Source of the DNA: an uncultured Alphaproteobacteria bacterium
GTDB lineage: Bacteria; Pseudomonadota; Alphaproteobacteria; HIMB59; GCA-002718135
Assembly: GCA_902582755.1 (NCBI GenBank)
Contig: CACHSZ010000001.1
Location: 113,774 to 177,773, forward strand
Direction: 5' to 3'
DNA: 64,000 bases
In this document: piece by piece, positions 1-64,000 of the stretch
Position numbering within the stretch: position 1 is the first letter of the stretch
How the letters are laid out: each line of letters begins with the position of its first letter
Position numbers and translations under genes: made by a program
The notes under the pieces: generated by a model
The model's input: only the letters and a program-made list of their open reading frames with translations
Told to the model about the DNA's origin: nothing
The model's database searches: none

Positions 1-513
1 AACAGGCTCTCTAACCATAGCACGACCAAGAGCAACTCTTTGTCTTTGACCACCTGACAATTGTCCTGGTTTTCTATCCAATAGTTCTGAAATTTTTAGA
101 GTTTCAGAAGTTTTATTTACTAATTGATTTATAGATTCTGTTTTCTCTTTTTTGCTTGGAGAAAAATTACCAATCAAGGGCAGTCTTTCAAATGCATTAT
201 AATCCCTTAGTCTTAATGGAGTTTCTAAATTTCTTCTTACTGTGAGATGAGGATAAAGAGCATATGATTGGAAGACCATTGCCAAATCTCTTTCACTGGC
301 TCTAACTCTATTTACATTTTTATTATCTATTAATACATCACCTGAAGTCTGCTGTTCCAATCCTGCAATTATTCTAAGTAATGTAGATTTACCACAACCA
401 GATGGACCAACTAACGTTAAGAATTCTCCATCGTTTATATCAACATTCAAATTATTAAGTACTTGTGTAGACCCAAATGACTTTGAAATATTTTTAAGTG
501 ATATTGTCCCCAC
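1..513 (-). CDS. ABC transporter ATP-binding protein, UgpC/MalK (CUT1) family; runs off the window start (3' part missing)
   Basis: Not in the ORF track; translated by hand from GTG at 513: MGTISLKNISKSFGSTQVL...[18 protein letters not shown] (Walker A)...AMVFQSYALYPHLTV...LSGGQRQRVALGRAMVREPV (signature). GGGGG RBS-like run upstream. Confidence 0.9.
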   Translation of the reverse strand, partial: MGTISLKNISKSFGSTQVLNNLNVDINDGEFLTLVGPSGCGKSTLLRIIAGLEQQTSGDVLIDNKNVNRVRASERDLAMVFQSYALYPHLTVRRNLETPLRLRDYNAFERLPLIGNFSPSKKEKTESINQLVNKTSETLKISELLDRKPGQLSGGQRQRVALGRAMVREPV

Positions 514-567
514 TCATTCCCCCTGTATCTTAACTTTAATCTACAAAATTTTATTAAATTTGAGAAT

Positions 568-611
568 ATTTTAAATCTATTTATTTCAGTTTTATTTCAA
601 TTTTATTAACA
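568..611 (-). promoter_or_regulatory. Pho box array (3 x 11-bp units) plus -10 element for the ABC ATPase gene
   Basis: Minus strand reads TGTTAAT-AAAA-TTGAAAT-AAAA-CTGAAAT (611-583), then TAAAAT (573-568) 9 bp later. This resembles the CTGTCAT-N4-CTGTCAT PhoB consensus and its promoter geometry. Confidence 0.7.
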
Positions 612-689
612 AATATTCAAATTATGATTGAGTTTAACTAGCAGATAACTATAAATTCGTATTTTTAATAATATATATTAGTTGAATTC

Positions 690-1931
690 GTGTCCGATAA
701 TTTAGAAATTAATAAAAGAGAATATCCAAGCTCTTTCTCAAAAACTGCTATTGTTATATGCCTTGATGGTAGTCAAAAAGAGTATCTCGAAGAAGCATCA
801 AAATCTAATCTTACACCAAATCTTGATAAATTAATTGCAAGTGGTGAAAACCTACTTGTTCACAGCGCTATTCCAAGTTTTACAAATCCAAATAACATTT
901 CGATTGTAACAGGCCAACCAAGTTCTGTACACGGTATATGCGGAAACTTCTTTTATACACCTGAGACTGGTGAAGAAGTTATGATGAATGACCCAAAATA
1001 TATGCGAGCACCAACTATTTTTGAAAAATTTTACAATTCTGGTTCTAAAATTGCTCTTGTTACTGCAAAAGACAAGTTGAGAACACTTTTAGGAAACGGA
1101 TTAAGTTTTGATGATGAGAGAGCTATTTGTTTTTCTGCTGAAAAATCTGATCAAGCAACAAAAGATCTCAATGGTATAGATAATGTAAACGATTGGTTGG
1201 GGATGCCAGTGCCAGAAGTATATTCTGAAGGACTCTCTGAATTTGTAATGGCTGCAGGTGTAAAACTTCTTGAAGAGTTTAAACCAAATATTATGTATTT
1301 ATCGACTACGGATTATATTCAACACAAATATGCACCGGGAAATGAAACAGCAAATAAATTTTATGCAATGTTTGATAAATATATTGGTCTTTTAAATAAT
1401 GAGAATGTTTCTATAATCATCACAGCAGATCACGGAATGAAACCAAAATCAAAAGAAGATGGTTCACCTAATGCAATATTTTTACAAGATTATTTAGATA
1501 AAAAATTTGAACCAAACATGGCTAAAGTCATCCTACCAATTACAGATCCATATGTCGTTCATCATGGTTCACTTGGTTCTTTTGCAACAATTTATTTAGA
1601 AGACAAGAGCAGGGTAGATTCAGTTGTAAATGCTATTAAAGAAATAAAAGATATAGAAGTTGTTTTAACAAAAGATGAAGGATGCTCTACTTATAATTTA
1701 CCTCCTGATAGAATGGGGGATATTATATGTATGTCTTCAGAATTTATGACTATTGGTTCATCGGAAGATAAACACAATCTTTCTGGATTAAATGAACCTT
1801 TACGTTCTCATGGAGGACTCCATGAAAGAGAAGTGCCATTCATATCAAATTTAAAATTACAAAACTTAGATACTAGCAAACAATTATATAACTATGATGC
1901 ATTTTATTATGCAATAAATGGAGCCCTATGA
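690..1931 (+). CDS. phnA: Phosphonoacetate hydrolase
   Basis: Alkaline phosphatase superfamily motifs [19 protein letters not shown] (catalytic Thr), [36 protein letters not shown]; overlaps phnY. Confidence 0.95.
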
Positions 1932-3370
1932 TGCACAAAAAAATGATTAATGAAGCAATGCGTATTGCTGGAGAAAAAGTTACTTCAGATAAAACAATAA
2001 ATGTTGAGTACCCTTTTACAGGTGAAGTAATCGGAACGGTTCCAGCCGGTACCGCAGAGCATGCAAGAAAGGCTTTAGATATAGCTGCAAATTATCAGCC
2101 TAAACTTACAAGATATGAGAGACAAAAAATTCTTCAAACTGCTGCAGAAGTACTTGTTAAAAGAAAAGAAGAAATTTCTGATATTATTACTTTAGAACTT
2201 GGTATCTCAAAACAAGATTCTTTATACGAAGTAGGAAGAGCTTTCGATGTATTTTCATTAACGGCTCAACTTTGTATTCATGATGATGGAGAAATATTTT
2301 CTTGTGATTTAACTCCGCATGGAAAAGCCAGAAAAATATTTACCATAAGAGAACCTTTAACGGCAATCTCAGCAATCACCCCATTTAATCATCCTTTGAA
2401 TATGGTAGCGCATAAAATTGCTCCTTCAATTGCAACTAATAATTGTACAGTATGTAAGCAGACAGAATTAACACCTTTAACAGCAATGGTACTCGCTGAT
2501 GTTTTATATGAAGCAGGCCTGCCACCAGAAATGTTTTCAGTTGTAACTGGATGGCCTCAAGATATCGGATCAGAAATGATCAAGAATCCAAATATCGATC
2601 TCATTACTTTTACAGGCAGTGTAGGTGTAGGAAAATTAATTGCTGAACAAGCTGGATACAAAAGAACTGTTCTTGAGTTAGGTGGTAATGATCCATTAAT
2701 TGTTTTAAATGACTTAGATGGTGATGATCTTAAAAAAGCTGTTGAGCTAGCTGTTACGGGAGCAACGAAAAATTCTGGTCAACGTTGTACAGCTGTTAAA
2801 AGAATACTTGTTCAAGAATCCATTGCAGATCAATTTGTTGAAATGGCTCTTGAGCGTGCAAAGAAAATTAAATTTGGTGATCCTATGAATATGGAAACAG
2901 ACTTAGGTACAGTTGTTAATGCTCAAGCTGCAGAACTTTTTGATAAAAGAGTTTCTATGGCTGAAGAAGACGGTGCAAAAATTTTATATCACCCTGGAAG
3001 AAAGGGTGCTTTGTTACCTCCAATAGTTGTAGATCACGTTGATCCTAAAAGTGAATTAGTTTTAGAAGAGACATTTGGTCCAGTTATCCCAATCATTCGT
3101 GTGCCTAATGACGATGAAGCTGTAATGAAAATATCTAATTCAACCGCATTCGGATTATCATCTGGTGTATGTACAAATAACTTCATGCGAGCAAAAAAAT
3201 ATATTCAAGGTTTAAATGTTGGTACGGTAAATATTTGGGAAGTTCCAGGTTATAGAATTGAAATGTCTCCTTTTGGAGGAATTAAAGATTCAGGTCTTGG
3301 TTACAAAGAGGGTGTTATTGAAGCAATGAAAAGTTTTACTAATGTAAAAACCTTTTCGCTACCTTGGTAA
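1928..3370 (+). CDS. phnY: Phosphonoacetaldehyde dehydrogenase (NAD-dependent ALDH)
   Basis: ALDH motifs [34 protein letters not shown]; PhnY-like [14 protein letters not shown] and [18 protein letters not shown]; 4-bp overlap with phnA. Confidence 0.93.
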
Positions 3371-3426
3371 ATAAACCAGTTTTTCTCTAATTTTTCTTAA
3401 TGCTGTGGAAAAATAAGCTTATTTTT

Positions 3427-3455
3427 TAGTAATATTTTCGTAATAAAATTGTAAC
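3427..3455 (+). promoter_or_regulatory. Pho box array (3 x 11-bp units) upstream of the substrate-binding protein gene
   Basis: TAGTAAT-ATTT-TCGTAAT-AAAA-TTGTAAC, exact 11-bp period, ending 51 bp before the ATG; GGAGG RBS downstream. Confidence 0.75.
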
Positions 3456-3506
3456 CCTTTGGGGCTACGTGTTAGATTAATATTATATTTGAATCGGAGG
3501 GATTAA

Positions 3507-4760
3507 ATGAAAAAATTAATTACAGGATTTGCAGCCGTATTAGCTTTTGGTTTTTATGGTTCTGTTAATTCAGCTAAGTCTATTGAAATAGAAGTAGCTT
3601 ATCCTTATTCAGGATTATTCGATGTAACTTTCCAAGCTATTATGCCAGAGTTTGAAAAAGCACATCCAGATATTCAAGTTAAATTTAGAGCAACTTATGA
3701 AAACTATGAGGATGCAACTGCAACAATCTTCAGAGAGTCTACTTCAGGTAATTTACCAGATGTAACAATGCAAGGTCTTAACAGACAGGCACCTCTAGTT
3801 GACAAAGGTATTGCTAAGTCTTTAGAGCCATTTATCGCAAAAGAAGCAGCTTTTGAAAAAGATGGTTACCATTCTGCTATGTTAAGTCTTTCAACATTCG
3901 GTGGTGAAGTTTATGGATTACCATTTTCTGTATCAACACCAGTTGGATATTATAACATGGATTTATTAGCTGAAGCAGGTGTAGATAGTATTCCAACTAA
4001 CTGGGACGAAGTTATTGCAGCATGTAATAAATTAGAAGCAGCAGGTAAAGGAACTCTATACTTCGGTTGGAACATTACAGGTAACTGGTTCCACCAAGCA
4101 TTAATGCATACTCAGAATGTTCCAATGGTTAAAGATGGAGCTGTAAATATGGGTGGAGATGCAGGACTTGCAACGTTAGAGCAAATGAAATCAATCATGA
4201 GCGGATGTAATATGCCAAACTATTCAATTGCTGATGGTCAAGCTGCGTTTAACGCAGGTACTATTGGTATGATGTTCTGGTCTACTTCAAGCTTGGGTTC
4301 AGTTAATGCTGCAAAGGCAGACTTTGTTTTAAAAACTGCACCATTCCCTGGAATGGCTGGAGTAAACAATGGAACACCAGCAAGATTACCAGCAGGTGGA
4401 AACGCTGCAATGTTAGTGTCTACATCTGATGATCCAGCAAGAGTTGATGCTGCATGGACTTTCTTAAAGTTCATAACATCAGGTATTGGTGCTGCATTAG
4501 TTGCTGAAACAACTGGATATGTTCCACCAAACAAAGCAGCGAATGATTTATTAGGTGATTTCTATAGTCAAAACCCTAATAAACTTACTGCTGTTGAACA
4601 ACTTCCACTTCTTGCTGATTGGTTTGCGTATCCTGGTGAAAATGGATTAGCTGTTACACAGGTAATCTATGATTACACGGAAGAAATTGCTACAGGCGAC
4701 GCTGATGATATGGCAGATCTTCAAGAAGAAATGATGGAAGAAATAAACGATCTTATGTAA
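3507..4760 (+). CDS. ABC transporter periplasmic substrate-binding protein, UgpB/CUT1 family
   Basis: Signal peptide (MKKLITGFAAVLAFG...SA), FEKAHPDIQV, YGLPFSVSTPVGYYNMDLL, PTNWDEV, AAWTFLKF, TGYVP; strong RBS; followed by a terminator. Confidence 0.88.
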   Translation: MKKLITGFAAVLAFGFYGSVNSAKSIEIEVAYPYSGLFDVTFQAIMPEFEKAHPDIQVKFRATYENYEDATATIFRESTSGNLPDVTMQGLNRQAPLVDKGIAKSLEPFIAKEAAFEKDGYHSAMLSLSTFGGEVYGLPFSVSTPVGYYNMDLLAEAGVDSIPTNWDEVIAACNKLEAAGKGTLYFGWNITGNWFHQALMHTQNVPMVKDGAVNMGGDAGLATLEQMKSIMSGCNMPNYSIADGQAAFNAGTIGMMFWSTSSLGSVNAAKADFVLKTAPFPGMAGVNNGTPARLPAGGNAAMLVSTSDDPARVDAAWTFLKFITSGIGAALVAETTGYVPPNKAANDLLGDFYSQNPNKLTAVEQLPLLADWFAYPGENGLAVTQVIYDYTEEIATGDADDMADLQEEMMEEINDLM

Positions 4761-4790
4761 TTTGAGATTATTTATTATTAACTTTTTATT

Positions 4791-4824
4791 ACAGCGGCTT
4801 TATAAAAGCCGCTGTTTTATTTTA
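4791..4824 (+). terminator. Intrinsic terminator / mRNA-stabilising hairpin after the SBP gene
   Basis: Perfect 11-bp stem ACAGCGGCTTT-ATA-AAAGCCGCTGT followed by a T-rich tract. Confidence 0.85.
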
Positions 4825-4847
4825 AATTTTAATGGGAGTAAAAATAG

Positions 4848-5927
4848 ATGCCTCTTAAAACAACCACAATAGGTGCTTATCCAAAACCGAAACAAACACC
4901 CATTCAAGATTGGTTTTTAGGGACAAAATCAGAAGAAGAGAGAAAAGCATCAAAAGGATTATTATCAAATTGGTCACCTGGCGCATATGAAAAAGCATTA
5001 GAGTCTGCAGGTGCGGATGCTGAAAAATTATTTTTAGCAGCAATTAAAGAAGTTATAACTGATCAAGTAAATGCGGGTATTGATGTTCCAACAGATGGAG
5101 AAGTCAGACGTGAGAGTTACGTATTATATCAATGTCGATTTTTAAATGGAGTAAGTTTTAAAGAAGTTACACATAAGTCAGTAAGACAAGGCGCGTTCGA
5201 AGCTGATCTTCCAACTATTGTTGCACCGATTTCAAGTAAAGAAATACGTATGCATCTAGACTGGAAGAGTGCACAACAATTTACAAAAAATCCAGTTAAA
5301 ATTACCCTACCTGGACCAATGACAATAACAGATTCAATTGCTAACAACTACTATGATGACATGAAAAAACTTGGTTTTGATTTAGCATTAGCTCTCAATA
5401 AAGAAATCAAGGCACTTGTAGATGCAGGTTGTCAGTATATTCAAATTGATGAACCAGTATTTGCTAGAAAGCCTGATGAAGCTCATTCATATGGTATGGA
5501 AAATTTAGAAAGAATGATGCATGGTATTCCTAAAGAAGTGCAACGCGTTTGCCATATTTGTTGTGGTTATCCCAACTCACTAGATTCAGAAGGGTATAAA
5601 AAGGCTGATCTAGATGCTTATGATAGAATTGCATCACTTGTAGATGATTCAACTATTGATGAAGTATCTTTGGAAGATTCACATAGGCATAATGATTTAA
5701 ATCTTTTAGAAAAATTTACTAAAACAAAAGTAATTTTTGGATTTATTGATATTGCAAAAAGTAGAATGGAGTCTGTTGAAGAAGTAAGAGTTCGTATCAA
5801 AGATTCACTTGAACATATTGATGAACACCGTTTAATAGCTGCACCAGATTGTGGTTTAGGTTTTTTTACCCGAGAACAAGCAATTGAGAAAATGACAATA
5901 TTAACTAAAGCGGCAAAATCAATTTAA
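4848..5927 (+). CDS. Short cobalamin-independent methionine synthase-like (MetE C-terminal / core Met synthase family) Zn enzyme; actual substrate unknown
   Basis: TTTIGAYPKP, QVNAGIDVPTDGEVRR, KITLPGPMTI, IQIDEP; Zn ligands in HICCGY, SLE and PDCGLG; only 359 aa, lacking the N-terminal half of MetE. Confidence 0.85.
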   Translation: MPLKTTTIGAYPKPKQTPIQDWFLGTKSEEERKASKGLLSNWSPGAYEKALESAGADAEKLFLAAIKEVITDQVNAGIDVPTDGEVRRESYVLYQCRFLNGVSFKEVTHKSVRQGAFEADLPTIVAPISSKEIRMHLDWKSAQQFTKNPVKITLPGPMTITDSIANNYYDDMKKLGFDLALALNKEIKALVDAGCQYIQIDEPVFARKPDEAHSYGMENLERMMHGIPKEVQRVCHICCGYPNSLDSEGYKKADLDAYDRIASLVDDSTIDEVSLEDSHRHNDLNLLEKFTKTKVIFGFIDIAKSRMESVEEVRVRIKDSLEHIDEHRLIAAPDCGLGFFTREQAIEKMTILTKAAKSI

Positions 5928-5931
5928 GGTA

Positions 5932-7044
5932 ATGTGGAATTATTTTAACCCTGTTGAAATTATCTTTGGAGAAAATAGATTTAAAGAAGTACATGATGCT
6001 GTTAAAAATAAAAAGTACATCATAATCACTCATCCAGAAGAAATTTTTAAAAAATATAGCGATGAATTAAAATCTTCTTCAAATCCACCTTTATCCATCA
6101 TGACGGATGTTCAGCCTAATCCAGATTATAAGGATATTTTAGAGTTACAAAATAAATTTTCTTCAATTAATGAATCGGTAGATTATATTTTAGCTATAGG
6201 TGGTGGCTCTGTTACAGACACAGCTAAAGCAATTGCTGCATTTAAAGATAAACAAGAATATCTAACAGATTTTGTTCGCAATAAGAAAAGTCCAAGAGTA
6301 GAAAATCCAATTAAGATTATTGCAATACCTACAACTTCAGGAACATCAAGTGAGCTTACGTGTTGGGCCACAATATGGGATAAAGAAAAAAATAATAAAT
6401 TATCTTTGGCGCATAAATCTCTTTATGCAGAAAAAGCAATTATCGATCCATCAATTATGGTTGATAAGCCTTTAGGCTTGACCATTTCAACAGGTTTAGA
6501 TGCTCTCTCTCATTCAATGGAAAGTATTTGGAATATTAATGCAAACCCAATTTCTGCTTCTCATGCAATACAAGCATCAAAATTAGTATTAGAAAATTTA
6601 CCACTTCTCACTAAAGATTTAAGAAATGTTGTATTACGTTCAAACATTGCACTGGCATGCGTTCATGCTGGCTTAGCGTTTTCCAATACGAAAACTGCTA
6701 TTGCGCACAATCTATCATACCCTGTGACACTCAATTACGGTATTCAGCATGGTATTGCTTGTTCATTTACTTTACCCATGATTACTAAAAGTATGGTTGG
6801 AATTGATAGTGTCGCTGAGGAAAGACTAAAATTAATTTTTAACGATAATCTAGAGAATGCCGCAAATCATCTGAGTGAATTTATGCGTTCTTTGGAAGTT
6901 CCTCTGAACTTAAATGAAATAAAAGTTCCTGTTCAAGAATGGAATAATATAGTAGATGACGCGTTTTTAGGAGAACGAGGTAAAAACTTTATTGGGAATA
7001 AAGAAGCCTTCATCTCTTCTGCTAAATCAATGGGACTTTATTAG
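5932..7044 (+). CDS. Iron-containing alcohol dehydrogenase, phosphonoacetaldehyde reductase-like
   Basis: GGGSVTDTAK, PTTSGTSSE, metal ligands in DALSHSMES, TAIAHNLSY and QHGIAC; WATIWD motif; located in the phosphonate cluster. Confidence 0.88.
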   Translation: MWNYFNPVEIIFGENRFKEVHDAVKNKKYIIITHPEEIFKKYSDELKSSSNPPLSIMTDVQPNPDYKDILELQNKFSSINESVDYILAIGGGSVTDTAKAIAAFKDKQEYLTDFVRNKKSPRVENPIKIIAIPTTSGTSSELTCWATIWDKEKNNKLSLAHKSLYAEKAIIDPSIMVDKPLGLTISTGLDALSHSMESIWNINANPISASHAIQASKLVLENLPLLTKDLRNVVLRSNIALACVHAGLAFSNTKTAIAHNLSYPVTLNYGIQHGIACSFTLPMITKSMVGIDSVAEERLKLIFNDNLENAANHLSEFMRSLEVPLNLNEIKVPVQEWNNIVDDAFLGERGKNFIGNKEAFISSAKSMGLY

Positions 7045-7046
7045 TA

Positions 7047-8153
7047 ATGAAAAAAAATTTCAGGTTTTATGATAACAGACAAAAATATTTATTATTTGTC
7101 ACAACAACAAATGAAAAAAATCAAATTGCTGATGCGATACGTCCTCACGTAAATAAAATTAAACCGCAAAAACCTGGTTTAAAAATATTTGATGCTGGGA
7201 TGGGTGATGGTTCCTTACTTATGAATGTTATGCGTCAGTGCCACGAGGCCAGGCCTAACGTACCTCTATTAGTTTGCACAAAAGAAATAAGTATTGAAGA
7301 TGTAAGATTAGGTTTGGAAAAATTACCCGATAGGTTTGTTGAGCATAAGAATACTGTTTTTGTAATTTCAAATTTACACTACGCTGAAGCCGCAAACCTA
7401 AAATCAAAAAATGACGTTAAACAGAAAAAAATTAATTGGAATATTATTAAATTAAAAGGTGACACCTCTCTTGAATTTGCCCAACAATTAAGAAAACAAA
7501 ATGAATTTTTAGAAAAAAAATGGAATATAGAAATTAATAAAAAGTCAGGTAACCATACTTATAAGGAGCCTTCAGTCATGGTTATTTACCGTGAAGATCA
7601 AGAATTTAATGTTAATGAATTAATACCAACCAAAAAAAAATCAGATAATAAATTTGATCTTATTATTGCTTCACAGCCTTATCGTTCAAGAATTTCAGCA
7701 GAAAAGAAATCAAAATATGTCATCGAACCAATGATTCGAGCGTTAAAATCAAAAGGGAAATTATTAACTATTCATGCTTCAGGAAAAGATCCTGCTAATG
7801 AAATAATTCGTAAAATTTGGCCAAAAGAGGACCCCTTTCCTTCTCTTGGGAATAGTATCATTTCTTATCTTAAGAAAAATTTAGATAAAGAGTTATTAAG
7901 CAGTTTATCTTTTGGAGAAAAAAGAATTATTAAATGTAAACTGAGAGCTCTACCAACAGAAATCACTGGAGGTATAGCGACATCATTAGTTTTCTCTGCT
8001 TGGAATGCCTCTATATATGTCAATCAAATGGATGATGATAAAGTTATGAAAGTAGAAAAAACAAAAAATTACGAAAAAGTAGTTCAAAAAATTGTTGCTA
8101 AAAATAAAGGTCTTTATTTTAACAATGAAATATTTGTAATCGAAAAAAAATAA
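7047..8153 (+). CDS. Conserved hypothetical protein with a class I SAM-dependent methyltransferase-like motif
   Basis: Motif I-like IFDAGMGDG, later FDLIIASQ and LKSKGKLL; 2-bp gap to the upstream gene. Confidence 0.6.
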   Translation: MKKNFRFYDNRQKYLLFVTTTNEKNQIADAIRPHVNKIKPQKPGLKIFDAGMGDGSLLMNVMRQCHEARPNVPLLVCTKEISIEDVRLGLEKLPDRFVEHKNTVFVISNLHYAEAANLKSKNDVKQKKINWNIIKLKGDTSLEFAQQLRKQNEFLEKKWNIEINKKSGNHTYKEPSVMVIYREDQEFNVNELIPTKKKSDNKFDLIIASQPYRSRISAEKKSKYVIEPMIRALKSKGKLLTIHASGKDPANEIIRKIWPKEDPFPSLGNSIISYLKKNLDKELLSSLSFGEKRIIKCKLRALPTEITGGIATSLVFSAWNASIYVNQMDDDKVMKVEKTKNYEKVVQKIVAKNKGLYFNNEIFVIEKK

Positions 8154-8157
8154 TTTT

Positions 8158-8946
8158 TTATTTAAACCAATTAACTTCTGTTTTTAAAAAATCCTCTGTA
8201 TGAATAATTAAGGCGTCAGATCGAATTATTGCAACATTATAATTTGTATCTGTATTTGCTGTCCCTAAACGATATTCATTTGAAAAGTTAGGAATTAGGG
8301 GAGACCAAGTACTTCTTGGGGAGGAAAAAGTAATACCACAATAAGAACCAGAACTTGTAATGTGTTGATGACCAAAAAAAATATGTTTTATTATCTTATT
8401 ATTTTTAGTTAAAATTTGTTGAAACTCTTTTTTTTGTTGTAATCCTATTCCATCACTTTCCTCTTTTACTAATGCTAGTGGATTATGATGCATAAAGATG
8501 TACGTATCTGTATTAGTTTTACCTAAAATATTATTTAACCATTCTTGCCTCTCTTCACAGTAATGTCCTTGGTGAGTATTAATCAGATTAGTATCTATAA
8601 AAATTAAACGTTTATTATCTATATCCTTAAAGTATTGAATAAATCCATTTGGATCGGTTTCAATATTAGGAAAGTTTATTTTAAACTCATCTCTGTTATC
8701 ATGATTACCTATAATGAGTTGAGGATTTAAATTCTTTGGCAGGCCTGCTTCATCAATGATTTTTATAAATAACTGATAAGAATCTTTATCACCTAAGTCT
8801 GTAATATCACCAGTGATGGCAAATAAATCTGCATCACCATGATTATTTTTTATATGACTTAATGCTTTTTTAAATTTACTGACAGGATCTATGCCATGAA
8901 TCTTATCTATATAAATATGGGGGTCTGAAAGGTGAATAATTTTCAT
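8158..8946 (-). CDS. Calcineurin-like metallophosphoesterase (GpdQ/CpdA-type phosphodiesterase)
   Basis: LSDPH, TGDITD, GNHD, FMHHNP, FFGHQH metal-binding motifs; no signal peptide. Confidence 0.88.
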   Translation of the reverse strand: MKIIHLSDPHIYIDKIHGIDPVSKFKKALSHIKNNHGDADLFAITGDITDLGDKDSYQLFIKIIDEAGLPKNLNPQLIIGNHDNRDEFKINFPNIETDPNGFIQYFKDIDNKRLIFIDTNLINTHQGHYCEERQEWLNNILGKTNTDTYIFMHHNPLALVKEESDGIGLQQKKEFQQILTKNNKIIKHIFFGHQHITSSGSYCGITFSSPRSTWSPLIPNFSNEYRLGTANTDTNYNVAIIRSDALIIHTEDFLKTEVNWFK

Positions 8947-8966
8947 TATTAAATATAAATTTATAA

Positions 8967-9599
8967 TTAGATCGCAGTTTTAAAATAAATATATTTATTA
9001 AATTCCTCTTTTAAGTCGATGCTAACTCTTGCATGTACTTTACCTTGTTTTCCATGAAATGATTGTTTTTCTTTAACTGGAAACACCCCTTCATGCCAAA
9101 TGTTTGGATGAATATACAAACCTTTTGATCCATCACAATAAAATGCTTTGAAATGTTCTGGTTCGATGTCGTCTGTTGGTAAAGCTAAAGGACAAATAAA
9201 TGGTTTATTTTCTGCAGGAAAAAAAAGCTGACCTCCATCAGGATGATAATTTGCATGCCATAGAAATATTTTTGTTGGATCTGAATATTTATCTTTTTGC
9301 AATTCTTGATCGGGGTTATTGGCATAACCCAGTATATATTTTCCATCTACTTCATAATCGCTCTTATGTTGGACAGCATTATTTTGTCCATAAAGCACAT
9401 CACCTTGCCACCAGGTATCAAAAGAACCTTCGGTAGTTCCACCTTCATTACCAGTTCCCTCTTCTATGTCGCGCCATCCTTGTTTTGGCCAAGTAACAAT
9501 TTCAATATCACTATTTTCAAAACTATCGATTAAATATCCGTATCCTTTAAGATTTTCATTTGTTGCTTTAACTAATGGTATTTCAATTTCTTTTGTCAT
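8967..9599 (-). CDS. Ureidoglycolate lyase (AllA)-like protein, divergent
   Basis: AT.E...GYG N-terminus, NYHPDGGQLFFP, FKAF.CDGSKGLYIHPNIWH; resembles the AllA fold, but the canonical ERHP reads NYHP. Confidence 0.65.
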   Translation of the reverse strand: MTKEIEIPLVKATNENLKGYGYLIDSFENSDIEIVTWPKQGWRDIEEGTGNEGGTTEGSFDTWWQGDVLYGQNNAVQHKSDYEVDGKYILGYANNPDQELQKDKYSDPTKIFLWHANYHPDGGQLFFPAENKPFICPLALPTDDIEPEHFKAFYCDGSKGLYIHPNIWHEGVFPVKEKQSFHGKQGKVHARVSIDLKEEFNKYIYFKTAI

Positions 9600-9606
9600 T
9601 ATTTTG

Positions 9607-10704
9607 TTAGTTTAATGTTAATCCCAATTCAGTAACGACTTCTTTTACAGCTTTTATTGTATCCATCATGTCTTGTTCATCTAAATTACCAATACACCCA
9701 ATTCTAAAAGTTTCTGCCACTGTTAGTTTTCCTGGATAAATTAAAAAATCTTTTTCACTAAGAGCATTATAAAATTTCTCAAAGTTAAATTTAGGATCAT
9801 TAGGTTGTTTAAAAGTAATAATAATTGGTGCTTGCAAATTATCAGGAAGTAGTTGTTCAAATCCCAACTCTTTCATTCCATTACAAATAATTTCACAATT
9901 TTTTTTATATCTTTTACCTCTTCCCTTTACACCGCCTTGTTGTTTATGTTCCTCAATCGCTTGATTGAATGCAGCCAATACGTGTGTAGGAGGTGTAAAT
10001 CGCCATTGTTTATTTTTTTCCATTGCTTGCCATTGATCATATAAGTCTAGACTTAGTGAGTGACTATTGCCTTTTGCATTTTGAATAACTTCATTTTTAA
10101 CAAGAATGAAACCAACACCTGGCACACCTTCTAAGCATTTGTTTGATGAAGCGGCTACAGCATCAAAAGTAATTATTTTAGAACTTAAGGGTAATGCACC
10201 AAAGGCACTCATTGCATCGATGAATAACGATAAATTTTTCTCTTCAACCAATTTTGCAATGTCTTCAATAGGATTTAAAATACCCGATGTTGTTTCACAA
10301 TATACGGCAAAGACGTGTGTTAAGCTGTTGCTATCAATTAACTCTTCAATTTTATTGATGTCATGAACTTCATGTTCAGCAACTTCATATTCAATAAAAT
10401 CTCTCCCTAAATATGTGCACATTTTTTTCATTCTTTGTCCGTAAGCACCATTGATCAGAATCAGAATTTTAGAATCTTTTTGAGTAAGAGAGCTCACCAT
10501 CGACTCTACAGCAAAAGTTCCACTTCCCTGCATTGGAACACATTGATATTTATCTTCACCATCTATTAATTTAACAAGGGAATCTCTAATTGATGCATTG
10601 AGATCAATAAATTTTGTATCTCTCGAACCCCAATCATGAAGCATAGCCTCTTTTGTTGACATCGATGTCGTAAGAGGCCCAGGGGTTAATAATTTTTTAT
10701 CCAT
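9607..10704 (-). CDS. phnW: 2-aminoethylphosphonate--pyruvate transaminase
   Basis: LLTPGPLTTS, DWGSRD, QGSGTFAVE, CETTSGILNP, DAMSAFGA, SSNKCLEGVPG (PLP Lys), QWRFTPPTH, IYPGK. Confidence 0.96.
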   Translation of the reverse strand: MDKKLLTPGPLTTSMSTKEAMLHDWGSRDTKFIDLNASIRDSLVKLIDGEDKYQCVPMQGSGTFAVESMVSSLTQKDSKILILINGAYGQRMKKMCTYLGRDFIEYEVAEHEVHDINKIEELIDSNSLTHVFAVYCETTSGILNPIEDIAKLVEEKNLSLFIDAMSAFGALPLSSKIITFDAVAASSNKCLEGVPGVGFILVKNEVIQNAKGNSHSLSLDLYDQWQAMEKNKQWRFTPPTHVLAAFNQAIEEHKQQGGVKGRGKRYKKNCEIICNGMKELGFEQLLPDNLQAPIIITFKQPNDPKFNFEKFYNALSEKDFLIYPGKLTVAETFRIGCIGNLDEQDMMDTIKAVKEVVTELGLTLN

Positions 10705-10792
10705 TAAATATTTACTTAATAAATATTATTATAAATTTGATCAATCTTATTAAAGTTGGAATTGAATTTATTTTCTAATAAGTTAATTATAA

Positions 10793-11368
10793 ATGAGAAT
10801 GGAAGAAAATATTGTAGATTATCTCTTAGATCTTTTGAAAACAAAAGGTGCTGATATTCAATATGGTAATGAGGATGTGACCCAGCTTGAGCACGCACTC
10901 CAATGTGCTGAACTTGCTGAAAAACATAAATTACCAGGACCAACAATTGCTGCAGCATTACTGCATGATGTTGGCCACCTTATTTATGAGGACGGCGATC
11001 CCATTCATGAAGGGAAAGATGGTCATCATGAAAACTTAGGTGCTGATTTTTTAAAAAAATATTTTAATGAAGATGTTATTTTACCAATAAGAGCACATGT
11101 TGATTCAAAAAGATATTTATCAAGTGTTGAAGAAGGTTATTATGATAGTCTATCAGAAGCATCGAAACTTTCGTTAAAAGTTCAAGGCGGTCCTTTCACA
11201 AAAGAAGAAGCAGATGCGTTTATAAGTAAACCTTTTATGGATGAGGCAGTAGAGCTTAGAAGATTTGATGATCTAGCAAAAATTCTAGATAAAAAAACTC
11301 CCGATGTTGAACATTTTCGCCCCTATTTAGAAGAAGCAAGACAGTCTTTTTTAGCTAAACAAGCGTAA
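10793..11368 (+). CDS. phnZ: HD-domain diiron phosphonate oxygenase (PhnZ family)
   Basis: YGNEDVTQLEHALQCA, AALLHDVGH, HENLGA, HVDSKRYL, LSEASKLSLKVQGGPF, LRRFDDLAK; start may be the ATG at 10799. Confidence 0.9.
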   Translation: MRMEENIVDYLLDLLKTKGADIQYGNEDVTQLEHALQCAELAEKHKLPGPTIAAALLHDVGHLIYEDGDPIHEGKDGHHENLGADFLKKYFNEDVILPIRAHVDSKRYLSSVEEGYYDSLSEASKLSLKVQGGPFTKEEADAFISKPFMDEAVELRRFDDLAKILDKKTPDVEHFRPYLEEARQSFLAKQA

Positions 11369-11893
11369 ATGCAATTTAGCAATTATGATTTTATTGACTC
11401 TAAGTCATTTGCAGGAAAAATTATATTAACTTCTTTTCCAGGTCTTAACTCTAATGGTTTATTTGAAGAAACAATTTTAGCAAACGAATTAGAAATATTT
11501 AAAAATAATAATTGTAGTTCTATTACTTCTTTTGTTGAAGATAGCGAATTTGAAAAATTGTGTGATAAAACTTTGTTTGTCAAAAATATTTATGAACATA
11601 AATTACATTGGTACCATTTACCCATTTATGACATGGGAGCACCAGATAAAGATTTTAAATATAAATGGGAAACAACAAAAGTTTTATTAAAGAACGAATT
11701 GATAGATGGTAAAAATATAGTTTTACATTGCCGTGGAGGAAAAGGAAGAGCTGGCACTATAGCTGCGATTTTACTTGTTGAATTTAATTATGAAAAACAA
11801 GAAGCTATTGATCTAGTGAGATCAAAAAGGAAGGGAGCGATTGAATCAAAAGTGCAAGAAAATTTTATTGAAAATTACAATGTTGTTAAGTAA
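11369..11893 (+). CDS. Cys-based dual-specificity/tyrosine phosphatase (CDKN3-like)
   Basis: HLPIYDMGAPD acid loop, HCRGGKGRAG (CX5R), VRSKRKGAIESKVQ. Confidence 0.88.
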   Translation: MQFSNYDFIDSKSFAGKIILTSFPGLNSNGLFEETILANELEIFKNNNCSSITSFVEDSEFEKLCDKTLFVKNIYEHKLHWYHLPIYDMGAPDKDFKYKWETTKVLLKNELIDGKNIVLHCRGGKGRAGTIAAILLVEFNYEKQEAIDLVRSKRKGAIESKVQENFIENYNVVK

Positions 11894-11901
11894 AAAATCT
11901 T

Positions 11902-12909
11902 ATGTTTAAAATCTTCCTTGTATTTATTTTTACCATTTTATTTTTTAATTTTGCTCATGCTCAAAAAATACCTAAGCAAGAAAGAAAAGACTTTGATTAT
12001 TTTGTCTTGAAAGACCAATCTGATAAAAATATGGTCTACAATGAAAGAAATGTACCCAAAAGAAAAAATCTTTTAAAATTTCATGAGAATTATGAAGGTG
12101 AAAAAGCCGTAGAAATAAATCTTAGCTATAAAGATGTAGGTGACGAAATGGACTGGTTAAGATGGAACCAACCTGGATTCGCTCAGCGTTTTCAGATTGG
12201 AGAACCATTAAAAAAAACAACGAAAGCTGGTAAAGAAAAATGGTACAGAGTTGGAATATTTATTCCTGGAAAAACCAATACTGAGAAACACACTATATCT
12301 TTTTTTGATTTTAAAATGATTTATGGCAAAACAGAAATGTCTGTCGGTCCAGCATTTACCCTAGTTAATAATGAATTTACATTTTTTGTTAACGGGTCTC
12401 AATATATAACTTATGAAGATCGAGAGGGTGTAGAGTTATATGGCTTTGAACATTATGCAATTGTATTAGACTCTATTTATAAGGGTAAGCATAAAGGAAA
12501 GTGGATTAATATTCTTATAAATGCCAAATGGCATACCGATGGGTTTATACATATGTGGATTGATGATGAATTAAGAGTTAGTTACTACGGAGACATGATT
12601 GCTGGTGCTGATAGGATTAGATTTAAGTTTGGACCTTACAGACATCATATGACGCAAGCAACAGATGCTGGTTTAAACATTGAAGACATAAAAATATATT
12701 ACTCAAATGTAGGAAAGTCAGATAAATGTGAAAACTTATGGAGTGGCTGTGATTATTTAACAGACCAAATAATTAAAAAGTCTCAACTAAATGGAGTCCG
12801 TGATGTTAATCTAACTCAGATAGACAAAGGGGATAATAATCAAATAAAACCAGAAAATGTTTTTTTTAAATTCGAAATTAATCCTCAAGACCCACTTCCA
12901 TCAATGTAA
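11902..12909 (+). CDS. Secreted protein, polysaccharide lyase / heparin lyase I-like beta-jelly-roll (tentative)
   Basis: Signal peptide ending AHA; WYRVGIFIP, GKWINILINAKW, GFIHMWIDD and FKFGPYR resemble Polysacc_lyase family motifs. Confidence 0.55.
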   Translation: MFKIFLVFIFTILFFNFAHAQKIPKQERKDFDYFVLKDQSDKNMVYNERNVPKRKNLLKFHENYEGEKAVEINLSYKDVGDEMDWLRWNQPGFAQRFQIGEPLKKTTKAGKEKWYRVGIFIPGKTNTEKHTISFFDFKMIYGKTEMSVGPAFTLVNNEFTFFVNGSQYITYEDREGVELYGFEHYAIVLDSIYKGKHKGKWINILINAKWHTDGFIHMWIDDELRVSYYGDMIAGADRIRFKFGPYRHHMTQATDAGLNIEDIKIYYSNVGKSDKCENLWSGCDYLTDQIIKKSQLNGVRDVNLTQIDKGDNNQIKPENVFFKFEINPQDPLPSM

Positions 12910-12911
12910 GG

Positions 12912-13964
12912 TCAAAAAGAAACAGTTAAATTAAAAATATTTTCTAAAATAAATAAAACAATTAAAGAAATTAATGCTGCAATTATAGGTAGTGTCATCC
13001 AACCCAAAGAAATTCGTCCTGCAATTGACCATTGAACCTCTTTTCCTCCTTTTAAAAGACCAATTCCAATTACGCCACCAACAACAGCTTGGGAACTTGA
13101 TACTGGTACCAAAGGTATAGAGGGAAGATTTATAGATTGTAAAAAAGCACTTATACCCTGGGATGCAAATAAAAATAAAACAATAGAATGCGATATAACA
13201 ACAATAAATGCTGCCACTGGTGTCATTTTTAAGAGATCATTACCCACGGTAAACATAACTCTTTTCGAGTAAGTAAAAACACCAACAGCTATTGCTAAAC
13301 CACCCAGCAGAAATAATTGTTCTTTGGAAGAAAAGACAAATAAATTTCCAATAGTAACATCAGTAAACGGTGATATAGGTACGAAGACACCCATTACATT
13401 AGCAATATTGTTTGCGCCTAAACTATAAGCACCAAAAGCACCCGCTAAAAGTAAAGCTGTTCTTGTATACGCATCAAGTCTGAGAATATGTAACTTTCTA
13501 TTGAGTATAACTCTTTTTGTAAAAGTAAATAAACCCATTGCAATAACTCCTGCAATGATAGGGCAGAGTATCCATGTTCCTAAAATAGTAATTAAAACTT
13601 GAAGATTAGTTGAAGATCCCGTGTATAAATTCCAACCAACAATTGCTCCAACGATCGCTTGCGTTGTAGAAACAGGCAAGCCAACTTTGGTCATTAAATA
13701 AACGGATATGCCTGCAGCCACACATGCTGCAAAGGCACCAGGTAATGCATTAATAGCACCTAACTTACCTAAAGTTTCTGTTGTTCCTGCTCCACTAATA
13801 ATTGCACCTAGAATAACAAAGACACTACAAATAATTGCTGCACTTGTGAAACTAACCATTCGTGTTCCAACAGCAGTTCCAAAAACATTTGCTGCATCAT
13901 TGGCGCCAAGTGACCAACCTAAAAAAAGACCACCAAATAAAAAAATTAGAATTGTAATTTCCAT
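12912..13964 (-). CDS. pit: Inorganic phosphate transporter, PiT family
   Basis: GANDAANVFGTAVG, GLPVSTTQAIVG, GANNIAN, PVSSSQAVVGG; multi-TM. Confidence 0.92.
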   Translation of the reverse strand: MEITILIFLFGGLFLGWSLGANDAANVFGTAVGTRMVSFTSAAIICSVFVILGAIISGAGTTETLGKLGAINALPGAFAACVAAGISVYLMTKVGLPVSTTQAIVGAIVGWNLYTGSSTNLQVLITILGTWILCPIIAGVIAMGLFTFTKRVILNRKLHILRLDAYTRTALLLAGAFGAYSLGANNIANVMGVFVPISPFTDVTIGNLFVFSSKEQLFLLGGLAIAVGVFTYSKRVMFTVGNDLLKMTPVAAFIVVISHSIVLFLFASQGISAFLQSINLPSIPLVPVSSSQAVVGGVIGIGLLKGGKEVQWSIAGRISLGWMTLPIIAALISLIVLFILENIFNLTVSF

Positions 13965-13970
13965 TGAAAA

Positions 13971-14633
13971 TTAAACGGAGCGTTTAATAGCGTAAATTTG
14001 AACCTCGTCAGCTATGTCTTCTGCTTGATCACAAATACGATCAATCTTCTCTACAAAATATCGAAGATGCATTTTTTGATCTAGAGGTAATTCAGAATCA
14101 AAAATTCTTCTTGCAAGTGCACTAAATTTTATATCAGATTCTTTTTCATAAAATGTAACTTTATGTGCATTATCTCTAACAGATTTAATATCTCTAAAAA
14201 ATGATCTTACAGTTAAACATAATGATTCAACACAATTTACAACAGTCTCTGTTAACTCAATTAAATCTTGGTGAAACTCTTTTGGAAAATTAGGTTTTTG
14301 AATAGAGAAGTGATAACAATTCCCTTGGTACATTCCAATTAATTCGTCGATGTGTTCTAGAAGTCGTAGCACATCACTTCTTGCATCTGGGATTAGTGTT
14401 TCTTCATAAAGAGTATGCTCAACATCTTTCGTAATTTTGTCGGCCTTACTTTCCATTTCTTTTACTTTTTCAACCATTTCCTCAAATTTACCATTGGCGG
14501 AATGATTGAGATAAGTTGGAACTATCGATTTAAATACTAAGCCCACTTCAGAGACAATATCAACAAACTCATCAATTTCTCTTTCAAGCTTTTTGGTATC
14601 ACCAAATAATGATGCACTTTTTAATCCAAACAT
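13971..14633 (-). CDS. DUF47 / PhoU-like Pit accessory protein
   Basis: ESKADKI and EKESD repeats, C-terminal DQAEDIAD; directly upstream of pit. Confidence 0.88.
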   Translation of the reverse strand: MFGLKSASLFGDTKKLEREIDEFVDIVSEVGLVFKSIVPTYLNHSANGKFEEMVEKVKEMESKADKITKDVEHTLYEETLIPDARSDVLRLLEHIDELIGMYQGNCYHFSIQKPNFPKEFHQDLIELTETVVNCVESLCLTVRSFFRDIKSVRDNAHKVTFYEKESDIKFSALARRIFDSELPLDQKMHLRYFVEKIDRICDQAEDIADEVQIYAIKRSV

Positions 14634-14672
14634 GACGTGCTTATAGAACTTTTCAAAAAAAAAGAAAGAAAT

Positions 14673-14701
14673 GTTAAATTTTTGTTACAATTTGATTAAT
14701 A
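14673..14701 (-). promoter_or_regulatory. Pho box array (3 units) upstream of DUF47-pit
   Basis: Minus strand TATTAAT-CAAA-TTGTAAC-AAAA-ATTTAAC; shares an identical 19-mer (AATTGTAACAAAAATTTAA) with the box upstream of phoB. Confidence 0.75.
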
Positions 14702-14756
14702 TCTTTATCTTTAAGTAAAGTGTAATATTCGCAATCTATAGAATTTAGGAGAAGAT

Positions 14757-14984
14757 ATGACAGATTTATCAATTAATAGAATTAAGTGGTTTAGCACCGC
14801 GTTAATTTTATCAGGAATATTATTAACCAATTTAAATGCGTATCCAATTAACATAATTATTCACGGTACAGGTGCTGTTGGTTGGTCAATTGTTGGTTAT
14901 ATGACAAAAGATAGAGCTCTGCTCACAAACTTTGGTTTACAACTCCCACTATTTATTTTTGGATATATTTATTTGCTTTCATGA
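14757..14984 (+). CDS. Small membrane protein (DUF6552-like)
   Basis: 75 aa, about 3 hydrophobic segments, KW.ST...YP.N...GW......DRAL..N pattern; AGGAG RBS; overlaps arsC by 4 bp. Confidence 0.65.
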   Translation: MTDLSINRIKWFSTALILSGILLTNLNAYPINIIIHGTGAVGWSIVGYMTKDRALLTNFGLQLPLFIFGYIYLLS

Positions 14985-15400
14985 AAAATAAAAATATTCT
15001 TTTTATGTGTGTTGCTAATTCAGCAAGAAGTCAAATGGCTGAAGGAATTGCAAAAAAATTATATCCTAATTGTATTATTCAAAGTGCAGGATCAGTGCCC
15101 AAAGAAGTCAATCCCAATGCTATCGAGGTTATGGGTGAAATCGATATTGATATATCAAAACATTATTCAAAAGATTTTGAAAGTTTAGACAAAAAATTTA
15201 GAGATGAATTAAATACCGTTTTTACGCTTTGTAAAGAAGAGGTATGTCCAGTTTTAAATTCCAAAGCTCAGATATTTTCAATACCATTTGATGATCCAGC
15301 ATCAGATCATTTTAGTTCAAACCAATTAGATAAATTTAGAGAAGTAAGAGACTCAATTTTTATTAAATTGAAAGAACTAAAAAATTTATTTGAAAACTAA
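14981..15400 (+). CDS. arsC: Thioredoxin-type arsenate reductase (LMW-PTP fold)
   Basis: ILFMCVANSARSQMAEG, SAGS, TLC....CP resolving cysteines, FDDPA, FREVRD. Confidence 0.88.
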   Translation: MKNKNILFMCVANSARSQMAEGIAKKLYPNCIIQSAGSVPKEVNPNAIEVMGEIDIDISKHYSKDFESLDKKFRDELNTVFTLCKEEVCPVLNSKAQIFSIPFDDPASDHFSSNQLDKFREVRDSIFIKLKELKNLFEN

Positions 15401-15482
15401 TAAATTTAAATATTAGTTTAATTTATAAAAATTTAATATTCTATTAATACGTCTGTAAAAAATAAAATTTAAATACTTTTTA

Positions 15483-15531
15483 CCACTCACAGTATTATTT
15501 CTTCCTGCTTATGTCCAATTATTGTGAGTGG
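15483..15531. repeat. Inverted repeat (12-bp stem with one wobble, about 25-nt loop) between convergent arsC and ppk1
   Basis: CCACTCACAGTA ... TATTGTGAGTGG; GC-richer than the surrounding intergenic DNA. Confidence 0.6.
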
Positions 15532-15540
15532 GATTAAATT

Positions 15541-17646
15541 CTATTTTCCAATTTTTAAATTAGACTTAGCTCTAGATTTGAGTTTTGCTGAACCCCTCCC
15601 AGACAAGCTTGGATTTTTGATAAAAAAATTGTGAGAGGAAAATTTTTTCTCTTTGCTTGATATTTCTTTTTTCTGATAATTGCCATTACTTAACATTTGC
15701 CAAGAATTTGTATTATCTGTCATACTGGCAATTAAGATCTGATTTAATATTTGTTCATGTACAGTTTCATTTTCAATAGGAATAAATGTTTCAACCCGCC
15801 TATCTAGATTTCTTTGCATTAAATCGGCAGAAGAAATAAACAAGATATTTTTTCTATGAGGGAATTTATGACCGTTATAAAAACAATATATTCTCGTATG
15901 TTCTAAAAAACGACCAATTATACTTTTAACAACTATATTTTCCGATAGATTTTCTTTACCAGGTATTAGAGAGCAAATTCCTCTTATTAACAATTCAATT
16001 TTTACATTTTTTTGAGATGCTTTATAAAATTCATCAATAATTTGTTTATCAACAAGAGAATTACACTTACAAACTATTCCAGATGGTTTATTTTTTCCAG
16101 CATTTGTAATTTCATTTCTAATTAGTTCATTTAATTTGTTTCTTGCAGTTATTGGAGAATATACTATTTTTTTTATTGTGGTTGGTTCTGAATAACTAGT
16201 TAAATAATTAAACATTTTTGCAGCATCATTTGTTAATGTTTTGTCACAGGTGAAGTAAGATAAATCCATATAAACTCTTGCATTTCTCGGGTGATAATTA
16301 CCTGTTCCATAATGTGCGTAATTTACAACAGAATTCATTTGCTTCCTTGTTACAAGTGTAATTTTTGCATGAGTTTTCATATCAATATTGCCAAAAACAA
16401 CTTGCGCTCCAGCTAATTCTAATTCTTTTGCCCATTTTAAGTTACGCTCTTCATCAAAACGTGCTTGCAACTCTATAATGACAGTTACTAATTTTCCTTT
16501 TTGTGCTGCTCTAACTAAACTTGCTTCTATTGGTGAGTCATCAGTAGTTCGATATAAAGTATGTTTTATTGATAAGACTTTTGGATCATCTGCAGCTTGA
16601 TCAATAAACTGAGTCACTACTTCAAAAGATTCAAAAGGGTGATGAATAACAATATCTTTATTTGCTATAGCTTTAAAATAATCATTTTTAAAATCTTTAA
16701 TTCTTTCAGGAAACCGTACCTTAAATTTTGGAAAAAATAATTTTTTAAAATCTTTCAAGAAAATTGACTCTACACTCGAAAGATTAACGGGTATTGGCAG
16801 TTTATATGTATTTACATCCTTATAGTTAAGTTTTTTATTTATGAATTTAATTAAGTGACTAGATATACTTTCATCAAAATCAATTCTTATTACCTCTTGT
16901 CTTCTTCTCTCAAAAATAGCTTTTTGAAATACTAAAAATAAATCTTCTCCTTCACCTCCTAATTCTAATTCACTATTCCTAATTGGTCTAAAAACACCTT
17001 TATCCAAAACCCTATCACACTGGAAAATTTCTTTTAAAGAAATAAGTAGGGCTGTCTCCATAGATACAAAACGTGTTTTTTTACCAGGTAATTTAATAAA
17101 TTTTTCTAATCCCTCTGGCACTCTCAGTATTCCATAAAAAGTTTTTTTATTATTTATTAAACGACATACTAAGGTTGTTTCTTTATTTGGTATAAAAGGA
17201 AATGGGTGAGATGGATCAATAATAATTGGCGTTAAAACCCCCCAATTATTTTCTTCTAAATAATTTTTAATAAATGTTTTATCTTTTGTTTTCAGTGTTT
17301 TTTCTACATCTATATGGATTTTGTTTTCTGAAAGCTCTCTTAGTAAATCTATCCATATTGATTTTATATTTGAAATCATCTTCGATGTTTCTTTATCTAT
17401 CAGCTTGAGTTGTTGTTGTGGTGTTAATCCATCAAAACTTTTATTTCGTGAAAATTTTTGAACATTCAATCCTGCTACTCTAACCATAAAAAATTCATCT
17501 AAATTAGAGAATGCTATTGATAAAAATCTAACCCTTTCTAAAAGTGGAATTTTACTATCAGATGTCTGACTTAAGACTCTTTCATTGAATTTTAGCCAAG
17601 ACAATTCCCTGTTTGCATAGTTATAAGCAGTATTTTTTTTTAACAT
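15541..17646 (-). CDS. ppk1: Polyphosphate kinase 1
   Basis: NRELSWLKFNERVL, SNLDEFFMVRVAGL, DPSHPFPFIPN, HHPFESF, ARFDEERN, KTHAK, GTGNYH, RFLEH, SADLMQRNLDRRVE. Confidence 0.96.
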   Translation of the reverse strand: MLKKNTAYNYANRELSWLKFNERVLSQTSDSKIPLLERVRFLSIAFSNLDEFFMVRVAGLNVQKFSRNKSFDGLTPQQQLKLIDKETSKMISNIKSIWIDLLRELSENKIHIDVEKTLKTKDKTFIKNYLEENNWGVLTPIIIDPSHPFPFIPNKETTLVCRLINNKKTFYGILRVPEGLEKFIKLPGKKTRFVSMETALLISLKEIFQCDRVLDKGVFRPIRNSELELGGEGEDLFLVFQKAIFERRRQEVIRIDFDESISSHLIKFINKKLNYKDVNTYKLPIPVNLSSVESIFLKDFKKLFFPKFKVRFPERIKDFKNDYFKAIANKDIVIHHPFESFEVVTQFIDQAADDPKVLSIKHTLYRTTDDSPIEASLVRAAQKGKLVTVIIELQARFDEERNLKWAKELELAGAQVVFGNIDMKTHAKITLVTRKQMNSVVNYAHYGTGNYHPRNARVYMDLSYFTCDKTLTNDAAKMFNYLTSYSEPTTIKKIVYSPITARNKLNELIRNEITNAGKNKPSGIVCKCNSLVDKQIIDEFYKASQKNVKIELLIRGICSLIPGKENLSENIVVKSIIGRFLEHTRIYCFYNGHKFPHRKNILFISSADLMQRNLDRRVETFIPIENETVHEQILNQILIASMTDNTNSWQMLSNGNYQKKEISSKEKKFSSHNFFIKNPSLSGRGSAKLKSRAKSNLKIGK

Positions 17647-17706
17647 AATTTTTTTTTATATTTTTTAGGTATAAAAAAAACATGTTCATAAAAAATTCAT
17701 ATTTCT

Positions 17707-18165
17707 TTAATAATTTTTATTTTTTGGTTTTAAAATTTTATCAATAATCCAGTTATTTTTAAAGGATATTATAGCAAAAGCACAGGTTGGAAAATGTTTA
17801 ATATTTGAATTACATAAAATATTAATTGAATCTATCAAACTAGGGTTGTGTCCAATGATAAGAGTATTTTTTTTTAATTTTTTAATTTTGCTTACAAGTA
17901 TATTTGGTGGGCATTCATAAATATCGTTATCAATTGTAAATTTTACTGAGCGATCAAATGAATTAGAAATTATATCATATGTGCTAGTTGTTCTTTTAGA
18001 AGGAGAACATATTATCTGACCAATTTGAAATTTTCTTTTATCTAATATTTTAGAAAATTGTTTTGCGTTTCTCACACCTCTTTTATTCAGTGGCCTATCA
18101 ATGTCATCAAGTTCTAAATTATCCCAACTAGATTTGGCGTGACGTAATAAATAGACTTGTAGCAT
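17707..18165 (-). CDS. sixA: Phosphohistidine phosphatase SixA family
   Basis: LLRHAKS, DRPLNKRG, CSPSKRT, IGHNP. Confidence 0.88.
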   Translation of the reverse strand: MLQVYLLRHAKSSWDNLELDDIDRPLNKRGVRNAKQFSKILDKRKFQIGQIICSPSKRTTSTYDIISNSFDRSVKFTIDNDIYECPPNILVSKIKKLKKNTLIIGHNPSLIDSINILCNSNIKHFPTCAFAIISFKNNWIIDKILKPKNKNY

Positions 18166-18197
18166 TCGAGTTTAATACTTTAGATGTATACATTTCC

Positions 18198-19103
18198 ATG
18201 GCTAAAAAGAAAAATAAAAATCCCATAACAGTGATTGATCTAGGCTCTAACACATTTAGACTAGTTATATATGCGCAAGCTATTCATCCTTTTCCAATAC
18301 TTTATCAAAAAAGAGAATTCTTAAAATTAGGTGAAAGTATTAAAATAGGTAAACTCCCATCGATAAAAATAAAAGAAGCTATAAAATGCTTAGAAGAATA
18401 TATTAAGATTGCAAAAGATTATGAGTCCTTAGATATTCATATAATTGCAACGGCCGCAATTCGTGAAACAATAAATGGAAAAGAAATTATTGAACCCTTC
18501 AAGAAAAAAAAGTCAGTTAGAGTAGAAGTGCTCTCACCAAAAAATGAAGCTAAATGCGGATCTCTAGGTGTAATTAGTTCAATAAAAAATCCAATCGGTT
18601 TAGTTGCTGACTTGGGAGGTGGAAGTTTAGAACTTAGTACTATAAAAAATGAAAACATACTTGAAACTAAAAGTTTAAAAATTGGCATCTTAAGAAGTGA
18701 ATCTGAGATGTACAAAACTACTAAAATTAAATTTGGTAATTTTTTATTTTCTAAATTTAAAAACCAATCTCTTAAATTTTCTAAAAACGTAGGAAATATT
18801 TATGTTATTGGAGGCATGTGGCGCAACCTTGCAAAACTTCATTTGCACCTAAATGGAATCAAGAAAAATAAATTACATGGGTACATGATACCATTTTCAG
18901 AGTTAGAAATATTTTATCACAAATTATACTCTATGGAAAAAAAACAAATTCAAAAATTGAATGTTGTCCAACCCAATCGATTAGATAAATTAAAATTATC
19001 TACATATATTTTATTTAGCCTTGCTTCATTTTATAACATTAAAAATATTATTTTTGTAAGATATGGAATCCGTGAAGGCTACTTGTACGATATGTTGAAC
19101 TAA
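18198..19103 (+). CDS. ppx: Exopolyphosphatase Ppx/GppA family (short form, N-terminal ASKHA domains only)
   Basis: IDLGSNTFRLVI, ATAAIRE, DLGGGSLE, GGMWRNLAK, GIREG; 301 aa. Confidence 0.85.
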   Translation: MAKKKNKNPITVIDLGSNTFRLVIYAQAIHPFPILYQKREFLKLGESIKIGKLPSIKIKEAIKCLEEYIKIAKDYESLDIHIIATAAIRETINGKEIIEPFKKKKSVRVEVLSPKNEAKCGSLGVISSIKNPIGLVADLGGGSLELSTIKNENILETKSLKIGILRSESEMYKTTKIKFGNFLFSKFKNQSLKFSKNVGNIYVIGGMWRNLAKLHLHLNGIKKNKLHGYMIPFSELEIFYHKLYSMEKKQIQKLNVVQPNRLDKLKLSTYILFSLASFYNIKNIIFVRYGIREGYLYDMLN

Positions 19104-19756
19104 TTTTTAAAAAACAATCTAACAATAAATGTAGCAATAAGAGCACCAATAATCTGAGCTAAAATAAAACCTAGAACACTTGATGGACTTATTCCACTAA
19201 AACTATCTGTAAACATTCTTCCTATTGTTACTGCTGGATTTGCAAAACTTGTTGATGAAGTAAACCAATATCCTGCGGTAATAAATAGAGCTACACCAAT
19301 AGCTATTCTTTCCTTGTTTACCTCTTTTAATATAAAAATAGTTAATAATAATCCAACAGTTGCAATTATTTCTGAAAAGAATTTAAATACTCCAACTCTT
19401 TCATTGAGTGACCATTCAATTATAGGATATTCAAAATACCAATTTGCAGTTAAACAACCAAATATACCAGCAATAATCTGAGTAAAAATAAAAATTATTC
19501 CGTAATTAATAGGAATATTTTTTTGGATAATATCACTTAATACAACAGCAGGATTAAAGTACGCTCCTGAGATATTAATAAACATAGAAATAATTACATA
19601 TAAAATGGCACCTGTTGCGATAGTGTTTCCTAGTAATATTATACCAAGATCATTTGACATTAACTCTCCCATAATTCCACTACCTACAACTGTTAGTACA
19701 AGAAAATATGTCCCAATAAATTCTGCTAGTATTTTTTGTCTTAAAGAAAATGTCAC
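19100..19756 (-). CDS. MIP channel, AqpS-like (arsenite-permeable aquaglyceroporin)
   Basis: AEFIGT, VVGSGIMGE, ISGAYFNPAV, YWFTSSTSFANPAVTIGR; two NPA boxes. Confidence 0.85.
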   Translation of the reverse strand: MTFSLRQKILAEFIGTYFLVLTVVGSGIMGELMSNDLGIILLGNTIATGAILYVIISMFINISGAYFNPAVVLSDIIQKNIPINYGIIFIFTQIIAGIFGCLTANWYFEYPIIEWSLNERVGVFKFFSEIIATVGLLLTIFILKEVNKERIAIGVALFITAGYWFTSSTSFANPAVTIGRMFTDSFSGISPSSVLGFILAQIIGALIATFIVRLFFKN

Positions 19757-19776
19757 TATAAAATTACCTTAAATAA

Positions 19777-20778
19777 CTAAACTTTTACCATGAATTCTAA
19801 AAATTCATTCACACATTTGTCCCAAGTTAATTTAAGAGTAAAATTTCTACAATCAACTCTTTTTACTTTAAGTGCCTTCTTAACTGATTGTAACAAGTCA
19901 TTATCTAAAGTGTTAATCTTTTCATCTGTTAATACATCTATGGGCCCGGTTACTGGATATGCAGCAATTGGTGTTCCACTAGCCAATGCTTCAAGTATTA
20001 CATTTCCTAAAGTGTCTGTTTTAGAAGGAAAGACAAATACATCTGCGTTTGCATAATATTTCGCTAGTTCATCTCCAGTTTTTACACCGACAAAATTTAT
20101 TTCAGGATATTTATTAATATATTTTTCTAATTCGGGACCATCACCCACAACAGTTTTATTATAATTTCCTTTAAGTTTTAGAAATTCTTCAATATTTTTT
20201 TCAATTGCTACTCTACCAACATAAGTCAGTTGTCTATCTTTACTGTTTGTGTCTCTTTTATTTGGATTAAATAATTCTGTATCAACACCTCTATTCCAAA
20301 CTACTAAATTTTTAAAATTATATTTTTTTAACTCATTTAGCATTGAAACTGATGGAACAAGAACTCTTTCTGAATCACTATGTAGTCTTCTTAATATGGA
20401 GTATGTAAATCTCTTTGGGATAAAAGCTCTTTGCTTAATGTAGTCAGGAAAACGGGTGTGAAAGGAAGAAGTGTATTGTAGTTTATTTTTAAGACAGTAC
20501 TTACGACCAGCAAAACCTACCGGACCTTCAGTCATTATATGAACAATATCTGGATTAAATTCTTTAAAAAATTTTTCAGTAACTTTTTTAGTATTGTAAG
20601 AAATTTTTATTTCTTTGTACCAAGGATAACTAAAATTATTAAACATCTCAGGATGTAATATTTTAATTTCAAAACCTTTTTTTTCTAGAATAGGTATAAC
20701 GCTTTGAAATGTCGTAACTACGCCATTTACCTGAGGAACCCACGCATCACTAATTAACGCGATTTTTTTAGGCTGCAT
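19777..20778 (-). CDS. agt: GT4 glycosyltransferase, Agt-like glycolipid synthase
   Basis: SDAWVPQVNGVVTT, HIMTEGPVG, FHTRFPDY, VGRVAIEKN, FPSKTDTLG..LEALASG; directly downstream of plcP. Confidence 0.82.
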   Translation of the reverse strand: MQPKKIALISDAWVPQVNGVVTTFQSVIPILEKKGFEIKILHPEMFNNFSYPWYKEIKISYNTKKVTEKFFKEFNPDIVHIMTEGPVGFAGRKYCLKNKLQYTSSFHTRFPDYIKQRAFIPKRFTYSILRRLHSDSERVLVPSVSMLNELKKYNFKNLVVWNRGVDTELFNPNKRDTNSKDRQLTYVGRVAIEKNIEEFLKLKGNYNKTVVGDGPELEKYINKYPEINFVGVKTGDELAKYYANADVFVFPSKTDTLGNVILEALASGTPIAAYPVTGPIDVLTDEKINTLDNDLLQSVKKALKVKRVDCRNFTLKLTWDKCVNEFLEFMVKV

Positions 20779-21580
20779 CCTCTTTTATTTTTCGTCTTTC
20801 TTCAAAAGAAATTAATTTTAATTTTTCTCTTTCTTCGGGCCAATTAAGAATAGATAAATTTCCAATTTCATCTTCAACGAGTGCTGTGCAACTTTCAATC
20901 CAGTCACCATCATTACAATAGAGAACACCATTTAATTCTTTTATTTCAGGTCTATGTATATGCCCGCATACAACAACATCGGCATTTTCTCTTCTTGCCC
21001 TATCAGATACAGCAAACTCAAAATTACTAATAAAGTTCGTTGCATGCTTTGTTTTCTTTTTTAAATATTGAGACAGTGACCAGTAAGATAAGCCCATCTT
21101 TCTTCGAATAAAATTAAATACATTATTTAACTTTAGTAAATATTCATAAAGTGCTGATCCCACTTTGGCTAACCATCTTGCATTAATGATCACAGCATCA
21201 AACTCATCTCCGTGTGTAATCAGTACTTTCCTTCCATCAGCTAATTGATGCGTATCTTCATTTTTGATTGAAATTTCTCCAAAGGAAAAATTTGTAAAAT
21301 CTTTTAATACTTCATCATGATTTCCTGGGATAAGCACTACCTTAGTTCCATTTTTCGCTTTTTTTAAAACTTTTTGAACCACGTCGTTATGTTCTTGAGG
21401 CCAATACATTTTCTTACGCATGCGCCATCCATCAACAATGTCGCCTACTAAAAATAAATATTCTGAATCTGTTTCTTCTAAGAATTCTAAAAGCATTTTG
21501 CTTTTACAACCACTGGTTCCTAGATGGGTATCCGAAATCCAAATTGTGCGGTAAAATTTTTTATTACTTTCAAATTTCAT
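20768..21580 (-). CDS. plcP: Phospholipase C PlcP (LpxH-like metallophosphoesterase) for P-stress lipid remodelling
   Basis: ISDTHLGT, LVGDIVDGW, WPQEHNDVVQK, PGNHDE, HGDEFD, YWSLSQYLK, CGHIH, NDGDWIESCTALVE. Confidence 0.9.
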   Translation of the reverse strand: MKFESNKKFYRTIWISDTHLGTSGCKSKMLLEFLEETDSEYLFLVGDIVDGWRMRKKMYWPQEHNDVVQKVLKKAKNGTKVVLIPGNHDEVLKDFTNFSFGEISIKNEDTHQLADGRKVLITHGDEFDAVIINARWLAKVGSALYEYLLKLNNVFNFIRRKMGLSYWSLSQYLKKKTKHATNFISNFEFAVSDRARRENADVVVCGHIHRPEIKELNGVLYCNDGDWIESCTALVEDEIGNLSILNWPEEREKLKLISFEERRKIKEDAA

Positions 21581-21666
21581 TAATTAAAGATTTGTTCTTA
21601 TACATAAAAGTATCATTTTATAATACAATTTATTATTATATGTGTGTATTGTATAAAAATAACAGT

Positions 21667-22167
21667 ATGACGCAGAAAATTTGGTTTAAAAAAAAATCAC
21701 CCCTTCACGGTTCTGGATTATTTGCAAAAACTAATATTAAAAAAGGCCAGAAAATAATCCAATATATTGGTGATAAAGTTACTAAAAGAGAGGGTGACAA
21801 AAGAGCAGATAAACAAATCCGTAAAGCAAAAAAAGATAAAAATAATGGCATGGTCTATGTTTTTGAACTAAACAAGCGATACGACATTGACGGTGATGTT
21901 GATTATAATTTTGCAAAATTTATTAATCACTCATGTAATCCTAATTGTGAAGTAGACATCATAGATAATGAAATTTGGATTTCTTCCATTAAACGAATAA
22001 AAAAAGGTGCCGAACTTTTTTATAACTATGGTTATCCTTTTGATACAGATTTTGTGGATCACATTTGTAAGTGTGGTTCTAGAAATTGTGTTGGTTATAT
22101 TTTAAGTGATAATGATTGGCCTAAACTAAAAAAATATGAAAAAAAAACTAAGACTAAGTCTAAGTAA
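21667..22167 (+). CDS. SET-domain protein-lysine methyltransferase with a post-SET Zn motif
   Basis: SPLHGSGLFA, FINHSCNPNC, ELFYNYG, CKCGSRNCVG. Start moved to ATG 21667 because the upstream ORF extension overlaps plcP and its promoter. Confidence 0.9.
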   Translation: MTQKIWFKKKSPLHGSGLFAKTNIKKGQKIIQYIGDKVTKREGDKRADKQIRKAKKDKNNGMVYVFELNKRYDIDGDVDYNFAKFINHSCNPNCEVDIIDNEIWISSIKRIKKGAELFYNYGYPFDTDFVDHICKCGSRNCVGYILSDNDWPKLKKYEKKTKTKSK

Positions 22168-23188
22168 GATACCTTCGATTATTATTGCAATTGATACAAA
22201 TAAGGAAATAATTTTTTACAATAATGCAGCTAAACAAAAATTTTTATTTATCGATGAAGGAAGAGATCTCAATAATATTATTAGATCAACAGAGTTAAAT
22301 ACTTTTATTGATAAAGCCTTTAGGGAGAAAGAAGATTTTAAGTTTGAATTCACCCCATCTAATTTTAGTGATATGTATTTTATTGCTGACTTAATATTTG
22401 TTGAAAAAGATTATGAAGAATTATTAATATCACTAAATGATCAAAGTCTTCTTAAAAACTACGAACAAATGCGAACAGATTTTGTGGCTAATGTAAGCCA
22501 TGAATTGAGAACTCCTCTTTCCTCAATTCTAGGCTATGTTGAAACAATTAAAAATTCACTCAATGAAGATAAGACCAATGACAAAACGGTTGGTAAATTT
22601 TTAGACACAATGGAAGATCAGGCTTGGCGTATGACTAGACTAGTTGAAGATTTATTATTACTAAGTAAATATGAGACTGAAGATAAACCTATAGAATTTC
22701 AAGAAGCGAATATAAGGCAATTAATTGAAGGCGTAGTAGATAATTTACAAAACAAGTTAATGGCCAAAAAAATTGAAGTTCAAATCAAGGATGATTTTGA
22801 TAAGTCTACAATATCAGCAAACAAAGATGCTTTGATCCAAGTTTTTTTAAATCTAACTGATAATGCAATTAAATATAGCAGAGAAAATTCTACTATTGAA
22901 ATTGAGCTTGAGAGTGTAATTGATGACAATACCACCTTTTGCCAAATAAGTTTTATAGATAAGGGAGAAGGCATATCGAAAGAGCATTTAACTAGACTTA
23001 CTGAAAGATTTTATAGAGTAGATAAAAATAGATCTCGAAATCAAGGCGGTACGGGTTTGGGTTTATCTATTGTTAAACATATAACTAATAGGCATAATGG
23101 TAAATTATCGATAAAAAGCAAGGTAGATAAGGGTTCAACATTTACTATTTCTTTACCAGTATTTCAGCAAACTGTAATAAATACTTAA
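22136..23188 (+). CDS. phoR: Phosphate regulon sensor histidine kinase (no N-terminal transmembrane segment)
   Basis: PAS-like start, MRTDFVANVSHELRTPL, NLTDNAIKYS, DKGEGI, RLTERFYRVDKNRSR..GGTGLGLSIVKHI; upstream of pstS. Confidence 0.92.
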   Translation: MKKKLRLSLSKIPSIIIAIDTNKEIIFYNNAAKQKFLFIDEGRDLNNIIRSTELNTFIDKAFREKEDFKFEFTPSNFSDMYFIADLIFVEKDYEELLISLNDQSLLKNYEQMRTDFVANVSHELRTPLSSILGYVETIKNSLNEDKTNDKTVGKFLDTMEDQAWRMTRLVEDLLLLSKYETEDKPIEFQEANIRQLIEGVVDNLQNKLMAKKIEVQIKDDFDKSTISANKDALIQVFLNLTDNAIKYSRENSTIEIELESVIDDNTTFCQISFIDKGEGISKEHLTRLTERFYRVDKNRSRNQGGTGLGLSIVKHITNRHNGKLSIKSKVDKGSTFTISLPVFQQTVINT

Positions 23189-23189
23189 T
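23172..23189 (+). promoter_or_regulatory. Pho box upstream of pstS (overlaps the phoR stop)
   Basis: CTGTAAT-AAAT-ACTTAAT, about 43 bp upstream of the likely pstS ATG. Confidence 0.65.
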
Positions 23190-23231
23190 ATATATTCTGT
23201 AAGGACAACCTTATTTTAAATGAGGCTTAAT

Positions 23232-24227
23232 ATGAAAAATGTAATCAAATTAATTGCTGTCCTTGCTTTATTTGGAACTACTTCAGTTTCAGCAAGAGAC
23301 TATATTTCAATTGTAGGATCTTCTACAGTTTATCCTTTCGCTACTTTAGTTGCTGAAAAAATGGCATCAGAAGGAATGAAAGCACCCGTAATTGAATCAA
23401 CTGGTTCTGGTGGAGGACACAAATTATTTTGTGCAGGTGTTGGAGTTGAACATCCAGATATCACTAACTCTTCAAGAGCACAAAAAGATAAAGAATTCAA
23501 ACTTTGCCAAGATGGCGGTGTAACTGATATCATCGAAGTTAGAGTTGGTAATGATGGTATAGCTTTTGCATACGCTGCAGATTATGAATGGAAATATACT
23601 AACGGTGCTACAATGAAAGGTGGCATTGATTTAACTAAAGAAGAAATCTGGCAGGCAATGGCTAGAGATAATACAAATGCTCCAACAACTTGGTATGAAA
23701 TAGATAAAAGATTACCAAAAGTTGAAATTTCTATCATGGCACCTCCTCCAACTTCTGGAACAAGAGATGCATTTGACTCACTTGTAATGAAAAAGGGTTG
23801 TGTTAAAGATATGTTAGTTGCTGACGGTGATTGTCAAGCGTATCGTGAAGATGGCCATGTTATTGAAGGTGGTGAAAATGATGAACTGTATGTTGAGCAT
23901 ATAACTAAAGAACAAGGTGCATTCGGTATCTTTGGTTATAGTTTTGTATCTAATAATTCTGATAAAGTTAAAGCGTCAATGATTAACGGTGTTGAAATCT
24001 CTATGGAAGGTATCCAAGATTATTCATATCCAATAGCAAGACCTTTATTCTTCTACATTAAAAAAGCACACATTGGTGTTATTCCTGGTTTAATGGATTA
24101 TGTTAATGAGTTTGTAAGTGAAGAAGCAACAGAAGGTTACTTACTAGATGCTGGACTTGTTCAACTAAGTCCTGAGGATAGAGCAACTGTTCTTGATGCT
24201 ATTTCTAATCAAACAAATTATAAATAA
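23232..24227 (+). CDS. pstS: Phosphate ABC transporter substrate-binding protein
   Basis: Signal peptide, IVGSSTVYPF, ESTGSGGG, NSSR, PPPTSGTRDAF, YPIARPLFFY; ATG 23232 is preceded by GAGG (ORF track start 23220). Confidence 0.95.
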   Translation: MKNVIKLIAVLALFGTTSVSARDYISIVGSSTVYPFATLVAEKMASEGMKAPVIESTGSGGGHKLFCAGVGVEHPDITNSSRAQKDKEFKLCQDGGVTDIIEVRVGNDGIAFAYAADYEWKYTNGATMKGGIDLTKEEIWQAMARDNTNAPTTWYEIDKRLPKVEISIMAPPPTSGTRDAFDSLVMKKGCVKDMLVADGDCQAYREDGHVIEGGENDELYVEHITKEQGAFGIFGYSFVSNNSDKVKASMINGVEISMEGIQDYSYPIARPLFFYIKKAHIGVIPGLMDYVNEFVSEEATEGYLLDAGLVQLSPEDRATVLDAISNQTNYK

Positions 24228-24249
24228 AAATCTTAAATTTTTATAAAAT

Positions 24250-24275
24250 GGGGGCATACAAGCCCCCTTTTTTTT
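24250..24275 (+). terminator. Intrinsic terminator-like hairpin between pstS and pstC
   Basis: GGGGGC-ATACAA-GCCCCC followed by T8. Confidence 0.85.
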
Positions 24276-24290
24276 AATACTAAGTTATAA

Positions 24291-25664
24291 ATGTTTTTTT
24301 GGTCTTTAGTTTTAATTGCAGTCGGAATTTTCTCATCCTTTATATACGGAAGATCAAGAATTAAATTAAATTCTAAAAAACAAGGTACGAAAAGCAAATC
24401 TCTTCCCAATTATTACGCACAATACGTTTTAATGTGGTGTTTGTTTCCTGCACTAATTGTTTATTTTTCATGGGCTATTTTTCAAGAACAGATTATTCAA
24501 AACATAGTTATTAGTAACTTTGAATTTATTGAGGGCGCAGTTTACAACGAAGGATTATTGTTAGCAGAGATTAGAAATGTTGCTAATAACCCTTCTTTTG
24601 CTGATGGTAAATCTATAGAAATAATTAATGCTGCATCTCATTATTCTTCCTTAAGACAAATAAGTCAAATATCTTTTTATACCTCAATAATCATTATAAT
24701 GTTACTTGGAGCCTTATACGCTTCACAAAAATTAAAACCAGAATTTCATGCTCAACATACAATTGAAAAATATATTCAATATATACTTATATTTTGTTCA
24801 TCTGTTGCTATTTTCACAACAATAGGAATAGTTTTTTCACTAATATTTGAAAGCCTTCGCTTTTTTGCAGAAGTATCAATATTTGAATTTTTATTTAGTA
24901 CTGAGTGGTATCCTTTTATTCCAATTAGAGAAGGTCAAACAGCTGCAGAGGGATCCTTTGGTGCAGTACCAATATTTGCTGGAACATTTTTAGTAATGGT
25001 AGTAGCCATGTGTGTTGCGGTACCTCTTGGATTATTAACAGCAATTTATTTAGCAGAATACGCAAGTCAAAGAGTTAGAAAAATAGTTAAACCTCTTCTC
25101 GAAATTTTGGCAGGAATACCAACAATAGTCTACGGGTTCTTTGCTTTTGTTAGTGTTGCACCTTTCGTTAAAGCATTTGGACAATCAATTGGAATTGATG
25201 CTTCACCAACAAGCGCCCTTGCAGCCGGCATGGTAATGGGGGTTATGATTATTCCTTTTATTTCTTCTTTATCTGATGATGTAATAAACTCTGTCCCACA
25301 AAGTCTAAGGGAAGCATCTCTTGGTATTGGCGCTAATAAAGCAGAAACTATTAAAAAAGTAATTTTACCAGCAGCTTTACCTGGAATTGTTGGAGCATTT
25401 TTATTAGCAATATCCAGAGCGATAGGGGAGACTATGATTGTTGTAGTTGCAGCAGGCACAGCCCCCAATCTTACGGGCAATCCTTTTGAAAATGTAACAA
25501 CAGTTACAGTTCAAATTGTTGTGGCCTTAATAGGTGATCAAGAATTTGATAACCCAAGAACATTATCAGCATTTGCTTTAGGATTAGTTTTATTTGTTAT
25601 TACATTATTTCTTAACATTATAGCTCTACAAATAGTAAAGAGATACAGGGAGCGTTATGAATAA
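24291..25664 (+). CDS. pstC: Phosphate ABC transporter permease
   Basis: FGAVPIFAGT, AIYLAEYA, KPLLEILAGIPTIVYGFFA, SRAIGETM. Confidence 0.95.
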   Translation: MFFWSLVLIAVGIFSSFIYGRSRIKLNSKKQGTKSKSLPNYYAQYVLMWCLFPALIVYFSWAIFQEQIIQNIVISNFEFIEGAVYNEGLLLAEIRNVANNPSFADGKSIEIINAASHYSSLRQISQISFYTSIIIIMLLGALYASQKLKPEFHAQHTIEKYIQYILIFCSSVAIFTTIGIVFSLIFESLRFFAEVSIFEFLFSTEWYPFIPIREGQTAAEGSFGAVPIFAGTFLVMVVAMCVAVPLGLLTAIYLAEYASQRVRKIVKPLLEILAGIPTIVYGFFAFVSVAPFVKAFGQSIGIDASPTSALAAGMVMGVMIIPFISSLSDDVINSVPQSLREASLGIGANKAETIKKVILPAALPGIVGAFLLAISRAIGETMIVVVAAGTAPNLTGNPFENVTTVTVQIVVALIGDQEFDNPRTLSAFALGLVLFVITLFLNIIALQIVKRYRERYE

Positions 25665-26937
25665 TTCTATTGCTAAAGAAAAAATTATTTCTTTGAGAAA
25701 AAAGAGAAGTTTAGAAGATATGCGATTTAAGTATTACGGCTTCACAGCTATGTGCTTATCTTTAGCAGTTTTAGTTTTTCTTTTGTATACAATATTTTCT
25801 AAAGGATACACTGCTTTTCAAAAAACAATTGTTCTCCTAGAAGTTGATTATAATCAAGAGGTTTTAAAACTAACACCTGACTCTTCAGATGAAGATATGG
25901 AAAAAGGAAAATTTTTTAGAGTTAAAAAACAGGCTATTGAAAATTTTTTCCCTGATCTCTCAAAATCAGATATTAAATTAGTAAAAAAATTATTTTCTAT
26001 AAATGTAGATAAGGAAATTAAAGACTACTTCTTAGATAATCCTGAAGTTATTAATACTAAGCAACAAATTTGGGTAACTGCCCATAGTGATGTGGATCAA
26101 CTATTAAAAGGTAATTTAAGAAGGGATGTGCCAGAAGATAGAAGAAAATTAAATGATATTCAATTAAGTTATGTTGATCAATTAGTTGAAGAAAATAGAG
26201 TTAAACAAGTTTTTAATAATTTCTTTTTTACTAAAGCAGATTCAAGGCATCCTGAAATTGCTGGTGTAGCTGGTTCATTTATGGGATCATTATTTACTCT
26301 TTTTACTGTTTTTATTTTATCTTTTCCAATTGCTATAGGAGCGTCTGTTTATCTTGAGGAATTTGCTCCAAAAAATAGAATAACTGAATTAATAGAAGTA
26401 AATATTTCAAATCTAGCAGCAGTCCCATCAATAGTTTTTGGACTACTTGGGTTGGGGGTATTGCTTAATGTTTTTGGTCTTCCAAGGAGTACACCGTTAG
26501 TTGGAGGGTCCGTATTAGCATTAATGACTTTACCAACCATTATCATTGCCTGCCGAGCTTCATTGAAAGCTGTTCCTCCTTCAATTAAAGAAGGAGCACT
26601 TGCAGTTGGAGCAACAAAAACACAAGCGGTATTTCATCATGTCGTACCCCTTGCACTACCAGGGACTTTAACAGGGACTATTATTGGATTAGCACAAGCA
26701 TTAGGAGAAACAGCACCACTAATAATGATTGGCATGATTGCATTTATTCCTAATATTCCAACTGGTTTAACAGAACCTTCAGCAGCACTACCTGTTCAAA
26801 TATATCTTTGGGTGGAAAGTGCAGAAAGAGGTTTTCAAGAAAAATCAGCTGCAGCCATAATGGTAATTTTAATATTTTTGTTTATGATGAATGCCATTGC
26901 AGTGTTCTTAAGAAATAGATTTGAAAGGAAGTGGTAA
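25657..26937 (+). CDS. pstA: Phosphate ABC transporter permease
   Basis: YLEEFAP, NLAAVPSIVFGLLGL, ALGETAPL, RNRFERKW. Confidence 0.95.
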   Translation: MNNSIAKEKIISLRKKRSLEDMRFKYYGFTAMCLSLAVLVFLLYTIFSKGYTAFQKTIVLLEVDYNQEVLKLTPDSSDEDMEKGKFFRVKKQAIENFFPDLSKSDIKLVKKLFSINVDKEIKDYFLDNPEVINTKQQIWVTAHSDVDQLLKGNLRRDVPEDRRKLNDIQLSYVDQLVEENRVKQVFNNFFFTKADSRHPEIAGVAGSFMGSLFTLFTVFILSFPIAIGASVYLEEFAPKNRITELIEVNISNLAAVPSIVFGLLGLGVLLNVFGLPRSTPLVGGSVLALMTLPTIIIACRASLKAVPPSIKEGALAVGATKTQAVFHHVVPLALPGTLTGTIIGLAQALGETAPLIMIGMIAFIPNIPTGLTEPSAALPVQIYLWVESAERGFQEKSAAAIMVILIFLFMMNAIAVFLRNRFERKW

Positions 26938-26940
26938 AAC

Positions 26941-27702
26941 ATGAGTAACTCTAAAATATTGGCAAATGGTGTAGATGTATATTATGGATCCAAACAAGCC
27001 CTTTTTGGAATCTCAATGGATATCAAGGAGAAAGAAGTTACGGCATTAATCGGTCCTTCAGGATGTGGTAAATCAACTTTCTTAAGATGTATAAACAGAA
27101 TGAATGATTTAATTGAAATATGTAAAGTATCGGGATCAATAAAAGTAGATAACGAAGAAATTATTAGTGAAAAAACCGATGTTGTAAGTCTAAGATCTAA
27201 AATTGGAATGGTATTTCAAAAACCAAATCCTTTTCCTAAATCTATTTTTGATAATGTTGCTTATGGCCCAACTATACATGGTTTAGTTGACTCAAAAAAT
27301 GAATTAGAAGAAATTGTACATTCATCATTAAAAAAGGCAGGTCTATTTGATGAAGTAAAAGATCGATTAAATGAACCTGGAACAAGTTTATCAGGCGGTC
27401 AACAACAACGATTATGTATTGCAAGAGCAATTGCTGTTAATCCTGAAATAATCCTAATGGATGAACCTTGCTCTGCTTTAGATCCAATAGCAACTGCTAT
27501 TATAGAAGAATTAATTGATGAGTTAAGATTAAACTATACAATTATTATAGTAACTCATTCTATGCAACAGGCAGCCAGGGTTTCGCAGAAAACATGTTTC
27601 TTCCATTTAGGAGAATTAATAGAAACGGGTGAGACAAACAAAATTTTTACAAATCCTGATAATACAAAAACACAGGATTACATTACAGGGAGATTTGGAT
27701 AA
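26941..27702 (+). CDS. pstB: Phosphate ABC transporter ATP-binding protein
   Basis: [52 protein letters not shown]. Confidence 0.97.
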
Positions 27703-28412
27703 TGAAACAAGAAGGACACATTGTAAAATCATATGATGAAGAAATTAGAGACATTAAAAATAATATTGTTGATATGGGAAGTTTAGTTGAAAATCAACTA
27801 AAAGACTCACTTCAATGTTTAAAGGATAAAGATACAGAATTTGCCGAAAAAATTATAGAAAACGATAATGTAATTGATAAAGCATATAATACTCTTGATC
27901 AAAGCTTAGTTGAAATACTTGGCAAAAGACAACCGATGGCTGCAGACTTACGAACAATTTTTTCAGCAATTAAAATCAATAAAGATCTAGAAAGAATAGG
28001 AGATCATGCAACAAATATTGCCAAAAGAGTAGCAGTAGCAGAAATAGTTTTGCCAGAAAAACCTTCGAGAGATATTATTAATATGGGTGCACAAGTAAAT
28101 ATAATGATTAGTGAAGTAATAAAAGCTTTTTTAGAATTTTCAGATCAAGCCGCAAAAAAAGTTTGGTTAATGGATAGACAAATTGATGAAGAATATCTTG
28201 GAATATTAAGACAACTATTAACCTACATGATGGAAGAACCAAAAAGAATCACAGCATGTACAAGTCTTTTATATATGGTTAAAGACCTAGAGCGAATTGG
28301 TGATTATGTACAAAATATAGCTGAAGATATTTATTATGCAGTTTCTGGTGAGCCCCTATTTGATAGTAATCCAGACCCAACCTGGGAAGCAATTCTTCCA
28401 AAGAAAAAATAA
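27702..28412 (+). CDS. phoU: Phosphate signalling regulator
   Basis: RQPMAADLR, DLERIGDHATNIA, LERIGDYVQNIAE. Confidence 0.95.
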   Translation: MKQEGHIVKSYDEEIRDIKNNIVDMGSLVENQLKDSLQCLKDKDTEFAEKIIENDNVIDKAYNTLDQSLVEILGKRQPMAADLRTIFSAIKINKDLERIGDHATNIAKRVAVAEIVLPEKPSRDIINMGAQVNIMISEVIKAFLEFSDQAAKKVWLMDRQIDEEYLGILRQLLTYMMEEPKRITACTSLLYMVKDLERIGDYVQNIAEDIYYAVSGEPLFDSNPDPTWEAILPKKK

Positions 28413-28413
28413 A

Positions 28414-28442
28414 TTGTAATAGAATTGTAACAAAAATTTAAT
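28414..28442 (+). promoter_or_regulatory. Pho box array (3 units) filling the phoU-phoB spacer
   Basis: TTGTAAT-AGAA-TTGTAAC-AAAA-ATTTAAT, exact 11-bp period, ending 11 bp before the phoB ATG. Confidence 0.8.
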
Positions 28443-28453
28443 AGTAAAGATTC

Positions 28454-29137
28454 ATGAAACTAAAAATGCTTATCGTCGAAGATGAAGAAGCATTACTAGA
28501 TCTTCTTAAATTTAATTTTAACAAAGAAGGATATAAAATAGATACTGCAACGGACGGTGAAACTGCATTAGAAAAAATATTATATAAACCACCTGACATA
28601 ATTATTCTTGATTGGATGTTACCTAAACTATCCGGAATTGAACTTTGTAGAAGAATTAGAAAAAATAAAGAACATAAGAATATTCCTATCATAATGTTAA
28701 CAGCAAAAGGTGAAGAAGAAGATAAACTTCGCGGCTTAGAAACTGGAGCAGATGATTACATAACAAAACCTTTTTCGGTTAACGAATTAGTGGCAAGAGT
28801 AAAAGCTGTTCTTCGACGAATTAGACCAATGTTTGTAGATGAAGTTTTAACTTATAAAGGAATAGTAATTGATCTTGTATCTCACTCGGCATCACGAGAT
28901 GGAGAAACTCTTCATCTTGGTCCAACAGAATTTAATTTATTAGCTTTCTTCATGGAAAATATTGGTCGTGTCTTTAGCCGTGAACAATTACTAAATCATG
29001 TTTGGAAAAATGATGCCTATGTAGAGCCTCGAACAGTTGATGTTCATATAAGAAGACTGCGAAAGGCCATTAATAATGACGTAAAAGAAGATTTTATAAG
29101 AACCGTGAGATCAGCAGGATATTGTTTTGGCTCGTAA
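28454..29137 (+). CDS. phoB: Phosphate regulon response regulator
   Basis: IVEDE, ILDWMLP, MLTAKGEE, GADDYITKPFS, HLGPTEF, RTVDVHIRRLRKA, IRTVRSAGY. Confidence 0.96.
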   Translation: MKLKMLIVEDEEALLDLLKFNFNKEGYKIDTATDGETALEKILYKPPDIIILDWMLPKLSGIELCRRIRKNKEHKNIPIIMLTAKGEEEDKLRGLETGADDYITKPFSVNELVARVKAVLRRIRPMFVDEVLTYKGIVIDLVSHSASRDGETLHLGPTEFNLLAFFMENIGRVFSREQLLNHVWKNDAYVEPRTVDVHIRRLRKAINNDVKEDFIRTVRSAGYCFGS

Positions 29138-29191
29138 TTAAGCCATAAATTTCACTTATACAAATCACTTACCAAACTATAAAACCACCAT

Positions 29192-30739
29192 ATGAAGAGT
29201 CTTTTTAGATCATTCTTTACTGTCAGCTTTTATACATTTTTAAGTCGAGTATTAGGTTTTATCCGTGACATATTAATAGCAAGATATCTTGGATCGACAG
29301 TCATTGCTGATGCATTCTTCGTAGCATTTCGTATTCCTAATTTTTTCCGTCGTGTCCTAGCAGAAGGAGCATACAGCGCTGCATTAATCCCAGTTTTCTC
29401 TGGTGTTGTTCTTAATCCAAAAGATGAACGCGAGGCTTCTGATTTTGTTGAAAACACGACCTCAATGTTACTATTTGCTACGGTCGTTTTAACGATCCTT
29501 TTTTTCTTTGGGATGCCTTATATCATTCAAGTTTTAGCACCTGGATTTACTGATAATAAAGAGGCCTATGAACTTGCTGTCCATTTTGGAAAAATAATTT
29601 TCCCCTATATTATTTTTATTTCCTTAGCTGCTCACTTTGCCTCAATTAATAATGTTCATGAACGTTTTGCCGCTGGTGCATTTGCTCCTGCCATTTTAAA
29701 TATAAGTTTTATTCTATCATTATTCTTTTTAACACCTTTTGTGACAACTGCGGGTCACGCATTATCGTATGGTGTATTAATAGGAGGAGTTTTACAATTT
29801 TTATATTTATACAGAGCGGTTTTAAATTTTTATCGACCACGTATTATTCTTCCGGTTTTAAATGAAAAGTTAAAAAAGTTTTTCAAATTATTTTTACCCG
29901 GCGTTGTAGGTTCAGGAGTAATTCAATTAAATATTGTCATTGGCACTATCATTGCTTCTTTTTTACCCATTGGTGCAATCAGTCATATTTATTATGCAGA
30001 TCGTCTTAATCAATTGCCACTTGCCATCTTTGGAATAGCACTTGGCATAGTTCTTTTACCAAGTTTATCAAAAGCAATTAAACAATCAGATCAAGAAACA
30101 ACAAATAATATTCAAAATAGATCTATTGAATTTTCGTTATTAATTTCTTTACCATCAGCCATAGGATTATTTATTTTAGCTGAACCCATTATTCACATTT
30201 TATTTGAACGAGGTGCTTTTCTAGAAGAAGATACTTTTTATACTGCTAAAGTATTAAGTTACTTTGCCTTAGGTTTACCTGCTTACATTATAATTAAAGT
30301 TTTAGTTTCTTGTTTCTTTGCAAGAGAAGATACCAAAACACCTCTCTATATATCTATTGTCAGTGTGATTACTAATGTTGTGTTATCGCTTCTTTTAATT
30401 GGATCAATGAGAGAAATGGGAATTGCTGTTGCAACAGCAATTAGTGCATGGGTAAATGTATTATTACTGTACCTCTTTTTAGCTATTAGGAATCATATGA
30501 AATTTGATGATCTATTAGTAAGGAATTCCATTAAAATTTTACTAAGTTCATTTCTATTATTTGTAGGAATCTACGTATTAAATGGACTATTCTTTACAAA
30601 TATTAGTGGTAATTCAGTGTTATTAAATTCAACACTTTTACTTTTGATGATCTTTTTAGCTATAATTATTTATTTTGGATTAGTAATTGTGTTAAAAGTC
30701 CTATCGGTAAATCAGCTAAGAGAATATTTAAAAAAATAA
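29192..30739 (+). CDS. murJ: Lipid II flippase
   Basis: [49 protein letters not shown]. Confidence 0.95.
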
Positions 30740-30740
30740 T

Positions 30741-31748
30741 ATGGAAAAGCCAACAAAAAGAATACTGTCCGGTGTCCAACCATCTGGTGATCTTCATTTA
30801 GGAAATTATCTTGGAGCCATAAAAAATTTTGTTTCTCTTCAAAAAGAATACGAATGCTTTTTTTGTGTTGTTGATTTGCATGCAATTACCGTTTGGCAAG
30901 ATCCAAAAGTTTTAGCAAATAAAACACGAGAAGTAACAGCTGCATTTATTGCTTCTGGTATTGATCCAAAGAAAAATAATATTTTTGTTCAATCACAAGT
31001 TCCTCAACATGCACAGCTTGGATGGTTGTTCAATTGTGTTGCAAGGATGGGATGGTTAAACCGTATGACGCAATTTAAAGATAAGGCAGGAAAGAATAGT
31101 GAAAATGTTTCAGTTGGTTTATTTTCTTATCCAACATTAATGGCTGCAGATATACTTATATATTTAGCAACGCACGTTCCTGTTGGTGATGATCAAAAAC
31201 AACATTTGGAGCTCACTAGAGATATAGCCCAAAAATTTAATAACGATTTTAAGACAGATTTTTTTCCTATTCCTGAACCATTAATTTTAGGAGAGGCTAC
31301 AAGAGTGATGAGTCTTCGTGATGGTTCAAAAAAAATGAGTAAATCAGATCCTTCTGATTATTCGAGAATAATGTTAACTGATACTGCAGAAAATATTATA
31401 CAAAAAATTAAAAAGGCAAAAACAGACCCTGAACCATTACCACAAGATAAAACTGGTTTAGAAAAAAGACCAGAAGCTGAAAACTTAATCTCGATATTTG
31501 CTTCTTTACAAGATACATCAATTGAAAGTGTTATTAAGGATTATGCAGGTAAAGAATTCTCCACCTTTAAAAAAGATTTGGCAGATTTATCTGTATCTAA
31601 ATTAGAGCCAATTACGAGTGAGATGAATAAACTTATGAGTGATGTTTCTTACATCGATTCTATTTTAAATCAGGGTAAAGAGAATGCTATAGCGGTAGCA
31701 GAACCTGTTTTACAAAAAACCAAAGAAATTATTGGTTTTTTATTCTAA
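30741..31748 (+). CDS. trpS: Tryptophan--tRNA ligase
   Basis: [41 protein letters not shown]. Confidence 0.97.
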
Positions 31749-31822
31749 AAAATCCCCCAAATTTTAAATTTTTTTTTAGAAAATTCATACTAAAGACATA
31801 TTAATAACTATATATAGTGAAT

Positions 31823-32386
31823 ATGTTTATACAAACTGAACAAACCCCTAATCCACAAACATTAAAATTTCTACCCGGAAAGGTTGTAATGGATGATGGA
31901 ACGGCCTTTTTCCAAAATATTGGTGAAGCAGCAAACTCACCGTTTGCAAAACGCTTATTTGATGTCGAGGGAGTTGAAGGAGTTTTTTTTGGAAGTGATT
32001 TTATTACCATTACAAAAAATCAATCTTTAGATTGGCAAGTTATGAAACCCTTAATCTTGGGATCAATAATGGATCATTATAATTCTGGGGATACAACAAT
32101 TAATACAAGTAAAAAAGGTGAAGATAAATCTTTAGAAATTGATGAAAACGATACCGATATTGTAAAACAAATTAAAGAATTATTGGATACACGAGTAAGA
32201 CCTGCTGTTGCCATGGATGGAGGAGACATTATTTACGATAGCTTTAAAGATGGTGTTGTATATCTTCATATGCAAGGCGCTTGTTCGGGGTGTCCAAGTT
32301 CAACTGCAACTTTAAAAATGGGTATTGAAAATATGCTTAAACACTATGTGCCAGAAGTACAAGAAGTAAGGCCTATTGATGGATAG
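31823..32386 (+). CDS. nfuA: NifU/NfuA Fe-S cluster carrier
   Basis: MFIQTEQTPNP, VRPAVAMDGGDI, GACSGCPSS (CXXC). Confidence 0.93.
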   Translation: MFIQTEQTPNPQTLKFLPGKVVMDDGTAFFQNIGEAANSPFAKRLFDVEGVEGVFFGSDFITITKNQSLDWQVMKPLILGSIMDHYNSGDTTINTSKKGEDKSLEIDENDTDIVKQIKELLDTRVRPAVAMDGGDIIYDSFKDGVVYLHMQGACSGCPSSTATLKMGIENMLKHYVPEVQEVRPIDG

Positions 32387-33359
32387 ACTGTATAATTTTT
32401 TTTGCTTCCCTTTATTACTACTCGGATTAATATTTATAAGTAATGGATTTGTTGGGTTTGTAGAAAATAACACTATTGATACTAAGAATAACATTCAAAC
32501 TGCAAATCAAATAAACAAATTATATTCTGAAAAAGAAATTACACCATTTGAAAAAGAAATTACTCTTAAAGGTCCTCCTATAGCAGAAATATTGAATGAA
32601 AAATTAATTGTTAAAGTAAGAATAAAGCCAATCAATCCTATTATCACTTCAAAGATTGAAGAGCAAAACAATCCCATTTTGCAGTTAACATTATCAGATA
32701 AAGACTTTGATTACCTTGATTCAAATAAAAAAGAATTCGTAAAAACTGTTTTACCAATAATTATTAATGAAAATCAAAATATTTTAATGATTAGAAGTTT
32801 CGTTAATGAGCTCAAAGGTAAGTTAGAAACTTTTAGAACTCTCAATAATAATGAAATAAGAAAACTTAATGATATTGCTCAAAAGTATAATATTAAGTAT
32901 CAAAATAAACACAAACTAGATTTAGTTGACGAAATACTTTCAAACGTTGATGTAATACCTAATTCAATAGTATTAGCCCAAGCAGCAATTGAAAGCGGAT
33001 GGGGTAAGTCTAGATTTGCAAAGGAATACAACGCACTTTTTGGGGAATACACTTATGATGACTCGGAAGGAGTAATCCCACTTGAAAGAGAAAATGGTGA
33101 TACTCATCTAATCAAAGCATTTAGCTCATATAGTAATAGTGTTGAATCATATTTTGATAATATTAACTCTCATTATGCATATGAAGATTTTCGTGAAATC
33201 CGAAATATAATGAGAAAGCGAAATAATTTTTCCAATGTTAACTTACTTGTTAATAAATTAAACACTTACGCAGAAGATGAAAATTATATTAAAACAATAA
33301 GACAAGTTATTAAAACTAATAACTTTGGTATCTTTGATCAAAAAACTATTTCTTATTAA
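32376..33359 (+). CDS. Glucosaminidase (GH73 / Bax-like) domain protein with an N-terminal membrane anchor
   Basis: KKEFV..VLP, IPNSIVLAQAAIESGWGKSRFA...NALFG, NINSH.AY..FR, YAED..Y. Confidence 0.85.
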   Translation: MMDRLYNFFCFPLLLLGLIFISNGFVGFVENNTIDTKNNIQTANQINKLYSEKEITPFEKEITLKGPPIAEILNEKLIVKVRIKPINPIITSKIEEQNNPILQLTLSDKDFDYLDSNKKEFVKTVLPIIINENQNILMIRSFVNELKGKLETFRTLNNNEIRKLNDIAQKYNIKYQNKHKLDLVDEILSNVDVIPNSIVLAQAAIESGWGKSRFAKEYNALFGEYTYDDSEGVIPLERENGDTHLIKAFSSYSNSVESYFDNINSHYAYEDFREIRNIMRKRNNFSNVNLLVNKLNTYAEDENYIKTIRQVIKTNNFGIFDQKTISY

Positions 33360-34388
33360 TTAAAAATAAAATTGGTGACCAAACCATCTCCAATTTCCTT
33401 CACCATCTTTAACAGTACAATTCATTCTAGATCTACCAGGTGACAATTCTCGTGAAAGTCTTATTTCAATTCTTTCGTTAAATTTATAAATTTCTCTATC
33501 AACCTGACCTTTGCTATCAAATATAAAACAATCTAGAGATTTAACTTTTTTATCATCTAGAAGAGAGAAACCTATGAATGGTGGGTTTTGTTTAATAGTT
33601 GGATTTTGAGGAATAAAGTCATAAACTCCTAATCCTTTAGAAGAAGCAGCAAATTTTACTCTATCTATTTCACCATACCTTTCATTTAATGAAAATCTTG
33701 GCAAATAATACATGTTAGAAGTTTCATTAATTATTCCAGAATGCTGTCCAAAAGCAACCTTAAATTTAAATTCTTTTACTAATTCAATTATTTCATCTGT
33801 TGTCTCACCATAAGGAAATGCAAATAAAGTTGGTATCTCCCCAAGCTCTTTTAAGAAGATTCTATTGGATGTTTCTATTTCATCTCTTACTTCTTCAATA
33901 CTAATATCTGGCATGTGGGCATGTGTATGAGAGTGTGCACCAATTACTACACCTTCTTCTTTAAGTTTTCTTATTTGATCCCAGTTAATATATTTTTTAT
34001 TATTTGAAATCGTCCCTGTTGTTACAAATAAGGTAACAGGAATATTATTTTCTTTAAATAAAGGCCATCCAACTTCTAAAAAAGACTTATCAGCATCATC
34101 TACACTTATGCCAATAGTATTTGCTGGAAGATCACCATCATTAATAATTGTATCAATAATAAAATCTAATGATTTAATAGTATATTTTTCTTTAGTTAAT
34201 TCTTCAATATGACTATTAAGTTGCTCAATGGTTACACTTGTTGAGGGATATTTAGAAACTCCAAATTTATGATACATAAATACAGTTGCTGAGTTTTTTA
34301 CTTCATTAGCAAAAGTACTACTTACTAGTAAAAAAATTAAAGAAATACTTTTTAAAAATAGCAATAGAATGTAGTTATGTAATTTCAT
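33360..34388 (-). CDS. Polysaccharide deacetylase (CE4/NodB), exported
   Basis: FMYHKF, ISVDDA, PVTLFV, IGAHSHTHAHM, FAFPYGE, LPRF. Confidence 0.88.
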   Translation of the reverse strand: MKLHNYILLLFLKSISLIFLLVSSTFANEVKNSATVFMYHKFGVSKYPSTSVTIEQLNSHIEELTKEKYTIKSLDFIIDTIINDGDLPANTIGISVDDADKSFLEVGWPLFKENNIPVTLFVTTGTISNNKKYINWDQIRKLKEEGVVIGAHSHTHAHMPDISIEEVRDEIETSNRIFLKELGEIPTLFAFPYGETTDEIIELVKEFKFKVAFGQHSGIINETSNMYYLPRFSLNERYGEIDRVKFAASSKGLGVYDFIPQNPTIKQNPPFIGFSLLDDKKVKSLDCFIFDSKGQVDREIYKFNERIEIRLSRELSPGRSRMNCTVKDGEGNWRWFGHQFYF

Positions 34389-35000
34389 ATGTTGTTATTT
34401 CTAGATATTATATCATCAATACCAGAATTTTGTGTAATTGATGACAACAAAATAATATTACAACAGAAAATTACTAAATCTGAAACAGATAAGTTAAGTG
34501 ATAATATAATACAATCCTATATAGAAATAGATAAACGATTAAATTTAACTAAAAATCTCAAAAAAATTTCTACAACAATTGGTCCTGGTTCTTACACAAG
34601 TTTAAGGGTTGGTTCAGCATTTATTTCTGGTCTTATGATTTCCCGTAATATTCCTTATTACCCACTAACTATTGAGGATATTTTAAACTTTAAAGCAATA
34701 AAACATCCAAAAAAAAATTTGGGAGTTTTTATAACCTCTTCTAATAATCAGAAATTTTTTTGTTATAAAATTAAAGATAACAACATGAAATACTATAAAA
34801 TTGAAAATAATAAATATTCAATTCCAAAAAATATTGATTTGATTCTTTTTAACAAAAGTAAAATAAATGAAAAAAATGAATTAGAACAAATGAAGTTTTC
34901 TTTTTTTGAAGAATTTTACAACAATTACAATAATTTTACGTTTAAAAAAAATATTACTATTGAACCAATATATATATCAAATAATCAATTACTAAATTGA
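34389..35000 (+). CDS. tsaB: tRNA threonylcarbamoyladenosine biosynthesis protein TsaB (divergent)
   Basis: MLLFLD, IGPGSYTSLRVG, C-terminal IEPIY; synteny with rimI-miaB. Confidence 0.82.
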   Translation: MLLFLDIISSIPEFCVIDDNKIILQQKITKSETDKLSDNIIQSYIEIDKRLNLTKNLKKISTTIGPGSYTSLRVGSAFISGLMISRNIPYYPLTIEDILNFKAIKHPKKNLGVFITSSNNQKFFCYKIKDNNMKYYKIENNKYSIPKNIDLILFNKSKINEKNELEQMKFSFFEEFYNNYNNFTFKKNITIEPIYISNNQLLN

Positions 35001-35476
35001 ATAGAATTAGCTTAATAAATAAAGAACACTTATTATCAATAATCAATTTTATAAATGATAATAGTGATGAATTTAATTATTTTAAAAACATAGGATGGAA
35101 TATAAAAAATATTGAAAGTCATTTTAGCAAAAATAATAATTACTCTCTTGGATATTTTAAGGATAATAATCTTGTAGGAGTCTTAATTGGTGATACAATT
35201 AAAAATGATAAAGAATATGATTTAGAATTGCATATTTTATTTGTATCAAAACATCAAAGAAGAAAAAAAATTGCAACAAAATTATTAAATTATATTGAAA
35301 CAAATAATCTTAATTTTTCAAAGATTTTCATTGAAGTTGCTGAAGATAATGAAGAAGCAATAAATTTTTATCAAAAAAACAACTTTGTCTTTTTAAATTT
35401 TAGACATAACTATTATAGGTATAATGACAAAAATATTCATGCTAAATGCTTCATAAAAAATATTAATAATGAGTGA
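34997..35476 (+). CDS. rimI: GNAT acetyltransferase, RimI-like
   Basis: LFVSKHQRRKKIATKLL, IEVAEDNEEAINFYQKNNF, RHNYY; synteny. Confidence 0.75.
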   Translation: MNRISLINKEHLLSIINFINDNSDEFNYFKNIGWNIKNIESHFSKNNNYSLGYFKDNNLVGVLIGDTIKNDKEYDLELHILFVSKHQRRKKIATKLLNYIETNNLNFSKIFIEVAEDNEEAINFYQKNNFVFLNFRHNYYRYNDKNIHAKCFIKNINNE

Positions 35477-36770
35477 TAAATATATTTATATAAAATCTTA
35501 TGGCTGTCAGATGAATGTATATGATAGTAATCGTATTAAAGATTTGTTTTCAAATAAGGGATATAAAATAACAAAAGATATTTCTAAAGCAGATTTAACT
35601 GTTTTGAATACTTGTCATATTAGAGAAAAGGCAGTTGAAAAAGTTTATTCTGATATTGGCAGAGTAAAAAAAATTAAAGACAAAAAACAAAATATGAAAT
35701 TAGTAGTTGCCGGTTGTGTAGCTCAAGCTGAAGGTATTGAAATAAAAAAAAGATCTCCTTCAGTCGATTATGTCGTTGGACCTCAATCTTATCATAAATT
35801 ACCTGATATGATTGATAAAGTTGATGAAGTTGAAAATAGTGAGTTTTTACAAAATGAAAAATTTAAAAACTTAATTTTCAATTCTTCTAATTTATCTTCT
35901 GAATTTTTATCTATTCAAGAAGGGTGTGATAAGTTTTGTTCTTTTTGTGTAGTGCCATATACAAGAGGACCTGAATTTTCTAGACCAGTTGATGATATAG
36001 TAGAAGAAACAAAAAAATATGTATCAAATGGTATTAAAGAAATAATTTTGCTAGGTCAAAATGTTAATGCTTACCACGGTTTAGCATCAGATGGAAAATC
36101 AAAAGATCTAGCTTACTTAATTAATAAAATCAGTGAAATCGAAGAAATAAAAAGGATTAGATATATGACATCTCACCCTATAGATATGAAAGATTCCCTT
36201 ATAAATGCCCATTCTGATAATTCAAAACTTATGCCTTTTCTTCATCTACCTATTCAATCTGGCTCAAATAAAATTTTAAAAAAAATGAATAGAAAACATT
36301 CAGTTGATGATTATTTAAGAATAGTTGAAAAAATAAGAAATGTTCGCCCTGATATTGCTCTTTCATCAGACTTTATCGTCGGTTTCCCGGAAGAAACAGA
36401 TAATGATTTTGAAGATACAATGAAATTTATTGAAAAAGTAAATTTTGTTATCGCTTATTCATTTATTTATAGTCCAAGACCAGGAACACCTGCTCAAAAC
36501 AAAGATAATATTAGTTTGTTAGATAAAAAAGCTCGGTTAAGCGCTTTGCAATCGTTACTTACACAACAACAAATAAATTTTAATAAATCATTTGTTAATA
36601 AAGGAATGGAAGTATTATTTGAAAAGGTAGGCAGGCATAAAGATCAATTTATAGGTCGTACAATCTACAATCAAAGTACATTTATTAACTCTAAAAAAGA
36701 TCTCTTAAATCAAATTATGAATGTCAAAATTACAAACTCAACTAACTTTGCACTTGAATGTCAGATATAG
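35469..36770 (+). CDS. miaB: tRNA-2-methylthio-N6-dimethylallyladenosine synthase
   Basis: GCQMNVYDS, NTCHIREKA, GCVAQ, CDKFCSFC radical-SAM motif, TRAM tail. Confidence 0.96.
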   Translation: MSDKYIYIKSYGCQMNVYDSNRIKDLFSNKGYKITKDISKADLTVLNTCHIREKAVEKVYSDIGRVKKIKDKKQNMKLVVAGCVAQAEGIEIKKRSPSVDYVVGPQSYHKLPDMIDKVDEVENSEFLQNEKFKNLIFNSSNLSSEFLSIQEGCDKFCSFCVVPYTRGPEFSRPVDDIVEETKKYVSNGIKEIILLGQNVNAYHGLASDGKSKDLAYLINKISEIEEIKRIRYMTSHPIDMKDSLINAHSDNSKLMPFLHLPIQSGSNKILKKMNRKHSVDDYLRIVEKIRNVRPDIALSSDFIVGFPEETDNDFEDTMKFIEKVNFVIAYSFIYSPRPGTPAQNKDNISLLDKKARLSALQSLLTQQQINFNKSFVNKGMEVLFEKVGRHKDQFIGRTIYNQSTFINSKKDLLNQIMNVKITNSTNFALECQI

Positions 36771-37717
36771 TAAATAAAAACGAAAATTTAGAATTAGAAT
36801 TAGAAGATAATACAATTTTAAGTAACTTATTTGGTATCAATGATAGAAACTTATCTCTTATAGAACAAATTAATCAAGTTAAAATCCAATACCGTGGAAA
36901 CAAAATTAAAATATCAGGTAATAAAAAATCAATTTTTGAAACTAAGAAAACTATTCTTAATTTATTTAAAGAAGCACAAAATGGTGCTGAAATAGATGAG
37001 GATAGAATTAGAGATAATAAAAGTTTAATATCTATGAATATTAAGTCAGACAAACAAATGGATTTATTTATTCAAACTAAAAAAAGAAAAATTATACCAA
37101 GAACTGAAATACAAAATAAATATCTTCAATTACTAAATACCAAAAATATTACATTTGCTATTGGTCCTGCTGGGACAGGAAAGACTTATCTTGCTGTTGC
37201 TAAAGCAGTTTCAGCCCTTCAAGATGGCAAAGTAAATAAAATTATTTTATCCAGACCAGCTGTTGAAGCTGGAGAAAAATTAGGTTTTCTTCCAGGAGAT
37301 TTAAAAGAAAAAGTAGATCCTTTTTTGAGACCTATCTATGATGCTTTATATTCAATGCTACCTTATGAACAGGTTGAAAAAAAATTGCTTAACAACACAA
37401 TAGAAATAGCACCAATTGCCTTTATGAGAGGAAGAACTCTTGAAGATTGTTTTATAATTTTAGATGAAGCTCAAAATACAACAAAAACACAAATGAAAAT
37501 GTTTTTAACTAGATTAGGTAAAAATAGTCAAATGGTGGTTGTGGGAGATATTACACAAATCGATCTTGTAAGTGAAAAAGATTCCGGGCTTAAGGATGCA
37601 TTAAAAAAATTAAATAAAGTTAACGATATAGGTTTTATTGAATTATCAGAAAAGGATGTCGTTAGACATGATTTAGTCAAAAAAATTATTAATGCATATG
37701 AAAAACATAAAAGTTGA
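36758..37717 (+). CDS. phoH: PhoH-family ATPase (YbeZ)
   Basis: GPAGTGKTYLA, RPAVEAGEKLGFLPGD, FMRGRT, DEAQN. Confidence 0.94.
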   Translation: MSDIVNKNENLELELEDNTILSNLFGINDRNLSLIEQINQVKIQYRGNKIKISGNKKSIFETKKTILNLFKEAQNGAEIDEDRIRDNKSLISMNIKSDKQMDLFIQTKKRKIIPRTEIQNKYLQLLNTKNITFAIGPAGTGKTYLAVAKAVSALQDGKVNKIILSRPAVEAGEKLGFLPGDLKEKVDPFLRPIYDALYSMLPYEQVEKKLLNNTIEIAPIAFMRGRTLEDCFIILDEAQNTTKTQMKMFLTRLGKNSQMVVVGDITQIDLVSEKDSGLKDALKKLNKVNDIGFIELSEKDVVRHDLVKKIINAYEKHKS

Positions 37718-38171
37718 TTTTTTTTCTGAATCAAAAAAATGGCCAAGGCGAATACCTAAAATTAAGACTATTACAAAAAAGACTATAAATAAAATGAGCT
37801 CTTATTTTAAAAGAGATCATAAATTTGAACTGAATATAATTTTAACAGATAAATCAAAAATGATTAAACTTAATAAAACGTATAAAAATAAACAAACAGA
37901 TACTGATGTTCTTACTTTTATTACAAAGAACTCAAATAAAAATGTTGGAAAAATTTTATATTGTGATATTTTTTTCTCAATTGATACTATTGAAAAATAT
38001 ATACTTAGGAATAAAATTAGCATATATGATCATTTTAACCATCTATTAATCCATAGTTTATTGCATATTAACGGATATAATCATAAAAAAAATTTAGAAT
38101 TTAAAAAAATGAAAAGAGAGGAGATAAAAATTTTAGGATTATTAGGAATTAACAATCCTTACACAATTTAA
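37698..38171 (+). CDS. ybeY: rRNA maturation endoribonuclease
   Basis: TDVLTF, HLLIHSLLHINGYNH Zn motif; synteny. Confidence 0.88.
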   Translation: MKNIKVDFFSESKKWPRRIPKIKTITKKTINKMSSYFKRDHKFELNIILTDKSKMIKLNKTYKNKQTDTDVLTFITKNSNKNVGKILYCDIFFSIDTIEKYILRNKISIYDHFNHLLIHSLLHINGYNHKKNLEFKKMKREEIKILGLLGINNPYTI

Positions 38172-39019
38172 TGAACACAAATAACGCTGATAAATCATCG
38201 AGCTGGAAAAATTGGATAATTAAAAAATTATTATCCAATGATTCAACAAAAGAAGACATTTTAAATTTTATAGCTAATGATGAAGACGATAAAGATCTTG
38301 AAAATCTAAATGACAATAATGAAAAAAATCTAATTAAGAATATCGTAAATTTGAATGAAAAAAGTGTTGAAGATTTAATGATACCAAGAAGTGAAATAAT
38401 AGCTATAGATCATGACAAATCATACAATGAAATTCTAGAAGTCATTAAAGACGAGGGGCATTCTAGATTTCCTGTATATAAAAAAAATATTGATAACGTA
38501 ATCGGCTTCTTTCATATAAAAGACTTTATTAAATCATCACAACATTCTTTTCAAATGAATGAAATTATAAGAGATGTTTTATATGTTGCACCAAAATCAC
38601 CAATTTTAGATTTACTAAAAACAATGAGATCATCGAGGATACATATAGGGCTTGTTGTTGACGGAGTTGGGGGTGTAGACGGACTGGTTACAATAGAAGA
38701 TTTAGTTGAAGAAATTGTTGGTGAGATAGAAGATGAACATGATGCTGAGGATGAGGAAGAATTAGTTTATAAAAAATCAGATAATTCAATAACTGTAAAT
38801 GCTAGCTATAGAGTGGAAGATTTAGAGGAATATTTTGCCATTAACATTCCTAGAAATGAGGATGATGAAACTTCTTCTGTAGGAGGTCTAGTGTATGAAA
38901 AAATTAATAGGATACCAAAAAATAATGAAATAATAGATTTTAATCATGAACTTAGGATTAAGATTATTAAATCAAACAACAGAAAAATTGAAATAGTTGA
39001 AGTAAATAAAAATAATTGA
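38171..39019 (+). CDS. corC: CBS-pair / CorC-HlyC Mg/Co efflux-associated protein
   Basis: MIPRSEI, GHSRFPVY, GLVTIEDLVEEIVGEIEDEHD. Confidence 0.88.
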   Translation: MNTNNADKSSSWKNWIIKKLLSNDSTKEDILNFIANDEDDKDLENLNDNNEKNLIKNIVNLNEKSVEDLMIPRSEIIAIDHDKSYNEILEVIKDEGHSRFPVYKKNIDNVIGFFHIKDFIKSSQHSFQMNEIIRDVLYVAPKSPILDLLKTMRSSRIHIGLVVDGVGGVDGLVTIEDLVEEIVGEIEDEHDAEDEEELVYKKSDNSITVNASYRVEDLEEYFAINIPRNEDDETSSVGGLVYEKINRIPKNNEIIDFNHELRIKIIKSNNRKIEIVEVNKNN

Positions 39020-40467
39020 TTACTTTAATTTATTTAACACTAGGACTTCTAACATCACTTTTATTTCCTCCATATTTTTTCTTACCGTTAGGTTTTATAA
39101 TTTTCCCCTCTCTTTGTTTGTTATTAGATTTAAATAGAAAAAATAATATTAATTTAAATATTTTTAAAAATTTTTCAGTTTTTGGTTTTGGGTTTTTTAT
39201 AAGCTATTTAATTTGGGTTAAAAATCCTTTTTATGTTTTTGAAGAAACAAAAAACTTTTTTTTAGTTTTTCTATTATTAATAATCTTATTATCTTTAATT
39301 CTAAGTTTAATATTTACAATAATCTTAAAGTTTGGGAAAAATATTCCAATATTTTTTTTGATTCCATTTATATTCACTATTACTGAATTTATAATTTCAA
39401 TTATTTTTTATGGATTCCCTTGGTTTACATTTTCTTTGGTTATCTCAAGTAATGAATATCTACTTTTTTCATTAAAATCTTTTGGAACATTAATTTCAAG
39501 TTATTTAATAATTCAAATATTCTGCTTACCTTTTATTTTTATTTCCAAAGTAAATTTGAAAACGGAAATAAGATATCTTTCACTTTTCATTTTTTTGCCA
39601 ATAATTTTTTTACTAATCTCAAATGTTAATTCTCAAAATAATAATTTTAAAACCAAAACTATAGATTTAGAAATTTTTCAATTAAATTTTAAAAATAATG
39701 ATAAATCCTTAACTCCAGAAAAAAAACTAAATATAATAATTAATAATATTCAAAAAAGTACTGCAGATTTGTTGATATTTGGTGAAAATAATTTCCCTTA
39801 TCTTTTAGACGATTTTGATCTAAAAATCTTAAAAAATACTTTAAAAGAAAATCAAGTATTAATCATTGGTGCTACAAGATTTGACAATAATAAATATTAT
39901 AATAGTCTAATCAGTATTACCACATCAAAGGTAAATTACTTTGACAAAAAAATACTTGTTCCTTTCGGAGAATTCTTACCTCTTAGAAATTTGCTTAATT
40001 TTTTAGAGAGAATTGTTGGCCCAAATAATTTTTCAAAAGGTAATGAACAAAGATTAATTAATTTATCAAATAATATAAGTTTTATTCCTGTAATTTGTTA
40101 TGAGATAGTTTTTTATTGGAAACTCTTAAACAAATTAAATTATAATAGTAATTTTATTATAAATATAACAAATGATTTTTGGTTTGGTAAATATATAGGT
40201 CCATATCAGCATTTTTATTTAACCAAAATTAGAGCTGCAGAGTTTAATAAACCAGTAATACGTGTATCTAATAATGGTATATCTGCTGTGATAGACAATA
40301 AAGGCAGTATAATTAAAAACACTGAGCTAAATAAAACTGAAAAATTTAAATATAAATTAAATGTTCAAGAAAATATCAATTTTGTTAATTTACATTTAAT
40401 ACTCAAAATTTACTTTTTAATTATTTTTCTTTTTATTACTTTCTATTATTTTAGAAAAAATGTTTAA
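39016..40467 (+). CDS. lnt: Apolipoprotein N-acyltransferase
   Basis: GFPW, KKILVPFGEFLP, ICYE, NITNDFWFG...GPYQH, RAAE, RVSNNGIS; TTG start. Confidence 0.9.
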   Translation: MITLIYLTLGLLTSLLFPPYFFLPLGFIIFPSLCLLLDLNRKNNINLNIFKNFSVFGFGFFISYLIWVKNPFYVFEETKNFFLVFLLLIILLSLILSLIFTIILKFGKNIPIFFLIPFIFTITEFIISIIFYGFPWFTFSLVISSNEYLLFSLKSFGTLISSYLIIQIFCLPFIFISKVNLKTEIRYLSLFIFLPIIFLLISNVNSQNNNFKTKTIDLEIFQLNFKNNDKSLTPEKKLNIIINNIQKSTADLLIFGENNFPYLLDDFDLKILKNTLKENQVLIIGATRFDNNKYYNSLISITTSKVNYFDKKILVPFGEFLPLRNLLNFLERIVGPNNFSKGNEQRLINLSNNISFIPVICYEIVFYWKLLNKLNYNSNFIINITNDFWFGKYIGPYQHFYLTKIRAAEFNKPVIRVSNNGISAVIDNKGSIIKNTELNKTEKFKYKLNVQENINFVNLHLILKIYFLIIFLFITFYYFRKNV

Positions 40468-41116
40468 TAGCAATTATACAAATCGATTATTTGGAAGAAC
40501 AAGAGGAAGAAGTAAGAAAAAAATTAATTTAAAAAATTATTATGAAATAGTTGATAAATACAAGTTTCAAAATTTTAATAAAGAAACTGAATATATCCTT
40601 GATGTAGGTACTGGTTATGGTGAAACTAGCATCTTTCTTGCAAAGCAATTCCCAGATAAAGTTATTATATCTTGTGAAAAATACATAGATGGAAATATAA
40701 TCTTACTTAAAAATATTGAAAACAGTAAGATAAAAAATATTCAATTACATAATGGAAATGTTTATAATATTTTAGACAGTGTAAATAAGAAATATTTTAA
40801 GCTTGTATGGATTTTTTTTCCTGATCCTTGGCCAAAAAATAGACACGCTAAACGTAGATTGGTAACAAGTGATTTTTTAGTAAAACTTCATAAAAACATG
40901 AAAGAAAATAGTGAGATATATATAGCTACAGATTCAGCAATTTATGTTAGATTTATTTTAAACTCAATTTATAAATGTAAGGATTATTTTCTATGGGTTA
41001 ACCAATCTAAAATTAATTTAGGCATAAAAGATTATTTTAATATTGAGACAAAATATTATAAAAAAGCAATCAATTCTCAAAGAAAACCATGTTTATTCAT
41101 TTTGAGAAAATTATAA
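40460..41116 (+). CDS. trmB: tRNA (guanine-N7)-methyltransferase
   Basis: LDVGTGYGE, FFPDPWPKNRHAKRRL, ATD, TKY. Confidence 0.92.
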   Translation: MFNSNYTNRLFGRTRGRSKKKINLKNYYEIVDKYKFQNFNKETEYILDVGTGYGETSIFLAKQFPDKVIISCEKYIDGNIILLKNIENSKIKNIQLHNGNVYNILDSVNKKYFKLVWIFFPDPWPKNRHAKRRLVTSDFLVKLHKNMKENSEIYIATDSAIYVRFILNSIYKCKDYFLWVNQSKINLGIKDYFNIETKYYKKAINSQRKPCLFILRKL

Positions 41117-41156
41117 GCTTGAAATTCTGTAAAATATTAATATACGCAATATTATT

Positions 41157-41182
41157 AAGGTGGGTTATCCCACCTTTTTTTT
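41157..41182 (+). terminator. rimP-leader-like attenuator hairpin directly upstream of nusA
   Basis: AAGGTGGG-TTAT-CCCACCTT-TTTTTT, 6 bp before the nusA ATG; TTGAAA...TATACG promoter-like sequence at 41119-41146. Confidence 0.75.
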
Positions 41183-41188
41183 ATAACT

Positions 41189-42727
41189 ATGGCTAAAAAA
41201 AAATATAATGTAATTAGAGAAGAAATGCTTCAGGTTGCTTCTAATGTAGCGCAAGAAAAAAATATTGATCAAGATTCAGTTTTCTCAGCGATGGAGCAAG
41301 CATTAGAAAAAGCTGCAAGAGTCAAATATGGTCAAGAAATTGATATAAGGATTGCTATTGATAGAGCTACGGGTGATATAAAGTTAAATTCGTACCTTGA
41401 AGTAGTTGAAAATATCGAACAAGAATTACAATCTAGGCAAATTCTTTTAGAAGATGCAAAAAAAACTAATCCTGAAATTAAAATAGGAGAGTTTATTGTA
41501 AAGGAATTACCACCAATCGAATTAGGAAGAGTAGCTGCACAAAACGCAAAAGGAGTAATAATTCAAAAAGTAAGAGAAGCCGATAAATCTAATCAATATG
41601 AAGAATATAAAGATAAAGTTGGTGAAATAGCAATTGGTATAGTCAAAAGAACTGAATTTGGAAATTTAATTATAGATTTAGGTAAGAGTGAAGCAATAAT
41701 TAAAAGAGAAGAACTCATTCCAAGAGAAACATTTAAAAATGGAGATAGAGTTAGAGCTTACATATATGAGGTAAAAAATGACGTCAAAGGCTATCAAGTT
41801 TTTTTATCTAGAACCCATCCTCAGTTTTTATCAAAACTATTTTTTCAAGAGGTGCCTGAAATATACGAAGGTGTTATTGTTGTTAAAAGTGTTGCTAGGG
41901 ATCCTGGCTCAAGAGCTAAAATAAGTGTTTTCACTGAAGACTCAACTATCGATCCGGTTGGTGCTTGTGTTGGAATGAGAGGCTCAAGAGTACAAGCTGT
42001 AGTTAATGAATTACAAGGTGAAAAAATAGATATTGTAACTTGGTCAGATAATCAAGCTACTTTTTTAGCAAATGCACTTGCTCCTGCAGAAGTAAGTAAG
42101 ATTTTTTTATATGAAGAAAAAAATAAAGTTGAAGTTGTAATACCTGATGACCAGTTAAGTTTGGCGATAGGAAGAAAAGGACAAAATGTAAAACTTGCTT
42201 CAAATTTAACTAGTTTAGAAATAGATATCTTAACTGAGGATGAAGAATCAGAAAGAAGACAACAAGAATTTAAAGAAAAAAGTGTTTTACTTGCCGAGAC
42301 TCTTGATGTTGAAGATGTTATTGCCCAGCTACTTGTCACCGATGGTTATACCACTGTTGAGTCTATAGCTTCAGAAACTTTGGAAAATTTAGAGAAAATA
42401 GAAGGTTTTGATACTACTTTAGCACAAGAAATAATTGATAGATCTAAAAGTTTTGTACAAGATAAAGAAGAGTCTGACAAAAAACTTATAGAAGAAAATA
42501 TTAATGATGAAAAATTAAAAAATTTAAAGGGTATGAATAATAGTATTCTGGCAGAACTTGCAAAATCAAATATTTTTAATGTTAATGATTTTGCTGATTT
42601 AGCAACATTTGAACTAATAGACAAAGAAGAAGGAATTTTAAAAGAATTAGATCTTGATGAGGAAATTGCGAATAACATGATAATGGAAGCAAGAAGTTTC
42701 TGGTCTGAAGAACAAAATAAGGATTAA
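41189..42727 (+). CDS. nusA: Transcription termination/antitermination factor
   Basis: GRVAAQNAK, LSRTHPQF, ARDPGSRAKI, GACVGMRGSRVQ, LAIGRKGQNVKLAS. Confidence 0.97.
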   Translation: MAKKKYNVIREEMLQVASNVAQEKNIDQDSVFSAMEQALEKAARVKYGQEIDIRIAIDRATGDIKLNSYLEVVENIEQELQSRQILLEDAKKTNPEIKIGEFIVKELPPIELGRVAAQNAKGVIIQKVREADKSNQYEEYKDKVGEIAIGIVKRTEFGNLIIDLGKSEAIIKREELIPRETFKNGDRVRAYIYEVKNDVKGYQVFLSRTHPQFLSKLFFQEVPEIYEGVIVVKSVARDPGSRAKISVFTEDSTIDPVGACVGMRGSRVQAVVNELQGEKIDIVTWSDNQATFLANALAPAEVSKIFLYEEKNKVEVVIPDDQLSLAIGRKGQNVKLASNLTSLEIDILTEDEESERRQQEFKEKSVLLAETLDVEDVIAQLLVTDGYTTVESIASETLENLEKIEGFDTTLAQEIIDRSKSFVQDKEESDKKLIEENINDEKLKNLKGMNNSILAELAKSNIFNVNDFADLATFELIDKEEGILKELDLDEEIANNMIMEARSFWSEEQNKD

Positions 42728-42729
42728 AA

Positions 42730-44976
42730 TTGGATAAAGATAAAGATAAAGGTAATAAGAAAAAACCCCTAAAATTATCTTCATCAGGGAGATTACAAAT
42801 AAGAAAAAATCTTGGACCAGCTGGTGACAAAGCGAGAACAAGTGGTAATAAGAAAACAATTCAGATTGTCTTCAAAAATAAAAATAACCAGCAGAAAAGT
42901 TCATCCACAACTCAATCAAATTTTAGAGGATCGTCTAGTTTAAGAACGCCAAGACCAGGAATAAATTCCTCGCCTCAACCAAATTTTTCTTCTCCTAATA
43001 AAACCAGAAATTTTGAAAATAAAAATAAAAAGAGTGTAGATAAAAAAACCCAACAAAAAAAATCAACTCTTAGACCTATTGAAGATGATTTTAGTAAATC
43101 TGATGCAAAAAAAATACTAGAACAAGAAGAACAAGAATTTGATAAATTTCCTAGTTTAGCAAAAATAAAAAGAGCTAGAGAAAAAGAAAGACTTAAATCA
43201 GTTAATGAAGAAGATGAGAGTAAAATTTCTAGAGAAATTTCCATCCCTGATTTTATTACGGTTCAAGATCTAGCCAATAGAATGGCTGAAAAGACTGCAG
43301 ACGTAGTTAAGGTTCTTATGAAAATGGGTGTTATGGCAAACGCAACACAATCTTTAGAATCTGATACAGCTCAATTAGTTGCAGAAGAATTAGGTCATAA
43401 AGTAACTGTTGTTAAAGATGATGATGTATTAAATGAAATTAAAGATTTTGAAGATCATAAAGATAGTCTTATTAAAAGAGCTCCTGTAGTAACAATCATG
43501 GGCCATGTTGATCATGGTAAGACCTCCTTACTCGATGCTTTTAGGCAAAGTAACGTTGTATCTGGTGAAGCAGGGGGTATCACTCAACATATTGGTGCTT
43601 ATCAAATCAATAACAATAATAAAAAAATTACATTTATCGATACTCCAGGTCATGCTGCTTTCTCAAATATGCGAGCAAGAGGATCTAAGACAACTGATAT
43701 AGTTATACTTGTTGTGGCAGCTGATGATGGAATTAAACCTCAAACAATCGAATCTATTGCACATGCAAAATCTGCAGAAGTTCCTATAATAGTTGCTATT
43801 AACAAAATTGATCTCCCAGGAGCTGATCCTGATAAAGTAAGAAATGAATTACTTAGTCATGAAGTAATTGTTGAAAAATTAAGTGGTGAAGTTTTAGATA
43901 TAGAAGTATCAGCAACTAAAGGAACAAATTTAGATAAGTTAGAAGAGGCAATTCATTTACAAGCAGACCTTCTTAATCTCAAAGCTAATCCTGATAGAAA
44001 AGCAAGAGGATCTGTTATTGAATCTAAACTAGAAAAAGGGAGAGGTTCAGTTGCAACTATTCTAGTACAAAAAGGAACTCTAAAAGTAAGTGATATTTTT
44101 GTATCGGGATCTGAGTGGGGAAAAGTTAAAGCTTTAATTGACGACAAAGGTAAAAATATAAAACAGGCTGAACCATCAGTACCAGTTGAAGTTTTGGGTT
44201 TTGATTCTAATCCATTAGCTGGTGATGATTTTATTGTAGTTGAAAATGAGGGAATTGCCCGTAAAATTGCTGAATTTAGAACAAGTAAATTACAAATTCA
44301 AAAAAATACAGTGGCTAAATCAAATGTTGAAGAAATGTTTGCGCAGATTAATAAAGGTGAAGCAACAAGTCTTCCAGTAGTAATTAAAACAGATGTTCAA
44401 GGATCTGCAGAAGCAATTGAAAGTTCAATAACTAAACTCTCAACTGATGAAGTTAAGGTCAATGTTATTTATAAAGGTGTGGGTGCAATTACTGAGAGTG
44501 ATGTTACGTTAGCTGGTTCTGGGAAAGGTTTTATTGTTGGATTTAATGTTAGAGCGCTACCTCATGCAAGAGATATAGCAAAAAGAGATGGTGTCGATAT
44601 TAAATATTATTCAATTATTTATGAGCTTATTGATGATGTAAAAAATCTTTTAACTGGTTTATTAAAACCTGATATTTCTGAAAATATAACAGGTAATGTA
44701 GAGATCAGAGAGGTATTTAATATTTCCAAAATTGGAAATATTGCAGGTTGTATGGTTAAAGATGGTCTTATTTCTAGAAAATCACAGATTAGAATTCTAA
44801 GAGACAACATTGTAATTCATAAAGGTCAAATTAGTAGTTTAAAAAGATTTAAGGAAGAAGTATCTGAGGTTAAGTCTGGTTTCGAGTGTGGTGTAATGTT
44901 AGACAATTATAGTGATATAAAAGTAGGTGATATTATTGAAACATTTGAGGAAGTTTCTACAAGTAGAAAGTTATAA
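42730..44976 (+). CDS. infB: Translation initiation factor IF-2
   Basis: GHVDHGKTSLLD, GGITQHIGAY, DTPGHAAF, NKID, SLKRFK; TTG start. Confidence 0.97.
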   Translation: MDKDKDKGNKKKPLKLSSSGRLQIRKNLGPAGDKARTSGNKKTIQIVFKNKNNQQKSSSTTQSNFRGSSSLRTPRPGINSSPQPNFSSPNKTRNFENKNKKSVDKKTQQKKSTLRPIEDDFSKSDAKKILEQEEQEFDKFPSLAKIKRAREKERLKSVNEEDESKISREISIPDFITVQDLANRMAEKTADVVKVLMKMGVMANATQSLESDTAQLVAEELGHKVTVVKDDDVLNEIKDFEDHKDSLIKRAPVVTIMGHVDHGKTSLLDAFRQSNVVSGEAGGITQHIGAYQINNNNKKITFIDTPGHAAFSNMRARGSKTTDIVILVVAADDGIKPQTIESIAHAKSAEVPIIVAINKIDLPGADPDKVRNELLSHEVIVEKLSGEVLDIEVSATKGTNLDKLEEAIHLQADLLNLKANPDRKARGSVIESKLEKGRGSVATILVQKGTLKVSDIFVSGSEWGKVKALIDDKGKNIKQAEPSVPVEVLGFDSNPLAGDDFIVVENEGIARKIAEFRTSKLQIQKNTVAKSNVEEMFAQINKGEATSLPVVIKTDVQGSAEAIESSITKLSTDEVKVNVIYKGVGAITESDVTLAGSGKGFIVGFNVRALPHARDIAKRDGVDIKYYSIIYELIDDVKNLLTGLLKPDISENITGNVEIREVFNISKIGNIAGCMVKDGLISRKSQIRILRDNIVIHKGQISSLKRFKEEVSEVKSGFECGVMLDNYSDIKVGDIIETFEEVSTSRKL

Positions 44977-44988
44977 TGTTTTTTTACA

Positions 44989-45354
44989 ATGGATACACAG
45001 AGGCAAATTAGATACGGTGAGCTCATTAGATCATTACTGAGTGATTGTTTACTAAAAGAAGATTTTTTTGATGAAAATATCAACTCTTCATCAATTACAA
45101 TATCATTTGTAAGAATGTCTAAAGATTTAAAGATTGCCAATGTATATTTTATGCCTCTTGGTGGTAAGGACAAAACACAAATTTTAGAAGTTTTGAAAGA
45201 TAGAAAATATATTTTTCAAAAATTCTTATCAAAAGCAAAAATTAATTCAAAATTCACTCCAAAACTCTCTTTTTATTTAGATGACACATTTGATGAAGCA
45301 GAAAAAATTGAAAATCTACTATTGAACAAAAATGTCCTCAGAGATATTAAGTAA
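44989..45354 (+). CDS. rbfA: Ribosome-binding factor A
   Basis: QRQIRYGELIR, VRMSKDLKIANVY, FTPKLSFYLD; synteny. Confidence 0.92.
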   Translation: MDTQRQIRYGELIRSLLSDCLLKEDFFDENINSSSITISFVRMSKDLKIANVYFMPLGGKDKTQILEVLKDRKYIFQKFLSKAKINSKFTPKLSFYLDDTFDEAEKIENLLLNKNVLRDIK

Positions 45355-46259
45355 TGATTTCAAAACAAGGTTGGATTAATTTATATAAACCCAAGAACAT
45401 TACATCTTTTAAAGCCATAAGTTTTATTAAAAAAAAATTTTTAATTAATAAAATTGGTCATTCAGGTACTTTAGACCCTATGGCAGAAGGTGTCCTACCA
45501 ATTGCTATAGGGAAAGCAACAAAACTTATTCCATATATTAGTAATATGAGTAAAGAATATGAGTTTACAGTAACTTGGGGAACTCAGACAACAACAGATG
45601 ATGCGGAAGGTAAAATTTTATTTGAATCAAATTACCTCCCTAAAAGAAAAGAAATAGAAAAAAAAATTATTAAATATATTGGTTATATAAATCAGATACC
45701 TCCAAAAGTTTCTGCAGTTAAAATTAATGGTAAAAGAGCTTATAAATTATTTAGAGAAAATAAAAAATTTACGATTCAACCAAAAAAAGTTTTTATCGAA
45801 AATTTATGTATTACTGACCATAGTATAAACAAAACGTCATTTAAAATTTTATGTGGGCAGGGCTTTTATGTCAGAAGTCTAGCTCGTGATTTAGCTATAG
45901 ATCTCAAAACGTATGGCCACATTTCTTCATTGAAAAGGACAAAAGTTGGAAAATTCAGTGAAAAAACTTCGATTTTACTGGACGATCTACTAAAAATAGG
46001 ACAAACGCACGGAGAAATTAATTGTATCTCTACTACAATTTCTATGCTGGACGACATCTTGGCTTATGAAATTGAAGAAATATTAGATATTGAAAATCTA
46101 TCTTTTGGGAGATCTATTAAAATTGATGAAAAAAAAATTATAAATTCTTCGTCAATTAACTTAGATAAAAAAAACATTTTTTTATTTAAGAAAGGAGACA
46201 TTGTCTCAATAGGCAAATTAGATGGTAATTTGTTTAAACCAAACAAAATATTAATATAG
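45354..46259 (+). CDS. truB: tRNA pseudouridine(55) synthase
   Basis: [43 protein letters not shown]. Confidence 0.95.
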
Positions 46260-46267
46260 GAGAACCG

Positions 46268-46537
46268 ATGTCGATAACTAAAGAAAATAAAAAAAATCTT
46301 ATTAATGAATTTTCAAAAAATGAAAAAGATACTGGATCAGCAAGTGTTCAGATAGCAGTTTTAACAGAAAGAATTAAAAATTTGACTGAGCATTTTAAGA
46401 CTCATAATAAAGATAATCATTCAAAAAGAGGACTAGTATCATTAGTTAATAAAAGAAAAAAATTACTAAACTACTTATCTAAAAAAAATAAATCTGAATA
46501 TTCAGATTTAATAAAAAAATTAAATATTAGAGGTTAA
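46268..46537 (+). CDS. rpsO: 30S ribosomal protein S15
   Basis: [30 protein letters not shown]. Confidence 0.97.
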
Positions 46538-46558
46538 AAAAGAGGATAAATAAAAATT

Positions 46559-48652
46559 ATGTTTGATGTGAAAAATATAGAAATTGAATGGGCAGGAAGA
46601 AAACTTAAATTAGAAACAGGAAAAATAGCAAGACAAGCCGACTCTACAGTTATAGCTACTTATGGTGGTACAACAGTTATGTGTAATGTAGTTGCCGCTA
46701 AAGAAGCAAATCCAGATATGGATTTTTTTCCCTTAACAGTAAATTATCAAGAAAAATATTATTCCGTAGGAAAAATACCTGGTGGTTTTTTTAAAAGGGA
46801 GGCTAGACCAACTGAAAAAGAAACTTTAGTTTCTCGATTAATTGATAGGCCTGTTAGACCTTTATTTCATAAAGATTTTAAAAATGAGACTCAAGTTACT
46901 TGTACAGTATTATCGCATGATCAAGAAAATGACTCAGATGTTGTAGCAATGGTAGCAGCAAGTGCTGCACTAACTTTATCTGGCTTGCCATTTTTAGGCC
47001 CGCTAGGAGCAATAAAGATTGGTTTTATAGATGATAAGTTTGTTATCAACCCGAGTAAGAGTCAATTATCAAATTCTAAATTAGAATTAGTGTTGGCAGG
47101 TACTAAGGAAGGTGTACTAATGATTGAGTCTGAAGCTCACGAGCTTTCAGAAAAACAAATGCTAGATGCAGTAGTTCTTGGTCAAGAAAATTATAAAACA
47201 GTGATTGAAGCAATAATTTCCTTAGCTAAAAAAGCTGCAAAAGAACCTTGGGATCTTAAAGAAAAAGATGAAGAAATTAAAAGTCTACCATCTAAAATCG
47301 ACAAAGACTTTGGCAAAGAGTTTATAGATGCATATAAAATAACTGAAAAACAAAAGAGATCAGAAAAATTATCTTCATTAAGAAACGAAATTTCTGAAAA
47401 ATTTGTAAGTGAAACACTTTCACCAGTATTAGTTTCAGATGCAATAAAAAATGTTGAAAAAGATATAGTTAGAGGAGAATTAATTAATACAGGTAATAGA
47501 ATTGACGGAAGGGATACGAAAACAGTTCGTCCAATTGTGTGCGAAACTGGAGTTTTAGAAAGAACTCATGGTTCTGCTTTATTTACAAGAGGAGAAACAC
47601 AAGCTCTTGTAGTTTCAACTTTAGGAACTGGACAAGATGAGCAAAGAATTGATGCAATTGATGGTGAATACACAGAGAATTTTATGTTACATTACAACTT
47701 TCCACCTTACTCTGTTGGTGAGGTAGGTAGAATCGGATCAACAAGTAGAAGAGAAATTGGACATGGAAAACTAGCATGGAGAGCAATTCACCCAATGTTA
47801 CCTTCCAAAGAGAAATTTCCTTATACTTATAGAGTTGTATCTGAGATTACAGAATCTAATGGTTCTAGTTCAATGGCAACTGTTTGTGGTACATCTATGT
47901 CTTTAATGGACGCAGGAGTGCCTTTAGAGAGACCAGTTGCAGGTATTGCAATGGGCTTAATTAAAGAGAATGATAAATATGTAATATTATCAGACATATT
48001 AGGTGATGAAGATCACTTGGGTGATATGGATTTTAAAGTTGCTGGAACTTCTGAGGGAATAACTTCATTACAAATGGATATTAAAATAACCAGTATTACA
48101 GCTGAAATTATGGAAGAAGCATTAGCACAAGCAAAGGATGGAAGATTCCACATACTAGGTGAAATGGCTAAAGCAATTGATAAACCAAACCAATCAATTT
48201 CCCAATACGCACCAACAATAACTAACCTTCAAATAAATAAAGATAAAATTAGAGAAGTTATAGGTAAAGGAGGAGCAGTTATTAGAGAAATATCTGAAAC
48301 AACTGGAGCTAAAATTGAAATTAATGATGAAGGTTTAGTGAGTATTGCAGCTGTAGATCAAAAATCTGGAAATGATGCGTTAGAATGGATCAAAGGTATT
48401 GTGGAAGAGCCAGAGATTGGGAAAATTTATGATGGTAAAGTTATAAAGATAATGGATTTTGGTGCTTTTGTTAATTTCATGGGATCTACAGATGGGCTAG
48501 TTCATATTAGTCAATTAAAAAATGAAAGAGTAGAGAAAGTTGAAGATGTTATTAGTGAAGGAGATATTGTTAAAGTAAAAGTACTGGATATCGATTCGAG
48601 AGGAAAAATAAAACTTTCTATGAAAGCAGTTGACGCAGAAGAAAACGCTTAA
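46559..48652 (+). CDS. pnp: Polyribonucleotide nucleotidyltransferase
   Basis: [49 protein letters not shown]; KH and S1 domains. Confidence 0.97.
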
Positions 48653-49385
48653 ATTACCTAAATTAATTGGGCACAGAGGTGTAAAAGATCTGTGTCCAGA
48701 AAACACTTTAGAATCTATTTCTAGAGCATTTGAAATAGGCTTAAATTTTGTAGAGATAGATGTTAAGATCTCTAAAGACAGAGTTCCAATTTTATTACAT
48801 GATGACACACTTGATAGAACTACTAATGGAAGTGGGCTTGCAATTGATTATGATTATGAGAATATAAAAAAACTTGATGCGGGAAAATTTTTTTATAAAG
48901 AAAATACAAATATTTTTGTTCCAAAGTTAGAAGATATTCTTAGTTTGTGTACTAATAATAATGGTAATTTAAATATCGAATTAAAACCCAATAAAAATTT
49001 TGAAAAAGAAAATGTTTATCAAATATATAAAATTACAAAAAATATTAATCAAATAGATATTTTTTTCTCCTCATTTGATATGATGTCTATTTTAGAAATT
49101 TCAAAACTTTACCCCCAATCTATACGTAGTTTTTTATTAGATGATTTTAAAGAATATAATATTGATGATTTGATTAGCATATCAATTAATCATGATTTAA
49201 AAATTTGTGGATTAAATATAGATCTTGTTACGGCTGATATTATAAAAAAAATTAAACAATCCAATATAGCAATAACTGTTTATTCAGATAAAAATATAAA
49301 TTTAACTAGTGCTAATGATATTTTCTCCCTAGGTGTTGATAGTATTTTTGTTGATAATCCCTTAGATTTATTGGGAAAATTTTAG
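48630..49385 (+). CDS. Cytoplasmic glycerophosphodiester phosphodiesterase (UgpQ/GlpQ family)
   Basis: [37 protein letters not shown]. Confidence 0.88.
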
Positions 49386-50155
49386 AACTTATTAGGCATT
49401 CCAATAATATTGTAACCACAGTCAACATAATGTACTTCACCAGTAACTGCAGAAGATAAATCACTAACAAAGTATAAAGCAGATTTTCCAATTTCATCTA
49501 GTTTTGCATTTCGTTTCAATGCTGAATGTTCTTCTGTAAATTTAAACACCTCCCTAGCATTATTTATTGCTGCACCAGCAATTGTTCTCATAGGTCCTGC
49601 CGAGATTGCATTAACACGAATATTTTTTGTACCTAAATCCACACTCAAGTATTTTACACTTGTTTCTAAAGCGGCTTTTGCAACTCCCATTAAATTGTAA
49701 TTTGGTATTACTTTATTTGACCCATAAAAAGTAAGGGTGAGAATACTTCCTCCATCATTCATTATAGGTTCAAAATTTCTTGCAAGACTAGTTAAAGAAA
49801 AACATGATATTTCTAAACAATTAATAAAATTATCCTTCGTAGTATCAACATACCTACCATTTAACTCTGACTTATCTGCAAATGCAACAGCATGAATTAT
49901 AAAATCTATTGTGCCCCATTCTCTTTTTATAATTTCTACAGATTTGTTTATTGAGTCATCATTATTAAAATCACATTCTATTAATATTTTTGAATTAATT
50001 TCTTCAGAAAGTGGTTTCACTCTCTTCAATAATATTTCATTTTGATAACCAATGGCTATTTCAGCACCATTTTCAGCTAGTTGTTTTGCTATACCCCAAG
50101 CAATTGAATGATTATTTGCAATACCAAATACTAAACCTTTTTTATTTCTAAGCAT
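49382..50155 (-). CDS. fabI: Enoyl-ACP reductase
   Basis: [45 protein letters not shown]. Confidence 0.95.
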
Positions 50156-51365
50156 GATATTTTGAAAATACTAATGTTGCATTTGTACCGCCAAAACCAA
50201 AACTATTTGACATAACATGCTCAATTTCAACGTCATTTTCCGTTTTTAAAAGAATATTACAATCTTTGGCACTATCATCGAGATTTTCAATATTAGCAGA
50301 ACCACTAATAAAATTATTTTTCATCATCAATAAACTATAAATTGCTTCATGCACACCAGTTGCACCTAAAGAATGGCCAGTCAAAGATTTTGTTGAACTC
50401 ATTTTAGGAATATTAGAGCCAAAAACATTTTTGATTGCTTCCAATTCTTTTACATCTCCTATTGGAGTACTTGTTCCATGTGTATTTATATAATCAATTT
50501 TACCATTAATATTTTTTAGTGCTTGCTTCATGCATCTTTCTGCTCCTTCTCCAGAAGGCTGCACCATATCGTATCCATCTGAGGTTGCTCCATATCCTGT
50601 TATTTCACCATATATTTTAGCACCTCTAGCCTTTGCATGCTCTAATTCTTCAAGTACTAAAGTTCCACCTCCTCCAGCAATTACAAAACCATCTCTATCT
50701 GCATCATATGCCCTTGAGGATTTGTTTGGAGTAGAATTATATTTTGATGACAAAGCTCCCATTGCATCAAATAAAATTGATAAAGTCCAATGAAGCTCTT
50801 CACCTCCTCCAGCAAAAACAATATTTTGTTTTCCCATCTGAATTAGTTCATACGCATTACCAATACAATGTGAACTTGTAGAACATGCTGAAGTAATTGA
50901 ATAGTTAACTCCTTTAATTTTAAAAGGAGTTGCAAGAGTTGCAGAATTTGTACTAGACATTGCTCTTGGCACCATAAATGGTCCAATTTTTTTTGAACCT
51001 AAACTCTTTCCAATTTCAGAAGACTTGAATAAATTTTGTGTAGATGGACCACCTGAACCAACAATTATACCAGTCATTTCATTTGAAATATCACTATCCT
51101 CCAGCCCAGAGTCGGATATAGCATCTTTCATCGCAATATAGTTGTAGGCAGCTCCATCACCCATAAACCTTAGTAATCTTCTATCAATTTCGTTACTAAT
51201 ATCTATATTTGGTTTACCGTGTACAAGACTTCTAAAAGAAAACTCTTTATACTCTTCTGCACTTGTTATACCAGATTTCAAATTTTTAAGACTGTCTATA
51301 ACATCAGATTGATTATTACCAATACATGATACTATACCTAAGCCTGTTACTACTACTCTATTCAT
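50148..51365 (-). CDS. fabB: Beta-ketoacyl-ACP synthase I
   Basis: [47 protein letters not shown]. Confidence 0.95.
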
Positions 51366-51368
51366 TAC

Positions 51369-51875
51369 TTATTTCTCAGGTGAAAATAAACCGACTTTCA
51401 TATCTTTAGCTTCATAAATTGTTTCACCGTCAGCTTTTAAAACTCCATCTCCAACTCCTAAAATTAATTTTCTTAGTATAAGTCTTTTAAGAGATATATG
51501 GTAAGTTACTTTTTTGACTTTTTGTAATACCTGACCGGTAAACTTAACTTCACCAACTCCTAAAGCTCGACCTTTTCCTGGTTGGCCAAGCCATCCTAAA
51601 TAAAAACCAAGTAATTGCCACATTGCATCCAAACCTAAACAACCTGGCATTACAGGATCATCTTTAAAATGACATTCAAAAAACCATAAGTCTTCTTTAA
51701 TATCTAATTCTGCAATAACCTCACCTTTAGAAAATTCTCCACCAGTCTCATTTATTGAAGTAATTCTATCAAACATCAACATAGGAGGCATTGGAAGTTG
51801 AGCATTCCCTTTTCCAAAAAGGACACCTTTTGCACAATCGATTAGTTGATTATAGGTAAATGAATTTTGTTTCAT
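51369..51875 (-). CDS. fabA: 3-hydroxyacyl-ACP dehydratase/isomerase
   Basis: [38 protein letters not shown]. Confidence 0.96.
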
Positions 51876-51914
51876 AATTTTAATTAAACTTTTTTTATGT
51901 ATTTATCAATTAAC

Positions 51915-52667
51915 TTAAACTGATTTTAAATAACAATCATGTTTACTTTTAATAACAATATTATCAATGCTTAATTTTTTTCCATCAGAAATTGTCATTA
52001 TATTAGTTTCATCCTTAAAATCTAAATAAAAATTAATTATTTTTTGAGCAGCAATCAAACCGGCTAACCCTGCTGAAATACCTGAAATACCAACTACACT
52101 GCACCTAGGAAGATCAACATCATCTTTGTTGGGAAATATACAATTTAAACATAGATGATTATTTTTATTTGAATTATTGAAAAGAATTATTTGTAAATCG
52201 TGTCTTAATGCAGAGGAATATAAAAAGTTGATTGAGTTTTTAAGACAGTATTCATTTAATAATTTAGAACTGTACCAATCATCAGTTGCATCAACAATTA
52301 TAGAACATTCTTTTAAATAATTTAAATTTAAAGAATTAATATTTTCATCAATTGTATTTATTTTACATTCAGTATTGATTAATTTTAGTTTATATTTTGC
52401 CACATCAACCTTTTTTTTTCCAATATCATTTAAATTATATAAAATTTGTCTATTAAGATTACTTTTTTCAACAATGTCTCCATCTACTATTAGCAATTCT
52501 TTTATTCCAGAGTTTACTAAATATTGACTTAATGGACATCCTATACCCCCCATACCAACAATACCAATTTTTATATTAGATAATTTTTTTAGATTTTCTT
52601 CTGAAAATTCGTTTAAAATAAATAACCTGCTGAAAATTTTATATTCTTCCTCAGAGTAAATATTCAT
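51915..52667 (-). CDS. HesA/MoeB/ThiF family adenylyltransferase
   Basis: VGMGGIG, DGDIVEKSNLNRQ, DATD, CLNC. Confidence 0.88.
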   Translation of the reverse strand: MNIYSEEEYKIFSRLFILNEFSEENLKKLSNIKIGIVGMGGIGCPLSQYLVNSGIKELLIVDGDIVEKSNLNRQILYNLNDIGKKKVDVAKYKLKLINTECKINTIDENINSLNLNYLKECSIIVDATDDWYSSKLLNEYCLKNSINFLYSSALRHDLQIILFNNSNKNNHLCLNCIFPNKDDVDLPRCSVVGISGISAGLAGLIAAQKIINFYLDFKDETNIMTISDGKKLSIDNIVIKSKHDCYLKSV

Positions 52668-52671
52668 AACT

Positions 52672-53841
52672 CTATATAGTATTATAGATTTGTTTTATAA
52701 TTTGCTTTGCACAATTTACCTTTGTCATTTTCTTAAACTTTTTTATCTGTTTTTTTGTAATTATCGATATTCGATTATAATCTGAGCCAAAAACTTTATT
52801 TTTACTATCAATTTTATTATAAACCATCATATCACATTGTTTATCTACTAATTTTTTTCTGGCATTATTAATGCCCCCAGTTTCAGCTGCAAAACCAACT
52901 AAAAATTTAGGCCTTTGAGTTTTACTTTTTCCAATTTTTTCTAGAATATCAATATTCTTATAAAGATTAATATTTAATTTTTTATTTTTTTTTATCTTGG
53001 ATTTATTGATATTTTTATTTTTAAAATCGGATACTGCAGCAGTAAAAATTCCTATATCAATTTTAGAAATTTTTCTAATTTTTTGATACATTTCATTTGC
53101 TGATTTTATTTTAATAAATTTCAAATTCGGTGGAGGGTCTAAATTTGTTGGTCCAGATATCAAGGTTACATTCGCTCCATATAAAACAAGTTGTGAAGCA
53201 ATTTCATAGCCTTGTTTTCCAGAAGATTGATTTGAAATAAACCTAACTGGGTCAATCATTTCAATCGTTGGTCCTGCAGTTACTAAGCATTTTTTATTTT
53301 TTAATAAATTGATATTTTTTAATCTACTTAAAATTCTATTTACTATATTTTTTGAGTTATCAATTCTACCTAAACCAAATTCTCCACATTTTAGTTTTCC
53401 AACTTTTGGGCCAATAAACTCATGACCGCTGTTTTTTAATAATCTCACGTTTTTTTGATTAATTTTATTGTACCACATAAAGCTATTCATAGCGGGGACA
53501 AACAAAATTTTTTTATTTGAAGCAAGTAAGGTATTAGAGGCTAAATTATCTCCATATCCATTTGCAAACTTAGCTATAGAATTAGCTGTAGCTGGACACA
53601 CAACTATTATATCATTATCTCTTGATAAATTAATATGAAGCATCTTATTTTTTGTCTCATCTTCATCAGTAAATATTCTATCTTTAAGTAATTTTTTCAT
53701 ATCTGATATTTTTACATACTTTTTCGCTTCTTTAGTTAGTATGCAGCTAATATTAACCTCTTTATTATTAAGTAAAGTAATAATTTCTCTACATCTGGAC
53801 GCTGCTATAGAACCAGTTATTATTAATAAAATTTTATTCAT
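52672..53841 (-). CDS. coaBC: Phosphopantothenoylcysteine decarboxylase/ligase
   Basis: ITGSIAA, HINLS, PATAN, PAMN, TAGPTIEMIDPVRFISNQSSGKQG, VGFAAET. Confidence 0.94.
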   Translation of the reverse strand: MNKILLIITGSIAASRCREIITLLNNKEVNISCILTKEAKKYVKISDMKKLLKDRIFTDEDETKNKMLHINLSRDNDIIVVCPATANSIAKFANGYGDNLASNTLLASNKKILFVPAMNSFMWYNKINQKNVRLLKNSGHEFIGPKVGKLKCGEFGLGRIDNSKNIVNRILSRLKNINLLKNKKCLVTAGPTIEMIDPVRFISNQSSGKQGYEIASQLVLYGANVTLISGPTNLDPPPNLKFIKIKSANEMYQKIRKISKIDIGIFTAAVSDFKNKNINKSKIKKNKKLNINLYKNIDILEKIGKSKTQRPKFLVGFAAETGGINNARKKLVDKQCDMMVYNKIDSKNKVFGSDYNRISIITKKQIKKFKKMTKVNCAKQIIKQIYNTI

Positions 53842-54572
53842 TATATTTTATAGCCAGTATGTATGGCTACAATTCCATTAAATAAATTAATAGTCTCAAC
53901 TTTCGTAAATCCACAATCACGAAGATTTTTGCTAAGCTCTTCTTGTGATGGAAATAAATCAATACTTTCACTTAAATACTCATAAGCATTTTTATCTTTT
54001 GCAATTATCTCTCCTAAAAGAGGTAAAATTTTTGATTTATATATTTTATATGAACTTGATATTAAAGATGATTTAGGTGTACTGAATTCTAAGCAACAAT
54101 ATTTACCACCAGGTTTGAGAACTCTGTAAGCTTCTTTTATAGATAATAAATATTCAGTAACATTTCTTAAGCAAAATGAAATAGTATATTTATCAAAAAA
54201 ATTGTTTTCAAAATTTAACTTCTCAGCATTACCAATAAAATATTTTATATTTTTTTCTTTTTTTAATCTTTTTCTTCCCTCTGATAACATTTCTTTATTT
54301 AGATCTAAAAGATAAAGTCTTGTTGGTAAATCTTCCTTTAAGATTTCACTAGCAATATCACCTGAACCCGAACCAACATCCAAGATAATTTCATTTTTTT
54401 TTATATCCATAACCTCTATAAATCTTTTTTTCCATAATCGATGCATTCCTAAACTCATTAAATCATTCATTACATCATAGTTTGAAGCAACACGTGAAAA
54501 TACATTCTGAACAAGTTTAGTCTTTTGTTTTGGATTTACTTTTGTATAACCAAAATTATAATCTTTTTTCAT
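53841..54572 (-). CDS. ubiE: Ubiquinone/menaquinone C-methyltransferase
   Basis: VFSRVASNYDVMNDLMSLGMHRLWK, LDVGSGSGD, RVLKPGG, YEYLSESI; true start taken as ATG 54572 (MKKDYNFG). Confidence 0.94.
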   Translation of the reverse strand: MKKDYNFGYTKVNPKQKTKLVQNVFSRVASNYDVMNDLMSLGMHRLWKKRFIEVMDIKKNEIILDVGSGSGDIASEILKEDLPTRLYLLDLNKEMLSEGRKRLKKEKNIKYFIGNAEKLNFENNFFDKYTISFCLRNVTEYLLSIKEAYRVLKPGGKYCCLEFSTPKSSLISSSYKIYKSKILPLLGEIIAKDKNAYEYLSESIDLFPSQEELSKNLRDCGFTKVETINLFNGIVAIHTGYKI

Positions 54573-54573
54573 T

Positions 54574-55392
54574 ATGCCAGAACTACCTGAAGTCGAAACT
54601 ACAGTTAAAGGACTTAGTGTAATATTGAAACAAAAAATATCTAATGTCAAAATTCATACAACAAAACTGCGTTTTAAAATACCTAATAATATAATTAATA
54701 TACTACGTAACTCCAAGATATCCAACCTAAGACGTATAGCAAAGTTCATTATCATAGATTTAGATATTAATTATTCTCTAATAATACATTTAGGAATGTC
54801 AGGAAGATTAAAATCTGCATCATTAAATTACAAAAGAATAAAACATGATCATTTTGTTCTATACTTTTTTAGTAAAAAGATACTTATTTACAATGATCCA
54901 AGGAAATTTGGGTTTATAGACATAGTAAAAACAAAAAATCTAACAAAACAAAAGTATTTTATGAGTTTGGGTATAGATGCTTTGAGTTCAGAGCTTACTG
55001 CACAAATGATATTTGAAAAAATTTCTAAATCTGAGGTACCCATTAAGCAGATTCTACTTAATCAAAAATTAATTGCAGGAATAGGAAACATTTATGCTTC
55101 AGAAATATTATTTGATGCTAAAATTTCACCTCTTACTCTAGGAAAAAATTTAAAAATTAGTCTCATTATGAAACTAATTAAGTCTATCAGAAAAATTTTA
55201 AAGAAAGCGATTAAATTTGGGGGATCAAGTATACGAGATTATAGGTCTATTGATGGTACTTTAGGAAACTTTCAGTCTAATTTTAAAGTATACAATCAAG
55301 AAGGAAAAAAGATTGGCAATGACAAGGTTAAAAAAATAGTTCAGTATGGCAGATCTACATTTTATTGCCCCAAACTTCAAAATAATAAGTGA
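54574..55392 (+). CDS. mutM: Formamidopyrimidine-DNA glycosylase
   Basis: MPELPEVET, HLGMSG, DPRKFG, AGIGNIYASE, GRSTFYCP. Confidence 0.95.
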   Translation: MPELPEVETTVKGLSVILKQKISNVKIHTTKLRFKIPNNIINILRNSKISNLRRIAKFIIIDLDINYSLIIHLGMSGRLKSASLNYKRIKHDHFVLYFFSKKILIYNDPRKFGFIDIVKTKNLTKQKYFMSLGIDALSSELTAQMIFEKISKSEVPIKQILLNQKLIAGIGNIYASEILFDAKISPLTLGKNLKISLIMKLIKSIRKILKKAIKFGGSSIRDYRSIDGTLGNFQSNFKVYNQEGKKIGNDKVKKIVQYGRSTFYCPKLQNNK

Positions 55393-55410
55393 TTAAACAT
55401 TAAATATTAA

Positions 55411-55438
55411 TTGACTTAATTTATTTTGAATTTATAGC
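55411..55438 (+). promoter_or_regulatory. Putative sigma70 promoter for rpsT (possibly leaderless)
   Basis: TTGACT-N16-TATAGC ending 6 bp before the ATG; no SD sequence. Confidence 0.4.
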
Positions 55439-55444
55439 ACTTAT

Positions 55445-55705
55445 ATGGCCAACCACGCATCGGCAAAAAAAAGATCAAGACAGAACAAAACTAGAAATAC
55501 TGTTAATTCTCAATACCTATCTAAGTTTAGAAACGCTCTAAATAAATTTAAATCTTCTGTTGAAGCAAAAAATGAGCAAGAAATTCAAAAATCCTTTAGC
55601 AATGTCAACTCAATAATGGCCAGAGCGTCAAAAAAAGGTATTTTTAAAAAAGAATACATATCCAGAAAGTTATCCTCTTTATCAAAACAAATTTCAAAAA
55701 AATAA
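55445..55705 (+). CDS. rpsT: 30S ribosomal protein S20
   Basis: MANHASAKKRSRQ...KKG...SRKLSSL. Confidence 0.95.
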   Translation: MANHASAKKRSRQNKTRNTVNSQYLSKFRNALNKFKSSVEAKNEQEIQKSFSNVNSIMARASKKGIFKKEYISRKLSSLSKQISKK

Positions 55706-55783
55706 TTTTTTTTTAATTTTTTTTACTTTTCTTCTTGCTAAAAATACTTAAAGGGTGTTGATTAAGTAAATTAATTTGGTGAT

Positions 55784-55820
55784 TAAATTTTACGACTTTA
55801 GATTTTTTGCGTAAAATTTA
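55784..55820 (+). repeat. Perfect 11-bp inverted repeat in the dnaA upstream region
   Basis: TAAATTTTACG-N15-CGTAAAATTTA. Confidence 0.65.
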
Positions 55821-55851
55821 TTAAGCTATAAAATCGCGTTGTTGGGGGAAA

Positions 55852-57246
55852 ATGGATAATTCATCTACTATTTTTGACGAAAGTAAGTGGTTATCCTTTA
55901 AAAAAAATCTTAAGAAAAATGTTGGTGATACAGCTTTTAACAATTGGTTAAAACATCTGAATTACGTATCATTTCAAGACACTACCATTACTTTTTCAGT
56001 CCCAACAAAATTTTTAAGAGATTGGATAGTAAATAATTACTCTGATAAGATTAAAACTGAAGCAAAAAATCATTCAGATAAAGTAGATACAATTAAGTTT
56101 GTAGTAAAGCCCTCTGGAGGAAGAATAGTTCCAGGAACTACACGTACAATTAAAAGTAACGAAAATCATTGGAAGTCTACTATGGATGTTAGATCAAGCC
56201 AATCTTCCAATTATCCTAATGAATTTGGTGCACCACTTGATCCTAGATTTACATTTGAAAACTTTGTTGTAGGAAAACCCAATGAACTTGCATTTGCCGC
56301 TTCACAAAGAGTTTCAGAAGCTAACAAAATTACTTTTAACCCTCTTTTTTTGTGTGGAGGAGTTGGTTTAGGTAAGACTCACTTAATGCATGCAATTGGA
56401 TGGAAAATTAAACAACAACAACCAGATAGAAAGGTTATCTATCTTTCAGCAGAAAAATTTATGTATCAGTTTGTAAGAGCCTTAAGATATAAAGATACAT
56501 CAGCATTTAAAGAGCAGTTTAGATCTATAGATGTTCTTATGATAGATGATGTTCAGTTTATTAGTGGAAAAGATAATACACAAGAAGAATTCTTTCATAC
56601 ATTTAATGCCTTAATTGAACAAAATAAGCAAATTGTTATTTCTGCTGACAAAACTCCAACCGATTTAGATGGTGTGCAAGAAAGATTAAAATCAAGACTT
56701 GGTTGTGGTTTAGTTGCAGATATTCATCCAACCACTTATGAATTGAGATTAGGTATATTGATCGAAAAGGCACATAAAAGAGGTGTAGAAATACCTCCAA
56801 AAGTTTTAGAATTTCTTTCTCATAGAATTATTTCAAATGTCAGAGAAATGGAAGGTGCTTTAAACAGATTGGTAGCACACGCTACTTTGGTAGGTACTGC
56901 TATCACTGTGGAAACTGCACAATTAGTTCTTCAGGATCTTTTGAAATCATCAAATAAGAAAATTACTATTGAAGAAATTCAGAAGAAAGTAGCTGAACAC
57001 TTTAATATAAGGATTACAGATATGCATTCTCCTAGAAGGTCTCGTTCAGTTGCACGCCCAAGACAAATAGCCATGTATTTAGCAAAATCTATTACTTCTA
57101 GATCACTACCTGAAATTGGAAGAAAATTTGGAGGTAGAGATCATACGACTGTTATGCACGCTGTTAAAAAAATTGAAGAACTTAAATTATCTGATGTTAA
57201 TTTTAATGAAGATCTTGAATTGTTAAAAAGACTTATAGATTCTTAA
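55852..57246 (+). CDS. dnaA: Chromosomal replication initiator
   Basis: FTFENFVVG, GGVGLGKTHL, IDDVQF, QEEFFHTFN, RQIAMYL, GGRDHTTVMHA. Confidence 0.98.
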   Translation: MDNSSTIFDESKWLSFKKNLKKNVGDTAFNNWLKHLNYVSFQDTTITFSVPTKFLRDWIVNNYSDKIKTEAKNHSDKVDTIKFVVKPSGGRIVPGTTRTIKSNENHWKSTMDVRSSQSSNYPNEFGAPLDPRFTFENFVVGKPNELAFAASQRVSEANKITFNPLFLCGGVGLGKTHLMHAIGWKIKQQQPDRKVIYLSAEKFMYQFVRALRYKDTSAFKEQFRSIDVLMIDDVQFISGKDNTQEEFFHTFNALIEQNKQIVISADKTPTDLDGVQERLKSRLGCGLVADIHPTTYELRLGILIEKAHKRGVEIPPKVLEFLSHRIISNVREMEGALNRLVAHATLVGTAITVETAQLVLQDLLKSSNKKITIEEIQKKVAEHFNIRITDMHSPRRSRSVARPRQIAMYLAKSITSRSLPEIGRKFGGRDHTTVMHAVKKIEELKLSDVNFNEDLELLKRLIDS

Positions 57247-57269
57247 TTATTTTTATCATATGTTTAGAT

Positions 57270-58385
57270 ATGAAATTTAAAATATCACGTTCAGATTTTT
57301 TTAAAACACTCTCTCATCTACAAGGCATTGTCGATAAAAAAAATTCACTACCAATTTTAGCAAATATTTTAATAGAAGCTAAAAATAATAACTTAATATT
57401 ATCATCTACTGATATGGACATATCAATTATTGAAAAAATATCTTGTGATGTCATGGAAGATGGATCCACAACGATAAATGCACAGATCTTATATGATATT
57501 GTTCGTAAAATTGATGATAATAGCGAAATAGAAATAATATCAAACAACGGTAAATTACTTACCCTAAGGTCAGAAGGATCAAGATTTTCTTTAGCTTGTT
57601 TACCAAAAGAAGACTATCCTCTAATAGAAAAAGATAATACTGGTATCGATATTGTTCTAAACTCAAAAATTTTATACAAATTAATTGATAAAACAAAATT
57701 TGCTATTTCAACTGAAGAAACAAGATATTTTCTAAATGGTTTATATTTTAATGTTACTAACGAAACTAATAAAAATACAGTAACCTTAGTTGGAACAGAT
57801 GGTCATAGACTTGCTAAATTTAGTCATGAAATTGATGAAAAAGTTGATCAAGTCTCTGGTGTAATTATACCAAAAAAAACAATATATGAACTATCTAAAT
57901 TACTATCTGAAATAGATGTAAATATTAATATATCTATAAGCTCTAATAAAATAGTATTTACTATTGGGGATATAATCTTTATATCAAAATTAATTGATGG
58001 AAGTTTTCCCGATTATAAAAGAGTCATTCCAATCGATAATACTAACATTTTAAAAATTAACAGAGATAAATTATTATCTGCTGTTGATAGAGTTAGTACT
58101 ATTGCAAATGAAAAATCTCCTGTAATCAAGTTCAAATTATTACCTAATGTTCTTAATCTGAATACAGTAAATAACGAAAGCAGCACCGCTTCAGAAGATT
58201 TGACCATTAATTATGAAGGAGATGAAATAGAAATAGGATTTAACTCTAAATATATCATGGATATAGTTAATAATTTAGAAGATTTAGAAATTTCAATAAA
58301 CCTAAAAGATAATACCTCGCCAATTATTGCGCAAGAAAATTCCAATAGTAATTTAGTCTATGTTCTAATGCCAATGAGAGTCTAA
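57270..58385 (+). CDS. dnaN: DNA polymerase III beta clamp
   Basis: LPILANIL, ETRYFLNG, TDGHRLA, SKLIDGSFPDY, VLMPMRV. Confidence 0.97.
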   Translation: MKFKISRSDFFKTLSHLQGIVDKKNSLPILANILIEAKNNNLILSSTDMDISIIEKISCDVMEDGSTTINAQILYDIVRKIDDNSEIEIISNNGKLLTLRSEGSRFSLACLPKEDYPLIEKDNTGIDIVLNSKILYKLIDKTKFAISTEETRYFLNGLYFNVTNETNKNTVTLVGTDGHRLAKFSHEIDEKVDQVSGVIIPKKTIYELSKLLSEIDVNINISISSNKIVFTIGDIIFISKLIDGSFPDYKRVIPIDNTNILKINRDKLLSAVDRVSTIANEKSPVIKFKLLPNVLNLNTVNNESSTASEDLTINYEGDEIEIGFNSKYIMDIVNNLEDLEISINLKDNTSPIIAQENSNSNLVYVLMPMRV

Positions 58386-58388
58386 AAT

Positions 58389-61933
<3,545 letters not shown>

Positions 61934-61939
61934 ACTTTA

Positions 61940-63169
61940 ATGAATACAATTTTACTTGGAAACCTAATAAAAATTAGGTGGATTGCAATCTTTGGCCAGA
62001 TTTTAGCAATTTTTTTTGTATCATTTATTATCAAAATCCAAATTCCATTTTTTGAAACTCTGATAATAATCTTGTTATCTGTTGTAGTAAATTTTTATTC
62101 TTATTTTGAAGAAAGAAAAAATAAATCTATTAGTAACACTAAAGCATTTTCATATTTACTTTTTGATACCATACAATTAGGCTTTTTATTATTTTTGACT
62201 GGTGGAATAATTAATCCTTTTTCAATATTAATTTTAGCACCAGTGATCACTTCTGCTTCGTATTTACCTGCGTTAATGACAGTTATTCTCTCAACTATTT
62301 CAATAATTATTATAATAATTTTAAATTTTATTTATATACCACTTGATCTTGGGCCTAAATTCTTTTTACCAGATCTATATAGCTTTGGTTTACTTGCAGC
62401 ATTAATTATAACAGTAATTTTTATTGCTATTTATGCATATTTGTTTGCAAGTTCGTCAAGAAAAATTTCAAATGCACTTTCAGCTTCTAAACTACAAATC
62501 TTAAATCAAAAGAAGATGACCGAAGTAGGCTCTCTTAGTGCTGCGGCAGCACATGAATTAGGTACTCCACTTAATACAATATTTTTAATTTTAAATGATT
62601 TGTTGAAGGAAAAAAAATTAATTGAGGATAAAAATATTATTAAAGATATTTTATTGTTAAAATCTCAAGCAGAAAGATGTAAAGAAATATTACAAGGTTT
62701 TTCTAAAAATCCCCTCAAGTTGAAAGATAAATTTTTAAATAAAGTAAAAATATCTGATTTAATCAAAATAAACTTTGATAAATTTAATATAAATAAAAAA
62801 CTAATTTTAAATATAAATCCCTCAGTCTCTGAGCCTGAGATTCTTTTTAAAGATGAAATTATGTATGCTTTAGGTAATATTATCCAAAATGCAATATTTT
62901 ACTCTGTCAACATAACTAAAGTCGAATTAAGCTATGAAAAAACATTTGTTAAAATAACTATATCTGATGATGGGAAAGGTTTTTCTAAAGATATTATTGA
63001 CAAATTAGGAGAACCATACGTTTCGAAAAATAATCAGGGAATGGGATTAGGTATATTTATAGCAAAAAACCTAATCGAAAATATGGGCGGAAACATTAAT
63101 TTTTATAATTCTAAAGACGAAAATGCAGTTGTTGAAATTAATTTTGATAACTCTATCTTAAGTATATGA
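61940..63169 (+). CDS. regB: Redox-sensing histidine kinase RegB/PrrB/ActS
   Basis: IRWIAI.GQ, TGGIINPF (GGxxNPF), AAHELGTPL, QAERC, GMGLGIFIA. Confidence 0.92.
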   Translation: MNTILLGNLIKIRWIAIFGQILAIFFVSFIIKIQIPFFETLIIILLSVVVNFYSYFEERKNKSISNTKAFSYLLFDTIQLGFLLFLTGGIINPFSILILAPVITSASYLPALMTVILSTISIIIIIILNFIYIPLDLGPKFFLPDLYSFGLLAALIITVIFIAIYAYLFASSSRKISNALSASKLQILNQKKMTEVGSLSAAAAHELGTPLNTIFLILNDLLKEKKLIEDKNIIKDILLLKSQAERCKEILQGFSKNPLKLKDKFLNKVKISDLIKINFDKFNINKKLILNINPSVSEPEILFKDEIMYALGNIIQNAIFYSVNITKVELSYEKTFVKITISDDGKGFSKDIIDKLGEPYVSKNNQGMGLGIFIAKNLIENMGGNINFYNSKDENAVVEINFDNSILSI

Positions 63170-63693
63170 ATATGAAATTACTAATTGTTGATGATGATCT
63201 TCCTTTTAGAGAAAGACTTTCGAGATCAATGGAAAAAAAAGGGTTTGACGTAACATCTTCTCCTGGTTTTAAAGACTCATTAGTAAAGGTGAATGAGAAT
63301 AATTTTGATTATGCAGTCGTTGATATGAGATTAGAAGATGGATCAGGATTAGAATTAGTAAAAGAACTACAAAAGATAAGCCCTCAAACTAAATCATTAC
63401 TTTTGACCGGATATGGTAACATAGCTACAGCTGTTGCTGCAATTAAATCTGGAGCTATTGATTATCTACCAAAGCCTGCTGAAATTGATCAAATCTATGA
63501 TGCACTAACTAATTCAAAAGAAGTTCTTCCTCCTCCTCCCGAAAATCCAATGACGGCTGATAGAATACGGTGGGAACATATACAAAGGGTTTTTATTCAG
63601 TGTAACAGAAATGTTTCTGAAACTGCGAGAAGATTGAGGATGCACAGACGTACTTTACAGAGAATTTTAAACAAACATGCTCCAAGAGAATAA
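63166..63693 (+). CDS. regA: Response regulator RegA/PrrA/ActR
   Basis: LTGYGNIATAVAA, PPPPENPMTADRIRWEHIQRV, NVSETARRLRMHRRTLQRIL. Confidence 0.96.
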   Translation: MNMKLLIVDDDLPFRERLSRSMEKKGFDVTSSPGFKDSLVKVNENNFDYAVVDMRLEDGSGLELVKELQKISPQTKSLLLTGYGNIATAVAAIKSGAIDYLPKPAEIDQIYDALTNSKEVLPPPPENPMTADRIRWEHIQRVFIQCNRNVSETARRLRMHRRTLQRILNKHAPRE

Positions 63694-63702
63694 ATTATTA
63701 TT

Positions 63703-64000
63703 TTAAAAATCTTTAGTAACTTTTAAAAAAACATCTTCTAAATCTCCCTCAGATGTATTTATTTCACTGAAGTTCATTTTATTTTCAATAAGGATATCAA
63801 TAATTTTTTTTATATTAGTTTCATTCTTGTCATAACTTAATTTTAAAATATTTTTATTAAGAATAGGTTTATATTTTTTTAATTCATTAGGAATTATAAA
63901 TTTGTTGTCTAGAACAAATGAAACTGTTTTAGTAGATATAATATTTAATAATTCTTTTTTCGATCCCTCAATAATTTTTTTACCATGATTAATTATGGAA
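63703..64000 (-). CDS. C-terminal part of an ABC-2 type ATP-binding protein (5' end outside the window)
   Basis: Hand translation: SIINHGKKIIEGSKKELL...SEINTSEGDLEDVFLKVTKDF*; the LEDVFL tail is typical of ABC-2 ATPases. Confidence 0.75.
   Translation of the reverse strand, partial: SIINHGKKIIEGSKKELLNIISTKTVSFVLDNKFIIPNELKKYKPILNKNILKLSYDKNETNIKKIIDILIENKMNFSEINTSEGDLEDVFLKVTKDF

Follow-up and report, generated by a model that had tools for sequence, protein, structure and literature searches.

A Pho-boxed CUT1 importer co-inherited with phosphonate genes in the HIMB59 order, and a possible small phosphonate ester as its cargo

Results

The DNA analyzed here (the window; 64,000 nucleotides of contig CACHSZ010000001.1) belongs to a HIMB59-order (AEGEAN-169) alphaproteobacterium whose genome is 85% complete. 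An assignment to SAR11 proper was rejected, since the listed taxonomy of named loci with identical binding proteins is order HIMB59, family GCA-002718135. Profile searches of the window recovered every gene listed in an earlier note on this DNA, and added four in the same interval, encoding MetE-like, methyltransferase-fold, ureidoglycolate-lyase-like and DSP-type phosphatase proteins. At the left edge lies the 5′ part of a ugpC-like ABC ATPase gene (1..513, minus strand, gene start at 513), the rest of which, together with ugpA- and ugpE-like permease genes and an EamA gene, is just left of the window (C1:110448-114286); the EamA product resembles phn_DUF6 (TIGR03340, 144 versus 288 bits). 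On the plus strand follow phnA, for phosphonoacetate hydrolase (690..1931; TIGR02335, 468 versus 407.6 bits), phnY, for phosphonoacetaldehyde dehydrogenase (1928..3370; TIGR03250, 799 versus 635.7 bits), a CUT1 substrate-binding protein (SBP) gene of the UgpB/GPC/U3G branch that is not UgpB (3507..4760), the gene for a core-MetE-like Zn methyltransferase, co-inherited with the importer (4848..5927), an Fe-ADH gene whose product is a predicted PhpC-type 2-hydroxyethylphosphonate (HEP) dehydrogenase (5932..7044; TIGR03405, 364 versus 423.7 bits) and an accessory methyltransferase-fold gene (7047..8153), a 40% homologue of which precedes the orthologous importer in loci L170 and L194. The minus strand then carries a GpdQ/SpdA-like, cytoplasmic metallophosphodiesterase gene in a variable slot (8158..8946), a ureidoglycolate-lyase-family gene (8967..9599) and phnW, for 2-AEP transaminase, as a separate module (9607..10704; TIGR02326, 460 versus 400.8 bits). 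Thus PhnA, PhnY and PhnW all scored above their NCBIfam cut-offs and are clustered, as had been claimed. For 7047..8153 and 8967..9599, atlas searches returned only "methyltransferase family" and "ureidoglycolate lyase family," respectively.

Farther right are a phnZ-like HD-domain oxygenase gene (10793..11368, plus; TIGR03276, 200 versus 214.6 bits, just under the cut-off), a DSP/PTP-type phosphatase gene (11369..11893, plus), a gene for a PF14099 lyase-like secreted protein (11902..12909, plus; 38 bits, partial match) and, on the minus strand, a pit phosphate permease gene with a DUF47 gene and a Pho-box-like repeat (12912..14701), where the published HIMB59 phosphate island starts. As a whole, the region forms a mosaic island of phosphorus-starvation genes. 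Contigs from seawater RNA libraries span it, their depth neither ranking the genes nor proving transcription.

We scanned the genome for Pho boxes as triple repeats of YTGTMAY-N4, a half-site which we take to be the Pho-box consensus and which was picked after inspection of the SBP region. A strong box of three half-sites with an 11-bp period precedes the SBP gene (3427..3455, plus; 2 mismatches); it is conserved in relatives and shares the top rank in this genome with the box before phoB, at a level expected about once genome-wide in shuffled sequence. The repeat before ugpC (583..611, minus; 4 mismatches) is weak and by itself not significant, repeats of its level numbering 114 genome-wide versus 157 in shuffles, but it too is conserved, and relatives have perfect half-sites. 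The claim that both transporter genes carry Pho boxes holds, with a strong box for the SBP gene and a weak but conserved one for ugpC. The genome-wide scan found no Pho box upstream of phnW or phnZ.

The importer proved to be linked to phosphonate genes as proposed: it occurred with phnY-phnA-phpC, in the invariant order phnY-SBP-MetE-like-phpC, in 80/80, 79/79 and 77/77 loci, and among 61 genomes of the HIMB59 order, an abundant, oligotrophic group, 36 carried the SBP at 88% identity or more. The unit is also kept in a sister family, the SBP lying within the phnA-phnY-...-phpC run in both. This conserved unit, the importer plus PhnA-PhnY-SBP-MetE-like-PhpC, is narrower than the cluster first described: PhnW and the adjacent phosphodiesterase, taken there as members, fall outside it, and PhnW, PhnZ and the lyase-like protein are add-ons inherited separately. 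Since the order holds in the sister family, where phnW was above cut-off in none of five genomes, we read the unit as a HEP route. The Fe-ADH fits such a role; it lies just under the TIGR03405 cut-off with the next Fe-ADH family far lower (161 bits), and its K156, D190, H194, T255, H259, Y263, H273 and R349 match residues named in PMC13576164, the metal D/H/H/H set and the equivalents of K157, T256, Y264 and R349 having been matched by motif and numbering rather than by direct alignment. That this enzyme would convert HEP to phosphonoacetaldehyde was a correct proposal, yet one already published, a PhpC-type HEP dehydrogenase having been described in 2026 (PMC13576164).

What the importer carries was approached through its SBP, which matches CUT1 families only (SBP_bac_1/8), lies outside the PhnD, PhnS and AepX families, and scores only 66 versus 411 bits against the UgpB model NF008211. 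When its pocket was read by hand from an alignment at ~24% identity to UgpB, all four phosphate-oxygen residues of UgpB (Y64, S143, S266 and Y342) were kept, as Y67, S143, S259 and Y338. The UgpB glycerol residues E88 and R393 are replaced by G90 and T384; of the W188/W191 clamp, W188 is kept and T191 stands in place of Trp; and the pocket has additional aromatics (Y34, F38, W194, W258 and W372). Each of the 25 positions checked had the same residue in 88 or more of the 90 orthologues, regardless of neighbor genes. Because the glycerol-binding Glu and Arg are lost, a sugar- or glycerol-linked cargo, as originally envisaged, is disfavored. Ordinary UgpB/G3P uptake was rejected because of the score together with the pocket.

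A scan of the genome collection gave close kin only; for distant context we turned to a class draw and to metagenome contigs and plasmids. There, SBP orthologues lie beside PhnY*-PhnZ (L174), PhpC (L159), PhnDCE-PhnA (L163), PhnA-PhnY (L191), PbfA with PehA and PhnYA (L175), PhnF (L125, L220) and PhnN (L199). Members of the clade are normally accompanied by either a phosphodiesterase or a phosphonate monoester hydrolase of the PehA type: an ester hydrolase lay near the SBP in 18 of 24 lineages, and the even class draw showed one in 10 of its 12 genomes. In 16 of the 24 lineages the surroundings of the importer contained no phosphonate-specific gene. Phosphonate genes were not significantly enriched relative to a sister CUT1 clade, either overall (6/22 versus 1/15, p=0.13, with loci pooled per lineage on the test side, a bias in that side's favor) or in the even draw (1/12 versus 1/15, p=0.70). 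The control is to be read as a sister clade rather than as proven UgpB, since it scores 176 versus 411 bits for UgpB, and the control count is one PhnM, found when 95 of 104 dereplicated control neighbors were scanned against NCBIfam; the BLAST marker set, which was derived from the test loci, found 0/17 in the control. The expected co-occurrence was thus borne out in the recurrent phosphonate neighbors and the ester hydrolase, but not as a significant enrichment. Among the orthologues, those of Phaeobacter (62–65% identity) belong to a cultured, genetically tractable genus, where MED193_11288/11293/11308 (phosphodiesterase, CUT1 SBP and ATPase), candidate orthologues in an identical gene order, are induced by P starvation. 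If MED193_11293 is indeed an orthologue, a published ugpB gpxB double mutant already indicates that it supports no growth on G3P as carbon source. GTDB genomes contain roughly 518 orthologues in all.

The island's phosphodiesterase keeps seven metal ligands seen in alignment to PDB 2ZO9, which we take to be GpdQ, an enzyme active on phosphonate monoesters; it scores 173 versus 400 bits against the SpdA model, and no signal peptide was detected in its sequence. It is missing from some related loci, and in 10 its allele (62–70% identical) is placed opposite a second CUT1 system; the enzyme may therefore work with a different importer. In the sister family the gene is located elsewhere in 4 of 5 genomes, divergent from the choline dehydrogenase gene betA in 3/3 genomes fetched. 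In a quick phosphodiesterase tree, subject to composition bias, the HIMB59 clade grouped with enzymes from the cassettes, but support was not strong. The pairing with betA would suit a reading, in our view rather doubtful, in which the cargo is an ordinary small phosphate diester or a phosphocholine-like head group, and the cassette has no more in common with the phn genes than its place in the same Pho-regulated island. Most orthologous cassettes are indeed LysR-CUT1-phosphodiesterase with no phn gene, the enrichment is not significant, and the structural neighbors of the SBP bind G3P, GPC and a dinucleotide; however, the SBP has lost the glycerol residues required for G3P and GPC, its gene lies within the phosphonate run in both families, and at least six different phosphonate systems turn up beside it, among them a PDE-phnY*-phnZ run in one orientation.

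The MetE-like protein forms its own importer-linked clade. Its H236, C238, E276 and C335, in the Zn motif (HxC, E, PDCG), are invariant across 26 sequences, and it falls under every methionine-synthase cut-off (best 196 versus 406 and 194 versus 392 bits); a family-level search gave an uninformative 1/39. Of 17 loci with homologues, 6 also have choline/betaine genes, and among these TmpA is above cut-off in two and TmpB in one. Two observations count against the N-methylated ester that we favor as cargo: the betaine-linked homologues (46–55% identical) lie outside the importer-linked clade, and the genome already carries a BHMT-family gene for betaine. The latter is compatible with direct CUT1 import of phosphonates in free form, whether HEP, AEP or an N-methylated AEP (TMAEP, for instance); in that case the MetE-like enzyme would demethylate or convert the cargo directly, and the phosphodiesterase would be incidental. 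An alcohol dehydrogenase gene directly follows the MetE-like gene here and in L163, L170, L191 and L194; the conserved unit lacks a hydrolase in all 18 of the 18 sister-family loci with sequence beyond phpC; and no PhnD or AepX/PhnS2 was above cut-off in this genome at its 85% completeness, which also fits the ester reading. We nevertheless consider free-phosphonate import unlikely, given that the pocket is unchanged in orthologues whose only partner is a phosphodiesterase, that 4 of 5 sister-family genomes have such an enzyme elsewhere, and that one genome retains phnW-Y-A-Z without the importer.

The lyase-like gene, whose ORF has a hydrophobic N-terminus, had been cast as the polymer-cutting first step of a full route: the lyase would cut a phosphonoglycan, phosphonates linked to sugar or glycerol would enter through CUT1, and the phosphodiesterase would free AEP or HEP. 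Polysaccharide esters of HEP and methylphosphonate are indeed major phosphonates of the sea (PMC5649143), and the closest lyase alleles (75–100%) occupy this island slot in 3/3 cases. However, the gene is a passenger of low frequency, present in 1 of 37 importer-bearing related loci; 16 of 19 homologues in the HIMB59 order are located elsewhere, genome G503 has the lyase without importer, phosphodiesterase or PhpC, and contigs of two seawater runs join 11869 to 12914 with the lyase absent. A search of the PDB gave no match at E<0.7. With its distribution and no solved relative, the lyase was rejected as an upstream depolymerase, and, the SBP having no diol-binding residues, the full route is very improbable.

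Discussion

With a confidence that stops somewhat short of even, we favor a cassette that imports a small, non-sugar phosphonate ester, probably N-methylated and possibly with a choline-like group, and de-esterifies it, HEP then going to acetate and Pi. Gene identities, linkage, Pho boxes and pocket residues are what the analysis shows; the ligand, the ester cleavage and the methyl donor of the MetE-like enzyme are inferred. The reactions of PhpC, PhnY, PhnA and PhnW are established in other organisms. In this scheme the conserved cassette (ugpC/A/E-like proteins, SBP, MetE-like and PhpC, with PhnY-PhnA) would take up the ester, which the GpdQ-like phosphodiesterase, adjacent here but encoded at other sites in sister genomes, would split in the cytoplasm; PhpC would oxidize the freed HEP to phosphonoacetaldehyde, PhnY would carry this to phosphonoacetate, and PhnA would release acetate and Pi, while the MetE-like enzyme would salvage methyl groups onto homocysteine. 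We found no description of a choline ester of HEP in the literature.

More broadly, and as a possibility we would call doubtful, the SBP clade may be a widespread, undescribed CUT1 importer for alkylphosphonate esters (of HEP or methylphosphonate) bearing a choline-like group, one that feeds whatever C-P cleavage system its host has, the new core-MetE clade capturing N-methyl groups for methionine. Phosphonate in the sea is mostly bound in esters, yet the importers described so far are for free phosphonates, and de-esterifying enzymes have only been postulated (PMC5649143, PMC10574752). If true, such a clade would fill in the uptake and de-esterification steps that marine phosphonate cycling still lacks, and would imply an unrecognized low-molecular-weight phosphonate ester in seawater. 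The target is in any case narrowed, away from the lyase and sugar conjugates and toward small N-methylated esters and the MetE-like enzyme.

Among known systems, UgpBAEC (E. coli 4AQ4, Phaeobacter 9LFF and the GPC-binding UgpB of M. tuberculosis; PMC12718374) shares the fold, branch, phosphate-oxygen residues, Pho box and a phosphodiesterase partner, but identity is ~20–24%, Glu88, Arg393 and Trp191 are replaced in our SBP, and the partner is GpdQ-type rather than UgpQ-type. With GpdQ and SpdA the island enzyme shares seven metal ligands, and its phosphonate monoesterase activity is putative; orthologous importers adjoin GpdQ-like or PehA-like (phosphonate monoester hydrolase) genes, and PehA has been proposed to free DOM phosphonates (PMC5649143). 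The core methionine synthases MesA-D have the MetE catalytic domain and Zn ligands in common with the island gene, which is under the family cut-off. Relatives of the MetE-like gene adjoin tmpA-tmpB and betaine genes, as in the TmpA-TmpB pathway; the cluster itself holds no tmpA, and its phnZ-like HD gene scores 157 versus 300 bits for TmpB.

The closest counterparts are the HEP clusters of PhpC with PhnY-PhnA (PMC13576164; PMC9381506), which also have a PF00465 enzyme, identical in its metal and phosphonate residues, adjoining phnY-phnA; here a CUT1 importer and a MetE-like gene come linked with PhpC, whereas PMC13576164 leaves transporters unassigned. In AEGEAN-169 itself, the accessible part of PMC11366302 already reports PhnW-PhnY-PhnA, as a full route in >85% of one clade and as phnY-phnA alone in 30% of the other, and in that part the importer, PhpC, the MetE-like gene and the phosphodiesterase are not named. 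PhpC accounts for the "partial" phnY-phnA pathway described there, as a HEP route.

Gene content and regulation of the cassette

By the placement of named loci with 100% identical substrate-binding proteins (SBPs) in the PMC10734472 supplement, the source genome (1.43 Mb, 85% complete, GC about 30%; window at C1:113774-177773) belongs to order HIMB59, family GCA-002718135; genes right of the phosphonate region correspond to the phosphate island described there. All genes named in the earlier note were found in the region, with the importer permease genes immediately left of the window edge. PhnA (468 bits; cut-off 407.6), PhnY (799; 635.7) and PhnW (460; 400.8) passed their NCBIfam cut-offs, and PhnZ (200; 214.6) and the Fe-ADH (364; 423.7) fell slightly under theirs. 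The Fe-ADH gene (5932-7044, +) matches every PhpC residue named in PMC13576164. Four further genes lie in the interval: a MetE-like gene (4848-5927, +), a methyltransferase-fold gene, a ureidoglycolate-lyase-like gene and a DSP phosphatase gene. The ureidoglycolate-lyase-family gene (8967-9599) accompanies phnW within the family. The cassette is real and conserved, and its catabolic core is already known. The AEP route has been reported in these clades (PMC11366302).

The whole genome and its shuffles were scanned for Pho boxes, defined as three YTGTMAY half-sites with an 11-bp period. Using this consensus, picked after the SBP region had been viewed, we found two sites with at most two mismatches genome-wide, before the SBP (3427) and before phoB (28414), against about one in shuffles. 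Of the Pho boxes previously assigned to both transporter genes, that of the SBP is conserved in relatives; the ugpC site is weak (four mismatches) and is supported by its conservation. The strict E. coli form had no match in the SBP region. The near-perfect box directly preceding phoB (28414-28442) is stronger than any before pstS and suggests autoregulation; a perfect two-half-site box lies elsewhere on the contig (G000:C1:229894).

The conserved unit and its variable neighbors

Across 80 related loci, which are close kin and non-independent, phnY lies upstream of the SBP (3507-4760, +) in 80/80, the MetE-like gene downstream in 79/79 and then phpC in 77/77, where sequence was available. In the sister family, the methyltransferase-fold gene, phosphodiesterase, phnW and phnZ were absent past phpC in all 18 loci with sequence there, and none of five genomes carried phnW or the phosphonate monoester hydrolase PehA above cut-off. 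The conserved unit is therefore the importer plus PhpC-PhnY-PhnA, a 2-hydroxyethylphosphonate (HEP) route.

Of the 37 loci that cover the slot of the secreted lyase (11902-12909, +), proposed earlier as a polymer-fragmenting step, only one contained the gene. Homologues occur in 19 of 187 genomes of the order, three (75-100% identical) in the island slot and 16 at unrelated places, and seawater contigs from two runs join across the gene. A further genome, G503 (85% complete), has phnW-Y-A-Z and the lyase at its locus, where importer, MetE-like gene, PhpC and phosphodiesterase are absent, and no SBP match anywhere. We take the lyase to be no pathway member but a rare allele that the island has long carried. 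A polymer-lyase route is very improbable.

The slot of the GpdQ/SpdA-like phosphodiesterase (8158-8946, -) is hypervariable, with 54-77% identical alleles between flanks mostly 85-99% identical (also L052, L061, L092 and L096), and it frequently contains a second CUT1 system. Because alleles are swapped and the enzyme faces this second system in 10 loci, its link to the pathway is the weakest step of the proposed mechanism. In the sister family, a GpdQ/SpdA-like gene lies at another place in four of five genomes, divergent from betA in 3/3 fetched. At L281:8054-15893, from the HIMB59 family, betA is divergent from the GpdQ-like gene, and an HD protein and a dioxygenase resembling TmpA (335 vs 400 bits) are encoded close by.

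Orthologous cassettes in other genomes

In an even draw of 400 Alphaproteobacteria, 12 carried the SBP, adjoined by a GpdQ-like gene in nine and a PehA-like gene in one; the same cassette occurs on plasmids of cultured Phaeobacter, Tistrella, Agrobacterium, Cupriavidus and Delftia. Distant loci clustered at 85% into 39 lineages, of which 24 included a locus of at least 10 kb. Counting L132 twice, as entered, 18/24 lineages had an ester hydrolase, 8/24 (6/22 outside HIMB59) a phosphonate gene and 6/24 a MetE/UROD-fold gene. Phosphonate neighbors vary by lineage (PbfA-PehA-PhnYA, PhnDCE-PhnA, PhnA-PhnY, PhnF, PhnN and, in a lineage of 9 kb that is not among the 24, PhpC and a co-oriented phosphodiesterase-phnY*-phnZ run).

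The expected co-occurrence was borne out as real recurrence beside phosphonate genes but not as enrichment: a sister CUT1 clade had such a gene in 1/15, which is no significant difference (p=0.13; p=0.70 for the even draw). The majority of cassettes lack a phn neighbor. Uptake of a phosphate ester by an importer merely co-located with phn genes is compatible with that majority, and we consider it unlikely given the recurrence. Uptake of free phosphonate, slightly less probable still, would suit a source genome (85% complete) in which neither PhnD nor AepX/PhnS2 scored above cut-off; set against it is the retention of the same pocket in orthologues that have a phosphodiesterase as their sole partner.

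A Roseobacter-type variant (L175:3400-21233, L181, L201) combines the same importer with a GbdR-like regulator, UROD/MetE-fold gene, GabT-like transaminase, Zn-ADH, hydroxypyruvate-isomerase-like gene, PbfA, PehA-like gene, phn_DUF6, phnY and phnA; its substrates may be 1-hydroxy or amino C2 phosphonates. At L174:3043-6697, a single SBP-phosphodiesterase-phnY*-phnZ run, whose best models are for methylphosphonate oxidation (below cut-off), is a possible methylphosphonate-ester route. Conjugative plasmids, IncP and others (L279, L280, L219), carry a distant (37%) HAD-CUT1-phosphodiesterase cassette between IS elements.

The MetE-like gene and the proposed mechanism

Importer-linked MetE-like genes group together in a single clade (12 sequences, FastTree 0.99). 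More distant homologues occupy 17 loci in 15/400 genomes, six beside betaine-yielding genes (tmpA-tmpB, betA, betB, betC, carnitine dehydrogenase, dimethylglycine-dehydrogenase-like); one has phnA, and one lies downstream of a PehA-like gene, as does the source genome's own paralogue. The product of TmpAB is glycine betaine. Counting against a simple betaine role, the source genome already has a BHMT-family gene, and the betaine-linked homologues fall outside the importer-linked clade.

That paralogue (49% identical; G000:C1:308625-311226, L242:11629-14218) directly follows a PehA-like hydrolase (412 vs 900 bits), a second pairing of ester hydrolase with MetE-like gene, flanked by a family-5 ABC importer, omega-aminotransferase, alanine dehydrogenase and phosphate-acyltransferase-like gene. 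In other Alphaproteobacteria, an unnamed core-MetE family in tmpA-tmpB, choline and carnitine operons (L274:12864-15837, L275:7609-9386, L268, L272, L278) is a candidate betaine-type methyltransferase of non-BHMT fold.

The mechanism we tentatively favor as most likely is that the importer would take up a small, probably N-methylated phosphonate ester, which would be cleaved in the cytoplasm; HEP would then pass through phosphonoacetaldehyde and phosphonoacetate to acetate and Pi, with the methyl group salvaged by the MetE-like enzyme. In the mostly open-access literature searched, neither the importer clade nor a MetE-like gene in phosphonate catabolism was described; the supplementary tables of PMC11366302 may list the importer.

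The binding-protein pocket

The SBP structure model (pLDDT 84) best matched UgpB, GPC-binding and dinucleotide-binding proteins at 19-24% identity. We aligned the SBP to 9LFF, taking residue roles from PMC12718374. Phosphate ligands Y64, S143, S266 and Y342 map to Y67, S143, S259 and Y338, and glycerol ligands E88 and R393 to G90 and T384; W188 is retained and W191 is replaced by T191. At least 88 of 90 orthologues (at least 55% identity) share all these residues and the extra aromatics, regardless of the next enzyme. This retention, replacement and invariance indicate a ligand that carries a phosph(on)ate, is the same across gene contexts and probably lacks a glycerol-like diol, which argues against the sugar- or glycerol-linked cargo first envisaged. 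The pocket may form an aromatic cage around a trimethylammonium group.

Follow-up and report, generated by a model that had tools for sequence, protein, structure and literature searches.

The gene at positions 4848 to 5927 of the window (the whole 64,000-nucleotide stretch that was analysed, G000:C1:113774-177773, from a host genome of 1.43 Mb that has about 29% G+C and is 85% complete) encodes a MetE-like zinc enzyme that belongs with an ABC importer, not with phnW. Judged from its sequence, the gene appears to represent a family of its own, of uncharacterised kind and a variant of a known enzyme type, and the best reading of the enzyme is as a homocysteine methyltransferase that would harvest methyl groups from imported methylated organophosphorus cargo. 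The features around it are as follows (window positions unless stated).

1..513, minus strand: 5' part of the ABC ATPase gene of a Ugp-type importer (UgpC the best model, below cut-off), co-segregating with the MetE-like gene
G000:C1:111311-114286, upstream of the window: rest of the ATPase and two permeases (UgpC, UgpA and UgpE the best models, below cut-off)
690..1931, plus strand: phnA, phosphonoacetate hydrolase (TIGR02335, 468 bits, cut-off 408)
1928..3370, plus strand: phnY, phosphonoacetaldehyde dehydrogenase (TIGR03250, 799 bits, cut-off 636)
3507..4760, plus strand: UgpB-like (CUT1) solute-binding protein of the importer, sharing its 36 of 61 genomes exactly with the MetE-like gene
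4791..4815, plus strand: 11-bp hairpin and then a T run, in the spacer that separates the binding-protein and MetE-like genes
4848..5927, plus strand: MetE-fold single-barrel zinc enzyme gene (359 amino acids, ATG start, stop codon ending at 5927)
5932..7044, plus strand: Fe-ADH of the PhpC type, probable HEP dehydrogenase (TIGR03405, 364.5 bits, under the cut-off of 423.7)
7047..8153, plus strand: unannotated methyltransferase-fold protein (no family over cut-off), not co-segregating with the MetE-like gene
8158..8946, minus strand: GpdQ/SpdA-like metallophosphoesterase, a neighbour that does not co-segregate
9607..10704, minus strand: phnW, AEP-pyruvate transaminase (511 bits, cut-off 296), not found in sister-family carriers
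10793..11368, plus strand: PhnZ/TmpB-like HD-domain oxygenase (200 bits, just under the cut-off of 215)

The first-pass annotation had placed the gene inside a phosphonate cluster, 4 bp upstream of the Fe-ADH. Both statements hold (stop at 5927, Fe-ADH ATG at 5932), although the HD-domain oxygenase and the Fe-ADH score under the cut-offs of their models. The order phnA-phnY-binding protein-enzyme-Fe-ADH is constant in 68 loci of one lineage at 81–100% identity, every miss among the five genes falling at a contig end, and orthologues of the MetE-like protein reach down to 54% identity; therefore, 4848–5927 is a real gene and not a chance ORF. By analogy with the published system (PMC13576164), the Fe-ADH is probably a 2-hydroxyethylphosphonate (HEP) dehydrogenase. 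The nearest named models and structures of the binding protein include UgpB. The hairpin (z −4.46, 0 of 200 shuffles) has counterparts of differing sequence at the same place in all six orthologous spacers printed, and is a candidate terminator-like or mRNA-stabilising element. No Rfam riboswitch was matched at gathering score in eight loci, and a promoter scan gave 30 sites against 42.7 expected, which is uninformative. Metatranscriptome contigs in four sets from four studies cover the MetE-like gene, bridging binding protein and enzyme in X1, X4 and X7 and enzyme and Fe-ADH in all four, with DNA carry-over possible and neither a single transcript nor its level readable from them.

Several observations concern the island as a whole. 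Its proteins are mostly 97–100% identical over dozens of species-representative genomes (L001–L050 against window positions 690–11368), pointing to recent exchange or to species that are very finely split. It is also a slot for swappable importers (L002:14246-17255, L042:14368-20367, L053:16340-20363 and L057:15067-19952), which include a second one of the sugar type, one followed by a hydrolase-like gene, one of the phnS2 type, and an apparent betaine-type importer (by eye) with a short-chain dehydrogenase beside phnW. A ureidoglycolate-lyase-like gene (8967–9599) stays beside phnW in related loci, and we know of no role for it in phosphonate use. A polysaccharide-lyase-like gene (PF14099, 11902–12909) lies between a phosphatase gene and pit, and is found in one of 70 related loci (L024). 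The methyltransferase-fold protein falls only in unnamed clusters of the ESM Atlas; its gene persists after loss of the importer module yet adjoins family members in other lineages, with a 468-aa form in L135 and L141 and two copies in L142. In the text available from PMC10734472, HIMB59 phosphonate islands are C-P lyase islands, and methionine, phnW and phnA are not mentioned.

The product had been described as a 359-aa single-barrel MetE homologue, with which the ORF, the Pfam match and the structural comparison agree. PF01717 (Meth_synt_2) covers residues 53–357 (E 8.6e-35, 121 bits against a gathering cut-off of 21), and the Meth_synt_1 domain is absent from the protein in Pfam. The AlphaFold model (mean pLDDT 93.2) has as its top Foldseek match the MesD-type structure 3RPD (TM 0.84/0.88, 30% identity), which is also the top PDB sequence match, so that Pfam score, barrel fold and zinc ligands (His-x-Cys, Glu, Cys) are all those of the PF01717 superfamily. 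However, all 11 NCBIfam methionine-synthase models matched by the protein score below their cut-offs: PRK04326 (196 vs. 406 bits) and PRK09121 (193.8 vs. 392) are the best, with PRK00957, which we take to be the model linked to MesA, at 115 vs. 258 and TIGR01371 at 92 vs. 930. The ESM Atlas gives the enzyme automatic MetE labels only. Its nearest solved relative is MesD, and it is 33% identical to a MesD adjoining DUF1852. In trees built with FastTree on 159 rows and with IQ-TREE (quick mode, LG+G4) on 50 of those rows, with MesD, MetE and XecA (Xaut_4865, annotated as 2-hydroxypropyl-CoM lyase) as references and MesA, MesB and MesC left out, the protein falls in a family separate from all three references; support for its clade is 100 and 99, the deep branching order being uncertain owing to long branches among the references. 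These trees and the sub-cut-off model scores uphold the first-pass view of a MetE-fold zinc enzyme, which they place in no described family. We found no paper on this family or on a MetE-like gene in phosphonate clusters, in a search beyond which most subscription papers lay and which does not establish absence from print.

The residues of the active site were placed by alignment.

5553, 5559, 5673 and 5850, plus strand: zinc ligands H236, C238, E276 and C335
5100 and 5448, plus strand: predicted homocysteine amino-binding residues E85 and D201
4875, plus strand: Ala10, at the Ser433 position

The zinc ligands, called intact in the first pass, align with those of MesD, MetE and XecA and are kept in 215, 214, 214 and 213 of 215 aligned family rows, around the family motif H-x-C-C-G-Y-P. 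Ser433, Glu484 and Asp599 bind homocysteine in core synthases (Price et al., PMC7857596). E85 is kept in 212 of the 215 rows and D201 in all, whereas at the position equivalent to Ser433 the rows have mostly Ala (169) and less often Ser (35). In XecA, the Glu85 position is occupied by Arg and the Ala10 position by Asn, which would make an amino-bearing thiol a likelier acceptor than CoM. Homocysteine, already proposed as the methyl acceptor in the first pass, is thus the likely one given that E85 and D201 are kept, although the replacement of Ser mostly by Ala means that the acceptor might be another compound. R207, D246 and K252 are present in 215 of 215 rows, and C239, Y241, Y258 and H279 in 214. 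Among these near-invariant positions, C239, R207 and D246, together with D277, are specific to the family and common to the importer clade and the rest; C239 is missing in MesD, MetE and XecA. The importer clade is set apart chiefly by an N-terminal insertion (approximately residues 36–44) and a few positions near 93–98, and the invariant site is identical in the clade and the rest of the family, so that one chemistry across both is likely. The aromatic residues are mostly common to MesD, and therefore no specific trimethylammonium cage can be claimed.

The tie to the importer emerges from a survey of 61 genomes of the order (G000 included), in two families, as would fit the HIMB59 order described in PMC10734472, and many of them only 55–90% complete; these genomes are kin, and therefore the counts reflect a few events, not 61. 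The MetE-like orthologue (at least 71% identity) is found in 36 genomes, and the binding protein (at least 88%) in exactly the same 36, with one further genome carrying a 60% binding protein at a contig end. phnA is present in 46 genomes. All 11 genomes with phnA and without the enzyme retain phnA and phnY at the locus, where they also lack the rest of the module: the importer ATPase and permeases that precede phnA, and the binding protein that follows phnY. The methyltransferase-fold gene is retained in eight of these 11, PhpC in three, and a 3' remnant of PhpC alone in two. These remnants (L234:9699-9803 and L235:9470-9601), lying between phnY and the methyltransferase-fold gene, are a deletion scar, in which binding protein, enzyme and most of PhpC were lost. 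The Fe-ADH accompanies the enzyme in 35 of 36 carriers, the exception lying at a contig end, and occurs without the module in three genomes. Neighbourhood conservation, which the first pass had named as a check, is thus borne out by the constant order in 68 loci, the 36 of 36 co-occurrence and the 11 of 11 joint losses. The same first reading of the locus had overlooked the Ugp-type ABC importer, the tightest partner of the MetE-like gene.

By contrast, phnW is found in 19 of the 36 carriers and in none of the 24 sister-family genomes, of which 13 are carriers; a phnW HMM search in five sister-family genomes gave nothing over cut-off. Because these 13 carriers lack phnW, while gene and importer share the same 36 genomes, the enzyme is tied to the importer rather than to phnW. 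The sister-family cluster (five loci) consists of importer, phnA, phnY, binding protein, enzyme and PhpC. A TIGR03364-type FAD enzyme was found in none of four sister-family carriers tested, a close TIGR03329-type enzyme is absent from the phnW-less carriers tested (29% identity at best), and a Phn-HD oxygenase was found in none of five sister-family carriers, in a search whose controls were silent. In phnW-less carriers without the known FAD or HD routes, a demethylated amino-phosphonate would therefore have no known path to phosphate, and the proposal that the enzyme yields a PhnW-compatible substrate finds no support. In place of the module, the two sister-family genomes that have phnA but lack it possess a TIGR03364 FAD oxidoreductase together with a phnS2-type importer.

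Whether the genome has another methionine synthase was a point that the first pass had left for checking, and the genome holds three further genes of related type or reaction. One is the single PF02574 gene of the host genome (no named subfamily), PF02574 homocysteine methyltransferases being present also in five of five relatives tested. The second is a paralogue of the MetE-like gene (G000:C1:308625-309674, L072:8626-9675; approximately 49–50% identical), which lies directly behind a PehA-like phosphoester hydrolase gene (412 bits, cut-off 900), with an oligopeptide-type importer opposite, and is carried by 31 of 37 genomes in the genus and by none of 24 in the sister family. The third is a distant MetE-like gene (22%; G000:C1:294671-295798, L071:8672-9799), amid SnoaL-like, cupin and HisD-like genes, with 44–53% relatives on Ruegeria, Octadecabacter and sphingomonad plasmids. 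At other paralogue loci, the place of the PehA-like hydrolase is taken by a CehA/McbA-like one (L114) or by a polyamine-type importer (L117). Neither the MetE N-domain (PF08267, no match over cut-off) nor the MetH activation domain was found in the 85% complete genome. Since the orthologue is missing from 25 of the 61 relatives, and the complete relative genome G030 has no PF01717 gene whatever, the MetE-like gene is not needed as a housekeeping synthase. The first pass had set against its own reading the picture of a housekeeping enzyme whose orthologues usually lie outside phosphonate loci; close orthologues do lie in phosphonate loci and the gene is not needed for housekeeping, so that for them this picture is not supported, and in the wider family eight of 16 loci do lack phosphonate and methylamine genes.

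That wider family was surveyed in two samples. Family members are present in 16 of 401 alphaproteobacterial genomes, at 17 loci of which one is the paralogue and 16 were counted (raw neighbour counts; 48 neighbouring proteins, picked by eye and mostly from 126, were compared with NCBIfam and 34 with Pfam, the others by BLAST to markers or left unnamed). TmpA-like genes adjoin family members of 43–55% identity in five of the 16 loci, two of them over the TmpA cut-off and three under it, the latter partly broken or cut genes. TmpB over cut-off, phnA and a phnS2 importer occur in one locus of 16 each, a dimethylglycine-dehydrogenase-like gene, betA, betB, betC or a carnitine dehydrogenase gene lies beside the family in six, and eight have neither phosphonate nor methylamine genes nearby. 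A TmpA-like match is present in nine of 15 family-bearing genomes against 31 of 385 others (kin are not independent), and the PRK07534 betaine-homocysteine methyltransferase in eight of 15 against 57 of 385; both enrichments may reflect a shared lifestyle. That the enzyme replaces PRK07534 was considered and ruled out, the two co-occurring at these frequencies. A plasmid search for the enzyme gave MesD-type proteins of 33% identity or less as its best matches, with no family member among the matches listed.

The second sample comprised metagenome loci, the best 80 of 531 matches. Within the query clade of these 80, the binding protein lies upstream of the enzyme in ten loci, directly in nine and with a phosphoesterase between them in L131; L132 and L133 carry the enzyme without an importer in 3.6–4 kb of upstream DNA. 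phnA or phnY is near the enzyme in L128, L133, L137 and L139, a TIGR03366-like Zn-ADH, which we infer to be PbfG from its Pfam family and context, in L133 and L136 (271 and 209 bits, under the cut-off of 328), and a beta-hydroxyacid dehydrogenase in L135, L137 and L141; metK is directly upstream in L133. Outside the importer clade, where 65 proteins, most of them from 95, were scanned (again within the best 80 of 531), phnW is near a family member in L160 and L188, and phnX in L188; an MttB-family gene and a TmpB-like gene follow one in L165. Several other loci lie behind polyamine-type importers near taurine/beta-alanine genes, or show no clear theme. A family member in L172, and one in L178, is flanked by pit/phoU on one side and on the other by a long PF02574 homocysteine methyltransferase gene, after which come arsenic-resistance-like genes. 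In L140, a choline-kinase-family gene is two genes on from a family member.

Taken together, we propose that a five-gene accessory module, consisting of an ABC ATPase, two permeases, a binding protein and the MetE-like protein as its cytoplasmic enzyme, is plugged into the phnA-phnY-phpC cluster. The zinc would activate the thiolate of homocysteine, which would take a methyl group directly from a small zwitterionic cargo, so that methionine would be made without folate, cobalamin or MesX. The donor would be a trimethylammonium organophosphorus cargo, 2-trimethylaminoethylphosphonate (trimethyl-AEP) first, or a phosphocholine-type headgroup or the betaine derived from it. What the cell would gain are methyl groups and methionine, whereas phosphorus would come via PhpC-PhnY-PhnA from an HEP-type cargo of the same importer, not from the product of the enzyme.

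That the methyl donor is a trimethylammonium compound brought in by the importer is a tentative proposal, which we would put at somewhat under an even chance. Quaternary ammonium methyl donors have a precedent in the zinc-dependent BHMT. In favour of a trimethylammonium donor are the kept E85, D201 and zinc site, the TmpA, betaine and choline neighbours, the co-segregation with the importer (36 of 36) and the joint losses (11 of 11), the UgpB-like binding protein, the position of the paralogue behind a PehA-like hydrolase with an importer, and the lack of a MetE N-domain, a MetH activation domain and MesX in the 85% complete genome. Against it, the steady phnA, phnY and alcohol dehydrogenase link is left to co-import, half of the class-wide loci have neither phosphonate nor methylamine genes, and PRK07534 is not replaced. 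In the text available from PMC10590968, trimethyl-AEP is not a substrate of PbfB-D and TmpA/TmpB is the sole route described for it, as is also the case in that of PMC10574752, while phpC with phnY-phnA is the HEP degradation route in the available text of Piazza et al. (2026; PMC13576164).

An alternative for the donor, which we regard as unlikely, is that the homocysteine thiolate attacks the P-O-CH3 group of an imported ester, such as an HEP methyl ester, to give methionine and HEP; PhpC, PhnY and PhnA would then convert HEP to acetate and phosphate, with C-O cleavage in place of a GpdQ-like hydrolysis. Importer orthologues (62–65% identity) on Phaeobacter and Tritonibacter plasmids (three plasmid regions, plus two genome loci) have a metallophosphoesterase gene behind the binding protein and no MetE-like gene, and a 42% importer relative in Tistrella is arranged likewise; the phosphoesterase of the window itself is GpdQ-like. 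In the importer clade, the MetE-like gene fills that slot in nine of ten metagenome loci (best 80 of 531). Furthermore, only with HEP as the product does the sister-family cluster make up a complete pathway, an alcohol dehydrogenase is near the enzyme in separate lineages, though of different families (PhpC type, TIGR03366-like, beta-hydroxyacid dehydrogenase), and in two genomes only a 3' remnant of PhpC is left where the module was lost. However, PhpC persists without the module in three genomes, HEP itself is a natural substrate (PMC13576164, in the text available), and the betaine and choline neighbours of the wider family are left unexplained. L131 and L140 hold both a phosphoesterase and the enzyme, and the paralogue lies behind a hydrolase, which suggests sequential action and not replacement. 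We know of no natural HEP methyl ester, and a literature search for one found nothing relevant; moreover, an anionic phosphonate monoester is a poor methyl donor, so that the donor chemistry is weaker. Table 1 of PMC10132767 includes a phosphate-starvation-induced importer whose layout matches that of these importers. Beyond the clade, the rule that the importer is always followed by the enzyme was ruled out, both by the phosphodiesterase in the slot in Phaeobacter/Tritonibacter and by the enzyme without importer in L132 and L133.

Whichever donor applies, a MetE-fold enzyme that moves a methyl group from a phosphonate, be it the P-O-methyl ester of HEP or trimethyl-AEP, to homocysteine, with one module leading to both methionine and phosphate via PhpC-PhnY-PhnA, is a possibility that falls short of even probability in our judgement.

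It is quite unlikely that the enzyme is instead a core methionine synthase of a fifth type, supplied from central metabolism or by a protein partner and hitch-hiking in the island. MesD is the closest solved relative, all catalytic residues are kept, the paralogue, with approximately 50% identity, is a near-core gene of the genus (31 of 37 genomes), and metK is directly upstream in L133. However, the distribution is accessory (36 of 61), with a strict tie to one importer and joint loss; a complete relative has no PF01717 gene while PF02574 genes are present in the host and five of five relatives, and no mesX-like conserved partner gene occurs across the family. Very unlikely in turn is an attack on the CH2 carbon of trimethyl-AEP (or elimination and re-addition), by which trimethylamine would leave and HEP, or a thioether resolved to HEP, would result. 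Such a reaction would join the TmpA/TmpB and PhpC-PhnY-PhnA signals of the context and complete the sister-family pathway, and the extra invariant cysteine C239 (214 of 215 rows), absent from MesD, MetE and XecA, speaks in its favour; yet it has no precedent in the MetE fold apart from epoxide opening, and an amino-acid thiol is suggested by the kept Glu and Asp. The first-pass alternative, in which coenzyme M or a different thiol would be used to open fosfomycin or another epoxide phosphonate, can be set aside as highly improbable: XecA shares the fold and zinc ligands, but is only 22% identical, has Arg and Asn in place of Glu85 and Ala10 and falls on a separate branch in both trees, and no alkene-monooxygenase or CoM genes or other support from context occur among the neighbours examined.

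Methyl harvesting from a phosphonate, if correct, would give phosphonate catabolism its first methyl-transfer step and point to a methylated phosphonate that has gone unnoticed in seawater; it would supply methionine and phosphate to abundant ocean bacteria without MetE and MetH. If the best reading holds, methionine would be made from dissolved methylated phosphorus compounds with neither cobalamin nor folate, and marine phosphorus, sulfur and one-carbon cycling would be tied together. The gene or its paralogue is present in 48 of 61 genomes of an abundant streamlined marine lineage and scattered in other Alphaproteobacteria (16 of 401), as an unnamed family that pipelines misread as methionine synthase. 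Because the gene comes and goes cleanly with a single importer, the proposal can be tested directly, for the ligand of the binding protein would point to the donor; cultured Phaeobacter, in which the importer is accompanied by a phosphodiesterase instead, could serve both as host and for comparison. The deletion series is new, as are the lack of phnW and FAD enzymes among sister-family carriers, the roseobacter phosphodiesterase in the slot, and the TmpA/betaine context.

Compared with known systems, the enzyme resembles MesD (3RPD) in its single C-terminal-type barrel of approximately 350 amino acids, its His-Cys-Glu-Cys zinc site and the amino-binding Glu and Asp. It differs from MesD in its identity of 33%, below the assignment threshold of approximately 55% or more (PMC7857596, in the text available), in its PRK09121 score (194 vs. 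392 bits) and separate branch, in the mostly Ala residue at the Ser433 position and the family-specific C239, R207, D246 and D277, and in the tie of its family to importers and catabolic genes. Also unlike for MesD, no MesX was found beside the gene or elsewhere in the 85% complete genome: a genuine MesX used as tblastn query matched none of 206 loci except its own and had no match in the genome, and a PF08908 (MesX) search was empty, its positive controls being silent too. MesA, MesB and MesC are expected in anaerobes that have methanogenesis or Wood-Ljungdahl corrinoid proteins, and the present host is a streamlined marine alphaproteobacterium. With MetE and split MetE the enzyme shares the catalytic barrel and zinc ligands, but not the folate-binding N-terminal barrel, fused or separate; for folate-independent MetE fusions, use of betaine or S-methylmethionine has been put forward as speculation (PMC10861871). 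With XecA (epoxyalkane:coenzyme M transferase) it shares fold, zinc ligands and thiol activation, whereas the 22% identity, the kept Glu85 in place of Arg, the branch and the context set the two apart.

Among phosphonate systems, the sister-family cluster is exactly the phpC with phnY-phnA without phnW of the PhpC/PbfG HEP clusters (PMC13576164), and the module recalls the PbfB-D ancillary enzymes, through which the hydrolytic route takes in more substrates (Zangelmi et al., 2023; PMC10590968). Unlike the MetE-like gene in our reading, these systems have no methyl-transfer step, methionine or methyltransferase in the text searched of either paper, nor are methionine or a methyltransferase mentioned in that of PMC9381506; and with phnW in 19 of 36 carriers and none of 13 in the sister family, the gene does not track phnW as an ancillary gene would be expected to. 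The zinc-dependent BHMT is mentioned in the introduction of PMC7857596. The reaction type that we propose is that of BHMT. BHMT (PF02574) performs a zinc-thiolate methyl transfer from a quaternary amine to homocysteine; its sequence family is unrelated to the MetE-like one, with which, unlike a replacement partner, it co-occurs.
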